A stretch of 5,857 nucleotides of DNA from a virus (taxonomy: Duplodnaviria; Heunggongvirae; Uroviricota; Caudoviricetes). Positions within the stretch are counted from its first letter, which is position 1. The number at the start of each line of letters is the position of its first letter. Shown here in pieces: positions 1 to 5,857 of the stretch. Position numbers and translations under genes: made by a program. The notes under the pieces are model-generated. The model made no database searches and was not told the DNA's origin. It was given only the letters and a program-made list of their open reading frames with translations. Where the stretch lies: the IMG/VR virus record IMGVR_UViG_3300028995_000024, positions 1 through 5,857 of that record; one strand, given 5' to 3'.

Positions 1-911
1 CGAAAAAGGCTTCGTCTAACAACAATTCCTTTAGTGCGATTTACAAGGAATGGTACGAGCACAAGAAGCAAGTCTGGTCAGTAGGATATGCGACTGAACT
101 TGCCAAAATGTTTGATGACGACATTTTGCCCATCATCGGCGGTCTTGAGATTCAGGATATTGAGCCGATGCAACTGCTGGAAGTAATCCGCAGATTTGAA
201 GATCGCGGTGCAATGGAGCGAGCAAATAAAGCCCGCAGAAGATGCGGCGAGGTTTTCCGTTACGCTATTGTCACTGGTAGGGCTAAATATAACCCGGCAC
301 CTGACCTTGCTGACGCCATGAAGGGATACCGCAAGAAGAACTTCCCGTTTTTACCTGCCGACCAGATCCCGGCATTCAACAAAGCACTTGCAACATTTTC
401 AGGAAGTATCGTATCGCTCATTGCGACCAAAGTTTTACGCTACACAGCCCTAAGAACGAAAGAGCTTCGTTCCATGCAATGGAAGAACGTCGATTTTGAA
501 AACAGGATTATCACCATCGACGCCAGTGTGATGAAGGGACGCAAAATTCATGTGGTCCCGATGTCAGACCAGGTGGTTGAACTTCTCACTACGCTAAGCT
601 CAATCACCAAACCAGTATCAGAGTTTGTTTTTGCCGGGCGCAACGATAAGAAGAAGCCAATCTGCGAGAACGCGGTATTGCTTGTGATCAAACAAATCGG
701 CTATGAGGGTCTGGAAAGCGGTCATGGATTCAGGCATGAATTCAGCACAATTATGAACGAGCACGAATGGCCTGCTGACGCTATTGAAGTGCAACTGGCA
801 CATGCCAACGGCGGATCTGTGCGTGGTATTTACAACCATGCTCAGTATCTCGATAAACGCAGAGAAATGATGCAATGGTGGGCGGACTGGCTTGAGGAGA
901 AGGTATCATAG
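1..911 (+). CDS. int: Tyrosine site-specific integrase (phage/P4-like family), 5'-partial; the N-terminus lies upstream of the window
   Basis: The reading frame is open from the window edge (first full codon at nt 3) to TAG at 909-911. Translation upstream of the ORF-track ATG at 108 stays open (...KKASSNNNSFSAIYKEWYEHKKQVWSVGYATELAK-MFDDD...), so that ATG is internal. Catalytic-domain signatures of tyrosine recombinases are present: LRTKELR (box I Arg), HGFRHEF (H-x-x-R box II) and RGIYNHAQYL (catalytic Tyr), ending in MMQWWADWL. Confidence 0.9.
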   Translation, partial: KKASSNNNSFSAIYKEWYEHKKQVWSVGYATELAKMFDDDILPIIGGLEIQDIEPMQLLEVIRRFEDRGAMERANKARRRCGEVFRYAIVTGRAKYNPAPDLADAMKGYRKKNFPFLPADQIPAFNKALATFSGSIVSLIATKVLRYTALRTKELRSMQWKNVDFENRIITIDASVMKGRKIHVVPMSDQVVELLTTLSSITKPVSEFVFAGRNDKKKPICENAVLLVIKQIGYEGLESGHGFRHEFSTIMNEHEWPADAIEVQLAHANGGSVRGIYNHAQYLDKRREMMQWWADWLEEKVS

Positions 912-920
912 GTAAACAGC

Positions 921-946
921 GCAAAGACTTGCAAACCTATGCAAAG
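921..946. repeat. Three direct hexamer repeats, GCAAAG / GCAAAC / GCAAAG, at exact 10-bp phasing just downstream of the int stop codon
   Basis: Read directly from the sequence: 921 gcaaagactt, 931 gcaaacctat, 941 gcaaagcttt. One helical turn between copies is consistent with a same-face protein-binding array. Function is unknown. Confidence 0.3.
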
Positions 947-1059
947 CTTTGTGTGTCCAGTTTTTGTCTCACGCATACAGCTTGAGATGCTAACTGGTCG
1001 ATCATCCAAGCTCTTAGTGGTAGACTCACCGCACACTTTTATCAGCGATTAATCATGAA

Positions 1060-1242
1060 ATGAAACTATCACTTGATAACCTCGTCCGCTTTGCTTCTTT
1101 AATGTGCGTAGCTGGCCTTCTAACTGGTTACCGTTCAAGATATCCATCACTACAGGTGATAGAGATACTCATGCTGGCGGTTTGGCTGCATCAGGACTAT
1201 CCTCACATCAAGAGCATCATAGAAAATAATAAAAAACAATAA
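1060..1242 (+). CDS. Hypothetical small protein (60 aa), doubtful; possibly a small membrane peptide or gene remnant upstream of the acyltransferase
   Basis: ATG-initiated ORF in the int-acyltransferase intergenic region with two short hydrophobic stretches (FASLMCVAGLLTG, VIEILMLAVWL). I recognise no family and see no convincing ribosome-binding site. It lies in the same orientation as, and 17 bp upstream of, the acyltransferase gene. Confidence 0.2.
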   Translation: MKLSLDNLVRFASLMCVAGLLTGYRSRYPSLQVIEILMLAVWLHQDYPHIKSIIENNKKQ

Positions 1243-1259
1243 TTCAATTCAGGTCAACA

Positions 1260-2327
1260 ATGAATAGCAAAATTTTATCAGTGCATTACATGAGGGCTTT
1301 GGCCTCCATCGCGGTGTTAATAGATCATTTCTCAGGTCTATTGGTTATCAATGGGAATCCAATTCCATTTTTATCGAGAGGTGGATTTGGAGTAGATCTT
1401 TTCTACATTATTAGTGGATTTATCATCTACATTTCGTCAGGAAACAAAGATAATAACAAACCTATAAAATTCATACTAAAGCGATTTTTCAGAATTTATC
1501 CATTATTCATCGTTGCATGGATAATAGGGATGTCATTTGTGTTCAAGAGTGACAGCGTATGGTCATTTTTAGAGCCGCTACTATTGGTATATCAAAATTA
1601 TAATGGAATGGCCCCTCAGTTCGGTACCCATGTTATGGGAACCCCATGGACACTGGCTTACGAACTACTCTTTTACGCAATTTTTGTTTTAGCTATTTCA
1701 ATAACTCACAAGCACCGGGCGGCATTATCAATAGCGATACTGATCCTAATGCCGATATCACTACAACTAATATTCAACGATTCATTCTCCATTCAGAGTT
1801 CTGCATTTGCCAATGCAAGTAAAGACATTCCTATGTATGGAGTAATTAGAATGGCAAGTGGAACAATAATGTTTGAGTTTGCTATAGGAATTTTATTAGG
1901 TGTTTCCTTCAAGAAAATGAAGAAGATTGATATAACACAAAGCGCATCTACGTTATTCTTCTATTCTGGGGTAATGATATCTATTGCAATACTTATTACC
2001 AACGGAAATCAGATTTCTAAATTTGGTTTGCAAGGCTATTTCATTCCGTCAATTGTTCTTTTTATATCGTTTTTCTTCAGGGATAAAACATCAAATATAA
2101 AACACAATGGATTCCTGGAGTTCTTCGGAAATATTTCATACTCGCTGTACATCACACATTTCATAATTTATGTATGGATAGTTCAGCATCTTGACAGGGT
2201 ATGGATGGAACCGGTTAGGGGGTACCCTATAGTTATTATCGGAATGGTTGCAAGCATTATATTCTCTTGGTGTTGTTATGTCTTTGTAGAGAAACCATTC
2301 ATAAAAGTCGGCAAGCGATATTTATAA
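1260..2327 (+). CDS. Acyltransferase family 3 integral membrane protein (Oac/OafA-like carbohydrate O-acyltransferase); candidate O-antigen/LPS O-acetyltransferase
   Basis: 355-aa ORF that is hydrophobic throughout, with about 10 predicted transmembrane segments. Family-typical motifs are present: N-terminal R-x-L-A-x-I-A-V-x-x-x-H (RALASIAVLIDHF), GVDLFYIISGF, KRFFRIYPLF, WTLAYELLFY and C-terminal GNISYSLYITHF. A weak AGGT ribosome-binding site lies ~5 nt before the ATG. The gene is markedly AT-rich (about 25-35% G+C in sampled lines) against ~47% in int and ~55-60% in the tail genes. Confidence 0.85.
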   Translation: MNSKILSVHYMRALASIAVLIDHFSGLLVINGNPIPFLSRGGFGVDLFYIISGFIIYISSGNKDNNKPIKFILKRFFRIYPLFIVAWIIGMSFVFKSDSVWSFLEPLLLVYQNYNGMAPQFGTHVMGTPWTLAYELLFYAIFVLAISITHKHRAALSIAILILMPISLQLIFNDSFSIQSSAFANASKDIPMYGVIRMASGTIMFEFAIGILLGVSFKKMKKIDITQSASTLFFYSGVMISIAILITNGNQISKFGLQGYFIPSIVLFISFFFRDKTSNIKHNGFLEFFGNISYSLYITHFIIYVWIVQHLDRVWMEPVRGYPIVIIGMVASIIFSWCCYVFVEKPFIKVGKRYL

Positions 2328-2347
2328 AAATAGCGTCCATAAGGACT

Positions 2348-2379
2348 AATGCCAGTCAGTTAAGCAACTGACTGGCATT
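2348..2379 (+). terminator. Perfect 14-bp inverted repeat with 4-nt loop (AATGCCAGTCAGTT-aagc-AACTGACTGGCATT) 21 bp after the acyltransferase stop; possible terminator or RNA 3' stability hairpin
   Basis: The two arms are exact reverse complements, read directly. No U-tract follows (the next bases are acggcaatcagg), so it is not a canonical intrinsic terminator. The call rests on position and stem strength only. Confidence 0.35.
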
Positions 2380-2435
2380 ACGGCAATCAGGAGGGATATC
2401 CGATTTTGACAGAGCAACCATCTTTATCAAAATAA

Positions 2436-2663
2436 AACCTTATTGCATTGGCGGATTTGAAAAAAAGAAAACTTATTAATGAAGCCAACGAGCACATGAA
2501 CAGAAGACAATGGCCTGGTAAAGCGGCCATTGGTCGTCTGAAAGGTGAGAAACTGGCGCAATATAATTTGTGGCTGGATTATCTGGACGCACTGGAACTG
2601 GTTGATACCTCCAGTGCTCCAGATATTGAATGGCCTACGCCTCCGGCAGTTCAGGCCAGATGA
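2436..2663 (+). pseudogene. Tail-fibre assembly protein (Tfa/Mu-U family), C-terminal ~75-codon fragment, 5'-truncated
   Basis: The frame opens immediately after a TAA at 2433-2435 and has no in-frame ATG; the ORF track starts it at a TTG at 2448. The translation ends ...KLAQYNLWLDYLDALELVDTSSAPDIEWPTPPAVQAR, the characteristic Tfa C-terminus (DTSxAPDxxWP). The sequence upstream is unrelated and AT-rich, so the N-terminal part of the gene is missing. Confidence 0.7.
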
Positions 2664-3228
2664 CATCCGGCGCGGTGCTGGTATCTGTTGCCGTCACCGC
2701 GTCAATGTAATCCAGCACGGCGTTAAGTCGGGTGGTCTCTGCCTGCATCAGCTTCCGCCCGGCCTGTAATTTCAGCTGAATCAGACTAATGGAAGCCATT
2801 GCTGCATCAATCAGTGACTGGCGCTGTGCTTCCGCCACTTCTACTACGGCACCGTGTTGTGCCTCAGTATCTGTCACCCATTTCTCACCATCCCATTCAT
2901 CGTATGGTGTTAACGGTGAAAGCGTGACATAATCGTCTTTGATGGCACCGATATAATCCACTGTAACAGCTGCACCATTTTCTGTTGAGTAAACAGTCTC
3001 ATTGCGATGGTCTTCTTCATGGCTCCATCCCTTACCCGTAAATACTGCCACTTTCCCCGGAATGTTTTCGCCAGGGTCAATACCAGTGGAACAGGCGGGC
3101 ATACTTACGCCAGTATTAATATATTCATCAGACCAGCCAGTATATTCATACGTTACTGCATCATAATAAAAACAACGCATATCGCCCGGCACTGTAGCCA
3201 GCCCATTTTCATCAAAAACAGGTTTCAT
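2635..3228 (-). CDS. tfa: Tail-fibre assembly protein (Tfa/Mu-U/lambda-Tfa family)
   Basis: 197-aa ORF whose C-terminus ...RLNAVLDYIDAVTATDTSTAPDVIWPELPEA matches the Tfa family signature. Its ATG (3228..3226) overlaps the stop of the upstream tail-fibre gene as TAATG, indicating translational coupling. It lies immediately 3' of a tail-fibre gene, as expected for this family. Confidence 0.85.
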   Translation of the reverse strand: MKPVFDENGLATVPGDMRCFYYDAVTYEYTGWSDEYINTGVSMPACSTGIDPGENIPGKVAVFTGKGWSHEEDHRNETVYSTENGAAVTVDYIGAIKDDYVTLSPLTPYDEWDGEKWVTDTEAQHGAVVEVAEAQRQSLIDAAMASISLIQLKLQAGRKLMQAETTRLNAVLDYIDAVTATDTSTAPDVIWPELPEA

Positions 3229-3992
3229 TATTTAGCCCTCACCAGAAAGTTAAACGCGATATTACGAGGACGTGTTTCACTTGCAGTTTTCGTTTCAATG
3301 GCACTATCAATAGAGAAATGCTGCAAATCCTGAGATGCAGCACCGTAATTGGTGTAAGAATTAACAAGTGCACCCGCTTTTATTGAGCCAGAGCTACCCA
3401 TAGCTCCCCCCATGAAATTCCCTGTTATACGCTGCTGAGCAAAGTCCTGTGCGCTTAACAACGTGCGACCACCGTCTACACCTCGCCCGTCATCCCAGAT
3501 ACGAATGAAATCACCGCGGGCTTCAGGTAATACCAGCGAAGGAAACACTTTCGCCAGCACAGGATAATCAGAAGCAGAAAATTTCGCCCCGTTGAACTTC
3601 AAAAACACCATACTGGACCAGCTGCCGATTACAGTATTTGGCATTGCAGCGGACGGCCATAAGAACGGAACGCCAATAGCTGGAGCACCTTCTCCCAAAC
3701 CAAGGTTTTCGAGAGCTGTTTTCACCGTACCATCCGATTTGATATCGCCAAACGGATTATTGCGGCTTAACAGCAGCGCACGAAGCGCGGTAAGCAGCTG
3801 GTCGTGCCGCGTCTTCTCAAGACTGGCACCGGATGCCTCCACCACGCTGCAAAGCTCCTCCTGCAACATGTCAAAGTAGTCATCATCCAGAGCGGTGGCA
3901 GGTGTGCCGGTCTGGGGGTTACCACGGGTAAAACCGTTCTTACCCGCGCCGAACTTATCCTTCTGCGCGGTTTTCGTGTCTATACGATGCAT
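3228..3992 (-). CDS. stf: Phage tail-fibre protein (short side tail fibre; conserved N-terminal anchor region plus C-terminal collar-like receptor-binding region)
   Basis: 254-aa ORF. The N-terminus [14 protein letters not shown]...[27 protein letters not shown] resembles the conserved N-terminal region of enterobacterial prophage tail fibres. The C-terminal part contains a motif like the phage tail-collar domain ([33 protein letters not shown]). It sits between a gp48-like baseplate gene and tfa. Confidence 0.8.
3690..3715. other. Candidate DNA-invertase crossover site (hix/gix/pix-like 26-bp dyad) inside the tail-fibre gene
   Basis: TTCTCCCAAACC-AA-GGTTTTCGAGAG consists of two 12-bp half-sites around a 2-bp AA core. 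The left half and the reverse complement of the right half (CTCTCGAAAACC) agree at 9 of 12 positions. Compare hixL TTCTTGAAAACC-AA-GGTTTTTGATAA and gix TTCCTGTAAACC-GA-GGTTTTGGATAA, both recalled from memory. The site encodes residues ~93-101 ([10 protein letters not shown]) of the tail fibre, which is where a constant/variable boundary would be expected. Confidence 0.5.
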
Positions 3993-3995
3993 GGA

Positions 3996-4580
3996 TTACT
4001 CCGGATATTTAAAAATTACGTAGGTATCCCACGGGCAGAGTTTGTTAAGCACGCACTCGACAACGGTGTCCCCCCAGATACGCAGCGCAGAATCACAGGG
4101 ATCGCCACATGTCATCCAGGTGGTGTTGGTGGCGGCTGGCATGTTGACCTGCCAGTAATACCGCCATTCCGGCGCATTCACCGCGTCAGTACAGACCGAT
4201 GAGCAGGTGAACGTGCTTTTGTCGTATCGCGTGATGTTGGCATCTGGTCTGCCCAGGGCAGCAAGCTGTGCAAGATAAAAATTCTCGTTGATGCTGCCCG
4301 CCAGGTTAACCTTCGCATCCAGCCGTTGCTGACGCTGACGAAGGGTCTTTGTCCCTGCGGGAATACATTCATCCGGCAGACCGCACAGACGCTCCCAGCG
4401 GTTTATCAGTTCAGTGGTGGTGCGCGGATCCAGCTCCCGCATCAGGGCATCCGCACGCTGATGAACACGGGTTAATGACGGTGCCGCACCGGCAATCGCC
4501 GGATCGCTGGCTGATCACGCCGGACCGGGGGGCAACAGTGCCGACAACAGACGGATGTAATCATCGTTTGTCACGTCCAT
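3996..4580 (-). pseudogene. Mu gp48-like / DUF2313 (YmfQ-like) baseplate-associated tail protein, interrupted by an in-frame TGA at 4517..4515
   Basis: The ORF track reports only 3996..4442 (148 aa, [26 protein letters not shown]...). The same frame continues upstream for 24 codons ([24 protein letters not shown]) to a TGA. A further 21 codons upstream (MDVTNDDYIRLLSALLPPGPA) start at an ATG at 4580..4578, which has a GGGGA ribosome-binding site ~7 nt upstream and overlaps the stop of the upstream gene. An intact gene would be 194 codons. From memory of the family, the position holding TGA normally holds Trp (TGG) in an LLPPGxAW motif. Confidence 0.7.
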
Positions 4581-5629
4581 GAAATCGTCCCCAGAACCGC
4601 CAGTTCATTTTTTGCAATGGAGATATTGTCTGCCGGTGCAAGCAACTGATGGCTGTATTCCCCGTTCGCACCGGAAATCGCCTCACTGATACGCGATACC
4701 TTCAGTTCTCCCTGCGGATAACCATCACGCAGCAGGAACGAACGCAACTCCGCGGTGATGGCAGCCCGTATTTCCGGTGTGTCCGGCGTCACGCGGATAT
4801 GAAAATCCACCGTATGTGCCACCGGCCTGAACACATACAAATCAGAGCCTGCCACCGGGGCCAGTGGCTCGATATGTTGTCTTGCCGCCGTTTCCGTTGA
4901 TTCTTCCGGAATGGGATTAATCAGGTCACTGCTGGCAATCATCACACCGACAGTTCCCGTTCCCATCCAGTGACGGTATGTCCATGCGCGGGTAATGCCG
5001 GGCACTTCTTTAGCCCAGACGACATAGTCCCCGTCAGCCCCGCCCTGCGGCGTCCAGTAATACCGCTCAATGACGCGGGCGCGCCACGTTTCCAGATCTT
5101 CAGTATCGAATCCGCCAGTCAGGGTATCTGCAACACCGGAAGACGGCAGACCATTAACCGGCGTGACCAGGATTAATGACGTACCGTCGTCAGCGTTACC
5201 GACCGCGCCTGCACTTGAGCAGGCGATCGGCACGCGCAGGACACCACCGGAGCTGGTTGCATCGGCAGTTGCCGTGTACTGAACCAGGTCATCGCGCTGA
5301 ATAACACTCCCGGCGGTCACCTTCAGGCCATCGCTGACACCTTCCCAGCGCATATACCCGCTGGCAGCCGTGGCCCCCTTGCGCGGACACCGTTTCATCG
5401 CAGCATGTCGCGCCAGCCAGGACTCATCGCACAGGTCAGGCAGCATGTTCATTGCCAGATAATCGATGTACCCGTAAACCGTATGCAGCGCCGCCGCATA
5501 CACCTTTGCCCGCACGTCTTCATCCATGCGCCGGAGCGTGTCGCTGACGTCCAGCCTGGCGAATAAATCGTTACGGAGCATACTGATATTTTCTGCCAGC
5601 GTCGGGCGCTGAAATTCACTGTCCGCCAT
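4571..5629 (-). CDS. Baseplate assembly protein J-like (Mu gp47 / P2 gpJ family)
   Basis: 352-aa ORF whose size, position (between a gp46-like and a gp48-like gene, upstream of the tail fibre) and sequence character match baseplate-J family proteins. Its start overlaps the stop of the upstream gene by 14 nt. The family assignment is by recollection of the conserved gp46-gp47-gp48-fibre gene order, not by alignment. Confidence 0.8.
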   Translation of the reverse strand: MADSEFQRPTLAENISMLRNDLFARLDVSDTLRRMDEDVRAKVYAAALHTVYGYIDYLAMNMLPDLCDESWLARHAAMKRCPRKGATAASGYMRWEGVSDGLKVTAGSVIQRDDLVQYTATADATSSGGVLRVPIACSSAGAVGNADDGTSLILVTPVNGLPSSGVADTLTGGFDTEDLETWRARVIERYYWTPQGGADGDYVVWAKEVPGITRAWTYRHWMGTGTVGVMIASSDLINPIPEESTETAARQHIEPLAPVAGSDLYVFRPVAHTVDFHIRVTPDTPEIRAAITAELRSFLLRDGYPQGELKVSRISEAISGANGEYSHQLLAPADNISIAKNELAVLGTISWT

Positions 5630-5857
5630 GCGTTATCGCACTCCACAGATCATCAAAAGAAATCATTACCGGTCCGTCACGACGCCAGAGAGTGATACTG
5701 TTACCCAGTTCATTAATCCCGGTGCGGCGGATATCCAGATCAATACGGGACACCACGCCGTCATCAATCATCCATTGCAGGCATTCGCGGATATACCCCC
5801 TTACTGTCTGCACCAGCTGATTGGTCAGTTTGCTGCGCTGAAGCAGCCACAGTCGGG
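5616..5857 (-). CDS. Mu gp46-like baseplate protein, 5'-partial; the N-terminus lies beyond the right edge of the window
   Basis: The minus-strand frame is open from the window edge (...RLWLLQRSKLTNQLVQTVRGYIRECLQWMIDDGVVSRIDL...) to TGA at 5618..5616. The ORF-track start at 5813 is an internal GTG. The RLWLL motif and the position immediately upstream of the baseplate-J-like gene fit the gp46 family. Confidence 0.6.
   Translation of the reverse strand, partial: RLWLLQRSKLTNQLVQTVRGYIRECLQWMIDDGVVSRIDLDIRRTGINELGNSITLWRRDGPVMISFDDLWSAITHGGQ

What the first reader, a model, noticed from the sequence alone, without database searches (positions are those of the whole stretch)
1..5857. Three-block compositional mosaic with an inverted Mu-type baseplate module abutting the integrase end
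The window has three blocks of different composition: integrase (~47% G+C), cargo (~30%) and tail module (~55-60%). The late structural genes (gp46-like to tfa) read toward the integrase and stop within ~1.7 kb of it. In an intact phage, tens of kilobases would separate these modules, or the tail genes would be followed by an invertase. This architecture indicates a heavily deleted, cryptic prophage that retains mainly int and a conversion gene, as described for CPS-53/KpLE1-type remnants. The retained gene is then the one most likely under selection.
Basis: inference. Interest (0 to 1): 0.35.

Follow-up and report, generated by a model that had tools for sequence, protein, structure and literature searches.

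The report
Integrase end of an argW prophage
The window is the integrase end of a known type of E. coli prophage, in which integrase, a surface-sugar-modifying cargo gene and the tail-fibre genes normally lie side by side, so the layout is ordinary and does not itself show that the prophage has been deleted.

Summary
The compositional mosaic is real, but there are four blocks: int 47%, cargo 37%, tfa/fibre tip 47.5%, baseplate 56.6%. The window is the attL-proximal 5.9 kb of a prophage at tRNA-argW in E. coli 300033. It combines an IntS/TorI recombination module (as in KplE1, Sf6 and HK620) with SfV-type Mu-like tail genes.

The order int, then cargo, then convergent tail fibre is native. It occurs in the phages Sf6, SfV and SKA5. 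The identical junction also sits in a 42.1 kb, apparently complete prophage in strain Yu5.

The copy in this genome is defective but still 32.5 kb long. It has lost its head module and carries several nonsense or frameshifted tail genes, one of them in the window (ymfQ W22*). Sister strains are cut down to about 20 kb and 9.6 kb yet keep int, cargo, tfa and fibre intact.

The cargo is a rare 355-aa AT3 acyltransferase. It has all the Oac-type motifs and is probably an O-antigen O-acetylase.

A unique 34-bp IS4 scar joins the cargo to a truncated second tfa. That fragment and a lone Pin crossover site are fossils of an invertible fibre segment.

The parts
1..911 (+). 3' 909 nt of intS. This is a P4/IntS-type tyrosine integrase; the full gene is 1158 nt and starts 247 nt before the window.
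   Evidence: Pfam Phage_integrase 1e-39 and Phage_int_M. 99% aa identity to the Sf6 integrase. 93.4% nt identity to K-12 intS. Annotated as intS, with argW upstream.
921..971 (.). Conserved 51-bp motif between int and the cargo. It is also found upstream of O-antigen-modification cargo in K-12, Salmonella and Enterobacter prophages. Function unknown.
   Evidence: blastn: 94% identity to Salmonella L011/L012 and 88% to Enterobacter L020/L022. It lies within the 1-971 homology to K-12. Alignment.
972..2382 (+). Low-GC cargo block (37.0% GC). It differs from strain Yu5 at only 0.43% of positions, while the flanking genes differ by about 5%.
   Evidence: Homology breakpoints. GC values. Divergence per segment. 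Present in only 5 of 5,426 complete E. coli genomes.
1060..1242 (+). 60-aa hydrophobic small ORF directly upstream of the acyltransferase.
   Evidence: ORF list. 44% aa identity (E 1e-16) to a 60-aa ORF in the same position upstream of the Enterobacter homologue. No Pfam hit.
1260..2327 (+). 355-aa AT3-only membrane acyltransferase; probable O-antigen or surface-polysaccharide O-acetyltransferase (lysogenic-conversion cargo).
   Evidence: Pfam PF01757, 3.4e-29, full length. R12-X10-H23, F48-Y-I-I-S52-G53 and R75-x-x-R78 are invariant in an alignment with Sf6 Oac. 92% aa homologue next to a P22-type tailspike in Salmonella. dN/dS 0.058 against that homologue.
2330..2346 (+). Left arm, loop and start of the right arm of the cargo's terminator hairpin (ATAGCGTCC ATAA GGAC), cut off by the IS4 scar.
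   Evidence: The Salmonella homologue has the complete hairpin ATATAGCGTCC-TTAT-GGACGCTATAT at the same place. Window sequence.
2347..2380 (.). 34-bp perfect palindrome, read as a collapsed IS4: its first 30 nt are one IS4 end and its last 7 nt are the other IS4 tip. It marks the cargo/tfa' junction.
   Evidence: RNA fold -28.3 kcal/mol, z -6.1. The full 34-mer occurs only in the 5 genomes with this junction, while the 30-mer matches the IS4 end in 2,512 genomes. Absent from 185,579 species representatives.
2383..2663 (+). C-terminal two-thirds of a second tail-fibre-assembly gene (tfa'). It is the counterpart of K-12 tfaS and a fossil of the far half of a Pin-type invertible segment.
   Evidence: Pfam Caudo_TAP 1.6e-17, profile positions 66-130 only. 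Collinear with the full 420-nt tfa' of the O103:H2 prophage from its nt 140 onward. Annotated as a pseudogene lacking its N-terminus.
2635..3228 (-). Tail fibre assembly protein (197 aa, intact).
   Evidence: Pfam Caudo_TAP 1.9e-26. Annotation. Same protein accession in all four near-identical assemblies.
3228..3992 (-). Tail fibre (254 aa). The constant N-terminal part is at 3689-3992 and the variable receptor-binding part at 3228-3688.
   Evidence: Homology to SfV orf21 stops at 3689. Weak Collar-domain hit.
3689..3708 (.). Single retained Pin/Gin-type crossover site, CTTCTCCCAAACCAAGGTTT, at the constant/variable boundary of the fibre gene.
   Evidence: The site forms an inverted-repeat pair flanking the invertible segment in SKA5 and in the O103:H2 prophage. 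The window has exactly one copy, with 0 expected by chance.
3996..4580 (-). gp48/YmfQ baseplate wedge gene, a pseudogene. Trp22 TGG has become TGA at 4515-4517.
   Evidence: Translation. Codon comparison with Yu5 and O103. Pfam Phage_Mu_Gp48. 'Internal stop' is annotated in three assemblies.
4571..5629 (-). Baseplate J/gp47 (352 aa, intact).
   Evidence: Pfam Baseplate_J 1.1e-53. About 97% nt identity to SfV orf19.
5616..5857 (-). 3' part of the gp46 baseplate gene, which continues beyond the window.
   Evidence: Pfam GP46 1.7e-16. Annotation.

Best explanation
The window is the attL-proximal end of a mosaic temperate phage integrated at tRNA-argW. Two known modules are joined in it. One is the IntS/TorI site-specific recombination module, in which attP lies between int and xis, so int is the first prophage gene and torI the last. 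The other is the SfV-type late region: HK97-like head and Mu-like contractile tail, ending in gp46-gp47-gp48-fibre-tfa.

In this family the late operon runs toward the att/int end. A 'moron' slot between int and the last tail gene holds variable surface-modification cargo. The 1.7 kb spacing between int and tail is therefore native (shown).

The GC mosaic reflects separate ancestries: int module, foreign low-GC cargo, exchangeable fibre tip with tfa, and conserved baseplate (shown as a pattern; the ancestry is inferred).

The cargo is a 60-aa ORF plus a 355-aa AT3-only acyltransferase. It most likely passes acetyl groups across the inner membrane onto the O-antigen or another surface polysaccharide. 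That would change the serotype and block adsorption of phages using the same receptor. This function is inferred from the motifs, the family and the position next to the receptor-binding genes.

The junction of cargo with the tail module was made by one IS4-associated event. IS4 inserted into the cargo's terminator hairpin. A deletion or recombination at IS4 then removed the other half of a Pin-type invertible fibre segment: the first third of tfa', the alternative fibre tip and the invertase. IS4 itself later collapsed to a 34-bp palindrome. These steps are inferred from the sequence scars.

In strain 300033 the prophage has since decayed. The head module is deleted and there are nonsense or frameshift mutations in five tail genes. 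It keeps both att sites and intact intS and torI, so it may still excise, but it cannot make particles.
For: Source and context:
- 100% match to NZ_CM128588.1.
- argW is followed by intS, the acyltransferase, the tail genes, terminase, lysis genes, Q, cI/cro and torI.
- The 22-bp att core is repeated 32,461 bp apart.

Native order of int, cargo and tail:
- Sf6 has tailspike, then oac, then intS, then attP, then torI.
- SfV has tfa, then gtrV/B/A, then int.
- SKA5 has int, dinI, invertase, the invertible segment, then the tail genes.
- The literature states that O-antigen modification genes adjoin attP/int (PMC3636060). It also states that argW phages share the attL/attR/IntS/TorI module (PMC3509656).
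- Yu5 has the same junction in a 42.1 kb prophage with no flagged structural genes.

Variable cargo slot at argW:
- gtrABS in K-12.
- Three different AT3 acyltransferase genes in different strains.
- A hypothetical gene in one strain.
- An empty slot in another.

Cargo:
- Pfam AT3 and conserved functional motifs.
- Homologues lie next to tailspikes in Salmonella and Enterobacter prophages.
- dN/dS is 0.058.

IS4 scar and interrupted terminator.

Fossil invertible segment.

Decay series.
Against: - No experiment shows what the acyltransferase acetylates. It is only 28% identical to Oac over its N-terminal half and has no NCBIfam equivalog.
- The intactness of the Yu5 prophage is judged from annotation only.
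- Between the window and Yu5 the acyltransferase has 1 synonymous and 3 non-synonymous differences. That is too few to show purifying selection in this lineage.
- The IS4 scenario is a reconstruction. The 13-nt flanks of the scar match at only 9 of 13 positions, so a simple insertion followed by collapse does not explain them, and the order of events is not fixed.
- Frameshift calls in the flanking genes could partly be assembly errors. The nonsense codons and deletions, however, recur in three assemblies.
Confidence: 0.85

Rival explanations
1. One reading: a large deletion brought the tail genes next to int. On this view the element is a minimal remnant, like K-12 CPS-53, that keeps mainly int and a conversion gene.
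For: - The prophage in this strain is defective.
- Sister strain 300444 retains only about 9.6 kb, from int to a truncated tape-measure gene.
- K-12 CPS-53 has the same int, cargo, tfaS/yfdK layout in a 10 kb remnant.
Against: - The same junction occurs in the 42.1 kb, complete-looking Yu5 prophage.
- The equivalent order occurs in the phages Sf6, SfV and SKA5.
- This strain's copy is 32.46 kb.
- Its deletions lie elsewhere, in the head module and gene P, not between int and the tail genes.
Confidence: 0.04
2. The acyltransferase does not modify O-antigen. It acylates another envelope polymer (capsule, colanic acid, ECA or peptidoglycan), or it acts mainly as a phage-exclusion or defence gene with no serological effect.
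For: - AT3 proteins act on many substrates (PMC9558356 abstract; PMC7448272).
- There is no close characterised homologue. The best hits in the phage collection are at most 31% identical.
- Some sources name relatives 'exopolysaccharide production protein ExoZ'.
Against: - The gene's position is the one used by oac and gtr genes.
- Homologues always lie convergent with O-antigen-binding tailspikes or fibres.
- The AT3-only architecture and motifs match Oac.
Confidence: 0.3
3. The headless prophage is a domesticated tail-only killing particle (an R-type tailocin), kept for its tail and lysis genes.
For: The head genes are cleanly missing while the tail, terminase and lysis genes remain.
Against: - The sheath and N genes have internal stops, gp45 is frameshifted, P is partly deleted and gp48 carries W22*.
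- Sister strains lose the tail genes altogether.
Confidence: 0.02
4. The whole tail module was flipped relative to int by site-specific inversion or IS-mediated inversion, so the 'inverted' orientation is secondary.
For: - A Pin crossover site and an IS4 scar are present.
- The small tfa/tfa' pair is in the opposite orientation to K-12 and SKA5.
Against: - Only the roughly 0.5-0.8 kb tfa/tfa' stretch is inverted relative to those relatives.
- The baseplate genes have the same orientation toward int in K-12, SKA5, Yu5 and every argW prophage sampled.
Confidence: 0.03

Closest known systems
Shigella phage Sf6 int-oac-tailspike region (IntS/TorI-type module at argW)
   Same: - The integrase is 99% identical in amino acids.
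- attP lies between int and the torI-type xis.
- A single AT3-only O-acetyltransferase gene sits between int and the receptor-binding gene, convergent with it.
   Different: - Sf6 is a P22-like podovirus with a tailspike, whereas here the neighbour is a Mu-type baseplate and fibre.
- Oac is only 28% identical over its N-terminal half.
- There is no IS4 scar or tfa' fossil in Sf6.
Shigella phage SfV and its relatives SfI, SfII, SfIV and Escherichia phage SKA5
   Same: - Window 3689-5857 is 96.6-97.5% identical to their gp46-gp47-gp48-fibre genes.
- The late operon ends next to the conversion cargo and int.
   Different: - SfV uses a thrW integrase with attP between gtrA and int (PMC3636060).
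- Its cargo is gtrABV, not an acyltransferase.
- SfV has no second tfa.
- SKA5 keeps a full invertible segment with its invertase.
E. coli K-12 cryptic prophage CPS-53/KplE1
   Same: - Same argW site, intS and torI.
- Same layout: int, cargo, truncated plus-strand tfa (tfaS), then minus-strand tfa (yfdK) and fibre (yfdL).
   Different: - K-12 carries gtrABS (yfdGHI) as cargo and is reduced to 10.2 kb.
- Here the cargo is an AT3 gene and 32.5 kb remain.
- The tfa/tfa' pair is in the opposite orientation.
Pin/Gin/Cin invertible tail-fibre segments (e14 P, Mu G, P1 C)
   Same: - The crossover-site sequence lies at the constant/variable boundary of the fibre gene.
- The two tfa genes are convergent and overlap by 29 nt.
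   Different: Only one crossover site is present, there is no invertase and no alternative fibre tip. The switch is dead.

Membership tests
IntS/TorI (KplE1-Sf6-HK620) argW recombination module | Integration in the 3' end of tRNA-argW, with att core direct repeats at both prophage ends | tested here: met
   tRNA-Arg lies at L001 19518-19592. The 22-bp core CTGCAGGGGACACCATTTATCA is repeated 32,461 bp away, next to torI.
IntS/TorI (KplE1-Sf6-HK620) argW recombination module | intS is the first prophage gene and torI (the recombination directionality factor) is the last | tested here: met
   Annotation. The integrase is 99% aa identical to Sf6 Int. The module is described in PMC3509656.
CPS-53-type minimal remnant (about 10 kb, lytic and structural genes lost) | Only int, cargo and a few fragments retained | tested here: not met
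   The element is 32.46 kb and includes tail, terminase, lysis, Q and immunity genes. Sister strain 300444 does approach this state.
SfV-like temperate myoviruses (Mu-like tail, HK97-like head, lambdoid early region) | Collinear gp46-gp47-gp48-fibre-tfa late genes homologous to SfV orf18-22 | tested here: met
   96.9% nt identity over window 3689-5857. Pfam GP46, Baseplate_J and Phage_Mu_Gp48.
SfV-like temperate myoviruses (Mu-like tail, HK97-like head, lambdoid early region) | Complete head module (portal, protease, capsid, connectors) | tested here: not met
   The module is absent between terL and the sheath gene in strain 300033; about 5.6 kb is missing relative to Yu5. It is present in the Yu5 copy.
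SfV-like temperate myoviruses (Mu-like tail, HK97-like head, lambdoid early region) | thrW-type integrase with attP between the cargo and int | tested here: not met
   Here the att site is upstream of int in argW. The SfV arrangement is given and PMC3636060.
AT3-only O-antigen O-acetyltransferases (Oac-like) | Full-length PF01757 domain with no fused SGNH domain, about 330-380 aa | tested here: met
   Residues 7-340 of 355 match profile positions 3-325 of 326, E 3.4e-29, and no other domain is found.
AT3-only O-antigen O-acetyltransferases (Oac-like) | R/K-X10-H in TMH1, the FFXISG motif and the RXXR motif | tested here: met
   R12...H23, F48-Y-I-I-S52-G53 and R75-F-F-R78 are all invariant in a 14-sequence alignment that includes Sf6 Oac. 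The motifs are defined in PMC7448272 and PMC3467182.
AT3-only O-antigen O-acetyltransferases (Oac-like) | Demonstrated O-acetylation of an O-antigen sugar, or serotype conversion | not testable with these tools
   Needs LPS chemistry or serology.
Pin/Gin-type invertible tail-fibre switch | Two inverted crossover sites flanking the segment | tested here: not met
   Only one copy is present, at 3689-3708. Relatives have the pair.
Pin/Gin-type invertible tail-fibre switch | Adjacent serine invertase gene | tested here: not met
   None is present in the window or in this prophage. It is present in the O103:H2 prophage and in SKA5.
R-type tailocin | Intact sheath, tube and baseplate genes without head genes | tested here: not met
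   The sheath, N, P, gp45 and gp48 genes are all disrupted.

The most novel reading that the evidence does not exclude
The 60-aa ORF plus the 355-aa AT3 gene may form an uncharacterised serotype-converting O-acetylation cassette. On this reading it moves between P22-like prophages of Salmonella, Enterobacter prophages and SfV-like myoviruses of E. coli. An IS4-mediated event captured it here, and the host keeps it under selection while the rest of the prophage decays (42 kb, then 32 kb, then 20 kb, then 9.6 kb).
Probability: 0.45. Interest if true: 0.3.

Novelty: new member of a known kind. Interest (0 to 1): 0.15.

Why it matters
The main value is corrective. Finding an integrase about 1.7 kb from convergent tail-fibre genes is the normal layout of serotype-converting phages and should not be taken as a sign of deletion.

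Three modest points of interest remain:
- A rare, uncharacterised AT3 acyltransferase cargo (5 of 5,426 complete E. coli genomes) that may define a new O-antigen modification.
- A clean natural decay series of one prophage, in which the integrase-proximal cargo and fibre genes survive.
- A datable IS4 scar that shows how a cargo gene came to replace half of an invertible fibre switch.

Tried and rejected
- tRNA scan of the window: none found. argW lies just outside the window.
- Rfam scan at gathering threshold: no RNA family.
- NCBIfam: no model for the acyltransferase, tfa or fibre.
- tblastn of the acyltransferase against 50,697 phage records: only distant hits of 25-31% identity. Sf6 oac and SfII do not reach E 1e-5.
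- Exact 34-mer of the IS4 scar in 185,579 species-representative genomes: no match. It is therefore not a dispersed MITE.
- Phase-variable gtr-type promoter upstream of the cargo: considered, but I saw only one GATC in 912-1259 by eye, so I did not pursue it.
- Tailocin reading: rejected because of the tail pseudogenes.
- Assembly artefact: rejected because five independent assemblies share the junction.
- Selection test within the lineage: only 4 substitutions in the acyltransferase between 300033 and Yu5, so it is uninformative.

Full report
**Observation.** A sliding GC profile and per-feature counts confirm a strong compositional mosaic. The best description, using homology breakpoints, is four blocks:
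- 1-971, int and its 3' flank: 47.3% GC.
- 972-2382, cargo: 37.0% GC. The CDS is 35.5% with GC3 0.37, and z = -8.5 against the window mean.
- 2383-3688, tfa', tfa and the variable fibre tip: 47.5% GC.
- 3689-5857, constant fibre part and baseplate: 56.6% GC, z = +7.7.

Pfam confirms the gene identities: integrase, Acyl_transf_3, Caudo_TAP twice, Phage_Mu_Gp48, Baseplate_J and GP46. The tail genes read toward int, and the tfa stop is 1,723 nt from the int stop.

**Where it comes from.** The window is 100% identical to E. coli strain 300033 (NZ_CM128588.1) and 99.9% identical to strains 300444 and CB209. It is 97.2% identical to strain Yu5.
- In all of these it lies immediately downstream of tRNA-Arg(argW), the CPS-53/KplE1 site.
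- In 300033 the gene order is argW, intS, acyltransferase, tfa' fragment, tfa, fibre, baseplate, tape measure, tube, sheath, terminase, lysis, Q, immunity region, yfdPQR, torI.
- The 22-bp att core is repeated 32,461 bp apart.
- The element therefore uses the IntS/TorI recombination module described for KplE1, HK620 and Sf6 (PMC3509656). Its integrase is 99% identical in amino acids to Sf6 Int.
- Its late genes are SfV-type. Window 3689-5857 is 96.6-97.5% identical to SfV, SfI, SfII, SfIV and SKA5.

**Is the int/tail adjacency a deletion artefact? No.** The same order occurs in isolated phages and in a complete-looking prophage.
- Sf6 has tailspike, then oac, then intS, then attP, then torI. 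The tailspike and int stops are 1.2 kb apart.
- SfV has tfa, then gtrV-gtrB-gtrA, then int, 2.9 kb apart.
- SKA5 has int, dinI, invertase, invertible segment, tfa, fibre and baseplate.
- The literature states the rule explicitly for serotype-converting phages (PMC3636060).
- Strain Yu5 carries the identical junction in a 42.1 kb argW prophage. Its portal, protease, capsid, connectors, sheath, tube, tape measure, baseplate, terminase, lysis, Q, O/P, exo/bet/gam and torI genes carry no pseudogene flags.
- Other argW prophages show the same frame with different contents of the slot. K-12 has gtrABS. Three other strains each have a different AT3 gene. One strain has a hypothetical gene, and one has nothing.

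The architecture is thus the family's normal 'moron slot' between int and the end of the late operon.

**Is the prophage nevertheless defective? Yes, but for reasons largely outside the window.**
- Relative to Yu5, strain 300033 lacks about 5.6 kb holding all the head genes and about 0.87 kb of baseplate gene P.
- The sheath and N genes have internal stops, gp45 is frameshifted, and gp48/ymfQ has Trp22 TGG changed to TGA at window 4515-4517.
- The same lesions appear in the CB209 and 300444 assemblies, so they are real and inherited.
- Those strains are cut further from the far end. CB209 is truncated by IS1 to about 20 kb, and 300444 by IS903B to about 9.6 kb.
- IntS, the acyltransferase, Tfa and the fibre keep identical protein accessions in all of them.

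This gives a natural decay series (42.1, 32.5, about 20 and about 9.6 kb).

**The cargo.** Window 1260-2327 encodes a 355-aa AT3-only acyltransferase.
- The motifs shown by mutagenesis to matter in Oac and OafA are present: R/K-X10-H, FFXISG and RXXR (PMC3467182 and PMC7448272). Here they are R12...H23, F48-YIIS-G53 and R75-FF-R78.
- These residues are invariant in an alignment with Sf6 Oac and 12 homologues.
- The gene is rare in E. coli, occurring in 5 of 5,426 complete genomes.
- It has a 92%-identical homologue in Salmonella and 75-78% homologues in Enterobacter. Each lies convergent with a tailspike gene in a prophage.
- dN/dS against the Salmonella gene is 0.058.
- A 60-aa hydrophobic ORF (1060-1242) directly upstream is conserved in Enterobacter at 44% amino-acid identity.

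The most likely function is O-acetylation of the O-antigen or another surface polysaccharide. This is an inference and has not been shown.

**How the junction was made.**
- The Salmonella homologue ends with an intact terminator hairpin, ATATAGCGTCC-TTAT-GGACGCTATAT.
- In the window the hairpin is cut after GGAC by a perfect 34-bp palindrome at 2347-2380.
- The first 30 nt of the palindrome are identical to one IS4 end, and its last 7 nt to the other IS4 tip.
- The left flank resembles known IS4 targets.
- Two bases beyond the palindrome, homology begins to the middle of the second tfa gene of Pin-type prophages.
- The 34-mer occurs only in the five genomes with this junction and in none of 185,579 species representatives.

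I infer the following sequence. IS4 inserted into the cargo terminator. An IS4-associated deletion or recombination removed the 5' third of tfa', the alternative fibre tip and the invertase. IS4 then collapsed between its terminal repeat and an internal copy of that repeat.

**Fossils of an invertible fibre switch.** Three features show that the ancestor had a functional invertible fibre switch, which is now fixed:
- A single Pin-type crossover site at 3689-3708. It is paired in SKA5 and in the O103:H2 prophage.
- The convergent tfa and tfa' genes, which overlap by 29 nt.
- The opposite orientation of this pair relative to K-12 and SKA5.

**Recent history of the cargo block.** Between 300033 and Yu5 the cargo block differs at 0.43% of positions, whereas int differs at 5.2% and tfa at 4.7%. 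The cargo with its scar is therefore a recently shared unit sitting in recombining flanks.

**Verdict.** This is an ordinary, well-understood kind of locus: the integrase end of a mosaic serotype-converting prophage. It carries a new, uncharacterised cargo allele and some instructive scars.

Noticed in passing
window 2347-2380: A perfect 34-bp palindrome, TAATGCCAGTCAGTTAAGCAACTGACTGGCATTA, made of the two tips of IS4. It interrupts the cargo's terminator hairpin exactly at the cargo/tfa' junction. It is unique to the five genomes with this junction.
   Followed up: yes
window 3689-3708: A lone Pin/Gin-type crossover site (CTTCTCCCAAACCAAGGTTT) inside the fibre gene, at the exact point where homology to SfV begins. 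Its partner site, the alternative fibre tip and the invertase are gone. The tfa/tfa' pair is inverted relative to K-12 CPS-53 and phage SKA5.
   Followed up: yes
window 1060-1242: A 60-aa hydrophobic ORF immediately upstream of the acyltransferase. It is conserved (44% aa identity, same length and position) upstream of the Enterobacter homologue but absent from the Salmonella locus. It might be a small membrane partner or leader peptide.
   Followed up: partly
window 921-971: A 51-bp sequence containing the palindrome CAAAGCTTTG. It is conserved at 88-94% upstream of O-antigen-modification cargo in K-12 CPS-53, a Salmonella P22-like prophage and Enterobacter prophages, whatever the orientation of int. 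Function unknown; it could be a regulatory site or a module boundary.
   Followed up: partly
window 972-2382 compared with its flanks (L008 20001-25857): Between strains 300033 and Yu5 the cargo block differs at 0.43% of positions, but int differs at 5.2%, tfa at 4.7% and the constant fibre part at 6.6%. Either the cargo was exchanged recently or the flanks have recombined with other prophages.
   Followed up: partly
L001 38584-41736 (same prophage, outside the window): A 1,050-aa metallophosphoesterase gene lies on the opposite strand between the lysis genes and Q. It is possibly a defence or moron gene. In strain CB209 it is truncated by IS1.
   Followed up: no
L020/L022 7001-9119 (Enterobacter): The Enterobacter homologue is followed by a second, different AT3 acyltransferase gene (331 aa) in tandem. 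Both are convergent with a tailspike gene.
   Followed up: no
protein P0007: A 406-aa database protein combines integrase domains with the first half of this acyltransferase (98% identity over 53% of the query). It is probably a rearranged or chimeric copy of the int-cargo junction.
   Followed up: no
L003 5505-16906 (beyond attR in strain 300033): An island carrying the ipuA/ipuB invertases and the phase-variable UpaE autotransporter lies between the prophage attR and dsdC. K-12 has dsdC directly after attR.
   Followed up: no

What the first reader, a model, noticed from the sequence alone, without database searches (positions are those of the whole stretch)
1060..1242. Possible small protein gene immediately upstream of the acyltransferase
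A 60-codon ATG ORF with two short hydrophobic stretches lies co-oriented with and 17 bp upstream of the acyltransferase gene. Conversion modules often include a small membrane partner such as GtrA, which is about 120 aa. This ORF is shorter and I cannot match it to any family, so it may be a remnant or a chance ORF.
Basis: inference. Interest (0 to 1): 0.2.

Follow-up and report, generated by a model that had tools for sequence, protein, structure and literature searches.

The report
Conserved small gene heading O-antigen modification cassettes
The 60-codon ORF is a real, conserved but unnamed small protein gene that sits in front of O-antigen-modifying genes (acetyltransferases or gtrABC) in many enterobacterial prophages; what it does is unknown, and the enzymes are often found without it.

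Summary
The ORF is exactly as described: ATG 1060, TAA 1240-1242, 60 codons, 17 nt before the AT3 acyltransferase (1260-2327). It lies in an E. coli CPS-53-like prophage at argW.

Its length alone is not beyond chance. Comparison shows it is a gene:
- Gap-free homologues of 52-76 aa form about 30 clusters at 50% identity.
- dN/dS is 0.10-0.49, and substitutions follow the coding pattern (third codon position most, second least).
- In about 24 distinct contexts it lies just upstream of AT3 acyltransferases of several lineages, an AT3-SGNH enzyme, or gtrA-gtrB-gtrC. These sit in prophage backbones with P22-like, T7-like or CPS-53-like gene content.

No Pfam, NCBIfam or PHROG family matches, and it is not GtrA. 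PGAP does not annotate it in the two genome records inspected.

The AlphaFold model and charge distribution suggest a two-helix hairpin with both ends cytoplasmic and a basic tail. Near-invariant residues are R10, E35, W42 and D46.

It is optional. About 9% of viral AT3 loci and 1 of 73 viral gtrA loci carry it. A 92%-identical Salmonella AT3 keeps only its last ~12 codons. Three lineages carry frameshifted copies.

Most likely it is a trans-acting, dispensable membrane accessory of O-antigen modification. That function is inferred, not shown.

The parts
1..911 (+). 3' part of the prophage integrase gene intS (CPS-53/KpLE1-like prophage at tRNA-Arg argW). It forms the left backbone flank of the cassette.
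   Evidence: Pfam Phage_integrase, E 7.6e-40. RefSeq annotates it as 'prophage integrase IntS' next to tRNA-Arg.
995..1026 (+). Putative promoter of the two-gene unit. It has an extended -10 element TGgTAGACT at 1018-1026, a poor -35, and a single GATC at 1000-1003. This is inferred, not demonstrated.
   Evidence: The block CTAACTGGTCGATCATCCAAGCTCTTrGTGGTAGACTC is shared with metagenome locus L015, which has a different upstream context. It is also shared with E. coli C4 locus L041, where it precedes a different 373-aa AT3 with no small ORF. Similar TGnTA(G/A/C)ACT elements lie upstream of homologues in L009, L017/L018 and Salmonella L003. The consensus scanner did not call it. Only one GATC is present.
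1060..1242 (+). Small protein gene of 60 codons plus stop. The conserved core is codons 1-47 (1060-1200). The variable basic tail is codons 48-60 (1201-1239).
1243..1259 (+). 17-nt spacer with a weak Shine-Dalgarno-like AGG at 1251-1253, 6 nt before the acyltransferase ATG. This is operon-type spacing.
   Evidence: Sequence. Homologous loci have spacers of mostly 4-26 nt.
1260..2327 (+). AT3-only (Acyl_transf_3) membrane acyltransferase of 355 aa, the presumed O-antigen O-acetyltransferase. It is the cargo gene of the cassette.
   Evidence: Pfam PF01757, E 3.4e-29. Annotated 'acyltransferase family protein'. Homologues are listed.
2351..2376 (+). Perfect 11-bp inverted repeat GCCAGTCAGTT-AAGC-AACTGACTGGC, 24 nt after the acyltransferase stop. 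It may mark the 3' end of the unit, but no T-run follows it.
   Evidence: Sequence. The terminator scan did not call it. Similar sequence lies beside IS4 copies in many E. coli genomes (hits H13-H30).

Best explanation
ORF 1060-1242 is a genuine protein-coding gene. It is the first cistron of a two-gene lysogenic-conversion unit (small protein plus AT3 acyltransferase), probably transcribed from a promoter just downstream of intS. Its product belongs to an unnamed family of 52-76-aa proteins. The predicted fold is a helical hairpin: helix 1 at about residues 2-22 with a small-residue face A13/S16/G19/G23, and helix 2 at about residues 29-45 with a conserved E35-M38-W42-D46 face. A basic C-terminal helix follows, and the charge distribution fits both ends in the cytoplasm.

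Shown: the gene is real, conserved and under purifying selection. It is physically linked to O-antigen-modifying genes that use unrelated chemistry: AT3-only, AT3-SGNH and GtrABC. It is also optional.

Inferred: the protein acts in trans in the inner membrane as a dispensable, non-catalytic accessory or modulator of O-antigen modification. It would work through helix-helix contacts with the enzyme or with a component shared by all these pathways, such as the Und-PP-linked O-antigen or the Wzy/Wzz/WaaL machinery. The junction between its conserved core and its variable tail also serves as a recombination point where cargo genes are swapped.
For: Gene reality:
- A 92%-identical 60-aa homologue exists.
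- A profile search found 26 clusters at 90% identity. A full HMM scan of 1.84 billion representatives gave 31 hits at E<=1e-3. Complete members are 52-76 aa; shorter and longer hits are fragments or extended gene calls.
- The alignments are gap-free in the core.
- NG86 dN/dS is 0.10-0.49 wherever it could be computed. Synonymous sites are saturated while amino-acid identity stays at 37-63% between lineages. Substitutions per codon position follow pos3 > pos1 > pos2, for example 17/4/26 for window versus L017 (chi-square p = 4e-4).

Linkage to O-antigen modification:
- In most loci the ORF lies 4-26 nt upstream of an AT3 gene, across several lineages of 350-383 aa (L009, L019, L022, L026, L030, L034, L042, L045, L202, L205). 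The gap is 72 nt in L048 and about 213 nt in L083.
- It lies upstream of an AT3-SGNH gene in L208.
- It lies upstream of gtrA-gtrB-gtrC in L017/L018, L038, L039, L156/L210-L213, L206 and L216.
- These loci sit in at least three kinds of prophage backbone, judged from neighbouring genes: CPS-53-like, P22-like with Tail_spike_N or ant/arc/mnt, and T7-like with T7-type terminase and DNA polymerase A.

Trans action rather than cis action:
- In L047 it lies downstream of an AT3-SGNH gene.
- In L083 it is about 213 nt from the AT3 gene. In L097 a weak homologue is divergent.
- The 1030-1300 RNA shows no significant structure (z = +0.86).

Membrane hairpin:
- The AlphaFold2 model has mean pLDDT 79 with helices at 2-22, 29-45 and 47-59.
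- In the 13 of 41 members the motif script could parse, mean net charge is +1.4 at the N-terminus, -0.5 in the loop and +2.6 in the C-tail.
- Near-invariant residues are V9, R10, A13, E35, M38 and W42; position 46 is Asp in 85% of members and Glu in most of the rest.
Against: - There is no direct evidence of translation or function.
- This lineage has no Shine-Dalgarno sequence before the ATG.
- PGAP does not annotate the ORF in the two records inspected, and its exact sequence is absent from a 15-billion-protein collection.
- The hydrophobic stretches are short (about 15 and 13 residues) and contain R10 and E35. A crude Hessa-scale sum does not predict spontaneous insertion, so a membrane location is not secure.
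- The gene is dispensable for keeping the enzyme. The Salmonella AT3 at 92% identity retains only about codons 49-60 behind a region with four GATC sites.
- E. coli C4 uses the same promoter block for another AT3 with no small ORF.
- Copies are frameshifted in L005-L008, L114 and L209.
- Only 7-8 of 80 viral AT3 loci and 1 of 73 viral gtrA loci carry it.
- In L204 it stands alone between an Arc-like gene and tail-fibre genes.
- Strain Yu5 has R10H at a nearly invariant position.
Confidence: 0.5

Rival explanations
1. It is an independent lysogenic-conversion or 'moron' gene. The small membrane protein has its own target, for example superinfection exclusion at DNA entry or interference with a host envelope protein. 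It simply occupies the same cargo slot near the integrase or tailspike as the O-antigen genes and is co-transcribed for convenience.
For: It is optional relative to AT3 and gtr genes. It stands alone in L204. Its position relative to the enzyme varies (L047, L083, L097). The same core occurs with enzymes of unrelated chemistry. Small prophage membrane proteins with exclusion functions are a known kind (own knowledge, not tested here).
Against: In about 24 distinct contexts only one lacks an adjacent O-antigen-modifying gene. The linkage is very tight, mostly 4-26 nt. It holds across three kinds of phage backbone, whereas an injection-blocking protein would be expected to track the phage type rather than the cargo.
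Confidence: 0.25
2. It is a cis-acting upstream ORF. What matters is that it is translated, not what it encodes. Translation would give coupling, open the acyltransferase ribosome-binding site, or bring the mRNA to the membrane for insertion of the downstream polytopic protein.
For: It is usually the first cistron with a very short spacer, and sometimes overlaps the next gene (L202, L206). The downstream ribosome-binding sites are weak and lie within or next to the ORF's end. In Salmonella an alternative 5' module replaces it: a four-GATC region resembling the gtr phase-variation switch.
Against: The peptide sequence, not just the open frame, is conserved: dN/dS 0.1-0.5 and near-invariant R10, E35, W42. 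There is no significant RNA structure. Intact copies occur downstream of the enzyme, 213 nt away, or alone.
Confidence: 0.12
3. It is a chance ORF, or a decayed remnant of a larger gene such as gtrA, with no product.
For: An ORF of this length is expected by chance in 39% of shuffles. There is no Shine-Dalgarno sequence. PGAP does not annotate it in the two records inspected. The prophage itself is decaying.
Against: There is family-wide purifying selection with codon periodicity. Gap-free homologues of the same length occur down to about 35% identity. There is no similarity to GtrA, and the ORF coexists with real gtrA genes.
Confidence: 0.03

Closest known systems
GtrA (Pfam PF04138, GtrA/DPMS transmembrane domain), the small membrane protein of phage gtrABC glucosylation modules
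   Same: Both are small hydrophobic proteins. Both are encoded at the 5' end of prophage O-antigen modification operons next to the integrase or attachment site.
   Different: GtrA is about 120 aa with four transmembrane helices. The comparison shows no homology (hhalign probability 1.5%; no Pfam hit). The small ORF precedes a genuine gtrA in several loci, so it is an additional component and not a substitute.
Iap, the small hydrophobic inhibitor of the host O-antigen alpha-polymerase in the seroconversion modules of Pseudomonas phage D3 and Salmonella phage epsilon15 (own knowledge; both phages are mentioned in PMC8787464)
   Same: It is a very small hydrophobic peptide encoded beside O-antigen-modifying genes of a temperate phage. 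It would be a precedent for a non-enzymatic peptide acting on host O-antigen machinery.
   Different: tblastn of two family members against 50,697 GenBank phage records found nothing at E<=1. The small ORF here is not associated with a phage wzy gene. Inhibition of any polymerase is untested.
Small accessory membrane proteins encoded in operons with large membrane enzymes or transporters, for example DltX with the MBOAT acyltransferase DltB, AcrZ with AcrB, and KdpF with KdpABC (own knowledge)
   Same: They are 30-60 aa, were long unannotated, are often the first gene of the operon, and act through intramembrane helix contacts. DltX in particular partners a membrane O-acyltransferase.
   Different: There is no sequence relationship (no Pfam or NCBIfam hit). 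The partner enzyme class here is AT3 or Gtr, not MBOAT. The protein is clearly optional, and no interaction has been shown.
Dam/OxyR-controlled gtr phase-variation leader region of Salmonella and P22 gtr operons (own knowledge)
   Same: It occupies the same position, between the attachment site or integrase and the modification gene. In Salmonella L003/L004 a region with four GATC sites replaces the small ORF in front of a 92%-identical acyltransferase.
   Different: The window has one GATC in the whole 912-1259 region and a coding ORF there rather than an untranslated switch.

Membership tests
GtrA family (PF04138) | Significant match to the GtrA/DPMS transmembrane-domain profile | tested here: not met
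   No Pfam hit at E<=1 for the ORF or for any of 24 family members. hhalign of family alignment A3 against one GtrA sequence gave probability 1.5%.
GtrA family (PF04138) | About 120 aa with four transmembrane helices | tested here: not met
   The ORF is 60 aa. The model has two hydrophobic helices and one amphipathic basic helix.
Unnamed small-protein family defined here (core motif VRFAAL-S-xG-x11-E-xxM-xxxW-xxxD/E) | Full-length, gap-free alignment to the family with the near-invariant residues V9, R10, A13, E35, M38, W42 and D46 | tested here: met
   The window ORF carries all of these residues. A local HMM built from family alignment A4, which includes the window ORF, scores the identical ORF in locus L001 at E 8.5e-27.
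Unnamed small-protein family defined here | Located next to a prophage O-antigen-modifying gene (AT3, AT3-SGNH or gtrABC) | tested here: met
   It lies 17 nt upstream of a PF01757 acyltransferase in a prophage at argW.
Regulatory leader peptide / attenuator upstream ORF | Alternative RNA structures or a terminator between the leader ORF and the regulated gene | tested here: not met
   The MFE of 1030-1300 is no better than shuffles (z = +0.86). No terminator-like site lies between 1242 and 1260.
Regulatory leader peptide / attenuator upstream ORF | Always immediately 5' of, and in cis with, the regulated gene | tested here: not met
   Homologues lie downstream of the enzyme gene (L047), 213 nt away (L083), alone (L204) or divergent (L097, weak).
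gtr-type Dam/OxyR phase-variation switch | Two pairs of GATC sites in the region upstream of the modification gene | tested here: not met
   There is a single GATC (1000-1003) between intS and the acyltransferase. The Salmonella relative L003 has four.
Integral inner-membrane hairpin protein (both ends cytoplasmic) | Two transmembrane helices with a positive-inside charge distribution; experimentally membrane-located | tested here: inconclusive
   The charge bias (+1.4 / -0.5 / +2.6, from the 13 of 41 members the script could parse) and the helical hairpin model fit this topology. However, the hydrophobic spans are only about 13-15 residues, and a crude insertion-energy sum is unfavourable. 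Localisation cannot be tested with these tools.
Type I toxin / holin-like small membrane toxin | Sequence match to known holin or toxin families | tested here: not met
   The PHROG scan gave only insignificant hits. The best holin hit was E 0.18, for one member. PADLOC was not scanned.

The most novel reading that the evidence does not exclude
The family is a missing common component of phage seroconversion. It would be a small inner-membrane adaptor that works with O-antigen-modifying enzymes of unrelated chemistry (AT3 acetyltransferases, AT3-SGNH enzymes and GtrABC glucosylation). It would do so by binding something they all share, such as the Und-PP-linked O-unit or the Wzy/Wzz/WaaL assembly machinery, and thereby tune how much or where the O-antigen is modified.
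Probability: 0.15. Interest if true: 0.7.

Novelty: new variant of a known kind. Interest (0 to 1): 0.42.

Why it matters
O-antigen acetylation and glucosylation by prophages change serotype, phage susceptibility and immune recognition in E. coli, Salmonella, Shigella and Enterobacter. These modules are normally described as one enzyme (Oac-type AT3) or three genes (gtrABC).

A conserved small gene that heads a subset of both module types is an overlooked component. Here it is unannotated in the genome records inspected, and elsewhere it is labelled 'hypothetical'.

If it modulates modification, it would matter for serotype prediction from genomes. It would also bear on how AT3-only enzymes work without an SGNH partner. 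Its conserved core also seems to be a crossover point where cargo genes are exchanged between phages.

It is easy to test with a stop-codon mutant, an epitope tag and an O-antigen readout. If it does nothing measurable, it is still one more example of small genes missed by annotation pipelines.

Tried and rejected
1. GtrA remnant: rejected.
2. Known family: Pfam, NCBIfam and PHROG scans of 24 members gave only insignificant single hits. PADLOC was not scanned.
3. Isolated phages: tblastn of two members against GenBank phages found nothing. The acyltransferase has only distant relatives there, at most 31% identity.
4. Fold search: Foldseek against PDB gave no match with E<3. This was expected for a 60-aa helical hairpin and is uninformative.
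5. RNA element instead of a protein: the fold is no better than shuffles.
6. Phase-variation switch in the window: only one GATC.
7. Species-representative genomes: the first scan found nothing. The second found two real loci plus a probably spurious Lokiarchaeon match.
8. E. coli phage Kapi1, also integrated at argW. Its unexplained O-antigen modification and small hypothetical genes hyp24 and hyp25 looked like a lead (PMC8787464). However, no GenBank phage record matched either of the two family members queried by tblastn at E<=1, so no link could be made.
9. Literature searches for a small ORF upstream of gtrA, oac or AT3 genes found nothing relevant.
10. Co-folding the small protein with the acyltransferase could not be done with the tools available.

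Full report
**Where the window comes from**

The window matches five complete E. coli chromosomes out of 5,426 genomes at 99-100% identity over 900-2400. In these genomes it lies in a prophage inserted beside tRNA-Arg (argW). The gene order is yfdC, tRNA-Arg, intS, an 'acyltransferase family protein', tail-fibre-assembly remnants, tail fibre and baseplate genes. This is the position of the CPS-53/KpLE1 prophage, which carries gtrABS there in K-12 (own knowledge).

In the window:
- intS ends at 911.
- The ORF in question is 1060-1242.
- The 355-aa Acyl_transf_3 gene is 1260-2327.

In the two records inspected, PGAP annotates nothing between intS and the acyltransferase.

**The observation**

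The ORF starts with ATG at 1060 and ends with TAA at 1240-1242. It has 60 codons, is on the same strand as the acyltransferase, and is separated from it by 17 nt.

It has two short hydrophobic stretches, residues 8-24 and 31-43.

Length alone proves nothing. The window holds 22 ORFs of at least 60 aa, and 39% of shuffles of the 1.5-kb cassette contain an ATG ORF that long.

No Shine-Dalgarno sequence precedes the ATG in this lineage. Several homologues do have one, for example GAGGGGTGAG in L030 and AGGGA in L009.

**The ORF travels with the acyltransferase**

Strain Yu5 differs from the window by 4-5% in intS and by 3-4% in the tail genes. Between 1017 and 2402 it differs at only 5 positions, so the cassette was shared recently.

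Within the ORF the single difference is R10H.

Homology to the more common intS-downstream sequence of other E. coli ends near 1044. A metagenomic relative (L015/L016) has an unrelated upstream context. It becomes homologous at about 990 and carries a 92%-identical ORF.

**It is a conserved protein-coding gene**

- The ORF alone retrieved one 60-aa homologue.
- Loci encoding acyltransferases 75% identical to the window's (Enterobacter, L009-L012) carry a called 60-aa ORF that ends 6 nt before the enzyme. It is 41% identical to the window ORF and aligns without internal gaps.
- A profile search then found 26 clusters at 90% identity.
- A full HMM scan of 1.84 billion representatives found 31 hits at E<=1e-3. 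Complete members are 52-76 aa.
- On 46 aligned core codons, dN/dS is 0.10-0.49 in every pair where it could be computed. Synonymous sites are saturated while proteins from different lineages stay 37-63% identical.
- Substitutions follow the coding pattern pos3 > pos1 > pos2. For example, window versus L017 gives 17/4/26, p = 4e-4.
- The 5' region plus ORF shows no RNA structure beyond shuffles (z = +0.86).

No Pfam, NCBIfam or PHROG model matches any member. Sources name the proteins 'hypothetical protein', and the window's exact sequence is absent from a 15-billion-protein collection.

**What the protein looks like**

The conserved core runs from residue 7 or so to 47. Its pattern is xxLVRFAALxSxxGLxxGxSxxxxxxxxxExxMxxxWLQMDY. 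V9, R10, A13, E35, M38 and W42 are each conserved in at least 90% of 41 members. Position 46 is Asp in 85% and Glu in most of the rest.

A variable lysine-rich tail follows.

AlphaFold2 with the family alignment gives mean pLDDT 79, with helices at 2-22, 29-45 and 47-59.

The conserved small residues A13, S16, G19 and G23 fall on one face of helix 1. E35, M38, W42 and D46 fall on one face of helix 2. This is inferred from their spacing.

Net charge is about +1.4 at the N-terminus, -0.5 in the loop and +2.6 in the tail, which fits a hairpin with both ends in the cytoplasm. These means come from the 13 of 41 members that the motif script could parse.

The hydrophobic spans are short and carry R10 and E35. 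A crude insertion-energy sum is unfavourable, so membrane integration is likely but not secure.

The Foldseek search of PDB was uninformative.

**Genomic company**

Pooling all loci gives about 24 distinct contexts.

| Arrangement | Loci |
|---|---|
| Mostly 4-26 nt upstream of AT3-only acyltransferases of several lineages (350-383 aa) | window, L015, L009, L030, L019, L022, L026, L034, L042, L045, L202, L205 |
| Upstream of an AT3-only gene with a longer gap | L048 (72 nt), L083 (about 213 nt) |
| Upstream of an AT3-SGNH enzyme | L208 |
| Downstream of an AT3-SGNH enzyme | L047 |
| Upstream of gtrA-gtrB-gtrC | L017/L018, L038, L039, L156/L210-L213, L206, L216 |
| Alone, between an Arc-like gene and tail-fibre genes | L204 |
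| Weak homologue, divergent from an AT3 gene | L097 |

L216 has the same integrase, small ORF, cargo layout as the window.

Judged from neighbouring genes, the host prophages are of at least three kinds:
- CPS-53-like.
- P22-like, with Tail_spike_N or ant/arc/mnt genes.
- T7-like, with a T7-type terminase and DNA polymerase A.

The ORF therefore tracks O-antigen-modification cargo, not one enzyme family or one phage type. It is not GtrA and coexists with it.

**It is optional**

- Among 80 viral contigs encoding relatives of the acyltransferase, 7-8 carry the ORF. Among 73 encoding GtrA, one does.
- A Salmonella P22-like prophage has a 92%-identical acyltransferase with only about the last 12 codons of the ORF left. 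Homology resumes near window 1205. The rest is replaced by a region with four GATC sites that resembles the gtr phase-variation switch.
- A 64%-identical chromosomal acyltransferase has no ORF.
- E. coli C4 uses the same promoter-like block (TGGTAGACT) directly in front of a different 373-aa AT3.
- Frameshifted copies with an intact enzyme occur in E. hormaechei L005-L008, in L114 and in L209. In L005-L008 the shift is at a poly-T tract. There a second 3' fragment of the ORF is fused to the acyltransferase, which explains its 372-aa annotation.

**Mosaic structure**

The C-terminal tails group with the downstream cargo:
- NIK..I..NK(K/E) with the 355-aa AT3.
- GSIVEF.KRNKK with the 367-aa AT3.
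- KIIISLIKK with the 374-aa AT3.

The same core can carry different tails, for example P0128, P0127 and P0138.

The Salmonella and E. hormaechei breakpoints fall at or just before the WLQMDY-coding stretch. I infer that this conserved stretch serves as a crossover point for cargo exchange.

**Mechanism**

Shown: this is a real, selected gene, tightly but not obligatorily linked to O-antigen modification genes.

Inferred: it encodes a small inner-membrane hairpin that acts in trans as a dispensable accessory or modulator. It would act either on the enzyme or on something common to acetylation and glucosylation at the periplasmic face. I put this at about 0.5.

| Rival | Probability | Main point |
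|---|---|---|
| Independent moron function, such as superinfection exclusion | about 0.25 | Helped by optionality and the L204 case. Hurt by the near-universal tight linkage across phage types. |
| Purely cis-acting upstream ORF | about 0.12 | Hurt by peptide-level conservation and by copies that are not 5'-adjacent. |
| Chance ORF or remnant | about 0.03 | Largely refuted by conservation and codon periodicity. |

**Known relatives and novelty**

I found no description of this family in Pfam, NCBIfam, PHROGs, GenBank phages or the searchable literature.

In kind it resembles small accessory membrane proteins such as DltX, AcrZ and KdpF, and small seroconversion peptides such as Iap. These comparisons rest on my own knowledge and show no sequence support.

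I rate it a new variant of a known kind and of moderate interest. It is a clean, testable, overlooked gene. However, its effect may be subtle, and its function is not established here.

Noticed in passing
window 2323-2376 (hairpin 2351-2376): A perfect 11-bp inverted repeat (GCCAGTCAGTT AAGC AACTGACTGGC) lies just after the acyltransferase. It matches, at 84-91% identity, sequence lying beside IS4-family transposase genes in dozens of E. coli chromosomes and plasmids (hits H13-H30; also a phage record). It could be an IS4 end or target, or a shared terminator.
   Followed up: no
window 2448-2663 (+) and 2635-3228 (-): A truncated tail-fibre-assembly gene (C-terminal 71 aa, Caudo_TAP E 3.7e-17) lies convergent with and overlapping a complete one (197 aa). 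This looks like the leftover of an invertible tail-fibre segment.
   Followed up: no
window 1-5857 versus L002 (E. coli Yu5): Divergence is 4-5% in intS and 3-4% in the tail genes, but only 5 differences fall between 1017 and 2402. The acyltransferase cassette was therefore exchanged or acquired more recently than its flanks.
   Followed up: partly
window ~3996-4580; L001 11097-11681: The ymfQ-like baseplate gene has an internal stop in this strain's lineage, and several neighbouring tail genes are frameshifted or truncated in strain 300444. They are intact in Yu5. The prophage is decaying while the cassette stays intact.
   Followed up: no
L003 ~3820-3940 and L004 (Salmonella enterica P22-like prophage): A 92%-identical acyltransferase is preceded by two pairs of GATC sites (GATC-N9-GATC, twice) followed by TGCTACACT. 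This resembles the Dam/OxyR gtr phase-variation region but here drives an acetyltransferase.
   Followed up: partly
L010-L012 3244-3633, L017 1014-1427, L030 4434-4820, L038 3479-3868, L039 3292-3609, L048 1416-1805, L202 2503-2892, L210 1-390 (all minus strand): A short S24-peptidase, UmuD-like gene of 105-137 aa with a GFPSPA motif and no DNA-binding domain is repeatedly found divergent from the small ORF. It is sometimes followed by umuC (L019, L206). It may share a divergent control region with the conversion operon.
   Followed up: no
L005-L008 3782-4060 (Enterobacter hormaechei): The small ORF is broken at a T6/T7 tract. A 3' fragment of a second copy is fused in frame to the acyltransferase through an A7 tract, giving the 372-aa annotation (P0003). 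Homopolymer tracts at both sites could in principle switch expression.
   Followed up: partly
L041 2501-3777 (E. coli strain C4): At the same argW/intS site another E. coli lineage carries a different 373-aa AT3 acyltransferase. It sits directly behind the same promoter-like block, with no small ORF. The slot holds at least three alternative cargoes across E. coli.
   Followed up: partly
window 1055-1063: A start-stop mini-ORF (ATG AAA TGA) overlaps the ATG of the 60-codon ORF (ATGAAATGAAA). It is conserved in L015/L016. Its significance is unknown.
   Followed up: no
P0008; L040: P0008 is a 406-aa gene call combining integrase domains with half of the acyltransferase at 98% identity. It is probably an assembly or gene-calling artefact. 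The match of the small-ORF profile in a Lokiarchaeon MAG (57% over 30 residues) is probably spurious.
   Followed up: no

What the first reader, a model, noticed from the sequence alone, without database searches (positions are those of the whole stretch)
1260..2327. AT-rich acyltransferase-3 gene between integrase and tail module: candidate lysogenic-conversion cargo
The only intact non-structural gene in the window is a ~10-TM acyltransferase-family-3 protein. It sits in the position where temperate enterobacterial phages and cryptic prophages carry O-antigen modification modules (gtrABC or oac), immediately downstream of int and next to the tail-fibre genes. Its base composition (~30% G+C) differs sharply from both neighbours (~47% and ~55-60%), which points to separate acquisition. 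Phage-borne Oac-type enzymes O-acetylate O-antigen sugars, which changes serotype and can block superinfecting phages that use the O-antigen as receptor. The substrate and sugar position cannot be read from the sequence, so this could be an uncharacterised specificity.
Basis: partly seen in the sequence, partly recalled or inferred. Interest (0 to 1): 0.6.

Follow-up and report, generated by a model that had tools for sequence, protein, structure and literature searches.

The report
Prophage-borne surface-sugar acetyltransferase gene
A decayed virus integrated in an E. coli chromosome has kept intact one membrane enzyme gene that most likely adds acetyl groups to the cell's surface sugar coat; this is a familiar viral trick, here carried out by an unstudied version of the enzyme.

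Summary
Window 1260-2327 (+) is an intact 355-aa acyltransferase-3 (AT3, PF01757) gene with 10 predicted membrane helices and all catalytic motifs. G+C is 35.5%, not ~30%. The window is E. coli chromosome: argW tRNA, intS, this gene, then convergent tail-fibre genes of a decayed prophage. IntS is 99% identical to the integrases of phage Sf6 and K-12 CPS-53. In those, the same slot holds oac (a proven O-antigen acetylase) and gtrABS. Orthologues in Salmonella (92%) and Enterobacter (75-78%) mostly lie beside tailspike genes. dN/dS against Salmonella is 0.06. The protein is not an orthologue of any characterised Oac, OafA, WecH or OpgC.

The lysogenic-conversion reading is therefore supported: a new member of a known kind. 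The substrate is unproven. Three of four carrier strains have the O17/O44/O73/O77/O106 O-antigen cluster, and one Enterobacter carrier has a colinear cluster, but one E. coli carrier is O125.

Two extras:
- A conserved ~60-aa two-helix ORF (1060-1242) sits directly upstream of this AT3 and of unrelated AT3s elsewhere.
- A 34-bp IS4 scar (2347-2380) marks the junction between cassette and tail module.

The parts
1..911 (+). 3' part of intS, the argW-specific prophage integrase (residues 119-385 of 385); the gene is cut by the window edge
   Evidence: PF00589 and PF22022 hits. The full gene is annotated in strain 300033 directly after tRNA-Arg. It is 99% identical to Sf6 Int and K-12 IntS.
921..971 (.). 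Conserved 51-bp element containing the palindrome CAAAGCTTTG; role unknown (promoter/operator or module boundary)
   Evidence: Shared at 88-94% with K-12 (downstream of intS, upstream of gtrA), with Salmonella and with Enterobacter (upstream of the AT3 orthologues), while the flanking DNA differs.
1060..1242 (+). 60-aa ORF with two predicted membrane helices, a conserved companion of AT3 genes
   Evidence: 42-47% identical ORFs lie directly upstream of AT3 genes in Enterobacter, in two metagenome/read-assembly contigs and in another genome. There are 15 small-protein cluster representatives (53-82 aa) at E <= 1e-3 in 1.84 billion proteins. No Pfam, PHROG or PDB match.
1202..1230 (+). Promoter-like site (CTCACA, 17 nt, AATAAT) 30 bp upstream of the AT3 start; weak evidence only
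   Evidence: Consensus scan, 9 of 12 positions. It lies inside the 55 bp of upstream DNA conserved with the Salmonella cassette, where homology starts at 1205.
1260..2327 (+). AT3-only membrane acyltransferase gene (355 aa), the candidate conversion enzyme
2328..2346 (.). Left half of the cassette's original terminator hairpin, kept up to ...GGAC
   Evidence: The Salmonella orthologue has the full hairpin ATATAGCGTCC-TTAT-GGACGCTATAT at this point. Homology with the window ends at 2346.
2347..2380 (.). 34-bp perfect palindrome made of both termini of IS4 (an internally deleted IS4 scar), lying exactly at the cassette/tail-module junction
   Evidence: 15+15-nt inverted repeat, 100% complementary. 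It matches IS4 ends in many E. coli genomes. A full IS4 in L023 sits in the same kind of terminator hairpin after GGAC. Homology to other e14-like tail modules begins at 2383.
2442..2663 (+). C-terminal fragment of an alternative tail-fibre assembly gene, a remnant of a Pin-invertible segment
   Evidence: PF02413 hit. Annotated as a pseudogene missing its N-terminus. In an intact relative the same DNA is the middle of a tfa gene next to pinE.
2635..3228 (-). Tail-fibre assembly gene, convergent with the AT3 gene
   Evidence: PF02413 at 1.9e-26; annotation.
3228..3992 (-). Short tail-fibre / receptor-binding protein gene (254 aa)
   Evidence: Weak Collar-domain hit below the Pfam cut-off. Its position is between ymfQ and tfa, and the equivalent gene is annotated 'phage tail protein' in relatives.

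Best explanation
The gene encodes a stand-alone AT3 membrane acyltransferase carried as lysogenic-conversion cargo in the variable slot between the argW integrase and the receptor-binding genes of a prophage that is now defective.

Inferred mechanism, following the OafA/OafB/Oac literature:
- Cytoplasmic acetyl-CoA enters a pore formed by the 10 helices.
- The CoA phosphate is held by R12 and by R75/R78.
- The acetyl group is presented near H23 at the periplasmic face.

The expected consequences are a changed O-epitope and hindered binding or cleavage by phages that use that O-antigen.

The most likely substrate is the mannose-rich O77-group backbone (Man-Man-Man-GlcNAc). This step is inference from co-occurrence only. 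Shown here: family, fold, intact motifs, purifying selection, slot equivalence, mosaic acquisition. Inferred: donor, acceptor and phenotype.
For: Family and fold:
- PF01757 at 102 bits; phrog_3333 'O-acetyltransferase'.
- 10-helix model, pLDDT 88.8.

Motifs:
- The motifs shown essential in OafA and Oac (R/K-X10-H, FFXISG, RXXR; PMC7448272) are present.
- H23, R75 and R78 are invariant, and R12 nearly invariant, in 54-58 homologues.

Slot:
- IntS is 99% identical to Sf6 Int and K-12 IntS.
- Sf6 has int, oac, then a convergent tailspike. K-12 has intS, gtrA, gtrB, gtrS, then tfa.
- Other E. coli argW prophages with the same tail module carry other, unrelated PF01757 genes there.

Orthologue context:
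- In most loci examined the orthologues lie next to tailspike genes: a Salmonella P22-like prophage and Enterobacter prophage remnants. Two loci lack phage genes (see evidence against).

Selection:
- dN/dS 0.059 with dS 0.85 against Salmonella.
- The gene is intact while sheath, baseplate, ymfQ and circularisation genes are pseudogenes and no head or portal gene is annotated between the terminase and tail-sheath genes.

Substrate hint:
- Strains 300033, CB209 and Yu5 carry the O17/O44/O73/O77/O106 cluster, which occurs in only 94 of 5426 genomes.
- The Enterobacter contig with orthologue P0003 also carries a colinear GT-GT-manC-manB-wzy-wzx cluster whose Wzy is 54% identical.
- One Salmonella member is from serovar Bahrenfeld. 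By my own knowledge of the Kauffmann-White scheme this is O:6,14,24, a group sharing the O77 backbone.

Precedent:
- Sf6 Oac blocks superinfection (PMC9558356).
- CUS-3 at argW keeps neuO while the prophage decays (PMC9659370).
Against: - There are no biochemical, serological or expression data.
- The gene is not orthologous to any characterised enzyme: 28% identity to Sf6 Oac over its N-terminal half, and no characterised phage Oac among the tblastn hits.
- Strain 300444 carries the same gene in a window 99.9% identical but has an O125 cluster, so the O77 link is not absolute.
- The E. coli carriers may be partly clonal, which weakens the statistics.
- In E. cloacae (L110) and in a metagenome island between yedD and fliE (L016) the gene has no phage genes nearby.
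- The promoter is only a weak consensus match.
- No O-acetylated member of the O77 group is described in the review read (PMC7685785).
Confidence: 0.75

Rival explanations
1. The enzyme acylates a surface or periplasmic glycan other than the O-antigen, such as a capsule, colanic acid, ECA, LPS core or periplasmic glucans, still as prophage cargo.
For: AT3 proteins act on many glycans (PMC9558356). The same argW locus carries the capsule acetylase neuO in CUS-3. The gene persists intact in an O125 strain. Some orthologues lie outside recognisable prophages.
Against: The gene lies next to tailspike or tail-fibre genes in most contexts. The characterised cargo of this exact slot with the same integrase is O-antigen modification, by oac or gtr. 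It co-occurs with O77-type clusters in two genera. Similarity to WecH and OpgC is negligible.
Confidence: 0.13
2. The gene is a silent or functionless relic that merely survives in a decaying prophage.
For: The prophage is heavily degraded. An IS4 event destroyed the gene's original terminator. One genome has an int::AT3 deletion fusion, P0007. Promoter evidence is weak.
Against: The full-length ORF has every catalytic motif. dN/dS is 0.059 over dS 0.85. The identical protein is seen on about 100 contigs. The gene is intact in all 5 complete-genome records that hold it. Retention of cargo in a decaying argW prophage has a precedent in neuO.
Confidence: 0.07
3. The enzyme transfers an acyl group other than acetyl (for example succinyl, as OpgC does) or acts on a non-carbohydrate acceptor.
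For: The AT3 family includes succinyl and longer-chain acyl transferases. The structural neighbour GWT1 transfers a fatty acyl group. Nothing in the sequence fixes the donor.
Against: Every characterised phage-borne AT3-only enzyme mentioned in the review read acetylates O-antigen sugars. Similarity to OpgC is negligible. The best PHROG family is annotated O-acetyltransferase.
Confidence: 0.05

Closest known systems
OacA (Oac) of Shigella phage Sf6
   Same: AT3-only architecture of similar size (333 vs 355 aa). Same gene order: attP, int, acyltransferase, then a convergent receptor-binding gene. The integrase is 99% identical. The R/K-X10-H, FFXISG-type and RXXR motifs are shared.
   Different: Only 28% identity over the N-terminal 176 residues, so it is not an orthologue. 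Sf6 is a P22-like podovirus with a tailspike. Here the tail module is an e14/Mu-like baseplate with fibres. Sf6 has no small upstream ORF. The Oac substrate (rhamnose I of the S. flexneri O-antigen) is absent from O77-type antigens.
gtrA-gtrB-gtrS (yfdGHI) of E. coli K-12 cryptic prophage CPS-53
   Same: Same chromosomal site (argW), the same integrase (99%), and the same slot between intS and the tfa genes in a decayed prophage. DNA homology runs to 60 bp past the int stop and resumes in the tfa fragment.
   Different: Three genes that glucosylate through a lipid-linked sugar, against one gene predicted to transfer an acyl group (acetyl by analogy).
NeuO of prophage CUS-3 (E. coli K1)
   Same: A surface-glycan O-acetyltransferase carried by an argW-integrated prophage. 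It is retained while the prophage decays, and it protects against phage (PMC9659370).
   Different: NeuO belongs to a different, non-AT3 enzyme family (a soluble hexapeptide-repeat enzyme, by my own knowledge) and acts on the K1 capsule. It is phase-variable through heptanucleotide repeats. No such repeats and no GATC cluster are present here.
OafA / OafB (Salmonella) and OatA: AT3-SGNH fused acetyltransferases
   Same: The same AT3 membrane domain and essential residues, and the same proposed acetyl-CoA pore mechanism (PMC7448272, PMC9833829).
   Different: There is no 11th helix and no SGNH domain here: the protein ends at residue 355 and Pfam covers 7-340. Transfer to the sugar must therefore be done by the AT3 domain itself or by a partner.
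Human HGSNAT and fungal GWT1 (solved structures)
   Different: Sequence identity is 12-13%. They are eukaryotic, larger and act on different acceptors. Foldseek finds no PDB match at E <= 0.001, and the PDB sequence search finds no related chain at E <= 1.

Membership tests
Acyltransferase-3 (Pfam PF01757) | Profile match above the curated threshold over the whole domain | tested here: met
   102.4 bits against a cut-off of 31; residues 7-340 match model positions 3-325 of 326.
Acyltransferase-3 (Pfam PF01757) | Ten transmembrane helices | tested here: met
   The AF2 model (pLDDT 88.8) has 10 long helices. Hydropathy gives 9 strong and 1-2 weak segments.
Acyltransferase-3 (Pfam PF01757) | R/K-X10-H in helix 1, FFXISG-type motif in helix 2, and RXXR before or in helix 3 (residues essential in OafA, OafB and Oac) | tested here: met
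   R12...H23, F48-Y49-I50-I51-S52-G53 and R75-F-F-R78 are present. H23, F48, S52, G53, R75 and R78 are invariant, and R12 nearly invariant, in 54-58 homologues.
Acyltransferase-3 (Pfam PF01757) | Acyl-CoA-dependent transfer to an extracytoplasmic acceptor | not testable with these tools
   Supported only by structural similarity to HGSNAT and GWT1 and by the literature model.
Phage-borne AT3-only O-antigen acetylases (Oac type) | AT3 domain alone, with no SGNH domain | tested here: met
   The protein is 355 aa with a single Pfam domain covering 7-340.
Phage-borne AT3-only O-antigen acetylases (Oac type) | Encoded in a prophage next to int/att and the receptor-binding protein gene | tested here: met
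   The order is argW, intS, AT3, then convergent tfa and fibre genes, the same layout as Sf6. Orthologues lie beside tailspikes.
Phage-borne AT3-only O-antigen acetylases (Oac type) | Orthology to a characterised member (OacA, B, C or D, or the PhiV10 Oac) | tested here: not met
   28% identity over 176 aa to Sf6 Oac. No characterised phage Oac appears among the tblastn hits at E <= 1e-3, and the best phage hit is 31%.
Phage-borne AT3-only O-antigen acetylases (Oac type) | O-acetylates the O-antigen, converts the serotype and blocks superinfection | not testable with these tools
   Only indirect evidence exists: co-occurrence with O77-type O-antigen clusters, with one O125 exception.
AT3-SGNH fused acetyltransferases (OafA, OafB, OatA) | An 11th helix plus a C-terminal periplasmic SGNH domain | tested here: not met
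   The protein ends at residue 355 and has no SGNH or GDSL hit.
Housekeeping enterobacterial AT3s (WecH, OpgC) | Sequence orthology and conserved chromosomal position | tested here: not met
   BLASTP E is 0.012 and 0.013. No NCBIfam model matches. The gene is present in 5 of 5426 complete genomes, and only inside the argW prophage.
gtrABC glucosylation cassette | GtrA flippase, GtrB bactoprenol glucosyltransferase and a serotype-specific GtrC | tested here: not met
   No such genes occur between int and tfa in the window. They occupy the equivalent slot in K-12.

The most novel reading that the evidence does not exclude
Two linked possibilities remain open.

(a) This AT3 clade may be the unrecognised genetic determinant of an O-acetylated variant of the shared Man-Man-Man-GlcNAc O-antigen backbone. 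That would cover the E. coli O77 group, Salmonella O:6,14 (perhaps the minor factor O:24) and Enterobacter. The O77 group has so far been described as varying only by glucosylation.

(b) The conserved ~60-aa two-helix protein encoded directly upstream of this AT3, and of unrelated AT3s in other prophages, may be a previously unnoticed partner or regulator of stand-alone AT3 acetyltransferases.
Probability: 0.3. Interest if true: 0.6.

Novelty: new member of a known kind. Interest (0 to 1): 0.4.

Why it matters
- O-antigen acetylation changes serotype, antibody recognition and phage susceptibility.
- The O17/O44/O73/O77/O106 group cannot be resolved by genoserotyping and includes an emerging Shiga-toxin-producing lineage (PMC13188871). 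A prophage acetylase acting on this backbone would add a hidden layer of antigenic variation.
- Such an acetylase would also give a PCR-typable marker.
- The argW int-adjacent slot emerges as an exchange site. It holds oac, gtr, at least four unrelated AT3 genes and an unknown 271-aa membrane protein, behind one conserved integrase and in front of different tail types.
- The small upstream ORF, if it is functional, bears on how AT3-only enzymes complete the transfer without an SGNH domain. The AT3 literature states this as an open question.

Tried and rejected
- **PDB sequence search** with the AT3 protein found nothing at E <= 1.
- **First genome-contig scan** with the single protein found no relative. 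The alignment-based scan returned only relatives at 37% identity or less in diverse bacteria, which says nothing specific about function. I did not analyse those contexts.
- **Word-indexed protein search with the 60-aa ORF** found one hit only. The exhaustive search was required.
- **tblastn of two members of the small-ORF family** against the phage collection found no match.
- **Confirming from the paper library that serovar Bahrenfeld is O:6,14,24, and that Salmonella O:6,14 shares the O77 backbone**, failed. Both points rest on my own knowledge.
- **Linking the Salmonella carrier genome directly to its O-antigen cluster** was not possible with the available look-ups.
- **Phase variation** was considered and not supported. 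The upstream region has a single GATC, and there are no tandem repeats in the 5' coding region.
- **A strict association with the O77 group** was rejected by strain 300444, which is O125.
- **Strain 042 (O44)** was checked for alternative cargo at argW. The site is empty there.
- **dN/dS for the small ORF** failed because of an indel.

Full report
**What is in the window.** The window is E. coli chromosome. It is 100% identical to strain 300033 and 97-99.9% identical to four other complete-genome records, out of 5426 genomes. In strain 300033 the gene order is:
- yfdC
- tRNA-Arg (argW)
- intS (385 aa, cut by the window edge)
- the 355-aa acyltransferase gene
- a fragment of a tail-fibre assembly gene
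- then, on the opposite strand, tfa, a short tail-fibre gene, ymfQ (internal stop), baseplate J, gp46 and the rest of a tail module

Many of these phage genes are pseudogenes. No head or portal gene is annotated between the terminase and tail-sheath genes. The element is therefore a defective prophage at the argW site.

**The observation.**
- The ORF at 1260-2327 (+) is as described.
- It matches PF01757 over the whole domain, at 102 bits against a cut-off of 31. It also matches the PHROG family annotated O-acetyltransferase.
- It matches no NCBIfam model and no PDB sequence.
- G+C is 35.5%. The int part is 47.6% and the tail side averages 54%.
- Hydropathy and a confident AlphaFold2 model (pLDDT 88.8, pTM 0.90; 10 long helices) agree with the 10-helix AT3 topology.

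**Integrity and selection.**
- The residues shown by mutagenesis to be essential in OafA, OafB and Oac (PMC7448272) are all present: R12-X10-H23, F48-Y-I-I-S52-G53 and R75-F-F-R78.
- H23, F48, S52, G53, R75 and R78 are invariant, and R12 nearly so, in alignments of 54-58 homologues that include Sf6 Oac.
- Against the Salmonella orthologue (92% protein identity, 85% DNA identity), dN/dS is 0.059 with dS 0.85. This is strong purifying selection over a long divergence.
- All orthologues have 33-39% G+C. Low G+C is therefore a property of the family.

**The slot.**
- IntS here is 99% identical to the integrase of Shigella phage Sf6 and to K-12 IntS.
- In Sf6 the order is attP, int, oac, then a convergent tailspike gene. 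Oac is the classic O-antigen acetylase that also blocks Sf6 superinfection (PMC9558356).
- In K-12 CPS-53 the order is argW, intS, gtrA, gtrB, gtrS, then tfa genes.
- DNA homology between the window and K-12 runs to position 971 and resumes at 2462. Homology with Sf6 stops at 904, inside the 3' end of int.
- Other E. coli strains have the same integrase and the same tail module but carry different cargo in this slot. Three of them carry PF01757 genes of 311, 317 and 373 aa, which are unrelated or only 27% identical to this one. One carries a 271-aa membrane protein with no Pfam match.
- The argW locus also hosts CUS-3, whose cargo neuO acetylates the K1 capsule. neuO is retained while that prophage decays (PMC9659370).
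- The gene thus sits in a recognised exchange site for surface-glycan modification genes.

**Relatives.**
- The protein belongs to a small clade: Salmonella enterica 92%, Enterobacter 75-78%, a metagenome sequence 64%. Identity then drops to 39% or less.
- The exact protein is on record on about 100 contigs.
- In Salmonella the gene lies at the end of a P22-like prophage, convergent with a tailspike gene and next to ant, arc and mnt.
- In Enterobacter it lies beside tailspike genes in prophage remnants, often followed by a second AT3 gene.
- Two contexts lack phage genes: E. cloacae L110, and a three-AT3 island between yedD and fliE.
- Identity to Sf6 Oac is 28% over 176 residues. The best hit in 50,697 phage records is 31%. 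WecH and OpgC are essentially unrelated.
- The protein is therefore a member of the AT3 family and works like an Oac-type enzyme. It is not an orthologue of any characterised one.

**Mechanism.**
- Both proteins move an acyl group from cytosolic acyl-CoA across a membrane.
- Combined with the OafB modelling work (PMC9833829), the most likely mechanism runs as follows. Acetyl-CoA enters a transient pore. Its phosphates are held by the conserved arginines. The acetyl group is presented near the conserved histidine at the periplasmic face. It is then transferred to the glycan.
- How AT3-only enzymes perform the last step without an SGNH domain is an open question in the literature.

**Substrate.**
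- Three of the four distinct E. coli carrier strains (300033, CB209, Yu5) have the O17/O44/O73/O77/O106 O-antigen cluster. That cluster occurs in 94 of 5426 genomes.
- CB209 is O77g:H18 (PMC13248637).
- This group shares a Man-Man-Man-GlcNAc backbone. The review read describes its variation only through prophage gtr glucosylation (PMC7685785; PMC13188871).
- The Enterobacter contig that carries orthologue P0003 also carries a colinear GT-GT-manC-manB-wzy-wzx cluster, with a Wzy 54% identical to the E. coli one.
- One Salmonella cluster member is named serovar Bahrenfeld. By my own knowledge this is O:6,14,24, a group sharing the O77 backbone. I could not confirm either point with the tools.
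- Against a strict link, strain 300444 has the same gene in a window 99.9% identical but an O125 cluster. The E. coli carriers may also be partly clonal.
- I rate the O77-backbone substrate as plausible, about 0.4-0.5, and not established.

**How the cassette got here.**
- DNA homology with the Salmonella cassette covers 1205-2346, which is the gene plus 55 bp upstream and 19 bp downstream. A separate 51-bp element at 921-971 is also shared.
- In Salmonella the stop codon is followed by a perfect terminator hairpin. In the window only its left half survives, up to GGAC at 2346.
- Next comes a 34-bp perfect palindrome (2347-2380) made of both IS4 termini.
- A complete IS4 in another strain sits at the same position of a similar terminator hairpin.
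- From 2383 the sequence matches the middle of an alternative tfa gene. In intact relatives that gene lies next to the pinE invertase.
- An IS4 insertion into the cassette terminator, followed by IS4-associated deletion or recombination, therefore best explains the right-hand junction and the loss of the invertase region.

**The small ORF.**
- ORF 1060-1242 (60 aa, two hydrophobic helices) ends 17 bp before the AT3 start.
- ORFs 42-47% identical lie 6 bp upstream of, or overlapping, the Enterobacter orthologues. This holds even though the DNA there is no longer alignable.
- An exhaustive search finds 15 small-protein cluster representatives of 53-82 aa. V9, R10, M38 and W42 are invariant, and G23, E35 and D46 nearly invariant.
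- In the two further contexts with a complete downstream gene, that gene is again a PF01757 gene next to a tailspike or a large convergent gene. Those AT3 proteins share no more than motif-level similarity with this one.
- A family HMM hits no locus that lacks a downstream AT3 gene, except one where the contig ends just after the small ORF (L115). It does not hit Sf6, K-12 or the Salmonella loci.
- The ORF is disrupted in E. hormaechei and absent in Salmonella, so it is not obligatory.
- It has no Pfam, PHROG, PDB or phage-collection match.
- Its role is unknown. An accessory or regulatory partner of AT3-only enzymes is the most interesting option.

**Verdict.** The lysogenic-conversion interpretation is supported as far as sequence evidence can reach. 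The gene is a new, uncharacterised member of a well-known kind of system. The points of wider interest are the possible link to the O77-type backbone across three genera and the conserved small companion ORF. Both need experiments.

Noticed in passing
window 1060-1242 (+): A conserved ~60-aa ORF with two predicted membrane helices lies directly upstream of the AT3 gene. Homologues (33-47% identical, plus one at 92%) precede both related and unrelated AT3 genes in other prophages. It has no Pfam, PHROG or PDB match.
   Followed up: yes
window 2347-2380: A 34-bp perfect palindrome made of both IS4 termini (an internally deleted IS4) is inserted in the AT3 terminator hairpin. It lies exactly at the junction between the cassette and the tail module.
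   Followed up: yes
window 921-971: A 51-bp element with the palindrome CAAAGCTTTG is conserved after intS in K-12 and in other E. coli, and upstream of the AT3 orthologues in Salmonella and Enterobacter. The surrounding DNA is not conserved. Its function is unknown.
   Followed up: partly
window 2442-2663 (+) and 2635-3228 (-): A tfa fragment overlaps, end to end, an intact convergent tfa gene. This is the remnant of a Pin-invertible tail-fibre segment. The pinE invertase and the alternative fibre end present in intact relatives (L106) are deleted here.
   Followed up: partly
window 3996-4580 (-); L001 26041-45133: ymfQ has an internal stop. The baseplate, circularisation, sheath, DUF968 and repressor genes are pseudogenes. 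No head or portal gene is annotated between the terminase and tail-sheath genes. The prophage is defective while int and the AT3 gene remain intact.
   Followed up: partly
P0007 (406 aa): In one genome a deletion fuses IntS residues 1-214 in frame to AT3 residues ~88-272. This destroys both genes and is an example of cargo loss.
   Followed up: partly
L006, L007, L008, L009 (slot between intS and tfa): Other E. coli argW prophages with the same integrase and tail module carry three other mutually divergent AT3 genes (311, 317 and 373 aa). One carries a 271-aa multi-helix protein with no Pfam match, which could be a further kind of modification gene.
   Followed up: partly
L013-L015 9124-10119; L110 7124-8119; L016 9782-12030: In Enterobacter a second, unrelated AT3 gene (331 aa) follows the orthologue directly. 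In a metagenome contig three AT3 genes lie in a row between yedD and fliE, with no phage genes nearby.
   Followed up: no
L022 (strain 300444, NZ_CM128586.1 806000-830000): One carrier strain from the same country as 300033 has an O125 O-antigen cluster in place of the O77-group cluster. The prophage window is 99.9% identical. This suggests an O-antigen switch after the prophage was acquired.
   Followed up: partly
L010-L012 7774-8051: In E. hormaechei the small upstream ORF is disrupted. The C-terminal half of a second copy is fused in frame to the AT3 start, which gives the 17-aa N-terminal extension of P0002.
   Followed up: no

What the first reader, a model, noticed from the sequence alone, without database searches (positions are those of the whole stretch)
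2436..2670. Convergent tail-fibre assembly genes with overlapping 3' ends; the plus-strand copy is a 5'-truncated remnant
The intact minus-strand tfa ends at 2635 and a plus-strand Tfa C-terminal fragment ends at 2663. The final 29 bp are therefore read on both strands, each encoding the conserved W-P-x-x-P tail (...DIEWPTPPAVQAR* on plus, ...DVIWPELPEA* on minus). This head-to-head U/U' arrangement is the centre of a G-segment-type invertible cassette. The plus-strand copy has lost its N-terminal part and its partner fibre gene; its frame opens right after a TAA at 2433-2435, next to unrelated AT-rich DNA. This marks where the alternative fibre half, and presumably the invertase, were lost, possibly when the acyltransferase module was acquired.
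Basis: partly seen in the sequence, partly recalled or inferred. Interest (0 to 1): 0.5.

Follow-up and report, generated by a model that had tools for sequence, protein, structure and literature searches.

The report
Decayed invertible tail-fibre cassette with IS4 scar
This is the leftover half of a phage "flip-switch" for tail fibres in a decaying E. coli prophage: ordinary and already annotated as a pseudogene, with one small new detail, that an IS4 insertion sequence apparently cut the switch and left a 34-bp scar.

Summary
An intact 197-aa tail-fibre assembly gene (2635-3228, minus) and a plus-strand Tfa C-terminal fragment ending at 2663 overlap by 29 bp. The fragment matches Pfam Caudo_TAP positions 64-130 of 131 (E 6e-18).

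Intact relatives have pinE, Sv', a 139-aa tfa, a convergent tfa and the fibre gene, with two inverted 26-bp crossover sites. The window keeps only the site inside its fibre gene (3690-3715). It has no invertase and no Sv'. It is therefore a frozen relic of an e14 P-segment-type (Gin/Pin) cassette, in a prophage at argW.

- The remnant starts at 2381, not 2436. The TAA at 2433-2435 is a GAA>TAA substitution inside it.
- The junction is a 34-bp perfect palindrome (2347-2380) made of the two termini of IS4. Homology to the acyltransferase module, as found in Salmonella P22-like prophages, stops at its left edge inside that module's terminator hairpin. Homology to tfa starts at its right edge, at a sequence fitting the IS4 target pattern. 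I infer an IS4-mediated deletion followed by collapse of IS4.

K-12 CPS-53 (tfaS/yfdK) is the same cassette frozen in the opposite orientation and truncated independently. Ordinary; low interest.

The parts
1..911 (+). 3' part of intS, the prophage integrase at tRNA-Arg argW. The gene starts upstream of the window.
   Evidence: Pfam Phage_integrase and Phage_int_M. RefSeq annotation of the 100% identical locus, argW followed by intS.
921..971 (.). Conserved 51-bp segment at the left border of the cargo slot. Function unknown.
   Evidence: blastn identity of 94% to Salmonella P22-like prophages, 88% to Enterobacter and 82% to K-12 CPS-53.
1060..1242 (+). 60-aa hydrophobic ORF preceding the acyltransferase.
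   Evidence: ORF list. A 60-aa ORF sits in the same position in the Enterobacter loci.
1260..2327 (+). Acyltransferase (Acyl_transf_3), AT-rich cargo gene (moron). Probably modifies a surface polysaccharide; this is inferred.
   Evidence: PF01757, E 3.4e-29. GC 0.32-0.40 against 0.47-0.61 in the phage genes. Homologues of 92% aa identity lie next to the tailspike gene in Salmonella P22-like prophages.
2329..2346 (+). Left part of the module's own terminator hairpin (AATAGCGTCC-ATAA-GGAC), cut off after GGAC.
   Evidence: The Salmonella copies carry the complete hairpin ATAAAATATAGCGTCC-TTAT-GGACGCTATATTTTAT. Homology to them ends exactly at 2346.
2347..2380 (.). IS4 scar: a perfect 34-bp palindrome, TAATGCCAGTCAGTTAAGCAACTGACTGGCATTA.
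   Evidence: The first 30 nt are identical to the transposase-distal terminus of IS4. The last 4 nt equal the last 4 nt of the other terminus. 15-bp stem, -28 kcal/mol. The exact 34-mer occurs in only 5 of 5426 E. coli genomes and one metagenome contig, always at this junction.
2381..2663 (+). Remnant of the second tail-fibre assembly gene (U', TfaP/YfdK type): codons 47-139 of a 139-aa protein, with an in-frame TAA at 2433-2435.
   Evidence: 95% nt identity to L002 4999-5281. Pfam Caudo_TAP 64-130/131. 7 synonymous and 8 non-synonymous codon differences, including GAA>TAA. Protein alignment with YfdK and TfaP.
2635..2663 (.). 29-bp stretch that is coding on both strands, the 3' ends of the two convergent tfa genes.
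   Evidence: The same 29-bp overlap is seen.
2635..3228 (-). Intact tail-fibre assembly gene (U, TfaE type, 197 aa).
   Evidence: Full-length Caudo_TAP. 93% aa identity to the L002 orthologue. The K-12 tfaS pseudogene is its truncated orthologue (86% aa identity).
3228..3992 (-). Tail-fibre gene (254 aa): constant N-terminal part joined to a variable part at the crossover site.
   Evidence: ORF list. Alignment to the L002 fibre gene is about 95% identical except for the last ~75 codons.
3690..3715 (.). The single surviving 26-bp invertase crossover site, TTCTCCCAAACCAAGGTTTTCGAGAG.
   Evidence: Identical to the site inside e14 stfP and inside the L002 fibre gene. The partner site, TTCTCCCAAACCAACGTTTATGAAAA, is found only in the loci that carry a pin gene, intact or truncated (L002, L003, e14).
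3996..4580 (-). YmfQ / Mu gp48-like baseplate gene with an internal stop (pseudogene).
   Evidence: PF10076. The annotation notes an 'internal stop'. The gene is intact in strain Yu5.

Best explanation
The 2436-2670 region is the dead centre of an e14 P-segment-type (Gin/Pin/Cin family) invertible tail-fibre cassette. It sits in a decaying Mu-like-tailed prophage integrated at argW.

In the working form of the cassette, a serine invertase swaps two alternative 'variable fibre end + assembly chaperone' sets behind a constant fibre N-terminus. It does so by recombining two inverted 26-bp sites. The two chaperone genes converge and share their last 29 bp.

Here the cassette is frozen with the TfaE-type set expressed (fibre 3228-3992, tfa 2635-3228). 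Of the silent set only codons 47-139 of the TfaP/YfdK-type chaperone survive (2381-2663), now carrying a nonsense codon. The first 46 codons, the alternative fibre end, the second crossover site and the invertase are gone, so inversion is impossible.

Inferred mechanism of the loss:
1. IS4 prefers targets made of an A-run followed by a hairpin, typically terminators. It inserted into the terminator hairpin of the neighbouring acyltransferase cargo gene.
2. An IS4-mediated adjacent deletion into a matching target in tfa removed everything in between. The alternative is recombination with a second IS4 copy sitting in that target.
3. IS4 itself later collapsed to a 34-bp palindromic scar that keeps both of its outer ends.

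What is shown: the homologies, the breakpoints, the identity of the scar, the single remaining site and the absence of an invertase. What is inferred: the order of events and the involvement of the transposase.
For: Tfa identity of both ORFs.

Intact relatives with pinE, Sv', a 139-aa tfa, a 197-aa tfa and the fibre gene, plus inverted sites. Homology to the intact tfa begins at 2381/2383, and the TAA is a point change. There is only one crossover site in 17.9 kb around the window, and no pinE or Sv' homologue there.

IS4 scar: 30/30 nt plus ATTA match the IS4 termini.

Left break: homology to the Salmonella module (85% nt over 1205-2346) stops exactly at 2346, inside a 17-bp terminator hairpin that is uninterrupted in Salmonella.

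Right break: in the intact tfa the breakpoint has the IS4 target signature (AAAA, then a 2-4 nt spacer, then a duplication starting with C). All 8 full IS4 copies examined have this signature. Only 11 of 1406 positions (0.8%) on that strand of the pinE-to-tfa region fit it.

The flanks of the scar are not a target duplication (9/13 identical), as expected after a deletion.

A diverged copy of the prophage (Yu5, 97% identical, less decayed) and a metagenome contig share the identical junction and the TAA, so this was a single event.

K-12 CPS-53 has the same cassette in the opposite orientation with the other chaperone truncated. Other argW prophages carry remnants of 129, 58, 54 or about 0 nt and never a pin gene. 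This shows repeated independent erosion of this end.
Against: No genome or metagenome contig was found with a full-length IS4 at either junction, so the intermediate is hypothetical.

The IS4 target test rests on only 8 sites and a simple pattern.

No argW prophage with an intact cassette was found. The pin-Sv' part may therefore never have been present next to this particular acyltransferase; the truncated block could have been imported already truncated.

Inversion ability was not tested experimentally.

The collapse of IS4 to 34 bp is assumed by analogy to Tn10 'nearly precise excision', which I cite from general knowledge and did not test.
Confidence: 0.85

Rival explanations
1. One reading: the acyltransferase module was inserted by illegitimate recombination. 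That single event removed the invertase, Sv' and the 5' part of tfa, with the breakpoint at the TAA (2433-2435).
For: The AT-rich module lies immediately upstream. The plus-strand frame does open after the TAA.
Against: Homology to tfa continues 53-55 nt upstream of the TAA, and the TAA is GAA in the intact allele. A 34-bp IS4 terminal scar separates the module from the remnant, and both homology breaks sit at its edges.
Confidence: 0.07
2. One-step import: the acyltransferase module, carrying an IS4 in its terminator, recombined with an IS4 already sitting in tfa, with the other crossover at the intS / 51-bp linker side. Acquisition of the cargo and loss of the invertase half would then be the same event.
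For: It predicts the same junctions as the best explanation. A conserved 51-bp segment (921-971) flanks the cargo slot in unrelated prophages and could serve as the left crossover point. The cargo is highly variable among argW prophages.
Against: No IS4-bearing donor or recipient was found. Three of the chromosomes that carry the scar have no other IS4 end.
Confidence: 0.25
3. The plus-strand ORF (TTG 2448-2663, 71 aa) is a functional short Tfa-like protein kept by selection, not a pseudogene.
For: Its last ~50 residues are almost invariant among TfaP/YfdK-type proteins. A promoter-like match lies at 2406-2433.
Against: It lacks the first half of the domain. It carries a nonsense change, and 8 of 15 codon differences are non-synonymous. 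I see no Shine-Dalgarno sequence before the TTG in the sequence itself. Promoter-like hits are at the level expected by chance (10 found against 7.6 expected). Sister prophages with an intact partner tfa have reduced the remnant to 129, 58, 54 or about 0 nt. The 3' conservation is explained by the overlap with the intact gene and by the recency of the event.
Confidence: 0.03
4. The 34-bp palindrome is simply the intrinsic terminator of the acyltransferase gene, and its resemblance to IS4 is coincidental.
For: It is a very stable hairpin directly downstream of the gene.
Against: It is 30/30 identical to the IS4 terminus, including the terminal inverted repeat. No T-run follows it, and the terminator scan does not report it. 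The module's real terminator is a different hairpin, which is interrupted here.
Confidence: 0.01

Closest known systems
e14 P segment of E. coli K-12 (pinE-stfE-tfaE / tfaP-stfP; 1797-bp invertible segment)
   Same: The gene types and order are the same. The convergent tfa genes overlap by the same 29 bp. The 26-bp site inside the fibre gene is identical. The window's intact tfa is of the TfaE type and its remnant of the TfaP type. Inversion of e14 by PinE, PinQ and PinR is documented in PMC12529663.
   Different: The window has no invertase, no second crossover site and no alternative fibre end. One chaperone gene is truncated and carries a nonsense codon. The locus is at argW next to intS and a cargo gene, not at icd.
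CPS-53 / KplE1 cryptic prophage of E. coli K-12 (intS-gtrABS-yodE-tfaS'-yfdK-yfdL')
   Same: The integration site (argW) and the intS gene are the same. A cargo slot lies between the integrase and the fibre genes. There is a truncated tfa converging on an intact tfa with a 29-bp overlap, a single crossover site and no pin gene. KplE1 is described in PMC2951348.
   Different: The orientation is opposite. In K-12 the TfaE-type gene is the truncated one (tfaS) and the YfdK/TfaP-type gene is intact. The cargo (gtrABS) and the breakpoint differ (303-nt remnant), and there is no IS4 scar.
Mu G segment / P1 C segment (Gin and Cin systems)
   Same: From general knowledge: the logic is the same. A constant fibre N-terminus, two alternative Sv-U sets in head-to-head arrangement, and a Fis-dependent serine invertase acting on about 26-bp sites with a central dinucleotide.
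   Different: I did not compare their sequences here. Those systems are functional; this one is a relic.
Nearly precise excision of Tn10/IS10 (short palindromic remnant left at the site)
   Same: From general knowledge: an IS4-family element is reduced to a short palindrome built from its terminal repeats by deletion between short repeats. The 34-bp scar keeps both outer ends of IS4. A GGC microhomology at the deletion point can be read from the sequence.
   Different: The element is different (IS4) and the remnant is 34 bp. The process was not observed, only its presumed product. The flanks are not a target duplication.
O-antigen-modifying cargo between the integrase/att end and the tail genes (Sf6 oac, P22 gtrABC)
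   Same: An Acyl_transf_3 gene lies in the slot between the int/att end and the tail fibre or tailspike genes. That Sf6 oac and P22 gtrABC occupy this position is from general knowledge.
   Different: The substrate and function of this acyltransferase are untested. It is only distantly related to acyltransferases in sequenced phages (31% aa identity or less).

Membership tests
Gin/Pin/Cin-type invertible tail-fibre segment | A serine invertase gene adjacent to the segment | tested here: not met
   There is no recombinase among the window ORFs or their Pfam hits. blastn with pinE from the intact relative finds nothing in the 17.9-kb locus L001. The annotation lists none.
Gin/Pin/Cin-type invertible tail-fibre segment | Two inverted ~26-bp crossover sites bracketing the segment | tested here: not met
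   There is only one site (3690-3715). A scan allowing up to 4 mismatches finds no second copy in the window or in L001. Intact loci have two.
Gin/Pin/Cin-type invertible tail-fibre segment | A crossover site inside the fibre gene, joining the constant N-terminus to a variable C-terminus | tested here: met
   The site lies inside ORF 3228-3992, about 95 codons from its start. It is identical to the site inside e14 stfP.
Gin/Pin/Cin-type invertible tail-fibre segment | Two alternative Sv-U sets in convergent arrangement | tested here: not met
   One complete set is present (fibre plus tfa). Of the other set only the 3' 283 nt of tfa remain, and no Sv' homologue is found.
Gin/Pin/Cin-type invertible tail-fibre segment | Both orientations occur | tested here: inconclusive
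   Across lineages both orientations exist, frozen (window against K-12 CPS-53). Inversion within these strains cannot be tested with assemblies.
Caudo_TAP (PF02413) tail-fibre assembly proteins | A match above the Pfam gathering score | tested here: met
   Remnant: 65.8 bits. Intact gene: 93.2 bits. Cut-off: 22.1 bits.
Caudo_TAP (PF02413) tail-fibre assembly proteins | A complete, uninterrupted coding sequence (plus-strand copy) | tested here: not met
   It covers profile positions 64-130 only. It lacks codons 1-46 of the intact 139-aa allele and has an in-frame TAA.
IS4 (IS4 family, IS4 subgroup) | The terminal inverted repeats of IS4 | tested here: met
   30/30 nt match one terminus and 4/4 nt match the other.
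IS4 (IS4 family, IS4 subgroup) | A transposase gene and a full length of 1426 bp | tested here: not met
   Only 34 bp remain.
IS4 (IS4 family, IS4 subgroup) | A 10-13 bp target-site duplication | tested here: not met
   The flanking 13-mers match at 9/13 positions only. Full copies have perfect 12-13 bp duplications. The 10-13 bp range is given in PMC2266710.
Acyl_transf_3 cargo gene (phage-borne surface-polysaccharide acyltransferase) | The PF01757 domain and a position between the int/att end and the tail genes of a prophage | tested here: met
Acyl_transf_3 cargo gene (phage-borne surface-polysaccharide acyltransferase) | Acetylation of O-antigen | not testable with these tools
   Needs chemical analysis of LPS from wild type and a knock-out.

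The most novel reading that the evidence does not exclude
IS4 targets A-run-plus-hairpin terminators. Landing behind a phage cargo gene, it both froze a phase-variable tail-fibre switch (by adjacent deletion) and then self-destructed into a 34-bp perfect palindrome that now stands where the cargo gene's terminator was. If so, this would be a natural example of IS4 'nearly precise excision', and of IS-driven turnover of the integrase-proximal cargo slot in argW prophages.
Probability: 0.45. Interest if true: 0.3.

Novelty: already known. Interest (0 to 1): 0.15.

Why it matters
It matters little beyond correct annotation. The locus should be read as a frozen, non-invertible relic of a Pin-type tail-fibre switch in a decaying prophage. 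The short plus-strand ORF should not be called a gene.

Two small points are of some use:
- The breakpoint analysis shows how an insertion sequence with a taste for terminators can remodel the cargo slot next to a prophage integrase and disable host-range switching.
- The comparison with K-12 shows that the same cassette was frozen in both orientations in different E. coli lineages. This is indirect evidence that it once inverted in this prophage family.

Tried and rejected
- I searched for the predicted intermediate, a full IS4 joined to tfa at 2381. A chimeric IS4-end/tfa query against 5426 complete E. coli genomes found no contiguous match. An exact junction pattern found nothing in metagenome contigs. 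The left-junction pattern found nothing in GTDB species representatives. In metagenomes it found only one contig, which carries the same scar.
- I tested whether the 34-mer is a dispersed miniature element. It is absent from the GTDB representatives. In E. coli it occurs only at this junction, in 5 genomes; the other roughly 4870 matching places are 30-nt ends of IS4. Rejected.
- I considered the palindrome as an intrinsic terminator. No T-run follows it and the terminator scan does not report it. Rejected.
- I considered the flanks of the scar as a decayed target duplication. They match at 9/13 while the remnant is 95% identical to the intact allele, which is too divergent. The resemblance is explained by IS4's target preference, seen in 8 of 8 copies.
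- I considered a functional 71-aa ORF. Rejected; see the rival explanations.
- I searched sequenced phages for the acyltransferase. Only distant hits were found (31% aa identity or less).
- I looked for an argW prophage that still has pin. None was found among the seven loci inspected. This was not exhaustive.

Full report
**Origin and context.** The window is 100% identical to a stretch of the E. coli strain 300033 chromosome. Four other complete E. coli records hold the whole window at 97-100% identity. The annotated locus reads as follows: tRNA-Arg (argW), intS, an acyltransferase, a tfa pseudogene ('missing N-terminus'), tfa, a 254-aa fibre protein, a YmfQ pseudogene, baseplate J, gp46, then further Mu-like tail genes, several of which are pseudogenes. 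It is therefore a decaying Mu-like-tailed prophage in the CPS-53/KplE1 integration site.

**The observation.**
- ORF 2635-3228 (minus, 197 aa) is a complete Caudo_TAP protein (E 1.9e-26).
- The plus-strand frame 2436-2663 matches the C-terminal half of the same Pfam family (positions 64-130 of 131, E 5.7e-18).
- The stop codons at 2635-2637 and 2661-2663 give a 29-bp stretch that is coding on both strands.
- The same 29-bp overlap is present in e14 tfaP/tfaE, K-12 CPS-53 tfaS/yfdK, an intact E. coli relative, another argW prophage and phage vB_EcoM-606R2.
- The overlap is thus a fixed property of this cassette type, not chance.

**What the intact form looks like.** In strain 2011C-4315 (locus L002) the homologous region reads, in order:
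- pinE (serine recombinase);
- a 132-aa gp53-like fibre end (Sv');
- a 139-aa tfa;
- a convergent 197-aa tfa;
- a 248-aa fibre gene;
- ymfQ.

Two inverted copies of a crossover site bracket an approximately 1.8-kb segment. One copy lies inside the fibre gene and the other at the start of Sv'. K-12 e14 has the same layout and the same sites. Its 1797-bp P segment is experimentally inverted by PinE, PinQ and PinR (PMC12529663).

The window retains only the fibre-internal site, TTCTCCCAAACCAAGGTTTTCGAGAG, at 3690-3715. Neither pinE nor Sv' has any homologue in the 17.9-kb locus. The cassette can no longer invert.

**The true 5' limit of the remnant.** Alignment with the intact 139-aa gene shows homology (95% nt) from window 2381/2383 to 2663. 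This corresponds to codons 47-139. It is a nonsense substitution inside the remnant. Of 15 codon differences, 8 are non-synonymous. That fits relaxed constraint, although the numbers are small.

**The junction.** Immediately upstream of the remnant lies a perfect 34-bp palindrome (2347-2380).
- Its first 30 nt are identical to the transposase-distal terminus of IS4, including the terminal inverted repeat and an inner hairpin.
- Its last four nt (ATTA) are the last four of the other IS4 terminus.
- A deletion of IS4 positions 31-1422 across a GGC microhomology would produce exactly this sequence. This can be read. It resembles 'nearly precise excision' of Tn10, which I cite from general knowledge.

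**The left edge of the scar.** The acyltransferase has homologues of 92% aa identity in Salmonella P22-like prophages, where the gene sits next to the tailspike gene. It also has homologues of 75-78% identity in Enterobacter.
- Nucleotide homology to the Salmonella module (85%) runs from 1205 to exactly 2346.
- In Salmonella the gene is followed by an uninterrupted 17-bp hairpin flanked by an A-run and a T-run.
- In the window this hairpin is cut after GGAC, precisely where the IS4 sequence begins.

**IS4 target preference.** Eight full IS4 copies from different sites are all 1426 bp long with perfect 12-13 bp duplications. All eight sit in the same kind of target: an A-run, a spacer of 2-4 nt, then a duplication that begins with C, usually within a hairpin. 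The A-run is always on the side of the transposase-distal end.
- The window's left flank (AAAAA-TAG-CGTCCATAAGGAC) fits this pattern.
- So does the tfa breakpoint in the intact allele (AAAA-TAGT-CAGCAATCAGGAG).
- Only 11 of 1406 positions (0.8%) on that strand of the pinE-to-tfa region fit it.
- The literature notes 'spectacular apparent insertion specificity' and 10-13 bp repeats for this IS4 subgroup (PMC2266710).
- The two flanks of the scar are not a duplication (9/13), as expected if the DNA between two IS4 target positions was removed.

**Inferred history.**
1. IS4 inserted into the cargo gene's terminator.
2. Either intramolecular transposition into the tfa target, or recombination with a second IS4 copy already there, deleted the first 46 codons of tfa, Sv', the second crossover site and pin.
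3. IS4 then collapsed to 34 bp.

The exact 34-mer exists only at this junction: in five E. coli records and one metagenome contig. These include strain Yu5, whose prophage is 97% identical and less decayed but has the identical junction and the same TAA. This was therefore a single event, older than the tail-gene pseudogenisation seen in the window strain. The full-IS4 intermediate was not found, so this step remains an inference.

**Comparison within the argW prophage family.** The slot between intS and the fibre genes is highly variable. It holds gtrABS in K-12, at least four different acyltransferases, a hypothetical gene, or nothing. The remnant of the second tfa measures 303, 283, 129, 58, 54 or about 0 nt, and none of the seven loci inspected has pin.

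In K-12 CPS-53 the roles of the two chaperones are exchanged. The pseudogene tfaS is the orthologue of the window's intact 197-aa tfa (86% aa identity). The intact yfdK is the orthologue of the window's remnant. The same cassette has thus been frozen in opposite orientations and truncated independently. This is indirect evidence that it did invert in ancestors of this family.

**Verdict.** Two things needed correction.
- The remnant's boundary is at 2381, not 2436.
- The cause of the loss appears to be an IS4 element at the module's terminator, not the acquisition of the acyltransferase as such.

The structure is a known kind. It is already annotated as a pseudogene and has a textbook parallel in K-12 (tfaS). 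The IS4 scar and the opposite frozen orientations are minor additions. Interest is low.

Noticed in passing
window 921-971: A 51-bp segment just downstream of intS is conserved at the left border of the cargo slot in unrelated prophages: 94% identical in Salmonella P22-like prophages (next to a tRNA/att end), 88% in Enterobacter and 82% in K-12 CPS-53. It may be a cargo-gene promoter or a boundary sequence used for module exchange.
   Followed up: partly
window 1060-1242 (+): A 60-aa hydrophobic ORF precedes the acyltransferase. A 60-aa ORF sits in the same position in the Enterobacter loci (L018-L021, 7812-7994). The Salmonella copies have no gene called there, and their sequence does not align with this stretch. 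Function unknown.
   Followed up: no
window 3996-4580 (-): The YmfQ / Mu gp48-like baseplate gene has an internal stop, so the ORF list shows only 148 aa (3996-4442). Several other tail genes downstream in L001 are also pseudogenes. The same genes are intact in strain Yu5.
   Followed up: partly
window ~3231-3460 (-), C-terminal ~75 codons of the fibre gene: The fibre tip is unrelated to that of the otherwise ~95% identical relative L002. This looks like mosaic exchange of the presumed receptor-binding end.
   Followed up: no
L004, L005, L010-L015 (full IS4 copies): All eight IS4 copies examined sit in A-run-plus-hairpin (terminator-like) targets with 12-13 bp duplications. The A-run is always on the transposase-distal side. 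This is a strong, oriented target preference.
   Followed up: partly
L006 5304-6563 (K-12 CPS-53 tfaS-yfdK-yfdL): K-12 carries the same cassette frozen in the opposite orientation to the window, with the other chaperone gene truncated.
   Followed up: yes
protein P0007: A 406-aa database protein combines an Acyl_transf_3 part (98% identical to the window's enzyme over 53% of it) with integrase domains. It is probably a fusion call or a rearranged int-acyltransferase junction in another strain.
   Followed up: no
chromosomes of strains 300033, 300444 and CB209: In these chromosomes the scar is the only match to the IS4 terminus, so they appear to carry no other IS4 end. Strain Yu5 has one additional copy.
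   Followed up: partly

What the first reader, a model, noticed from the sequence alone, without database searches (positions are those of the whole stretch)
3690..3715. Orphan hix/gix-like invertase crossover site inside the tail-fibre gene
A 26-bp imperfect dyad, TTCTCCCAAACC-AA-GGTTTTCGAGAG, closely matches the crossover sites used by Hin/Gin/Cin/Pin serine invertases. In Mu G, P1 C and e14 P segments, this site lies inside the tail-fibre gene at the constant/variable boundary. Here it falls at codons ~93-101 of a 254-codon fibre gene, which is a plausible boundary. I found no second AAACC-nn-GGTTT site and no invertase gene in the window. The simplest reading is a formerly invertible host-range switch locked in one orientation after loss of the distal end. 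The site could still be a substrate for an invertase supplied in trans, which would allow deletions or tail-fibre exchange.
Basis: partly seen in the sequence, partly recalled or inferred. Interest (0 to 1): 0.6.

Follow-up and report, generated by a model that had tools for sequence, protein, structure and literature searches.

The report
Leftover tail-fibre inversion site in prophage
The 26-bp dyad is a real DNA-invertase crossover site, identical to the one in the E. coli e14 prophage, but it is a stranded leftover of a tail-fibre switching cassette whose second site and invertase gene are gone, which is an ordinary and widespread arrangement.

Summary

- **The site.** Window 3690-3715 is 26/26 identical to the crossover site inside stfP of the e14 P segment in E. 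coli K-12. It lies at codons 93-101 of an intact 254-codon tail-fibre gene.
- **Module boundary.** Homology to other fibre genes breaks at the two edges of the site. e14, K-12 CPS-53 and SfV share only the N-terminal side. A P2-like phage shares only the C-terminal side.
- **Intact relatives.** Relatives with complete systems carry the same site paired with an inverted partner next to a serine invertase gene.
- **What is left here.** About 1.3 kb of the roughly 1.8-kb segment survives. It ends in a 3' fragment of the opposing chaperone gene, fused at about 2380 to low-GC cargo (an O-acetyltransferase) and intS.
- **What is missing.** There is no partner site, invertase or enhancer in 45.9 kb.
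- **How common it is.** The same orphan site occurs in K-12 CPS-53 and in phage SfV. Both are frozen in the opposite flip state.
- **Host strain.** It encodes an intact PinQ about 880 kb away, but one site alone cannot recombine.

This is a known kind of element and of low interest.

The parts
3690..3715 (.). Orphan 26-bp invertase crossover site (pix/cix/gix type), TTCTCCCAAACC-AA-GGTTTTCGAGAG. It encodes LENLGLGE in the fibre gene.
   Evidence: It is unique in the window. It is 26/26 identical to the e14 stfP site and to the sites in K-12 CPS-53 yfdL, L002, L006, L009, L010 and SfV orf21. It matches P1 cixL/cixR at 20/26 and Mu gix at 18/26.
3688..3703 (+). 16-bp CCTTCTCCCAAACCAA, identical to the inverted repeat reported to flank the e14 P segment.
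   Evidence: Read directly from the sequence. The repeat is quoted in PMC12529663. In K-12 the two copies enclose exactly 1797 bp (coordinates).
3716..3992 (-). Constant N-terminal module of the tail-fibre gene (codons 1-92), which is the baseplate-proximal part.
   Evidence: It is 93-96% identical to e14 stfP, K-12 yfdL and SfV orf21, and that homology stops at 3685-3689. PHROG families match residues 1 to about 98-105 only.
3228..3689 (-). Variable C-terminal module of the fibre gene (codons 102-254), the receptor-binding half, frozen in this orientation.
   Evidence: Part of it (window 3453-3714, about 94-95% identical) is shared with P2-like phage 500465-2, where homology stops at 3714, and with vB_EcoM-606R2. 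There is a weak Collar-domain hit below the Pfam cut-off, and C-terminal PHROG fibre families match.
2635..3228 (-). Intact tail-fibre assembly chaperone (197 aa) serving the expressed fibre, equivalent to U/TfaP.
   Evidence: Pfam Caudo_TAP E=1.9e-26 and phrog_105 E=1.2e-81. Annotated as a tail fiber assembly protein.
2383..2663 (+). 3' fragment of the convergent second chaperone gene (U'/tfa'), lacking its first ~46 codons. It is the last remnant of the distal half of the invertible segment.
   Evidence: RefSeq annotates a pseudogene missing its N-terminus at 2442-2663. Caudo_TAP profile positions 68-130 of 131 are matched. Homology to the complete tfa' of L002 starts at 2383, which corresponds to L002 6001 in a gene spanning 5862-6281.
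1001..2382 (+). Low-GC cargo that replaces the distal fibre cassette, partner site and invertase. It holds an O-acetyltransferase-like gene (1260-2327), a 60-aa ORF (1060-1242) and an 11-bp perfect hairpin (2351-2376) abutting the junction.
   Evidence: GC is 33-40% here against 47-61% elsewhere. Acyl_transf_3 E=3.4e-29 and phrog_3333 O-acetyltransferase E=5.7e-52. The anchor stretch 930-2380, which contains this cargo, is present in only 5 of 5426 E. coli genomes.
1..911 (+). 3' part of intS, the integrase of a CPS-53/SfV-like prophage at tRNA-Arg.
   Evidence: Annotation of NZ_CM128588.1.
3996..4580 (-). YmfQ / Mu gp48-like baseplate gene, inactivated by an in-frame TGA at 4517-4515.
   Evidence: Translation. 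Pfam Phage_Mu_Gp48. RefSeq notes an internal stop.
4571..5629 (-). Baseplate J / Mu gp47-like gene upstream of the fibre operon.
   Evidence: Pfam Baseplate_J E=1.1e-53.

Best explanation
The dyad is a real but stranded recombination site of the Din (Pin/Cin/Gin/Hin) DNA-invertase class. It is the proximal end of a P-segment-type invertible tail-fibre cassette.

In complete systems the layout is: fibre constant part | site A | variable part + chaperone > < chaperone' + variable part' | site B | invertase. The invertase, with a Fis-bound enhancer inside its own 5' coding region, flips the roughly 1.8-kb segment. This fuses one or the other receptor-binding C-terminus to the constant N-terminus exactly at the site.

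In this CPS-53/SfV-like prophage at tRNA-Arg, the distal ~0.5 kb of the segment is missing. That loss takes out the 5' part of chaperone', variable part', site B, the invertase gene and its enhancer. A low-GC O-acetyltransferase cargo next to intS sits in their place. The fibre is therefore locked as one intact 254-codon gene with its chaperone. The site now persists only as coding sequence (LENLGLGE) and has no partner to recombine with.

Shown here: the identity of the site, the module boundary, the remnant of the opposing chaperone gene, and the absence of a partner site, invertase or enhancer. Inferred: that inversion once operated in the ancestry of this cassette, and that the site is now inert.
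For: - **Source.** The window is E. coli strain 300033, in a prophage next to tRNA-Arg and intS.
- **Site identity.** The site is 26/26 identical to e14 site A, and the e14 partner lies next to pinE. That pair bounds the 1797-bp P segment inverted by PinE, PinQ and PinR (PMC12529663; PMC4272514).
- **Complete systems.** Paired inverted sites next to an invertase gene, with site A at the homologous place, occur in P2-like phage 500465-2 (full-length invertase). They also occur in vB_EcoM-606R2 and L002, where the invertase ORF is short or truncated.
- **Anchored comparison.** e14, K-12 CPS-53, L009 and L010 match the window at 53-57/60 on the constant side, 26/26 in the site, and 20-22/60 on the variable side. 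The P2-like phage matches at 57/60 on the variable side, 23/26 in the site, and 8/60 on the constant side.
- **Sample of E. coli genomes.** In a spread sample of 59 genomes, 50 have a homology boundary at window 3685-3714.
- **Protein families.** PHROG families split at residues ~98-105.
- **Remnant.** The convergent chaperone fragment at 2383-2663 marks the former distal half.
- **Opposite flip state.** K-12 CPS-53 carries the same constant part and site joined to the other end of the same segment type, with its chaperone block inverted. SfV orf21 likewise has the B-type sequence directly inside the site.
- **Different truncation points.** The window, K-12, L009 and L010 each end at a different point.
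- **Absences.** There is no invertase, partner site or enhancer-like sequence in 45.9 kb. The cargo region has low GC.
Against: No inversion has been observed at this locus. All five genomes with this arrangement are collinear.

Perfect conservation of the 26-mer says little on its own. The flanks are about 94-95% identical, so roughly a quarter of such 26-mers would be unchanged by chance (my arithmetic). The site is also protected by coding constraint.

The cassette could have entered this lineage already truncated, through homologous recombination in the highly conserved chaperone block (2462-2916). In that case this lineage never inverted.

Two pinE-like DNA matches and a second fibre-like locus elsewhere in the same chromosome were not located. 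A distant partner site therefore cannot be excluded.
Confidence: 0.82

Rival explanations
1. The site derives from an invertible cassette, but this prophage lineage never had a working switch. The fibre, chaperone and partial chaperone' block was imported already truncated, or was exchanged by homologous recombination between the conserved constant part or site and the conserved chaperone 3' block.
For: The 2462-2916 block is at least 90% identical across P2-like phages of Escherichia, Klebsiella, Salmonella and Citrobacter, and many hits begin at 2462-2475. It is therefore a likely hotspot for homologous exchange. Prophages at tRNA-Arg show at least four different junctions and three different variable modules on the same constant part. 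A viable phage, SfV, already has the orphan layout.
Against: Homology to a complete cassette extends to 2383, beyond the conserved block. This looks like a deletion endpoint rather than a recombination edge. The two frozen flip states are explained most simply by ancestors that inverted.
Confidence: 0.12
2. The site is still active. An invertase made elsewhere in the cell (PinQ, or a PinE-like enzyme) pairs it with a site in another prophage or an infecting phage. The result would be large chromosomal inversions or deletions, or swapping of fibre modules.
For: Strain 300033 encodes an intact PinQ, 194/196 identical to K-12 PinQ. PMC12529663 reports that K-12 PinQ inverts the e14 segment, which carries this same site, in trans. 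Two more pinE-like DNA matches and a second fibre-like locus exist in the same chromosome. The mosaic boundaries sit exactly at the site edges.
Against: The invertasome needs two sites and a Fis-bound enhancer on one supercoiled molecule, and it enforces intramolecular inversion (PMC3798978). No enhancer-like sequence or partner lies within 45.9 kb, and no site lies near pinQ. pinQ is about 880 kb away. e14 is absent from this strain. PMC12529663 found inversions only in e14 when probing with CPS-53, Qin and rac. All five genomes with this arrangement are collinear.
Confidence: 0.05
3. The dyad is a chance palindrome, or simply a conserved coding motif, with no link to site-specific recombination.
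For: The 12-nt core with 2 mismatches is no more frequent than chance. The sequence encodes a conserved LGLGE motif.
Against: The full 26-mer gave 0 of 200 shuffles. It is 26/26 identical to an experimentally used crossover site (PMC12529663). Homology breakpoints lie at its edges. A remnant of the opposing cassette lies next to it.
Confidence: 0.01

Closest known systems
e14 P segment of E. coli K-12 (stfP/ycfK - tfaP - tfaE - stfE - pinE)
   Same: The 26-bp site is identical. The constant fibre part and ymfQ are 94.5% identical. The site is at the same codon position (93-101) and there is the same pair of convergent chaperone genes.
   Different: e14 keeps the partner site and pinE and still inverts (PMC4272514, PMC12529663). 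The window has lost both. The variable module here is unrelated to e14's (20/60 identity just inside the site). The element sits at tRNA-Arg, not at icd.
CPS-53 (KplE1) cryptic prophage of K-12 (intS - gtrABS - 'tfaS - yfdK - yfdL) and Shigella serotype-converting phages SfV/SfI/SfII/SfIV
   Same: K-12 CPS-53 is at the same integration site, and its integrase gene carries the same name (intS). All share the Mu-like baseplate genes. In all of them O-antigen-modifying cargo lies between int and the fibre genes, the orphan 26-bp site is identical, and no invertase is seen in the stretches examined.
   Different: The cargo here is an acyltransferase rather than gtrABC. In K-12 CPS-53 the fibre variable part and chaperone block are those of the opposite flip state of the segment, and in SfV the sequence just inside the site is of that type. 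The truncation point also differs.
Mu G segment/Gin and P1 C segment/Cin
   Same: The logic is the same: a crossover site inside the fibre gene S at the constant/variable junction. The reading frame and xxN/YLGLxE peptide are the same. The conserved core is AAACC-NN-GGTTT in gix and cixL, with one core mismatch in cixR.
   Different: Identity to the sites is only 18-20/26. Mu and P1 have both sites, the invertase and an enhancer inside the invertase gene (annotated in the P1 record). None of these is present here.
P2-like phage 500465-2 and vB_EcoM-606R2 invertible fibre cassettes
   Same: The variable part, chaperone and chaperone' block is the same at 91-95% identity, with site A at the homologous position.
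   Different: Both retain site B and an annotated DNA invertase gene (full-length only in 500465-2). In 500465-2 the constant part is P2 H-like and unrelated (8/60).

Membership tests
Din-type (Pin/Cin/Gin/Hin) invertible tail-fibre segment | 26-bp imperfect dyad crossover site with an AAACC-NN-GGTTT core | tested here: met
   It is 26/26 identical to e14 site A, 20/26 to the annotated P1 cixL/cixR and 18/26 to Mu gix. Dyad symmetry is 9/12. The hix sequence was not retrieved, so that comparison rests on memory only.
Din-type (Pin/Cin/Gin/Hin) invertible tail-fibre segment | Site lies in the fibre gene at the constant/variable junction, in frame | tested here: met
   Homology breaks at 3685-3689 on one side and 3708-3714 on the other. 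The peptide LENLGLGE aligns with IQNLGLQE in Mu and IQYLGLRE in P1.
Din-type (Pin/Cin/Gin/Hin) invertible tail-fibre segment | Second site in inverted orientation on the same DNA | tested here: not met
   No match to any of six known sites with 6 or fewer of 26 mismatches was found in 45.9 kb around the window. The same holds for the Qin-site, Rac-like and icd stretches examined, a further ~113 kb. The rest of the chromosome was not scanned.
Din-type (Pin/Cin/Gin/Hin) invertible tail-fibre segment | Adjacent serine invertase gene | tested here: not met
   No recombinase other than intS is annotated in 45.9 kb. tblastn with PinE, PinQ and Gin gives no hit at E<=1.
Din-type (Pin/Cin/Gin/Hin) invertible tail-fibre segment | Fis-dependent recombinational enhancer in cis, normally within the 5' end of the invertase gene | tested here: not met
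   The region homologous to the annotated P1 enhancer is conserved in pinE, gin and the invertases of L005 and L002 (54-57/72). It has no counterpart in L001, where the best ungapped match is 36/72. Fis binding itself cannot be tested with these tools.
Din-type (Pin/Cin/Gin/Hin) invertible tail-fibre segment | Two alternative fibre C-termini, each with its own chaperone, in opposite orientation | tested here: not met
   One complete set is present (3228-3689 plus 2635-3228). Only the last ~93 codons of the opposing chaperone survive (2383-2663), and there is no second variable part.
Din-type (Pin/Cin/Gin/Hin) invertible tail-fibre segment | Both orientations observed in a population | not testable with these tools
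   This needs reads or PCR. Indirect evidence: the five genomes with this arrangement are collinear, while K-12 CPS-53 carries the other flip state frozen and SfV has the B-type sequence just inside its site.
SfV / CPS-53 (KplE1)-like serotype-converting prophage | Integration next to tRNA-Arg with an IntS integrase | tested here: met
   tRNA-Arg, then intS, then the window's genes in NZ_CM128588.1. The order is the same in K-12.
SfV / CPS-53 (KplE1)-like serotype-converting prophage | O-antigen-modifying cargo between int and the tail-fibre genes | tested here: met
   Low-GC acyltransferase gene with Acyl_transf_3 and phrog O-acetyltransferase hits. SfV and K-12 carry gtrABC-type genes at the same place. 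Activity on O antigen is inferred, not tested.
SfV / CPS-53 (KplE1)-like serotype-converting prophage | Mu-like baseplate genes (gp46/47/48) upstream of the fibre gene | tested here: met
   Pfam Baseplate_J and Phage_Mu_Gp48 hits. The region is 95.5% identical to SfV over 3690-4580.

The most novel reading that the evidence does not exclude
The orphan site is not inert. PinQ is encoded ~880 kb away and is reported to act in trans on the identical e14 site. PinQ, or the unlocated PinE-like enzymes, could occasionally synapse this site with a site on an infecting or resident phage. The defective prophage would then serve as a reservoir from which receptor-binding fibre modules are exchanged by site-specific rather than homologous recombination. 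That would also explain why mosaic boundaries in about 2000 E. coli genomes fall exactly at the edges of the 26-mer.
Probability: 0.07. Interest if true: 0.45.

Novelty: new member of a known kind. Interest (0 to 1): 0.15.

Why it matters
It matters little beyond annotation. The result shows that the "hypothetical protein" at 3228-3992 is a tail fibre built from a constant e14/SfV-type N-terminus and a swappable C-terminus. It also shows that the short chaperone pseudogene beside it is the scar of a lost host-range switch.

The comparison adds a tidy illustration. K-12 CPS-53 and this prophage preserve the two opposite flip states of the same cassette, each truncated at a different point next to different O-antigen cargo. 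SfV's fibre gene has the same inner junction as K-12 CPS-53. This indicates repeated replacement of the invertase end by cargo genes in this phage family.

The only route to a larger finding would be evidence that such orphan sites are used by trans-acting invertases such as PinQ.

Tried and rejected
- **Chance match: rejected**.
- **Partner site or invertase in the window or nearby.** I searched by mismatch scan, half-site scan, distance to six known sites, blastn with the pinE region, and tblastn with PinE, PinQ and Gin. Nothing was found.
- **Invertases elsewhere in the strain.** I used a chimeric query made of a strain-specific anchor plus pinE. It showed two extra matches in the chromosome of strain 300033 at E<=1e-15, presumably to the pinE part, since the anchor is rare. 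The tool reports only the best place per record, so I could not get their coordinates.
- **Walking the chromosome by gene order.** e14 is absent: icd is followed directly by iraM. The Rac-like prophage ends in sitABCD with no pinR. The prfC site, which is occupied in L002, is empty. A Qin-site lambdoid prophage has an intact pinQ. The second fibre-like locus and the two pinE-like matches remain unlocated.
- **Literature.** Plasterk & van de Putte 1985 (PMC554175) and Mehta et al. 2004 (PMC331406) are not held. They are cited only through the reference list of PMC4272514. The hix sequence was not in PMC3798978, so no hix comparison is claimed as tested.
- **Searches not run.** I did not run the large protein-database searches or structure prediction. 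The DNA-level evidence had already settled the question.

Full report
**Where the window comes from.** The window is 100% identical to E. coli strain 300033 (NZ_CM128588.1, 1558539-1564395, reverse strand). Only 5 of 5426 complete E. coli genomes carry the whole arrangement.

The annotated context runs as follows:
- tRNA-Arg
- intS
- an acyltransferase gene
- a tail-fibre-assembly pseudogene "missing N-terminus" (+ strand)
- a tail-fibre-assembly gene (-)
- a 254-aa "hypothetical protein" (-)
- a YmfQ-family gene with an internal stop (-)
- baseplate J and gp46 genes, then Mu-like tail genes

Several of the tail genes are pseudogenes, and the large terminase gene runs almost directly into the tail sheath gene. 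This is a defective CPS-53/SfV-like prophage.

Family searches confirm the gene identities:
- Caudo_TAP for both the chaperone and the fragment.
- Acyl_transf_3 and a phage O-acetyltransferase family for the cargo.
- Phage_Mu_Gp48 and Baseplate_J for the baseplate genes.
- Many tail-fibre PHROG families for the 254-aa protein.

**The observation.** TTCTCCCAAACCAAGGTTTTCGAGAG is at 3690-3715. It is unique with up to 3 mismatches, and no match appeared in 200 shuffles. It covers codons 93-101 of the fibre ORF (3992->3228) and encodes LENLGLGE. The 12-nt core alone is not significant.

**Identity of the site.** A half-site scan of fetched loci shows that the 26-mer is identical to the site inside stfP/ycfK of K-12 e14. 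The partner of that site, TTCTCCCAAACCAACGTTTATGAAAA, lies in inverted orientation just upstream of pinE. The 16-bp inner repeats enclose exactly 1797 bp. This matches the P segment and the repeats CCTTCTCCCAAACCAA / TTGGTTTGGGAGAAGG given in PMC12529663. That paper and PMC4272514 document inversion of this segment.

The GenBank records of Mu and P1 mark their segment boundaries and cix sites. Read from those records, gix is TTATCCAAAACC-TC-GGTTTACAGGAA and cixR is TTCTCTTAAACC-AA-GGTATTGGATAA. The window's site matches them at 18/26 and 20/26. In all three fibre genes the site is read in the same frame, as xxN/YLGLxE.

**Is it the constant/variable boundary?** Yes, at base resolution.
- BLAST of the window against e14 stops at 3685, and against K-12 CPS-53 at 3689.
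- Against the P2-like phage 500465-2, homology runs from the variable side and stops at 3714.
- An ungapped comparison anchored on the site gives the following for e14, K-12 CPS-53, L009 and L010: 53-57/60 identical on the constant side, 26/26 in the site, and 20-22/60 on the variable side.
- The same comparison for the P2-like phage gives 57/60 on the variable side, 23/26 in the site, and 8/60 on the constant side.
- In a 59-row sample spread down the ranking of 1995 E. coli records that match the fibre gene, 43 matches begin at window 3685-3706 and 7 end at 3708-3714. Only 9 run through the site.
- PHROG families likewise match either residues 1 to ~98-105 or residues ~72-106 to 253.

**What intact systems look like.**
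- Phage 500465-2 (Peduoviridae) has a fibre gene containing site A, a chaperone, a convergent chaperone', a variable part', site B in inverted orientation, and a full-length DNA invertase.
- vB_EcoM-606R2 and the prfC-linked prophage L002 have the same layout. Both carry the window's exact site A and the e14-type site B. The 606R2 invertase ORF is short, and the L002 invertase is truncated.
- The window aligns with L002 from 2383 to 3269 and from 3445 onward. About 1.3 kb of a roughly 1.78-kb segment therefore survives.
- The break at 2383 falls ~46 codons into chaperone'. It lies immediately after a perfect 11-bp hairpin and a block of 33-40% GC that carries the acyltransferase.

**Frozen flip states.** K-12 CPS-53 carries the identical site in the pseudogene yfdL. 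Relative to the window, its chaperone block is inverted (window 2462-2916 = L004 5281-4825). The sequence just inside its site matches the B-side interior of L002 and L005. SfV is a bona fide serotype-converting phage with the order int - gtrA - gtrB - gtrV - terminator - chaperone - fibre - Mu gp48/47/46 homologues. It has the identical orphan site in orf21 and the same B-type interior just inside it, with no PinE-like ORF in the 12.9 kb examined.

Two further tRNA-Arg prophages, L009 and L010, join the e14 stfE-type variable part to the same constant part and site. Their truncation points differ again, and neither has a partner site or invertase-like sequence in the stretch examined.

The orphan site is therefore a family trait. 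The window and K-12 CPS-53 represent opposite orientations of the same cassette type, each cut off separately beside different cargo.

**Can it still do anything?** According to PMC3798978, invertases of this class work only in an invertasome. This complex consists of two 26-bp sites plus a Fis-bound enhancer on one supercoiled molecule, and it enforces intramolecular inversion.

The P1 record places the enhancer at nt 19-90 of cin. The homologous stretch is conserved in pinE, gin and the invertases of L005 and L002 (54-57/72). It has no counterpart in the 45.9 kb around the window, where the best match is 36/72.

In strain 300033:
- e14 is absent.
- The Rac-like prophage lacks pinR.
- A Qin-site prophage encodes an intact PinQ, 194/196 identical to K-12 PinQ and 38% identical to PinE. 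It is about 880 kb from the site and has no crossover-like sequence near it.
- A chimeric-query search shows two more pinE-like DNA matches in the chromosome, and a second fibre-like locus exists. I could not locate either.

PMC12529663 reports that PinQ inverts e14 in trans. It also reports that no inversions were found when CPS-53 was used as a probe. I conclude that the site is competent in sequence but stranded. Use in trans remains untested and unlikely.

**Comparison and verdict.** The element works like, and descends from, a Pin/Cin/Gin-type fibre switch. As it stands it fails the defining tests for membership, because it has no second site, no invertase, no enhancer and no second cassette. 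It is best filed as a relic of such a system inside an SfV/CPS-53-like prophage.

The finding is ordinary. The same orphan site is present in the K-12 reference genome and in the SfV, SfI, SfII and SfIV phages, although I found no paper that names it as such.

Noticed in passing
window 4515-4517 (within 3996-4580, - strand): The YmfQ / Mu gp48-like baseplate gene has an in-frame TGA at codon 22. Several neighbouring tail genes in L001 are also pseudogenes, and the portal and capsid genes appear to be missing between the terminase and the tail sheath. The prophage is defective even though the fibre and chaperone ORFs are intact.
   Followed up: partly
window 1001-2382: This is a low-GC (33-40%) cargo block. 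It holds an O-acetyltransferase-like gene (1260-2327), an unannotated 60-aa ORF (1060-1242), and a perfect 11-bp hairpin (2351-2376) that ends ~6 bp before the junction with the chaperone fragment. The anchor stretch 930-2380, which contains the block, occurs in only 5 of 5426 E. coli genomes.
   Followed up: partly
window 2462-2916: The convergent, 29-bp-overlapping 3' ends of the two chaperone genes form a ~450-bp block that is at least 90% identical in P2-like phages of Escherichia, Klebsiella, Salmonella and Citrobacter. It is far more conserved than the fibre tips and is a likely hotspot for homologous exchange.
   Followed up: no
window 3270-3452: Inside the variable module, a ~180-bp patch near the fibre C-terminus has no detectable similarity to L002, L005 or L006, although both flanks are 91-95% identical. 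This is a second level of mosaicism in the receptor-binding tip.
   Followed up: no
window 3767: A second recurrent homology boundary lies 52 nt upstream of the site. Some E. coli genomes, including O157:H7 strains, and the vB_EcoM-606R2 group share 3453-3767 and then diverge. This suggests a conserved linker ([16 protein letters not shown]) between different baseplate-attachment domains and the site.
   Followed up: no
NZ_CM128588.1 2442225-2442815 (L017 10226-10816): An intact pinQ, 194/196 identical to K-12 PinQ, sits in a full-length lambdoid prophage at the ydfJ (Qin) site. No crossover-like site lies nearby. The same strain lacks e14, and its Rac-like prophage ends in sitABCD instead of pinR.
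   Followed up: yes
NZ_CM128588.1, position unknown: Two further pinE-like DNA matches (E<=1e-15) and a second locus similar to the fibre gene exist in the chromosome of strain 300033. They could not be located with the tools available.
   Followed up: partly
L002 5086-5430 and L006 2522-2836: In two relatives that keep both crossover sites, the invertase gene is itself truncated or short (115 and 104 codons). Those cassettes are probably locked too unless they are served in trans.
   Followed up: no
L001 38584-41736: A 3.15-kb metallophosphoesterase gene is encoded on the opposite strand among the lysis and regulatory genes of the prophage. It may be a cargo or defence gene.
   Followed up: no

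What the first reader, a model, noticed from the sequence alone, without database searches (positions are those of the whole stretch)
4443..4580. In-frame TGA splits the gp48/DUF2313-like baseplate gene; the ORF-track 148-aa protein is probably a 3' fragment
Both sides of the TGA at 4517..4515 are in the same frame and look like coding sequence of one gene. The upstream ATG at 4580 has a GGGGA ribosome-binding site and overlaps the stop of the preceding gene, as in a coupled operon. The stop sits where I would expect a Trp codon (TGG to TGA, a single transition). This is most likely gene decay in a cryptic prophage, which would mean the baseplate module is non-functional. Alternatives are a sequencing error or low-level UGA read-through.
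Basis: partly seen in the sequence, partly recalled or inferred. Interest (0 to 1): 0.4.

Follow-up and report, generated by a model that had tools for sequence, protein, structure and literature searches.

The report
Nonsense-mutated ymfQ baseplate gene in prophage
A single G-to-A change has turned an invariant tryptophan codon into a stop codon in a phage baseplate gene (ymfQ/Mu gp48 family) of a decaying E. coli prophage; it is an ordinary pseudogene that public annotation already flags.

Summary
On the minus strand an ATG at 4580 opens a 194-codon frame ending at 3996. The only interruption is a TGA at 4517..4515, codon 22. E. coli K-12 e14 ymfQ, the intact prophage of strain Yu5 and the viable phage SfV (orf20) all have TGG there. 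Trp22 is present in 98 of 98 full-length homologues and aligns with the Trp of the LLPxGxAW motif in solved phage Mu gp48. The TGA allele is rare and lineage-restricted. It occurs in 4 of 5,426 complete E. coli genomes, against 863 and 279 genomes with TGG in two sequence contexts, and in 1 of 117 metagenome contigs. It recurs in independent assemblies, so it is not a sequencing error. RefSeq already annotates the gene as "YmfQ family protein, pseudo, internal stop" in three strains whose sequence differs from the window by 2-3 bases. In those strains the same argW prophage has also lost its head genes and carries stops, a deletion and a frameshift in the sheath and other baseplate genes. The 148-aa ORF is a leftover: it starts at conserved internal Met47 and lacks the N-terminal helices that, in Mu, anchor gp48 in the baseplate wedge. 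The finding is ordinary and already known.

The parts
3996..4580 (-). ymfQ / Mu gp48-family baseplate wedge gene, 194 codons plus stop, now a pseudogene
   Evidence: Single frame with one internal stop. PF10076 83.8 bits, profile 3-149/150. Same 585-nt gene intact in K-12 e14, Yu5 and SfV. Flagged 'pseudo, internal stop' by PGAP in near-identical genomes.
4515..4517 (-). Premature TGA at codon 22 (Trp22 to stop; G-to-A at window 4515 on the coding strand)
   Evidence: TGG in K-12, Yu5 and SfV. Trp in 98/98 full-length homologues. Aligns with the Trp of LLPSGLAW in PDB 9ki1 Mu gp48. 33-mer counts: TGA in 4 genomes, TGG in 863 and 279 genomes.
4578..4592 (-). True translation start: GGGGA Shine-Dalgarno-like element (4592..4588) and ATG (4580..4578), overlapping the end of gp47
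   Evidence: Sequence read directly. 96/98 homologues begin at this position. Same start annotated in K-12, Yu5 and SfV.
3996..4442 (-). 148-aa residual ORF starting at internal Met47; a by-product of ORF calling, not a gene of its own
   Evidence: the ORF listing. Met47 is an internal residue conserved in 97/98 homologues. The same 148-aa ORF arises in S. flexneri VA-6 from a different lesion, a 180-bp deletion. Covers only Pfam profile 40-149/150.
4571..5629 (-). Upstream baseplate J / gp47 gene (352 aa, intact in the window), translationally coupled to ymfQ
   Evidence: PF04865 182.6 bits. Identical to the 300033 copy. The stop at 4573..4571 overlaps the ymfQ start.
3228..3992 (-). Downstream tail-fibre gene (254 aa), whose start follows the ymfQ stop by 3 nt
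   Evidence: the ORF listing. Weak Collar-domain match. Occupies the position of the SfV short tail fibre gene orf21. In Mu the fibre docks on gp48 (PMC11915804).

Best explanation
The gene at 4580..3996 (minus strand) is the ymfQ / Mu gp48-type baseplate wedge gene of an SfV/e14-like prophage with a Mu-type contractile tail. The prophage is integrated at tRNA-Arg (argW) next to yfdC in E. coli. One G-to-A transition changed the invariant Trp22 codon TGG into TGA. Translation starting at the true ATG (4580) should therefore end after 21 residues. The 148-aa ORF from Met47 is only what is left for an ORF finder. Even if it were made, it would lack the two N-terminal helices. In Mu gp48 the N-terminal region joins two gp47 copies in the core three-helix bundle that fixes the wedge between gp43 subunits. 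The mutation is real, inherited and confined to one small lineage. In that lineage the prophage is already a non-inducible remnant: head genes deleted, sheath and hub genes broken. So the lesion is neutral decay and not a regulatory device. Shown: the stop, its ancestral state, its rarity, its recurrence in independent assemblies, and the other lesions in near-identical genomes. Inferred: loss of protein function, absence of meaningful re-initiation, and that the window's own genome carries the lesions that lie outside the window.
For: Stop and frame. Ancestral TGG. Trp22 in 98/98 full-length homologues, 96/98 starting at the upstream Met, and LLPxGPAW as the most conserved N-terminal block. 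Mu gp48 (PDB 9ki1) aligns at E=2.6e-9 with Trp at the same place. Pfam coverage 3-149 versus 40-149 of 150. Rarity: TGA in 4 of 5,426 complete genomes versus TGG in 863 and 279 genomes, and 1 TGA versus 116 TGG in metagenome contigs. Same TGA in strains from Mozambique (two) and Germany and in two metagenome contigs. PGAP 'pseudo, internal stop'. Other lesions verified directly. Intact 97.2%-identical prophage in Yu5. Viable phages SfV, SfII, SfI and SfIV are 96.6-96.9% identical over the baseplate genes; SfV, the only one read at this codon, has TGG. All TGA alleles also carry H185D, and some carry Q78K and S184W. Q78 and S184 are invariant and H185 is 45/46 in 46 diverse homologues. Q78K and H185D were not seen in the TGG alleles sampled. 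Role of the gp48 N-terminus: PMC11915804. N-terminal helices H5-15 and H27-50 in the AlphaFold model of a 96%-identical homologue.
Against: No expression data exist. Some UGA read-through by tRNA-Trp is expected in any E. coli, and it would restore the wild-type residue. The lesions that make the prophage defective lie outside the window, so they are inferred for this genome. The structure model is of low overall confidence (mean pLDDT 59.5), so the helix boundaries are approximate. Several substitutions I first took as decay (G96S, D100N, T115N, A129V) also occur in intact TGG alleles and do not count as evidence.
Confidence: 0.93

Rival explanations
1. Sequencing or assembly error: the genome really has TGG and the gene is intact.
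For: A single-base difference is the commonest kind of error, and read pile-ups cannot be inspected here.
Against: The identical TGA is present in complete genomes of strains 300033, 300444 and CB209. A fourth record, NZ_OZ392441.1, has the same length and coordinates as CB209 and is likely the same genome. The TGA is also in two unrelated metagenome contigs, L008 and L086. TGA alleles share the linked change H185D.
Confidence: 0.01
2. Leaky or programmed decoding of the UGA (near-cognate tRNA-Trp read-through, or selenocysteine) still yields functional full-length YmfQ.
For: UGA is the leakiest stop codon in E. coli, and insertion of Trp would recreate the wild-type protein (own knowledge of E. 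coli termination, not tested here). The frame downstream of the stop is still open.
Against: The UGA is not conserved: 0 of 98 homologues and 4 of 5,426 genomes have it. The homologous residue is Trp, not Cys. The 61 nt from the UGA fold no better than shuffles (z=-0.51), and there is no Rfam match in the window. The next base is U, a comparatively strong UGA context in E. coli (own knowledge: Poole, Brown and Tate 1995). The wedge protein is needed stoichiometrically, at six copies per baseplate in Mu (PMC11915804). Sheath, hub and head genes of the same prophage are broken in the near-identical genomes, so a trace of YmfQ would have nothing to assemble into.
Confidence: 0.04
3. The 148-aa ORF (4442..3996) is a genuine shorter gene, or a re-initiation product with a function of its own, for example still carrying the fibre-docking loop.
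For: ORF finders call it. 148-aa proteins of this family exist in databases: P0024 with 84 member sequences and P0047 with 209, the latter named 'tail protein' in S. flexneri VA-6.
Against: Both database clusters trace to lesions of a full-length gene: the same TGA (L008) and a 180-bp deletion (L007). Met47 is an internal conserved residue in 97/98 full-length homologues. Upstream of 4442 there is only a GGA triplet as a possible ribosome-binding site, and the ATG lies 72 nt after the stop. The fragment lacks Pfam profile positions 1-39 and the N-terminal region that builds the wedge's core bundle in Mu (PMC11915804).
Confidence: 0.02

Closest known systems
E. coli K-12 YmfQ (e14 prophage; WP_000383574.1)
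   Same: Same 585-nt gene, 95.7% nucleotide identity over the 671-bp query (ymfQ plus short flanks). Same start overlapping the gp47 homologue and same downstream fibre gene.
   Different: K-12 has TGG at codon 22 and an open 194-codon frame. The K-12 copy sits in e14 at icd. This copy sits in a prophage at argW/yfdC with an IntS integrase.
Shigella phage SfV orf20 (NP_599052.1, 'baseplate wedge subunit, similar to Mu GP48') and its relatives SfII, SfI, SfIV
   Same: 96.6-96.9% nucleotide identity across gp46-gp47-ymfQ and the start of the fibre gene, with identical gene order.
   Different: SfV is a viable phage with TGG at codon 22. The window's allele differs from SfV orf20 by W22stop plus 7 missense changes. 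The cargo next to the integrase is an acyltransferase instead of gtr genes.
Phage Mu gp48 (baseplate wedge protein 3; PDB 9ki1 chain a)
   Same: Same Pfam family PF10076. The sequence match at E=2.6e-9 includes the LLPxGxAW motif. Expected same role: one copy per wedge with two gp47, N-terminal region in the core bundle, and fibre docking on a C-terminal loop (PMC11915804).
   Different: A distant homologue whose match covers 171 of the query's 194 residues. The role in this prophage is inferred, not tested, and the gene here is inactivated.
S. flexneri VA-6 148-aa 'tail protein' (P0047 cluster)
   Same: Yields the same 148-aa residual ORF from Met47.
   Different: The lesion is independent. 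A 180-bp deletion between imperfect direct repeats GGCGATT(T/G)CCGGTGCGG in gp47 and ymfQ removes the ymfQ 5' end. It is not a nonsense codon.

Membership tests
Phage_Mu_Gp48 / YmfQ family (Pfam PF10076, formerly DUF2313) | Match to the family HMM above Pfam's gathering score | tested here: met
   Conceptual 194-aa product (stop read as Trp): 83.8 bits against a cut-off of 37.4, E=1.5e-23.
Phage_Mu_Gp48 / YmfQ family (Pfam PF10076, formerly DUF2313) | Full-length domain including the N-terminal LLPxGPAW block | tested here: met
   Profile positions 3-149/150 are covered only when both sides of the TGA are joined; the 148-aa ORF covers 40-149. L15 L16 P17 G19 P20 A21 W22 are invariant in 46 homologues.
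Phage_Mu_Gp48 / YmfQ family (Pfam PF10076, formerly DUF2313) | Gene order gp46 - gp47 (baseplate J) - gp48 - tail fibre - fibre assembly | tested here: met
   Pfam hits on the neighbouring ORFs. The same order is annotated in 300033, Yu5 and SfV.
Phage_Mu_Gp48 / YmfQ family (Pfam PF10076, formerly DUF2313) | Uninterrupted reading frame (a functional member) | tested here: not met
   TGA at codon 22. It is therefore filed as a pseudogene of the family, not a functional member.
Phage_Mu_Gp48 / YmfQ family (Pfam PF10076, formerly DUF2313) | Named model in NCBIfam | tested here: not met
   No NCBIfam HMM matched either the 194-aa or the 148-aa sequence. PGAP's name 'YmfQ family protein' must come from another rule. 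This does not bear on homology.
Unitary pseudogene by nonsense mutation in a decaying prophage | The stop replaces a sense codon that is conserved in orthologues | tested here: met
   TGG in K-12, Yu5 and SfV. Trp in 98/98 homologues.
Unitary pseudogene by nonsense mutation in a decaying prophage | Derived, rare and lineage-restricted allele that is reproducible in independent assemblies | tested here: met
   4 of 5,426 genomes, against 863 and 279 with TGG. 1 of 117 metagenome contigs. Three named strains plus contigs L008 and L086.
Unitary pseudogene by nonsense mutation in a decaying prophage | Other inactivating lesions in the same element | tested here: met
   In 300033, which differs from the window by 2 bases: sheath stop at codon 99, gp43-like stop at codon 410, 869-bp gp44/gpV deletion, 5.6-kb head-module deletion. 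300444 has a further IS903B-associated loss. All lie outside the window.
Unitary pseudogene by nonsense mutation in a decaying prophage | Absence of the full-length protein | not testable with these tools
   Needs proteomics or ribosome profiling of the strain.
Programmed UGA recoding (selenocysteine or programmed read-through) | UGA conserved at the site among homologues | tested here: not met
   0/98 homologues, and only the one small lineage in E. coli.
Programmed UGA recoding (selenocysteine or programmed read-through) | Stable stimulatory hairpin (bacterial SECIS-like) immediately 3' of the UGA | tested here: not met
   MFE -19.2 kcal/mol, z=-0.51 against 200 shuffles. No Rfam family reached threshold in the window.

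The most novel reading that the evidence does not exclude
The UGA is decoded at a low rate by tRNA-Trp. That would regenerate exactly wild-type YmfQ, so the gene would be down-tuned and not dead. Alternatively, the 148-aa C-terminal fragment, which keeps the region homologous to the fibre-docking loop of Mu gp48, is made and does something of its own in the remnant. Nothing here supports either reading. The broken sheath, hub and head genes in the near-identical genomes leave such a product no machine to join.
Probability: 0.03. Interest if true: 0.3.

Novelty: already known. Interest (0 to 1): 0.08.

Why it matters
It matters mainly for annotation. The 148-aa 'protein' from this locus should be recorded as the 3' part of a ymfQ pseudogene, not as a tail protein. 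Database clusters of 148-aa 'tail proteins' (84 and 209 member sequences) show that such fragments do get deposited. It also dates this argW prophage as a grounded remnant. The acyltransferase gene and the tail-fibre genes remain open frames in the window, and in the near-identical strains intS is complete as well. The virion genes decay, which is the usual pattern of prophage domestication. No new biology follows from the stop codon itself.

Tried and rejected
(1) Sequencing error was rejected: the same TGA is in three named strains and two metagenome contigs.

(2) Selenocysteine or programmed read-through was rejected. The codon is not conserved, the homologous residue is Trp, there is no significant 3' hairpin and there is no Rfam hit.

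(3) I first counted G96S, D100N, T115N and A129V as post-inactivation decay, because G96 and T115 looked conserved in a 46-protein alignment. The allele table shows these also occur in intact TGG alleles, so I withdrew them. Only H185D, Q78K and S184W remain linked to TGA alleles.

(4) The AlphaFold model of a 96%-identical homologue came out at mean pLDDT 59.5 and pTM 0.33. I used only the better-predicted N-terminal helices and ran no fold search, since a low-confidence model gives meaningless matches.

(5) NCBIfam gave no hit.

(6) A literature search for E. coli UGA context returned only eukaryotic papers. The statement about UGA-U rests on my own knowledge.

(7) One apparent extra fusion junction in a metagenome contig (L059) turned out to be a Nextera adapter, not a deletion.

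(8) Three junction-specific probes for the deletion hotspot found nothing in 5,426 complete E. coli genomes.

(9) A search of papers for 'ymfQ' found nothing relevant.

Full report
**What is in the sequence**

Read on the minus strand, the region shows an ATG at 4580..4578, preceded by GGGGA at 4592..4588. The ATG lies inside the end of the upstream 352-aa ORF (5629..4571), whose TGA is at 4573..4571, so the two frames overlap by 10 nt. The frame opened at 4580 runs to TAA at 3998..3996, which is 194 codons. It has one interruption, TGA at 4517..4515, codon 22. The ORF finder lists only the part after the next ATG, 4442..3996, 148 aa. Every coordinate in the finding is correct.

**What the gene is**

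With the stop read as Trp, the product matches Pfam PF10076 (Phage_Mu_Gp48, formerly DUF2313) at 83.8 bits against a cut-off of 37.4, over profile positions 3-149 of 150. The 148-aa ORF alone covers only positions 40-149. The neighbours are:
- baseplate J/gp47 upstream;
- a 254-aa fibre-like protein and a tail-fibre assembly protein downstream;
- then an Acyl_transf_3 gene and the 3' part of an integrase gene.

The 671-bp region around the gene matches 1,396 of 5,426 complete E. coli genomes, where it is annotated ymfQ. The whole window differs by only 2 bases from the chromosome of E. coli strain 300033, and by 3 bases from strains 300444 and CB209. In those strains it is the right-hand end of a prophage inserted at tRNA-Arg beside yfdC, with integrase IntS. 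The baseplate part is 96.6-97.5% identical to viable phages SfV, SfII, SfI, SfIV and SKA5. In SfV the orthologue is orf20, 'baseplate wedge subunit, similar to Mu GP48'.

**The stop replaces an invariant Trp**

K-12 e14 ymfQ, the Yu5 prophage and SfV orf20 all have TGG where the window has TGA. The change is one G-to-A transition. I examined 120 homologues (60-97% identical):
- All 98 with the canonical length of 191-195 aa have Trp at this position, and 96 of them start at the position of the 4580 ATG.
- The 15 homologues without Trp there are truncated or are fusion proteins.
- L15 L16 P17 G19 P20 A21 W22 form the most conserved N-terminal block.
- Solved Mu gp48 (PDB 9ki1) aligns at E=2.6e-9, with LLPSGLAW opposite LLPPGPAW.

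That condition is not met. Met47 is a conserved internal residue (97/98), which is why any lesion upstream of it leaves the same 148-aa ORF.

**Real, rare and inherited**

I used a 33-mer centred on the codon, so that every 28-base seed must include it.
- The TGA version is found in 4 complete-genome records. These are 300033 and 300444 from Mozambique, CB209 from Germany, and a record of identical length that is probably CB209 again.
- The same context with TGG is found in 863 genomes, and the K-12 context with TGG in 279.
- Among metagenome contigs fetched with a downstream 29-mer, 116 have TGG and 1 has TGA.
- A further metagenome contig found through the 148-aa protein cluster also has the TGA.

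Recurrence in independent assemblies excludes a sequencing error. All TGA alleles also carry H185D, and some carry Q78K and S184W. The window has both; its S184W is one of its two differences from 300033. Q78 and S184 are invariant and H185 is 45/46 in 46 diverse homologues. Q78K and H185D were not seen in the TGG alleles sampled, although two TGG alleles have other residues at 184-185. This fits relaxed constraint after inactivation, but the numbers are small. Four other substitutions that I first read as decay also occur in TGG alleles, and I dropped them.

**The prophage is a remnant**

RefSeq annotation marks the gene 'YmfQ family protein, pseudo, internal stop' in 300033, 300444 and CB209. 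In the same element it marks:
- the sheath gene (internal stop);
- the DNA-circularisation/gp43-like gene (internal stop);
- the gp44-like gene (truncated);
- gpV (frameshifted).

I checked these directly in 300033. The sheath gene has a stop at codon 99 and the gp43-like gene a stop at codon 410. An 869-bp deletion joins the gp44-like gene to gpV. About 5.6 kb holding the portal, protease, capsid and connector genes is missing when compared with strain Yu5. The Yu5 prophage is 97.2% identical over the window and has every structural gene open, including a 194-codon ymfQ. Strain 300444 has lost still more next to an IS903B. The lesions other than the TGA lie outside the window, so they are inferred for this genome.

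**Consequence for the protein**

The Mu cryo-EM study (PMC11915804) gives the expected role.
- Each baseplate wedge holds one gp46, two gp47 and one gp48.
- The N-terminal regions of gp48 and the two gp47 copies form a core three-helix bundle wedged between gp43 subunits.
- The fibre docks on gp48 residues 133-155.

An AlphaFold model of a 96%-identical homologue is poor overall (pLDDT 59.5) but best at the N-terminus. There it shows helices 5-15 and 27-50 joined by the LLPPGPAW loop. Termination at codon 22 gives a 21-residue peptide. A product started at Met47 would lack both helices. Only a GGA triplet precedes 4442, and it lies 72 nt after the stop, so efficient re-initiation is unlikely; this step is inferred. 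Loss of wedge assembly is therefore inferred from homology, not shown.

**Rivals**

- Selenocysteine or programmed read-through is not supported. The UGA is not conserved, the homologous residue is Trp, the 61 nt from the UGA fold no better than shuffles (z=-0.51), and no Rfam family matches the window.
- Spontaneous read-through by tRNA-Trp would restore the wild-type residue. It cannot be excluded chemically. However, UGA followed by U is a comparatively efficient terminator in E. coli (my own knowledge, Poole et al. 1995), and there is no intact tail for the product to join.

**Verdict**

This is an ordinary nonsense pseudogene in a decaying prophage, already flagged in public annotation. 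It is of low interest beyond correcting the 148-aa ORF call.

**Noticed in passing**

Several fusion proteins in the homologue list join unrelated upstream prophage genes to ymfQ at the same point, GGATGCC|CTGATG, 3 nt before the Met47 codon. In the window this is between 4446 and 4445.
- Five junctions were verified in DNA. The left partners are a gp43-like gene, gp46, two sites in an HTH_36 replication gene, and a Cro/YdaS-like gene.
- Two more junctions in the gp43-like gene are seen at protein level only.
- The left partners share 2-7 nt of microhomology centred on GGATG.
- Two of the junctions recur in independent samples.
- None of the three junctions probed is present in 5,426 complete genomes.

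The window itself is not deleted here. The cause of this apparent deletion-endpoint hotspot is unexplained.

Noticed in passing
window 4440..4460 minus strand (junction between 4446 and 4445, in GCGGATGCC|CTGATGCGGGAGCTGGATCC); loci L009-L015: Apparent deletion-endpoint hotspot inside ymfQ, 3 nt before the Met47 codon. At least five DNA-verified in-frame fusions in other prophage remnants join different upstream genes (a gp43-like gene, gp46, two sites in an HTH_36 replication gene, a Cro/YdaS-like gene) to exactly this point. They share 2-7 nt of microhomology centred on GGATG. Two junctions recur in independent samples. None of the three junctions probed occurs in 5,426 complete E. coli genomes. 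The site lies beside a small inverted repeat, GCGGAT-N19-ATCCGC. The window is not deleted here. Mechanism unknown.
   Followed up: partly
L007 (S. flexneri VA-6) 320..490, corresponding to window about 4682..4487: An independent way of killing the same gene. A 180-bp deletion between imperfect 17-bp direct repeats, GGCGATTTCCGGTGCGG in gp47 and GGCGATTGCCGGTGCGG in ymfQ, plus a 1-nt deletion, leaves the same 148-aa ORF. That ORF is deposited as 'tail protein' in a cluster of 209 member sequences.
   Followed up: yes
window 1260..2327 (+): Intact 355-aa Acyl_transf_3 gene of low G+C (0.33-0.37, against 0.52-0.61 in the tail genes). It sits between the tail-fibre genes and intS, the slot where serotype-converting phages such as SfV carry gtr genes. 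It is probably a surface-polysaccharide-modifying lysogenic-conversion cargo, kept open while the virion genes decay.
   Followed up: partly
window 2442..2663 (+), overlapping the 3' end of the tfa gene at 2635..3228 (-): C-terminal fragment (71-aa ORF) of a second, oppositely oriented tail-fibre assembly gene. It looks like the relic of an invertible fibre segment of the e14 type (tfaE/tfaP plus pinE). The alternative fibre exon and the invertase are gone. PGAP marks it 'incomplete, missing N-terminus'.
   Followed up: partly
window 4030 and 3660: The only two differences from strain 300033 are both non-synonymous. One is S184W in the ymfQ pseudogene, at a residue invariant in 46 homologues. 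The other is F111L in the 254-aa fibre gene. The S184W allele also occurs in metagenome contigs L008 and L086.
   Followed up: yes
window 3228..3689 versus 3689..5857: Similarity to SfV-type phages stops inside the 254-aa fibre gene, at about window 3689. The N-terminal part, which attaches to the baseplate, is shared. The C-terminal part and the fibre assembly gene are different. This is the usual mosaic boundary of receptor-binding modules.
   Followed up: no
L059 (metagenome contig OZKV01004848.1) end: The contig ends with the Nextera/Tn5 mosaic-end adapter AGATGTGTATAAGAGACAG, joined directly to GGATGCCCTGATG of ymfQ. This is adapter contamination in a public assembly. By coincidence it falls at the same site as the deletion hotspot.
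   Followed up: no
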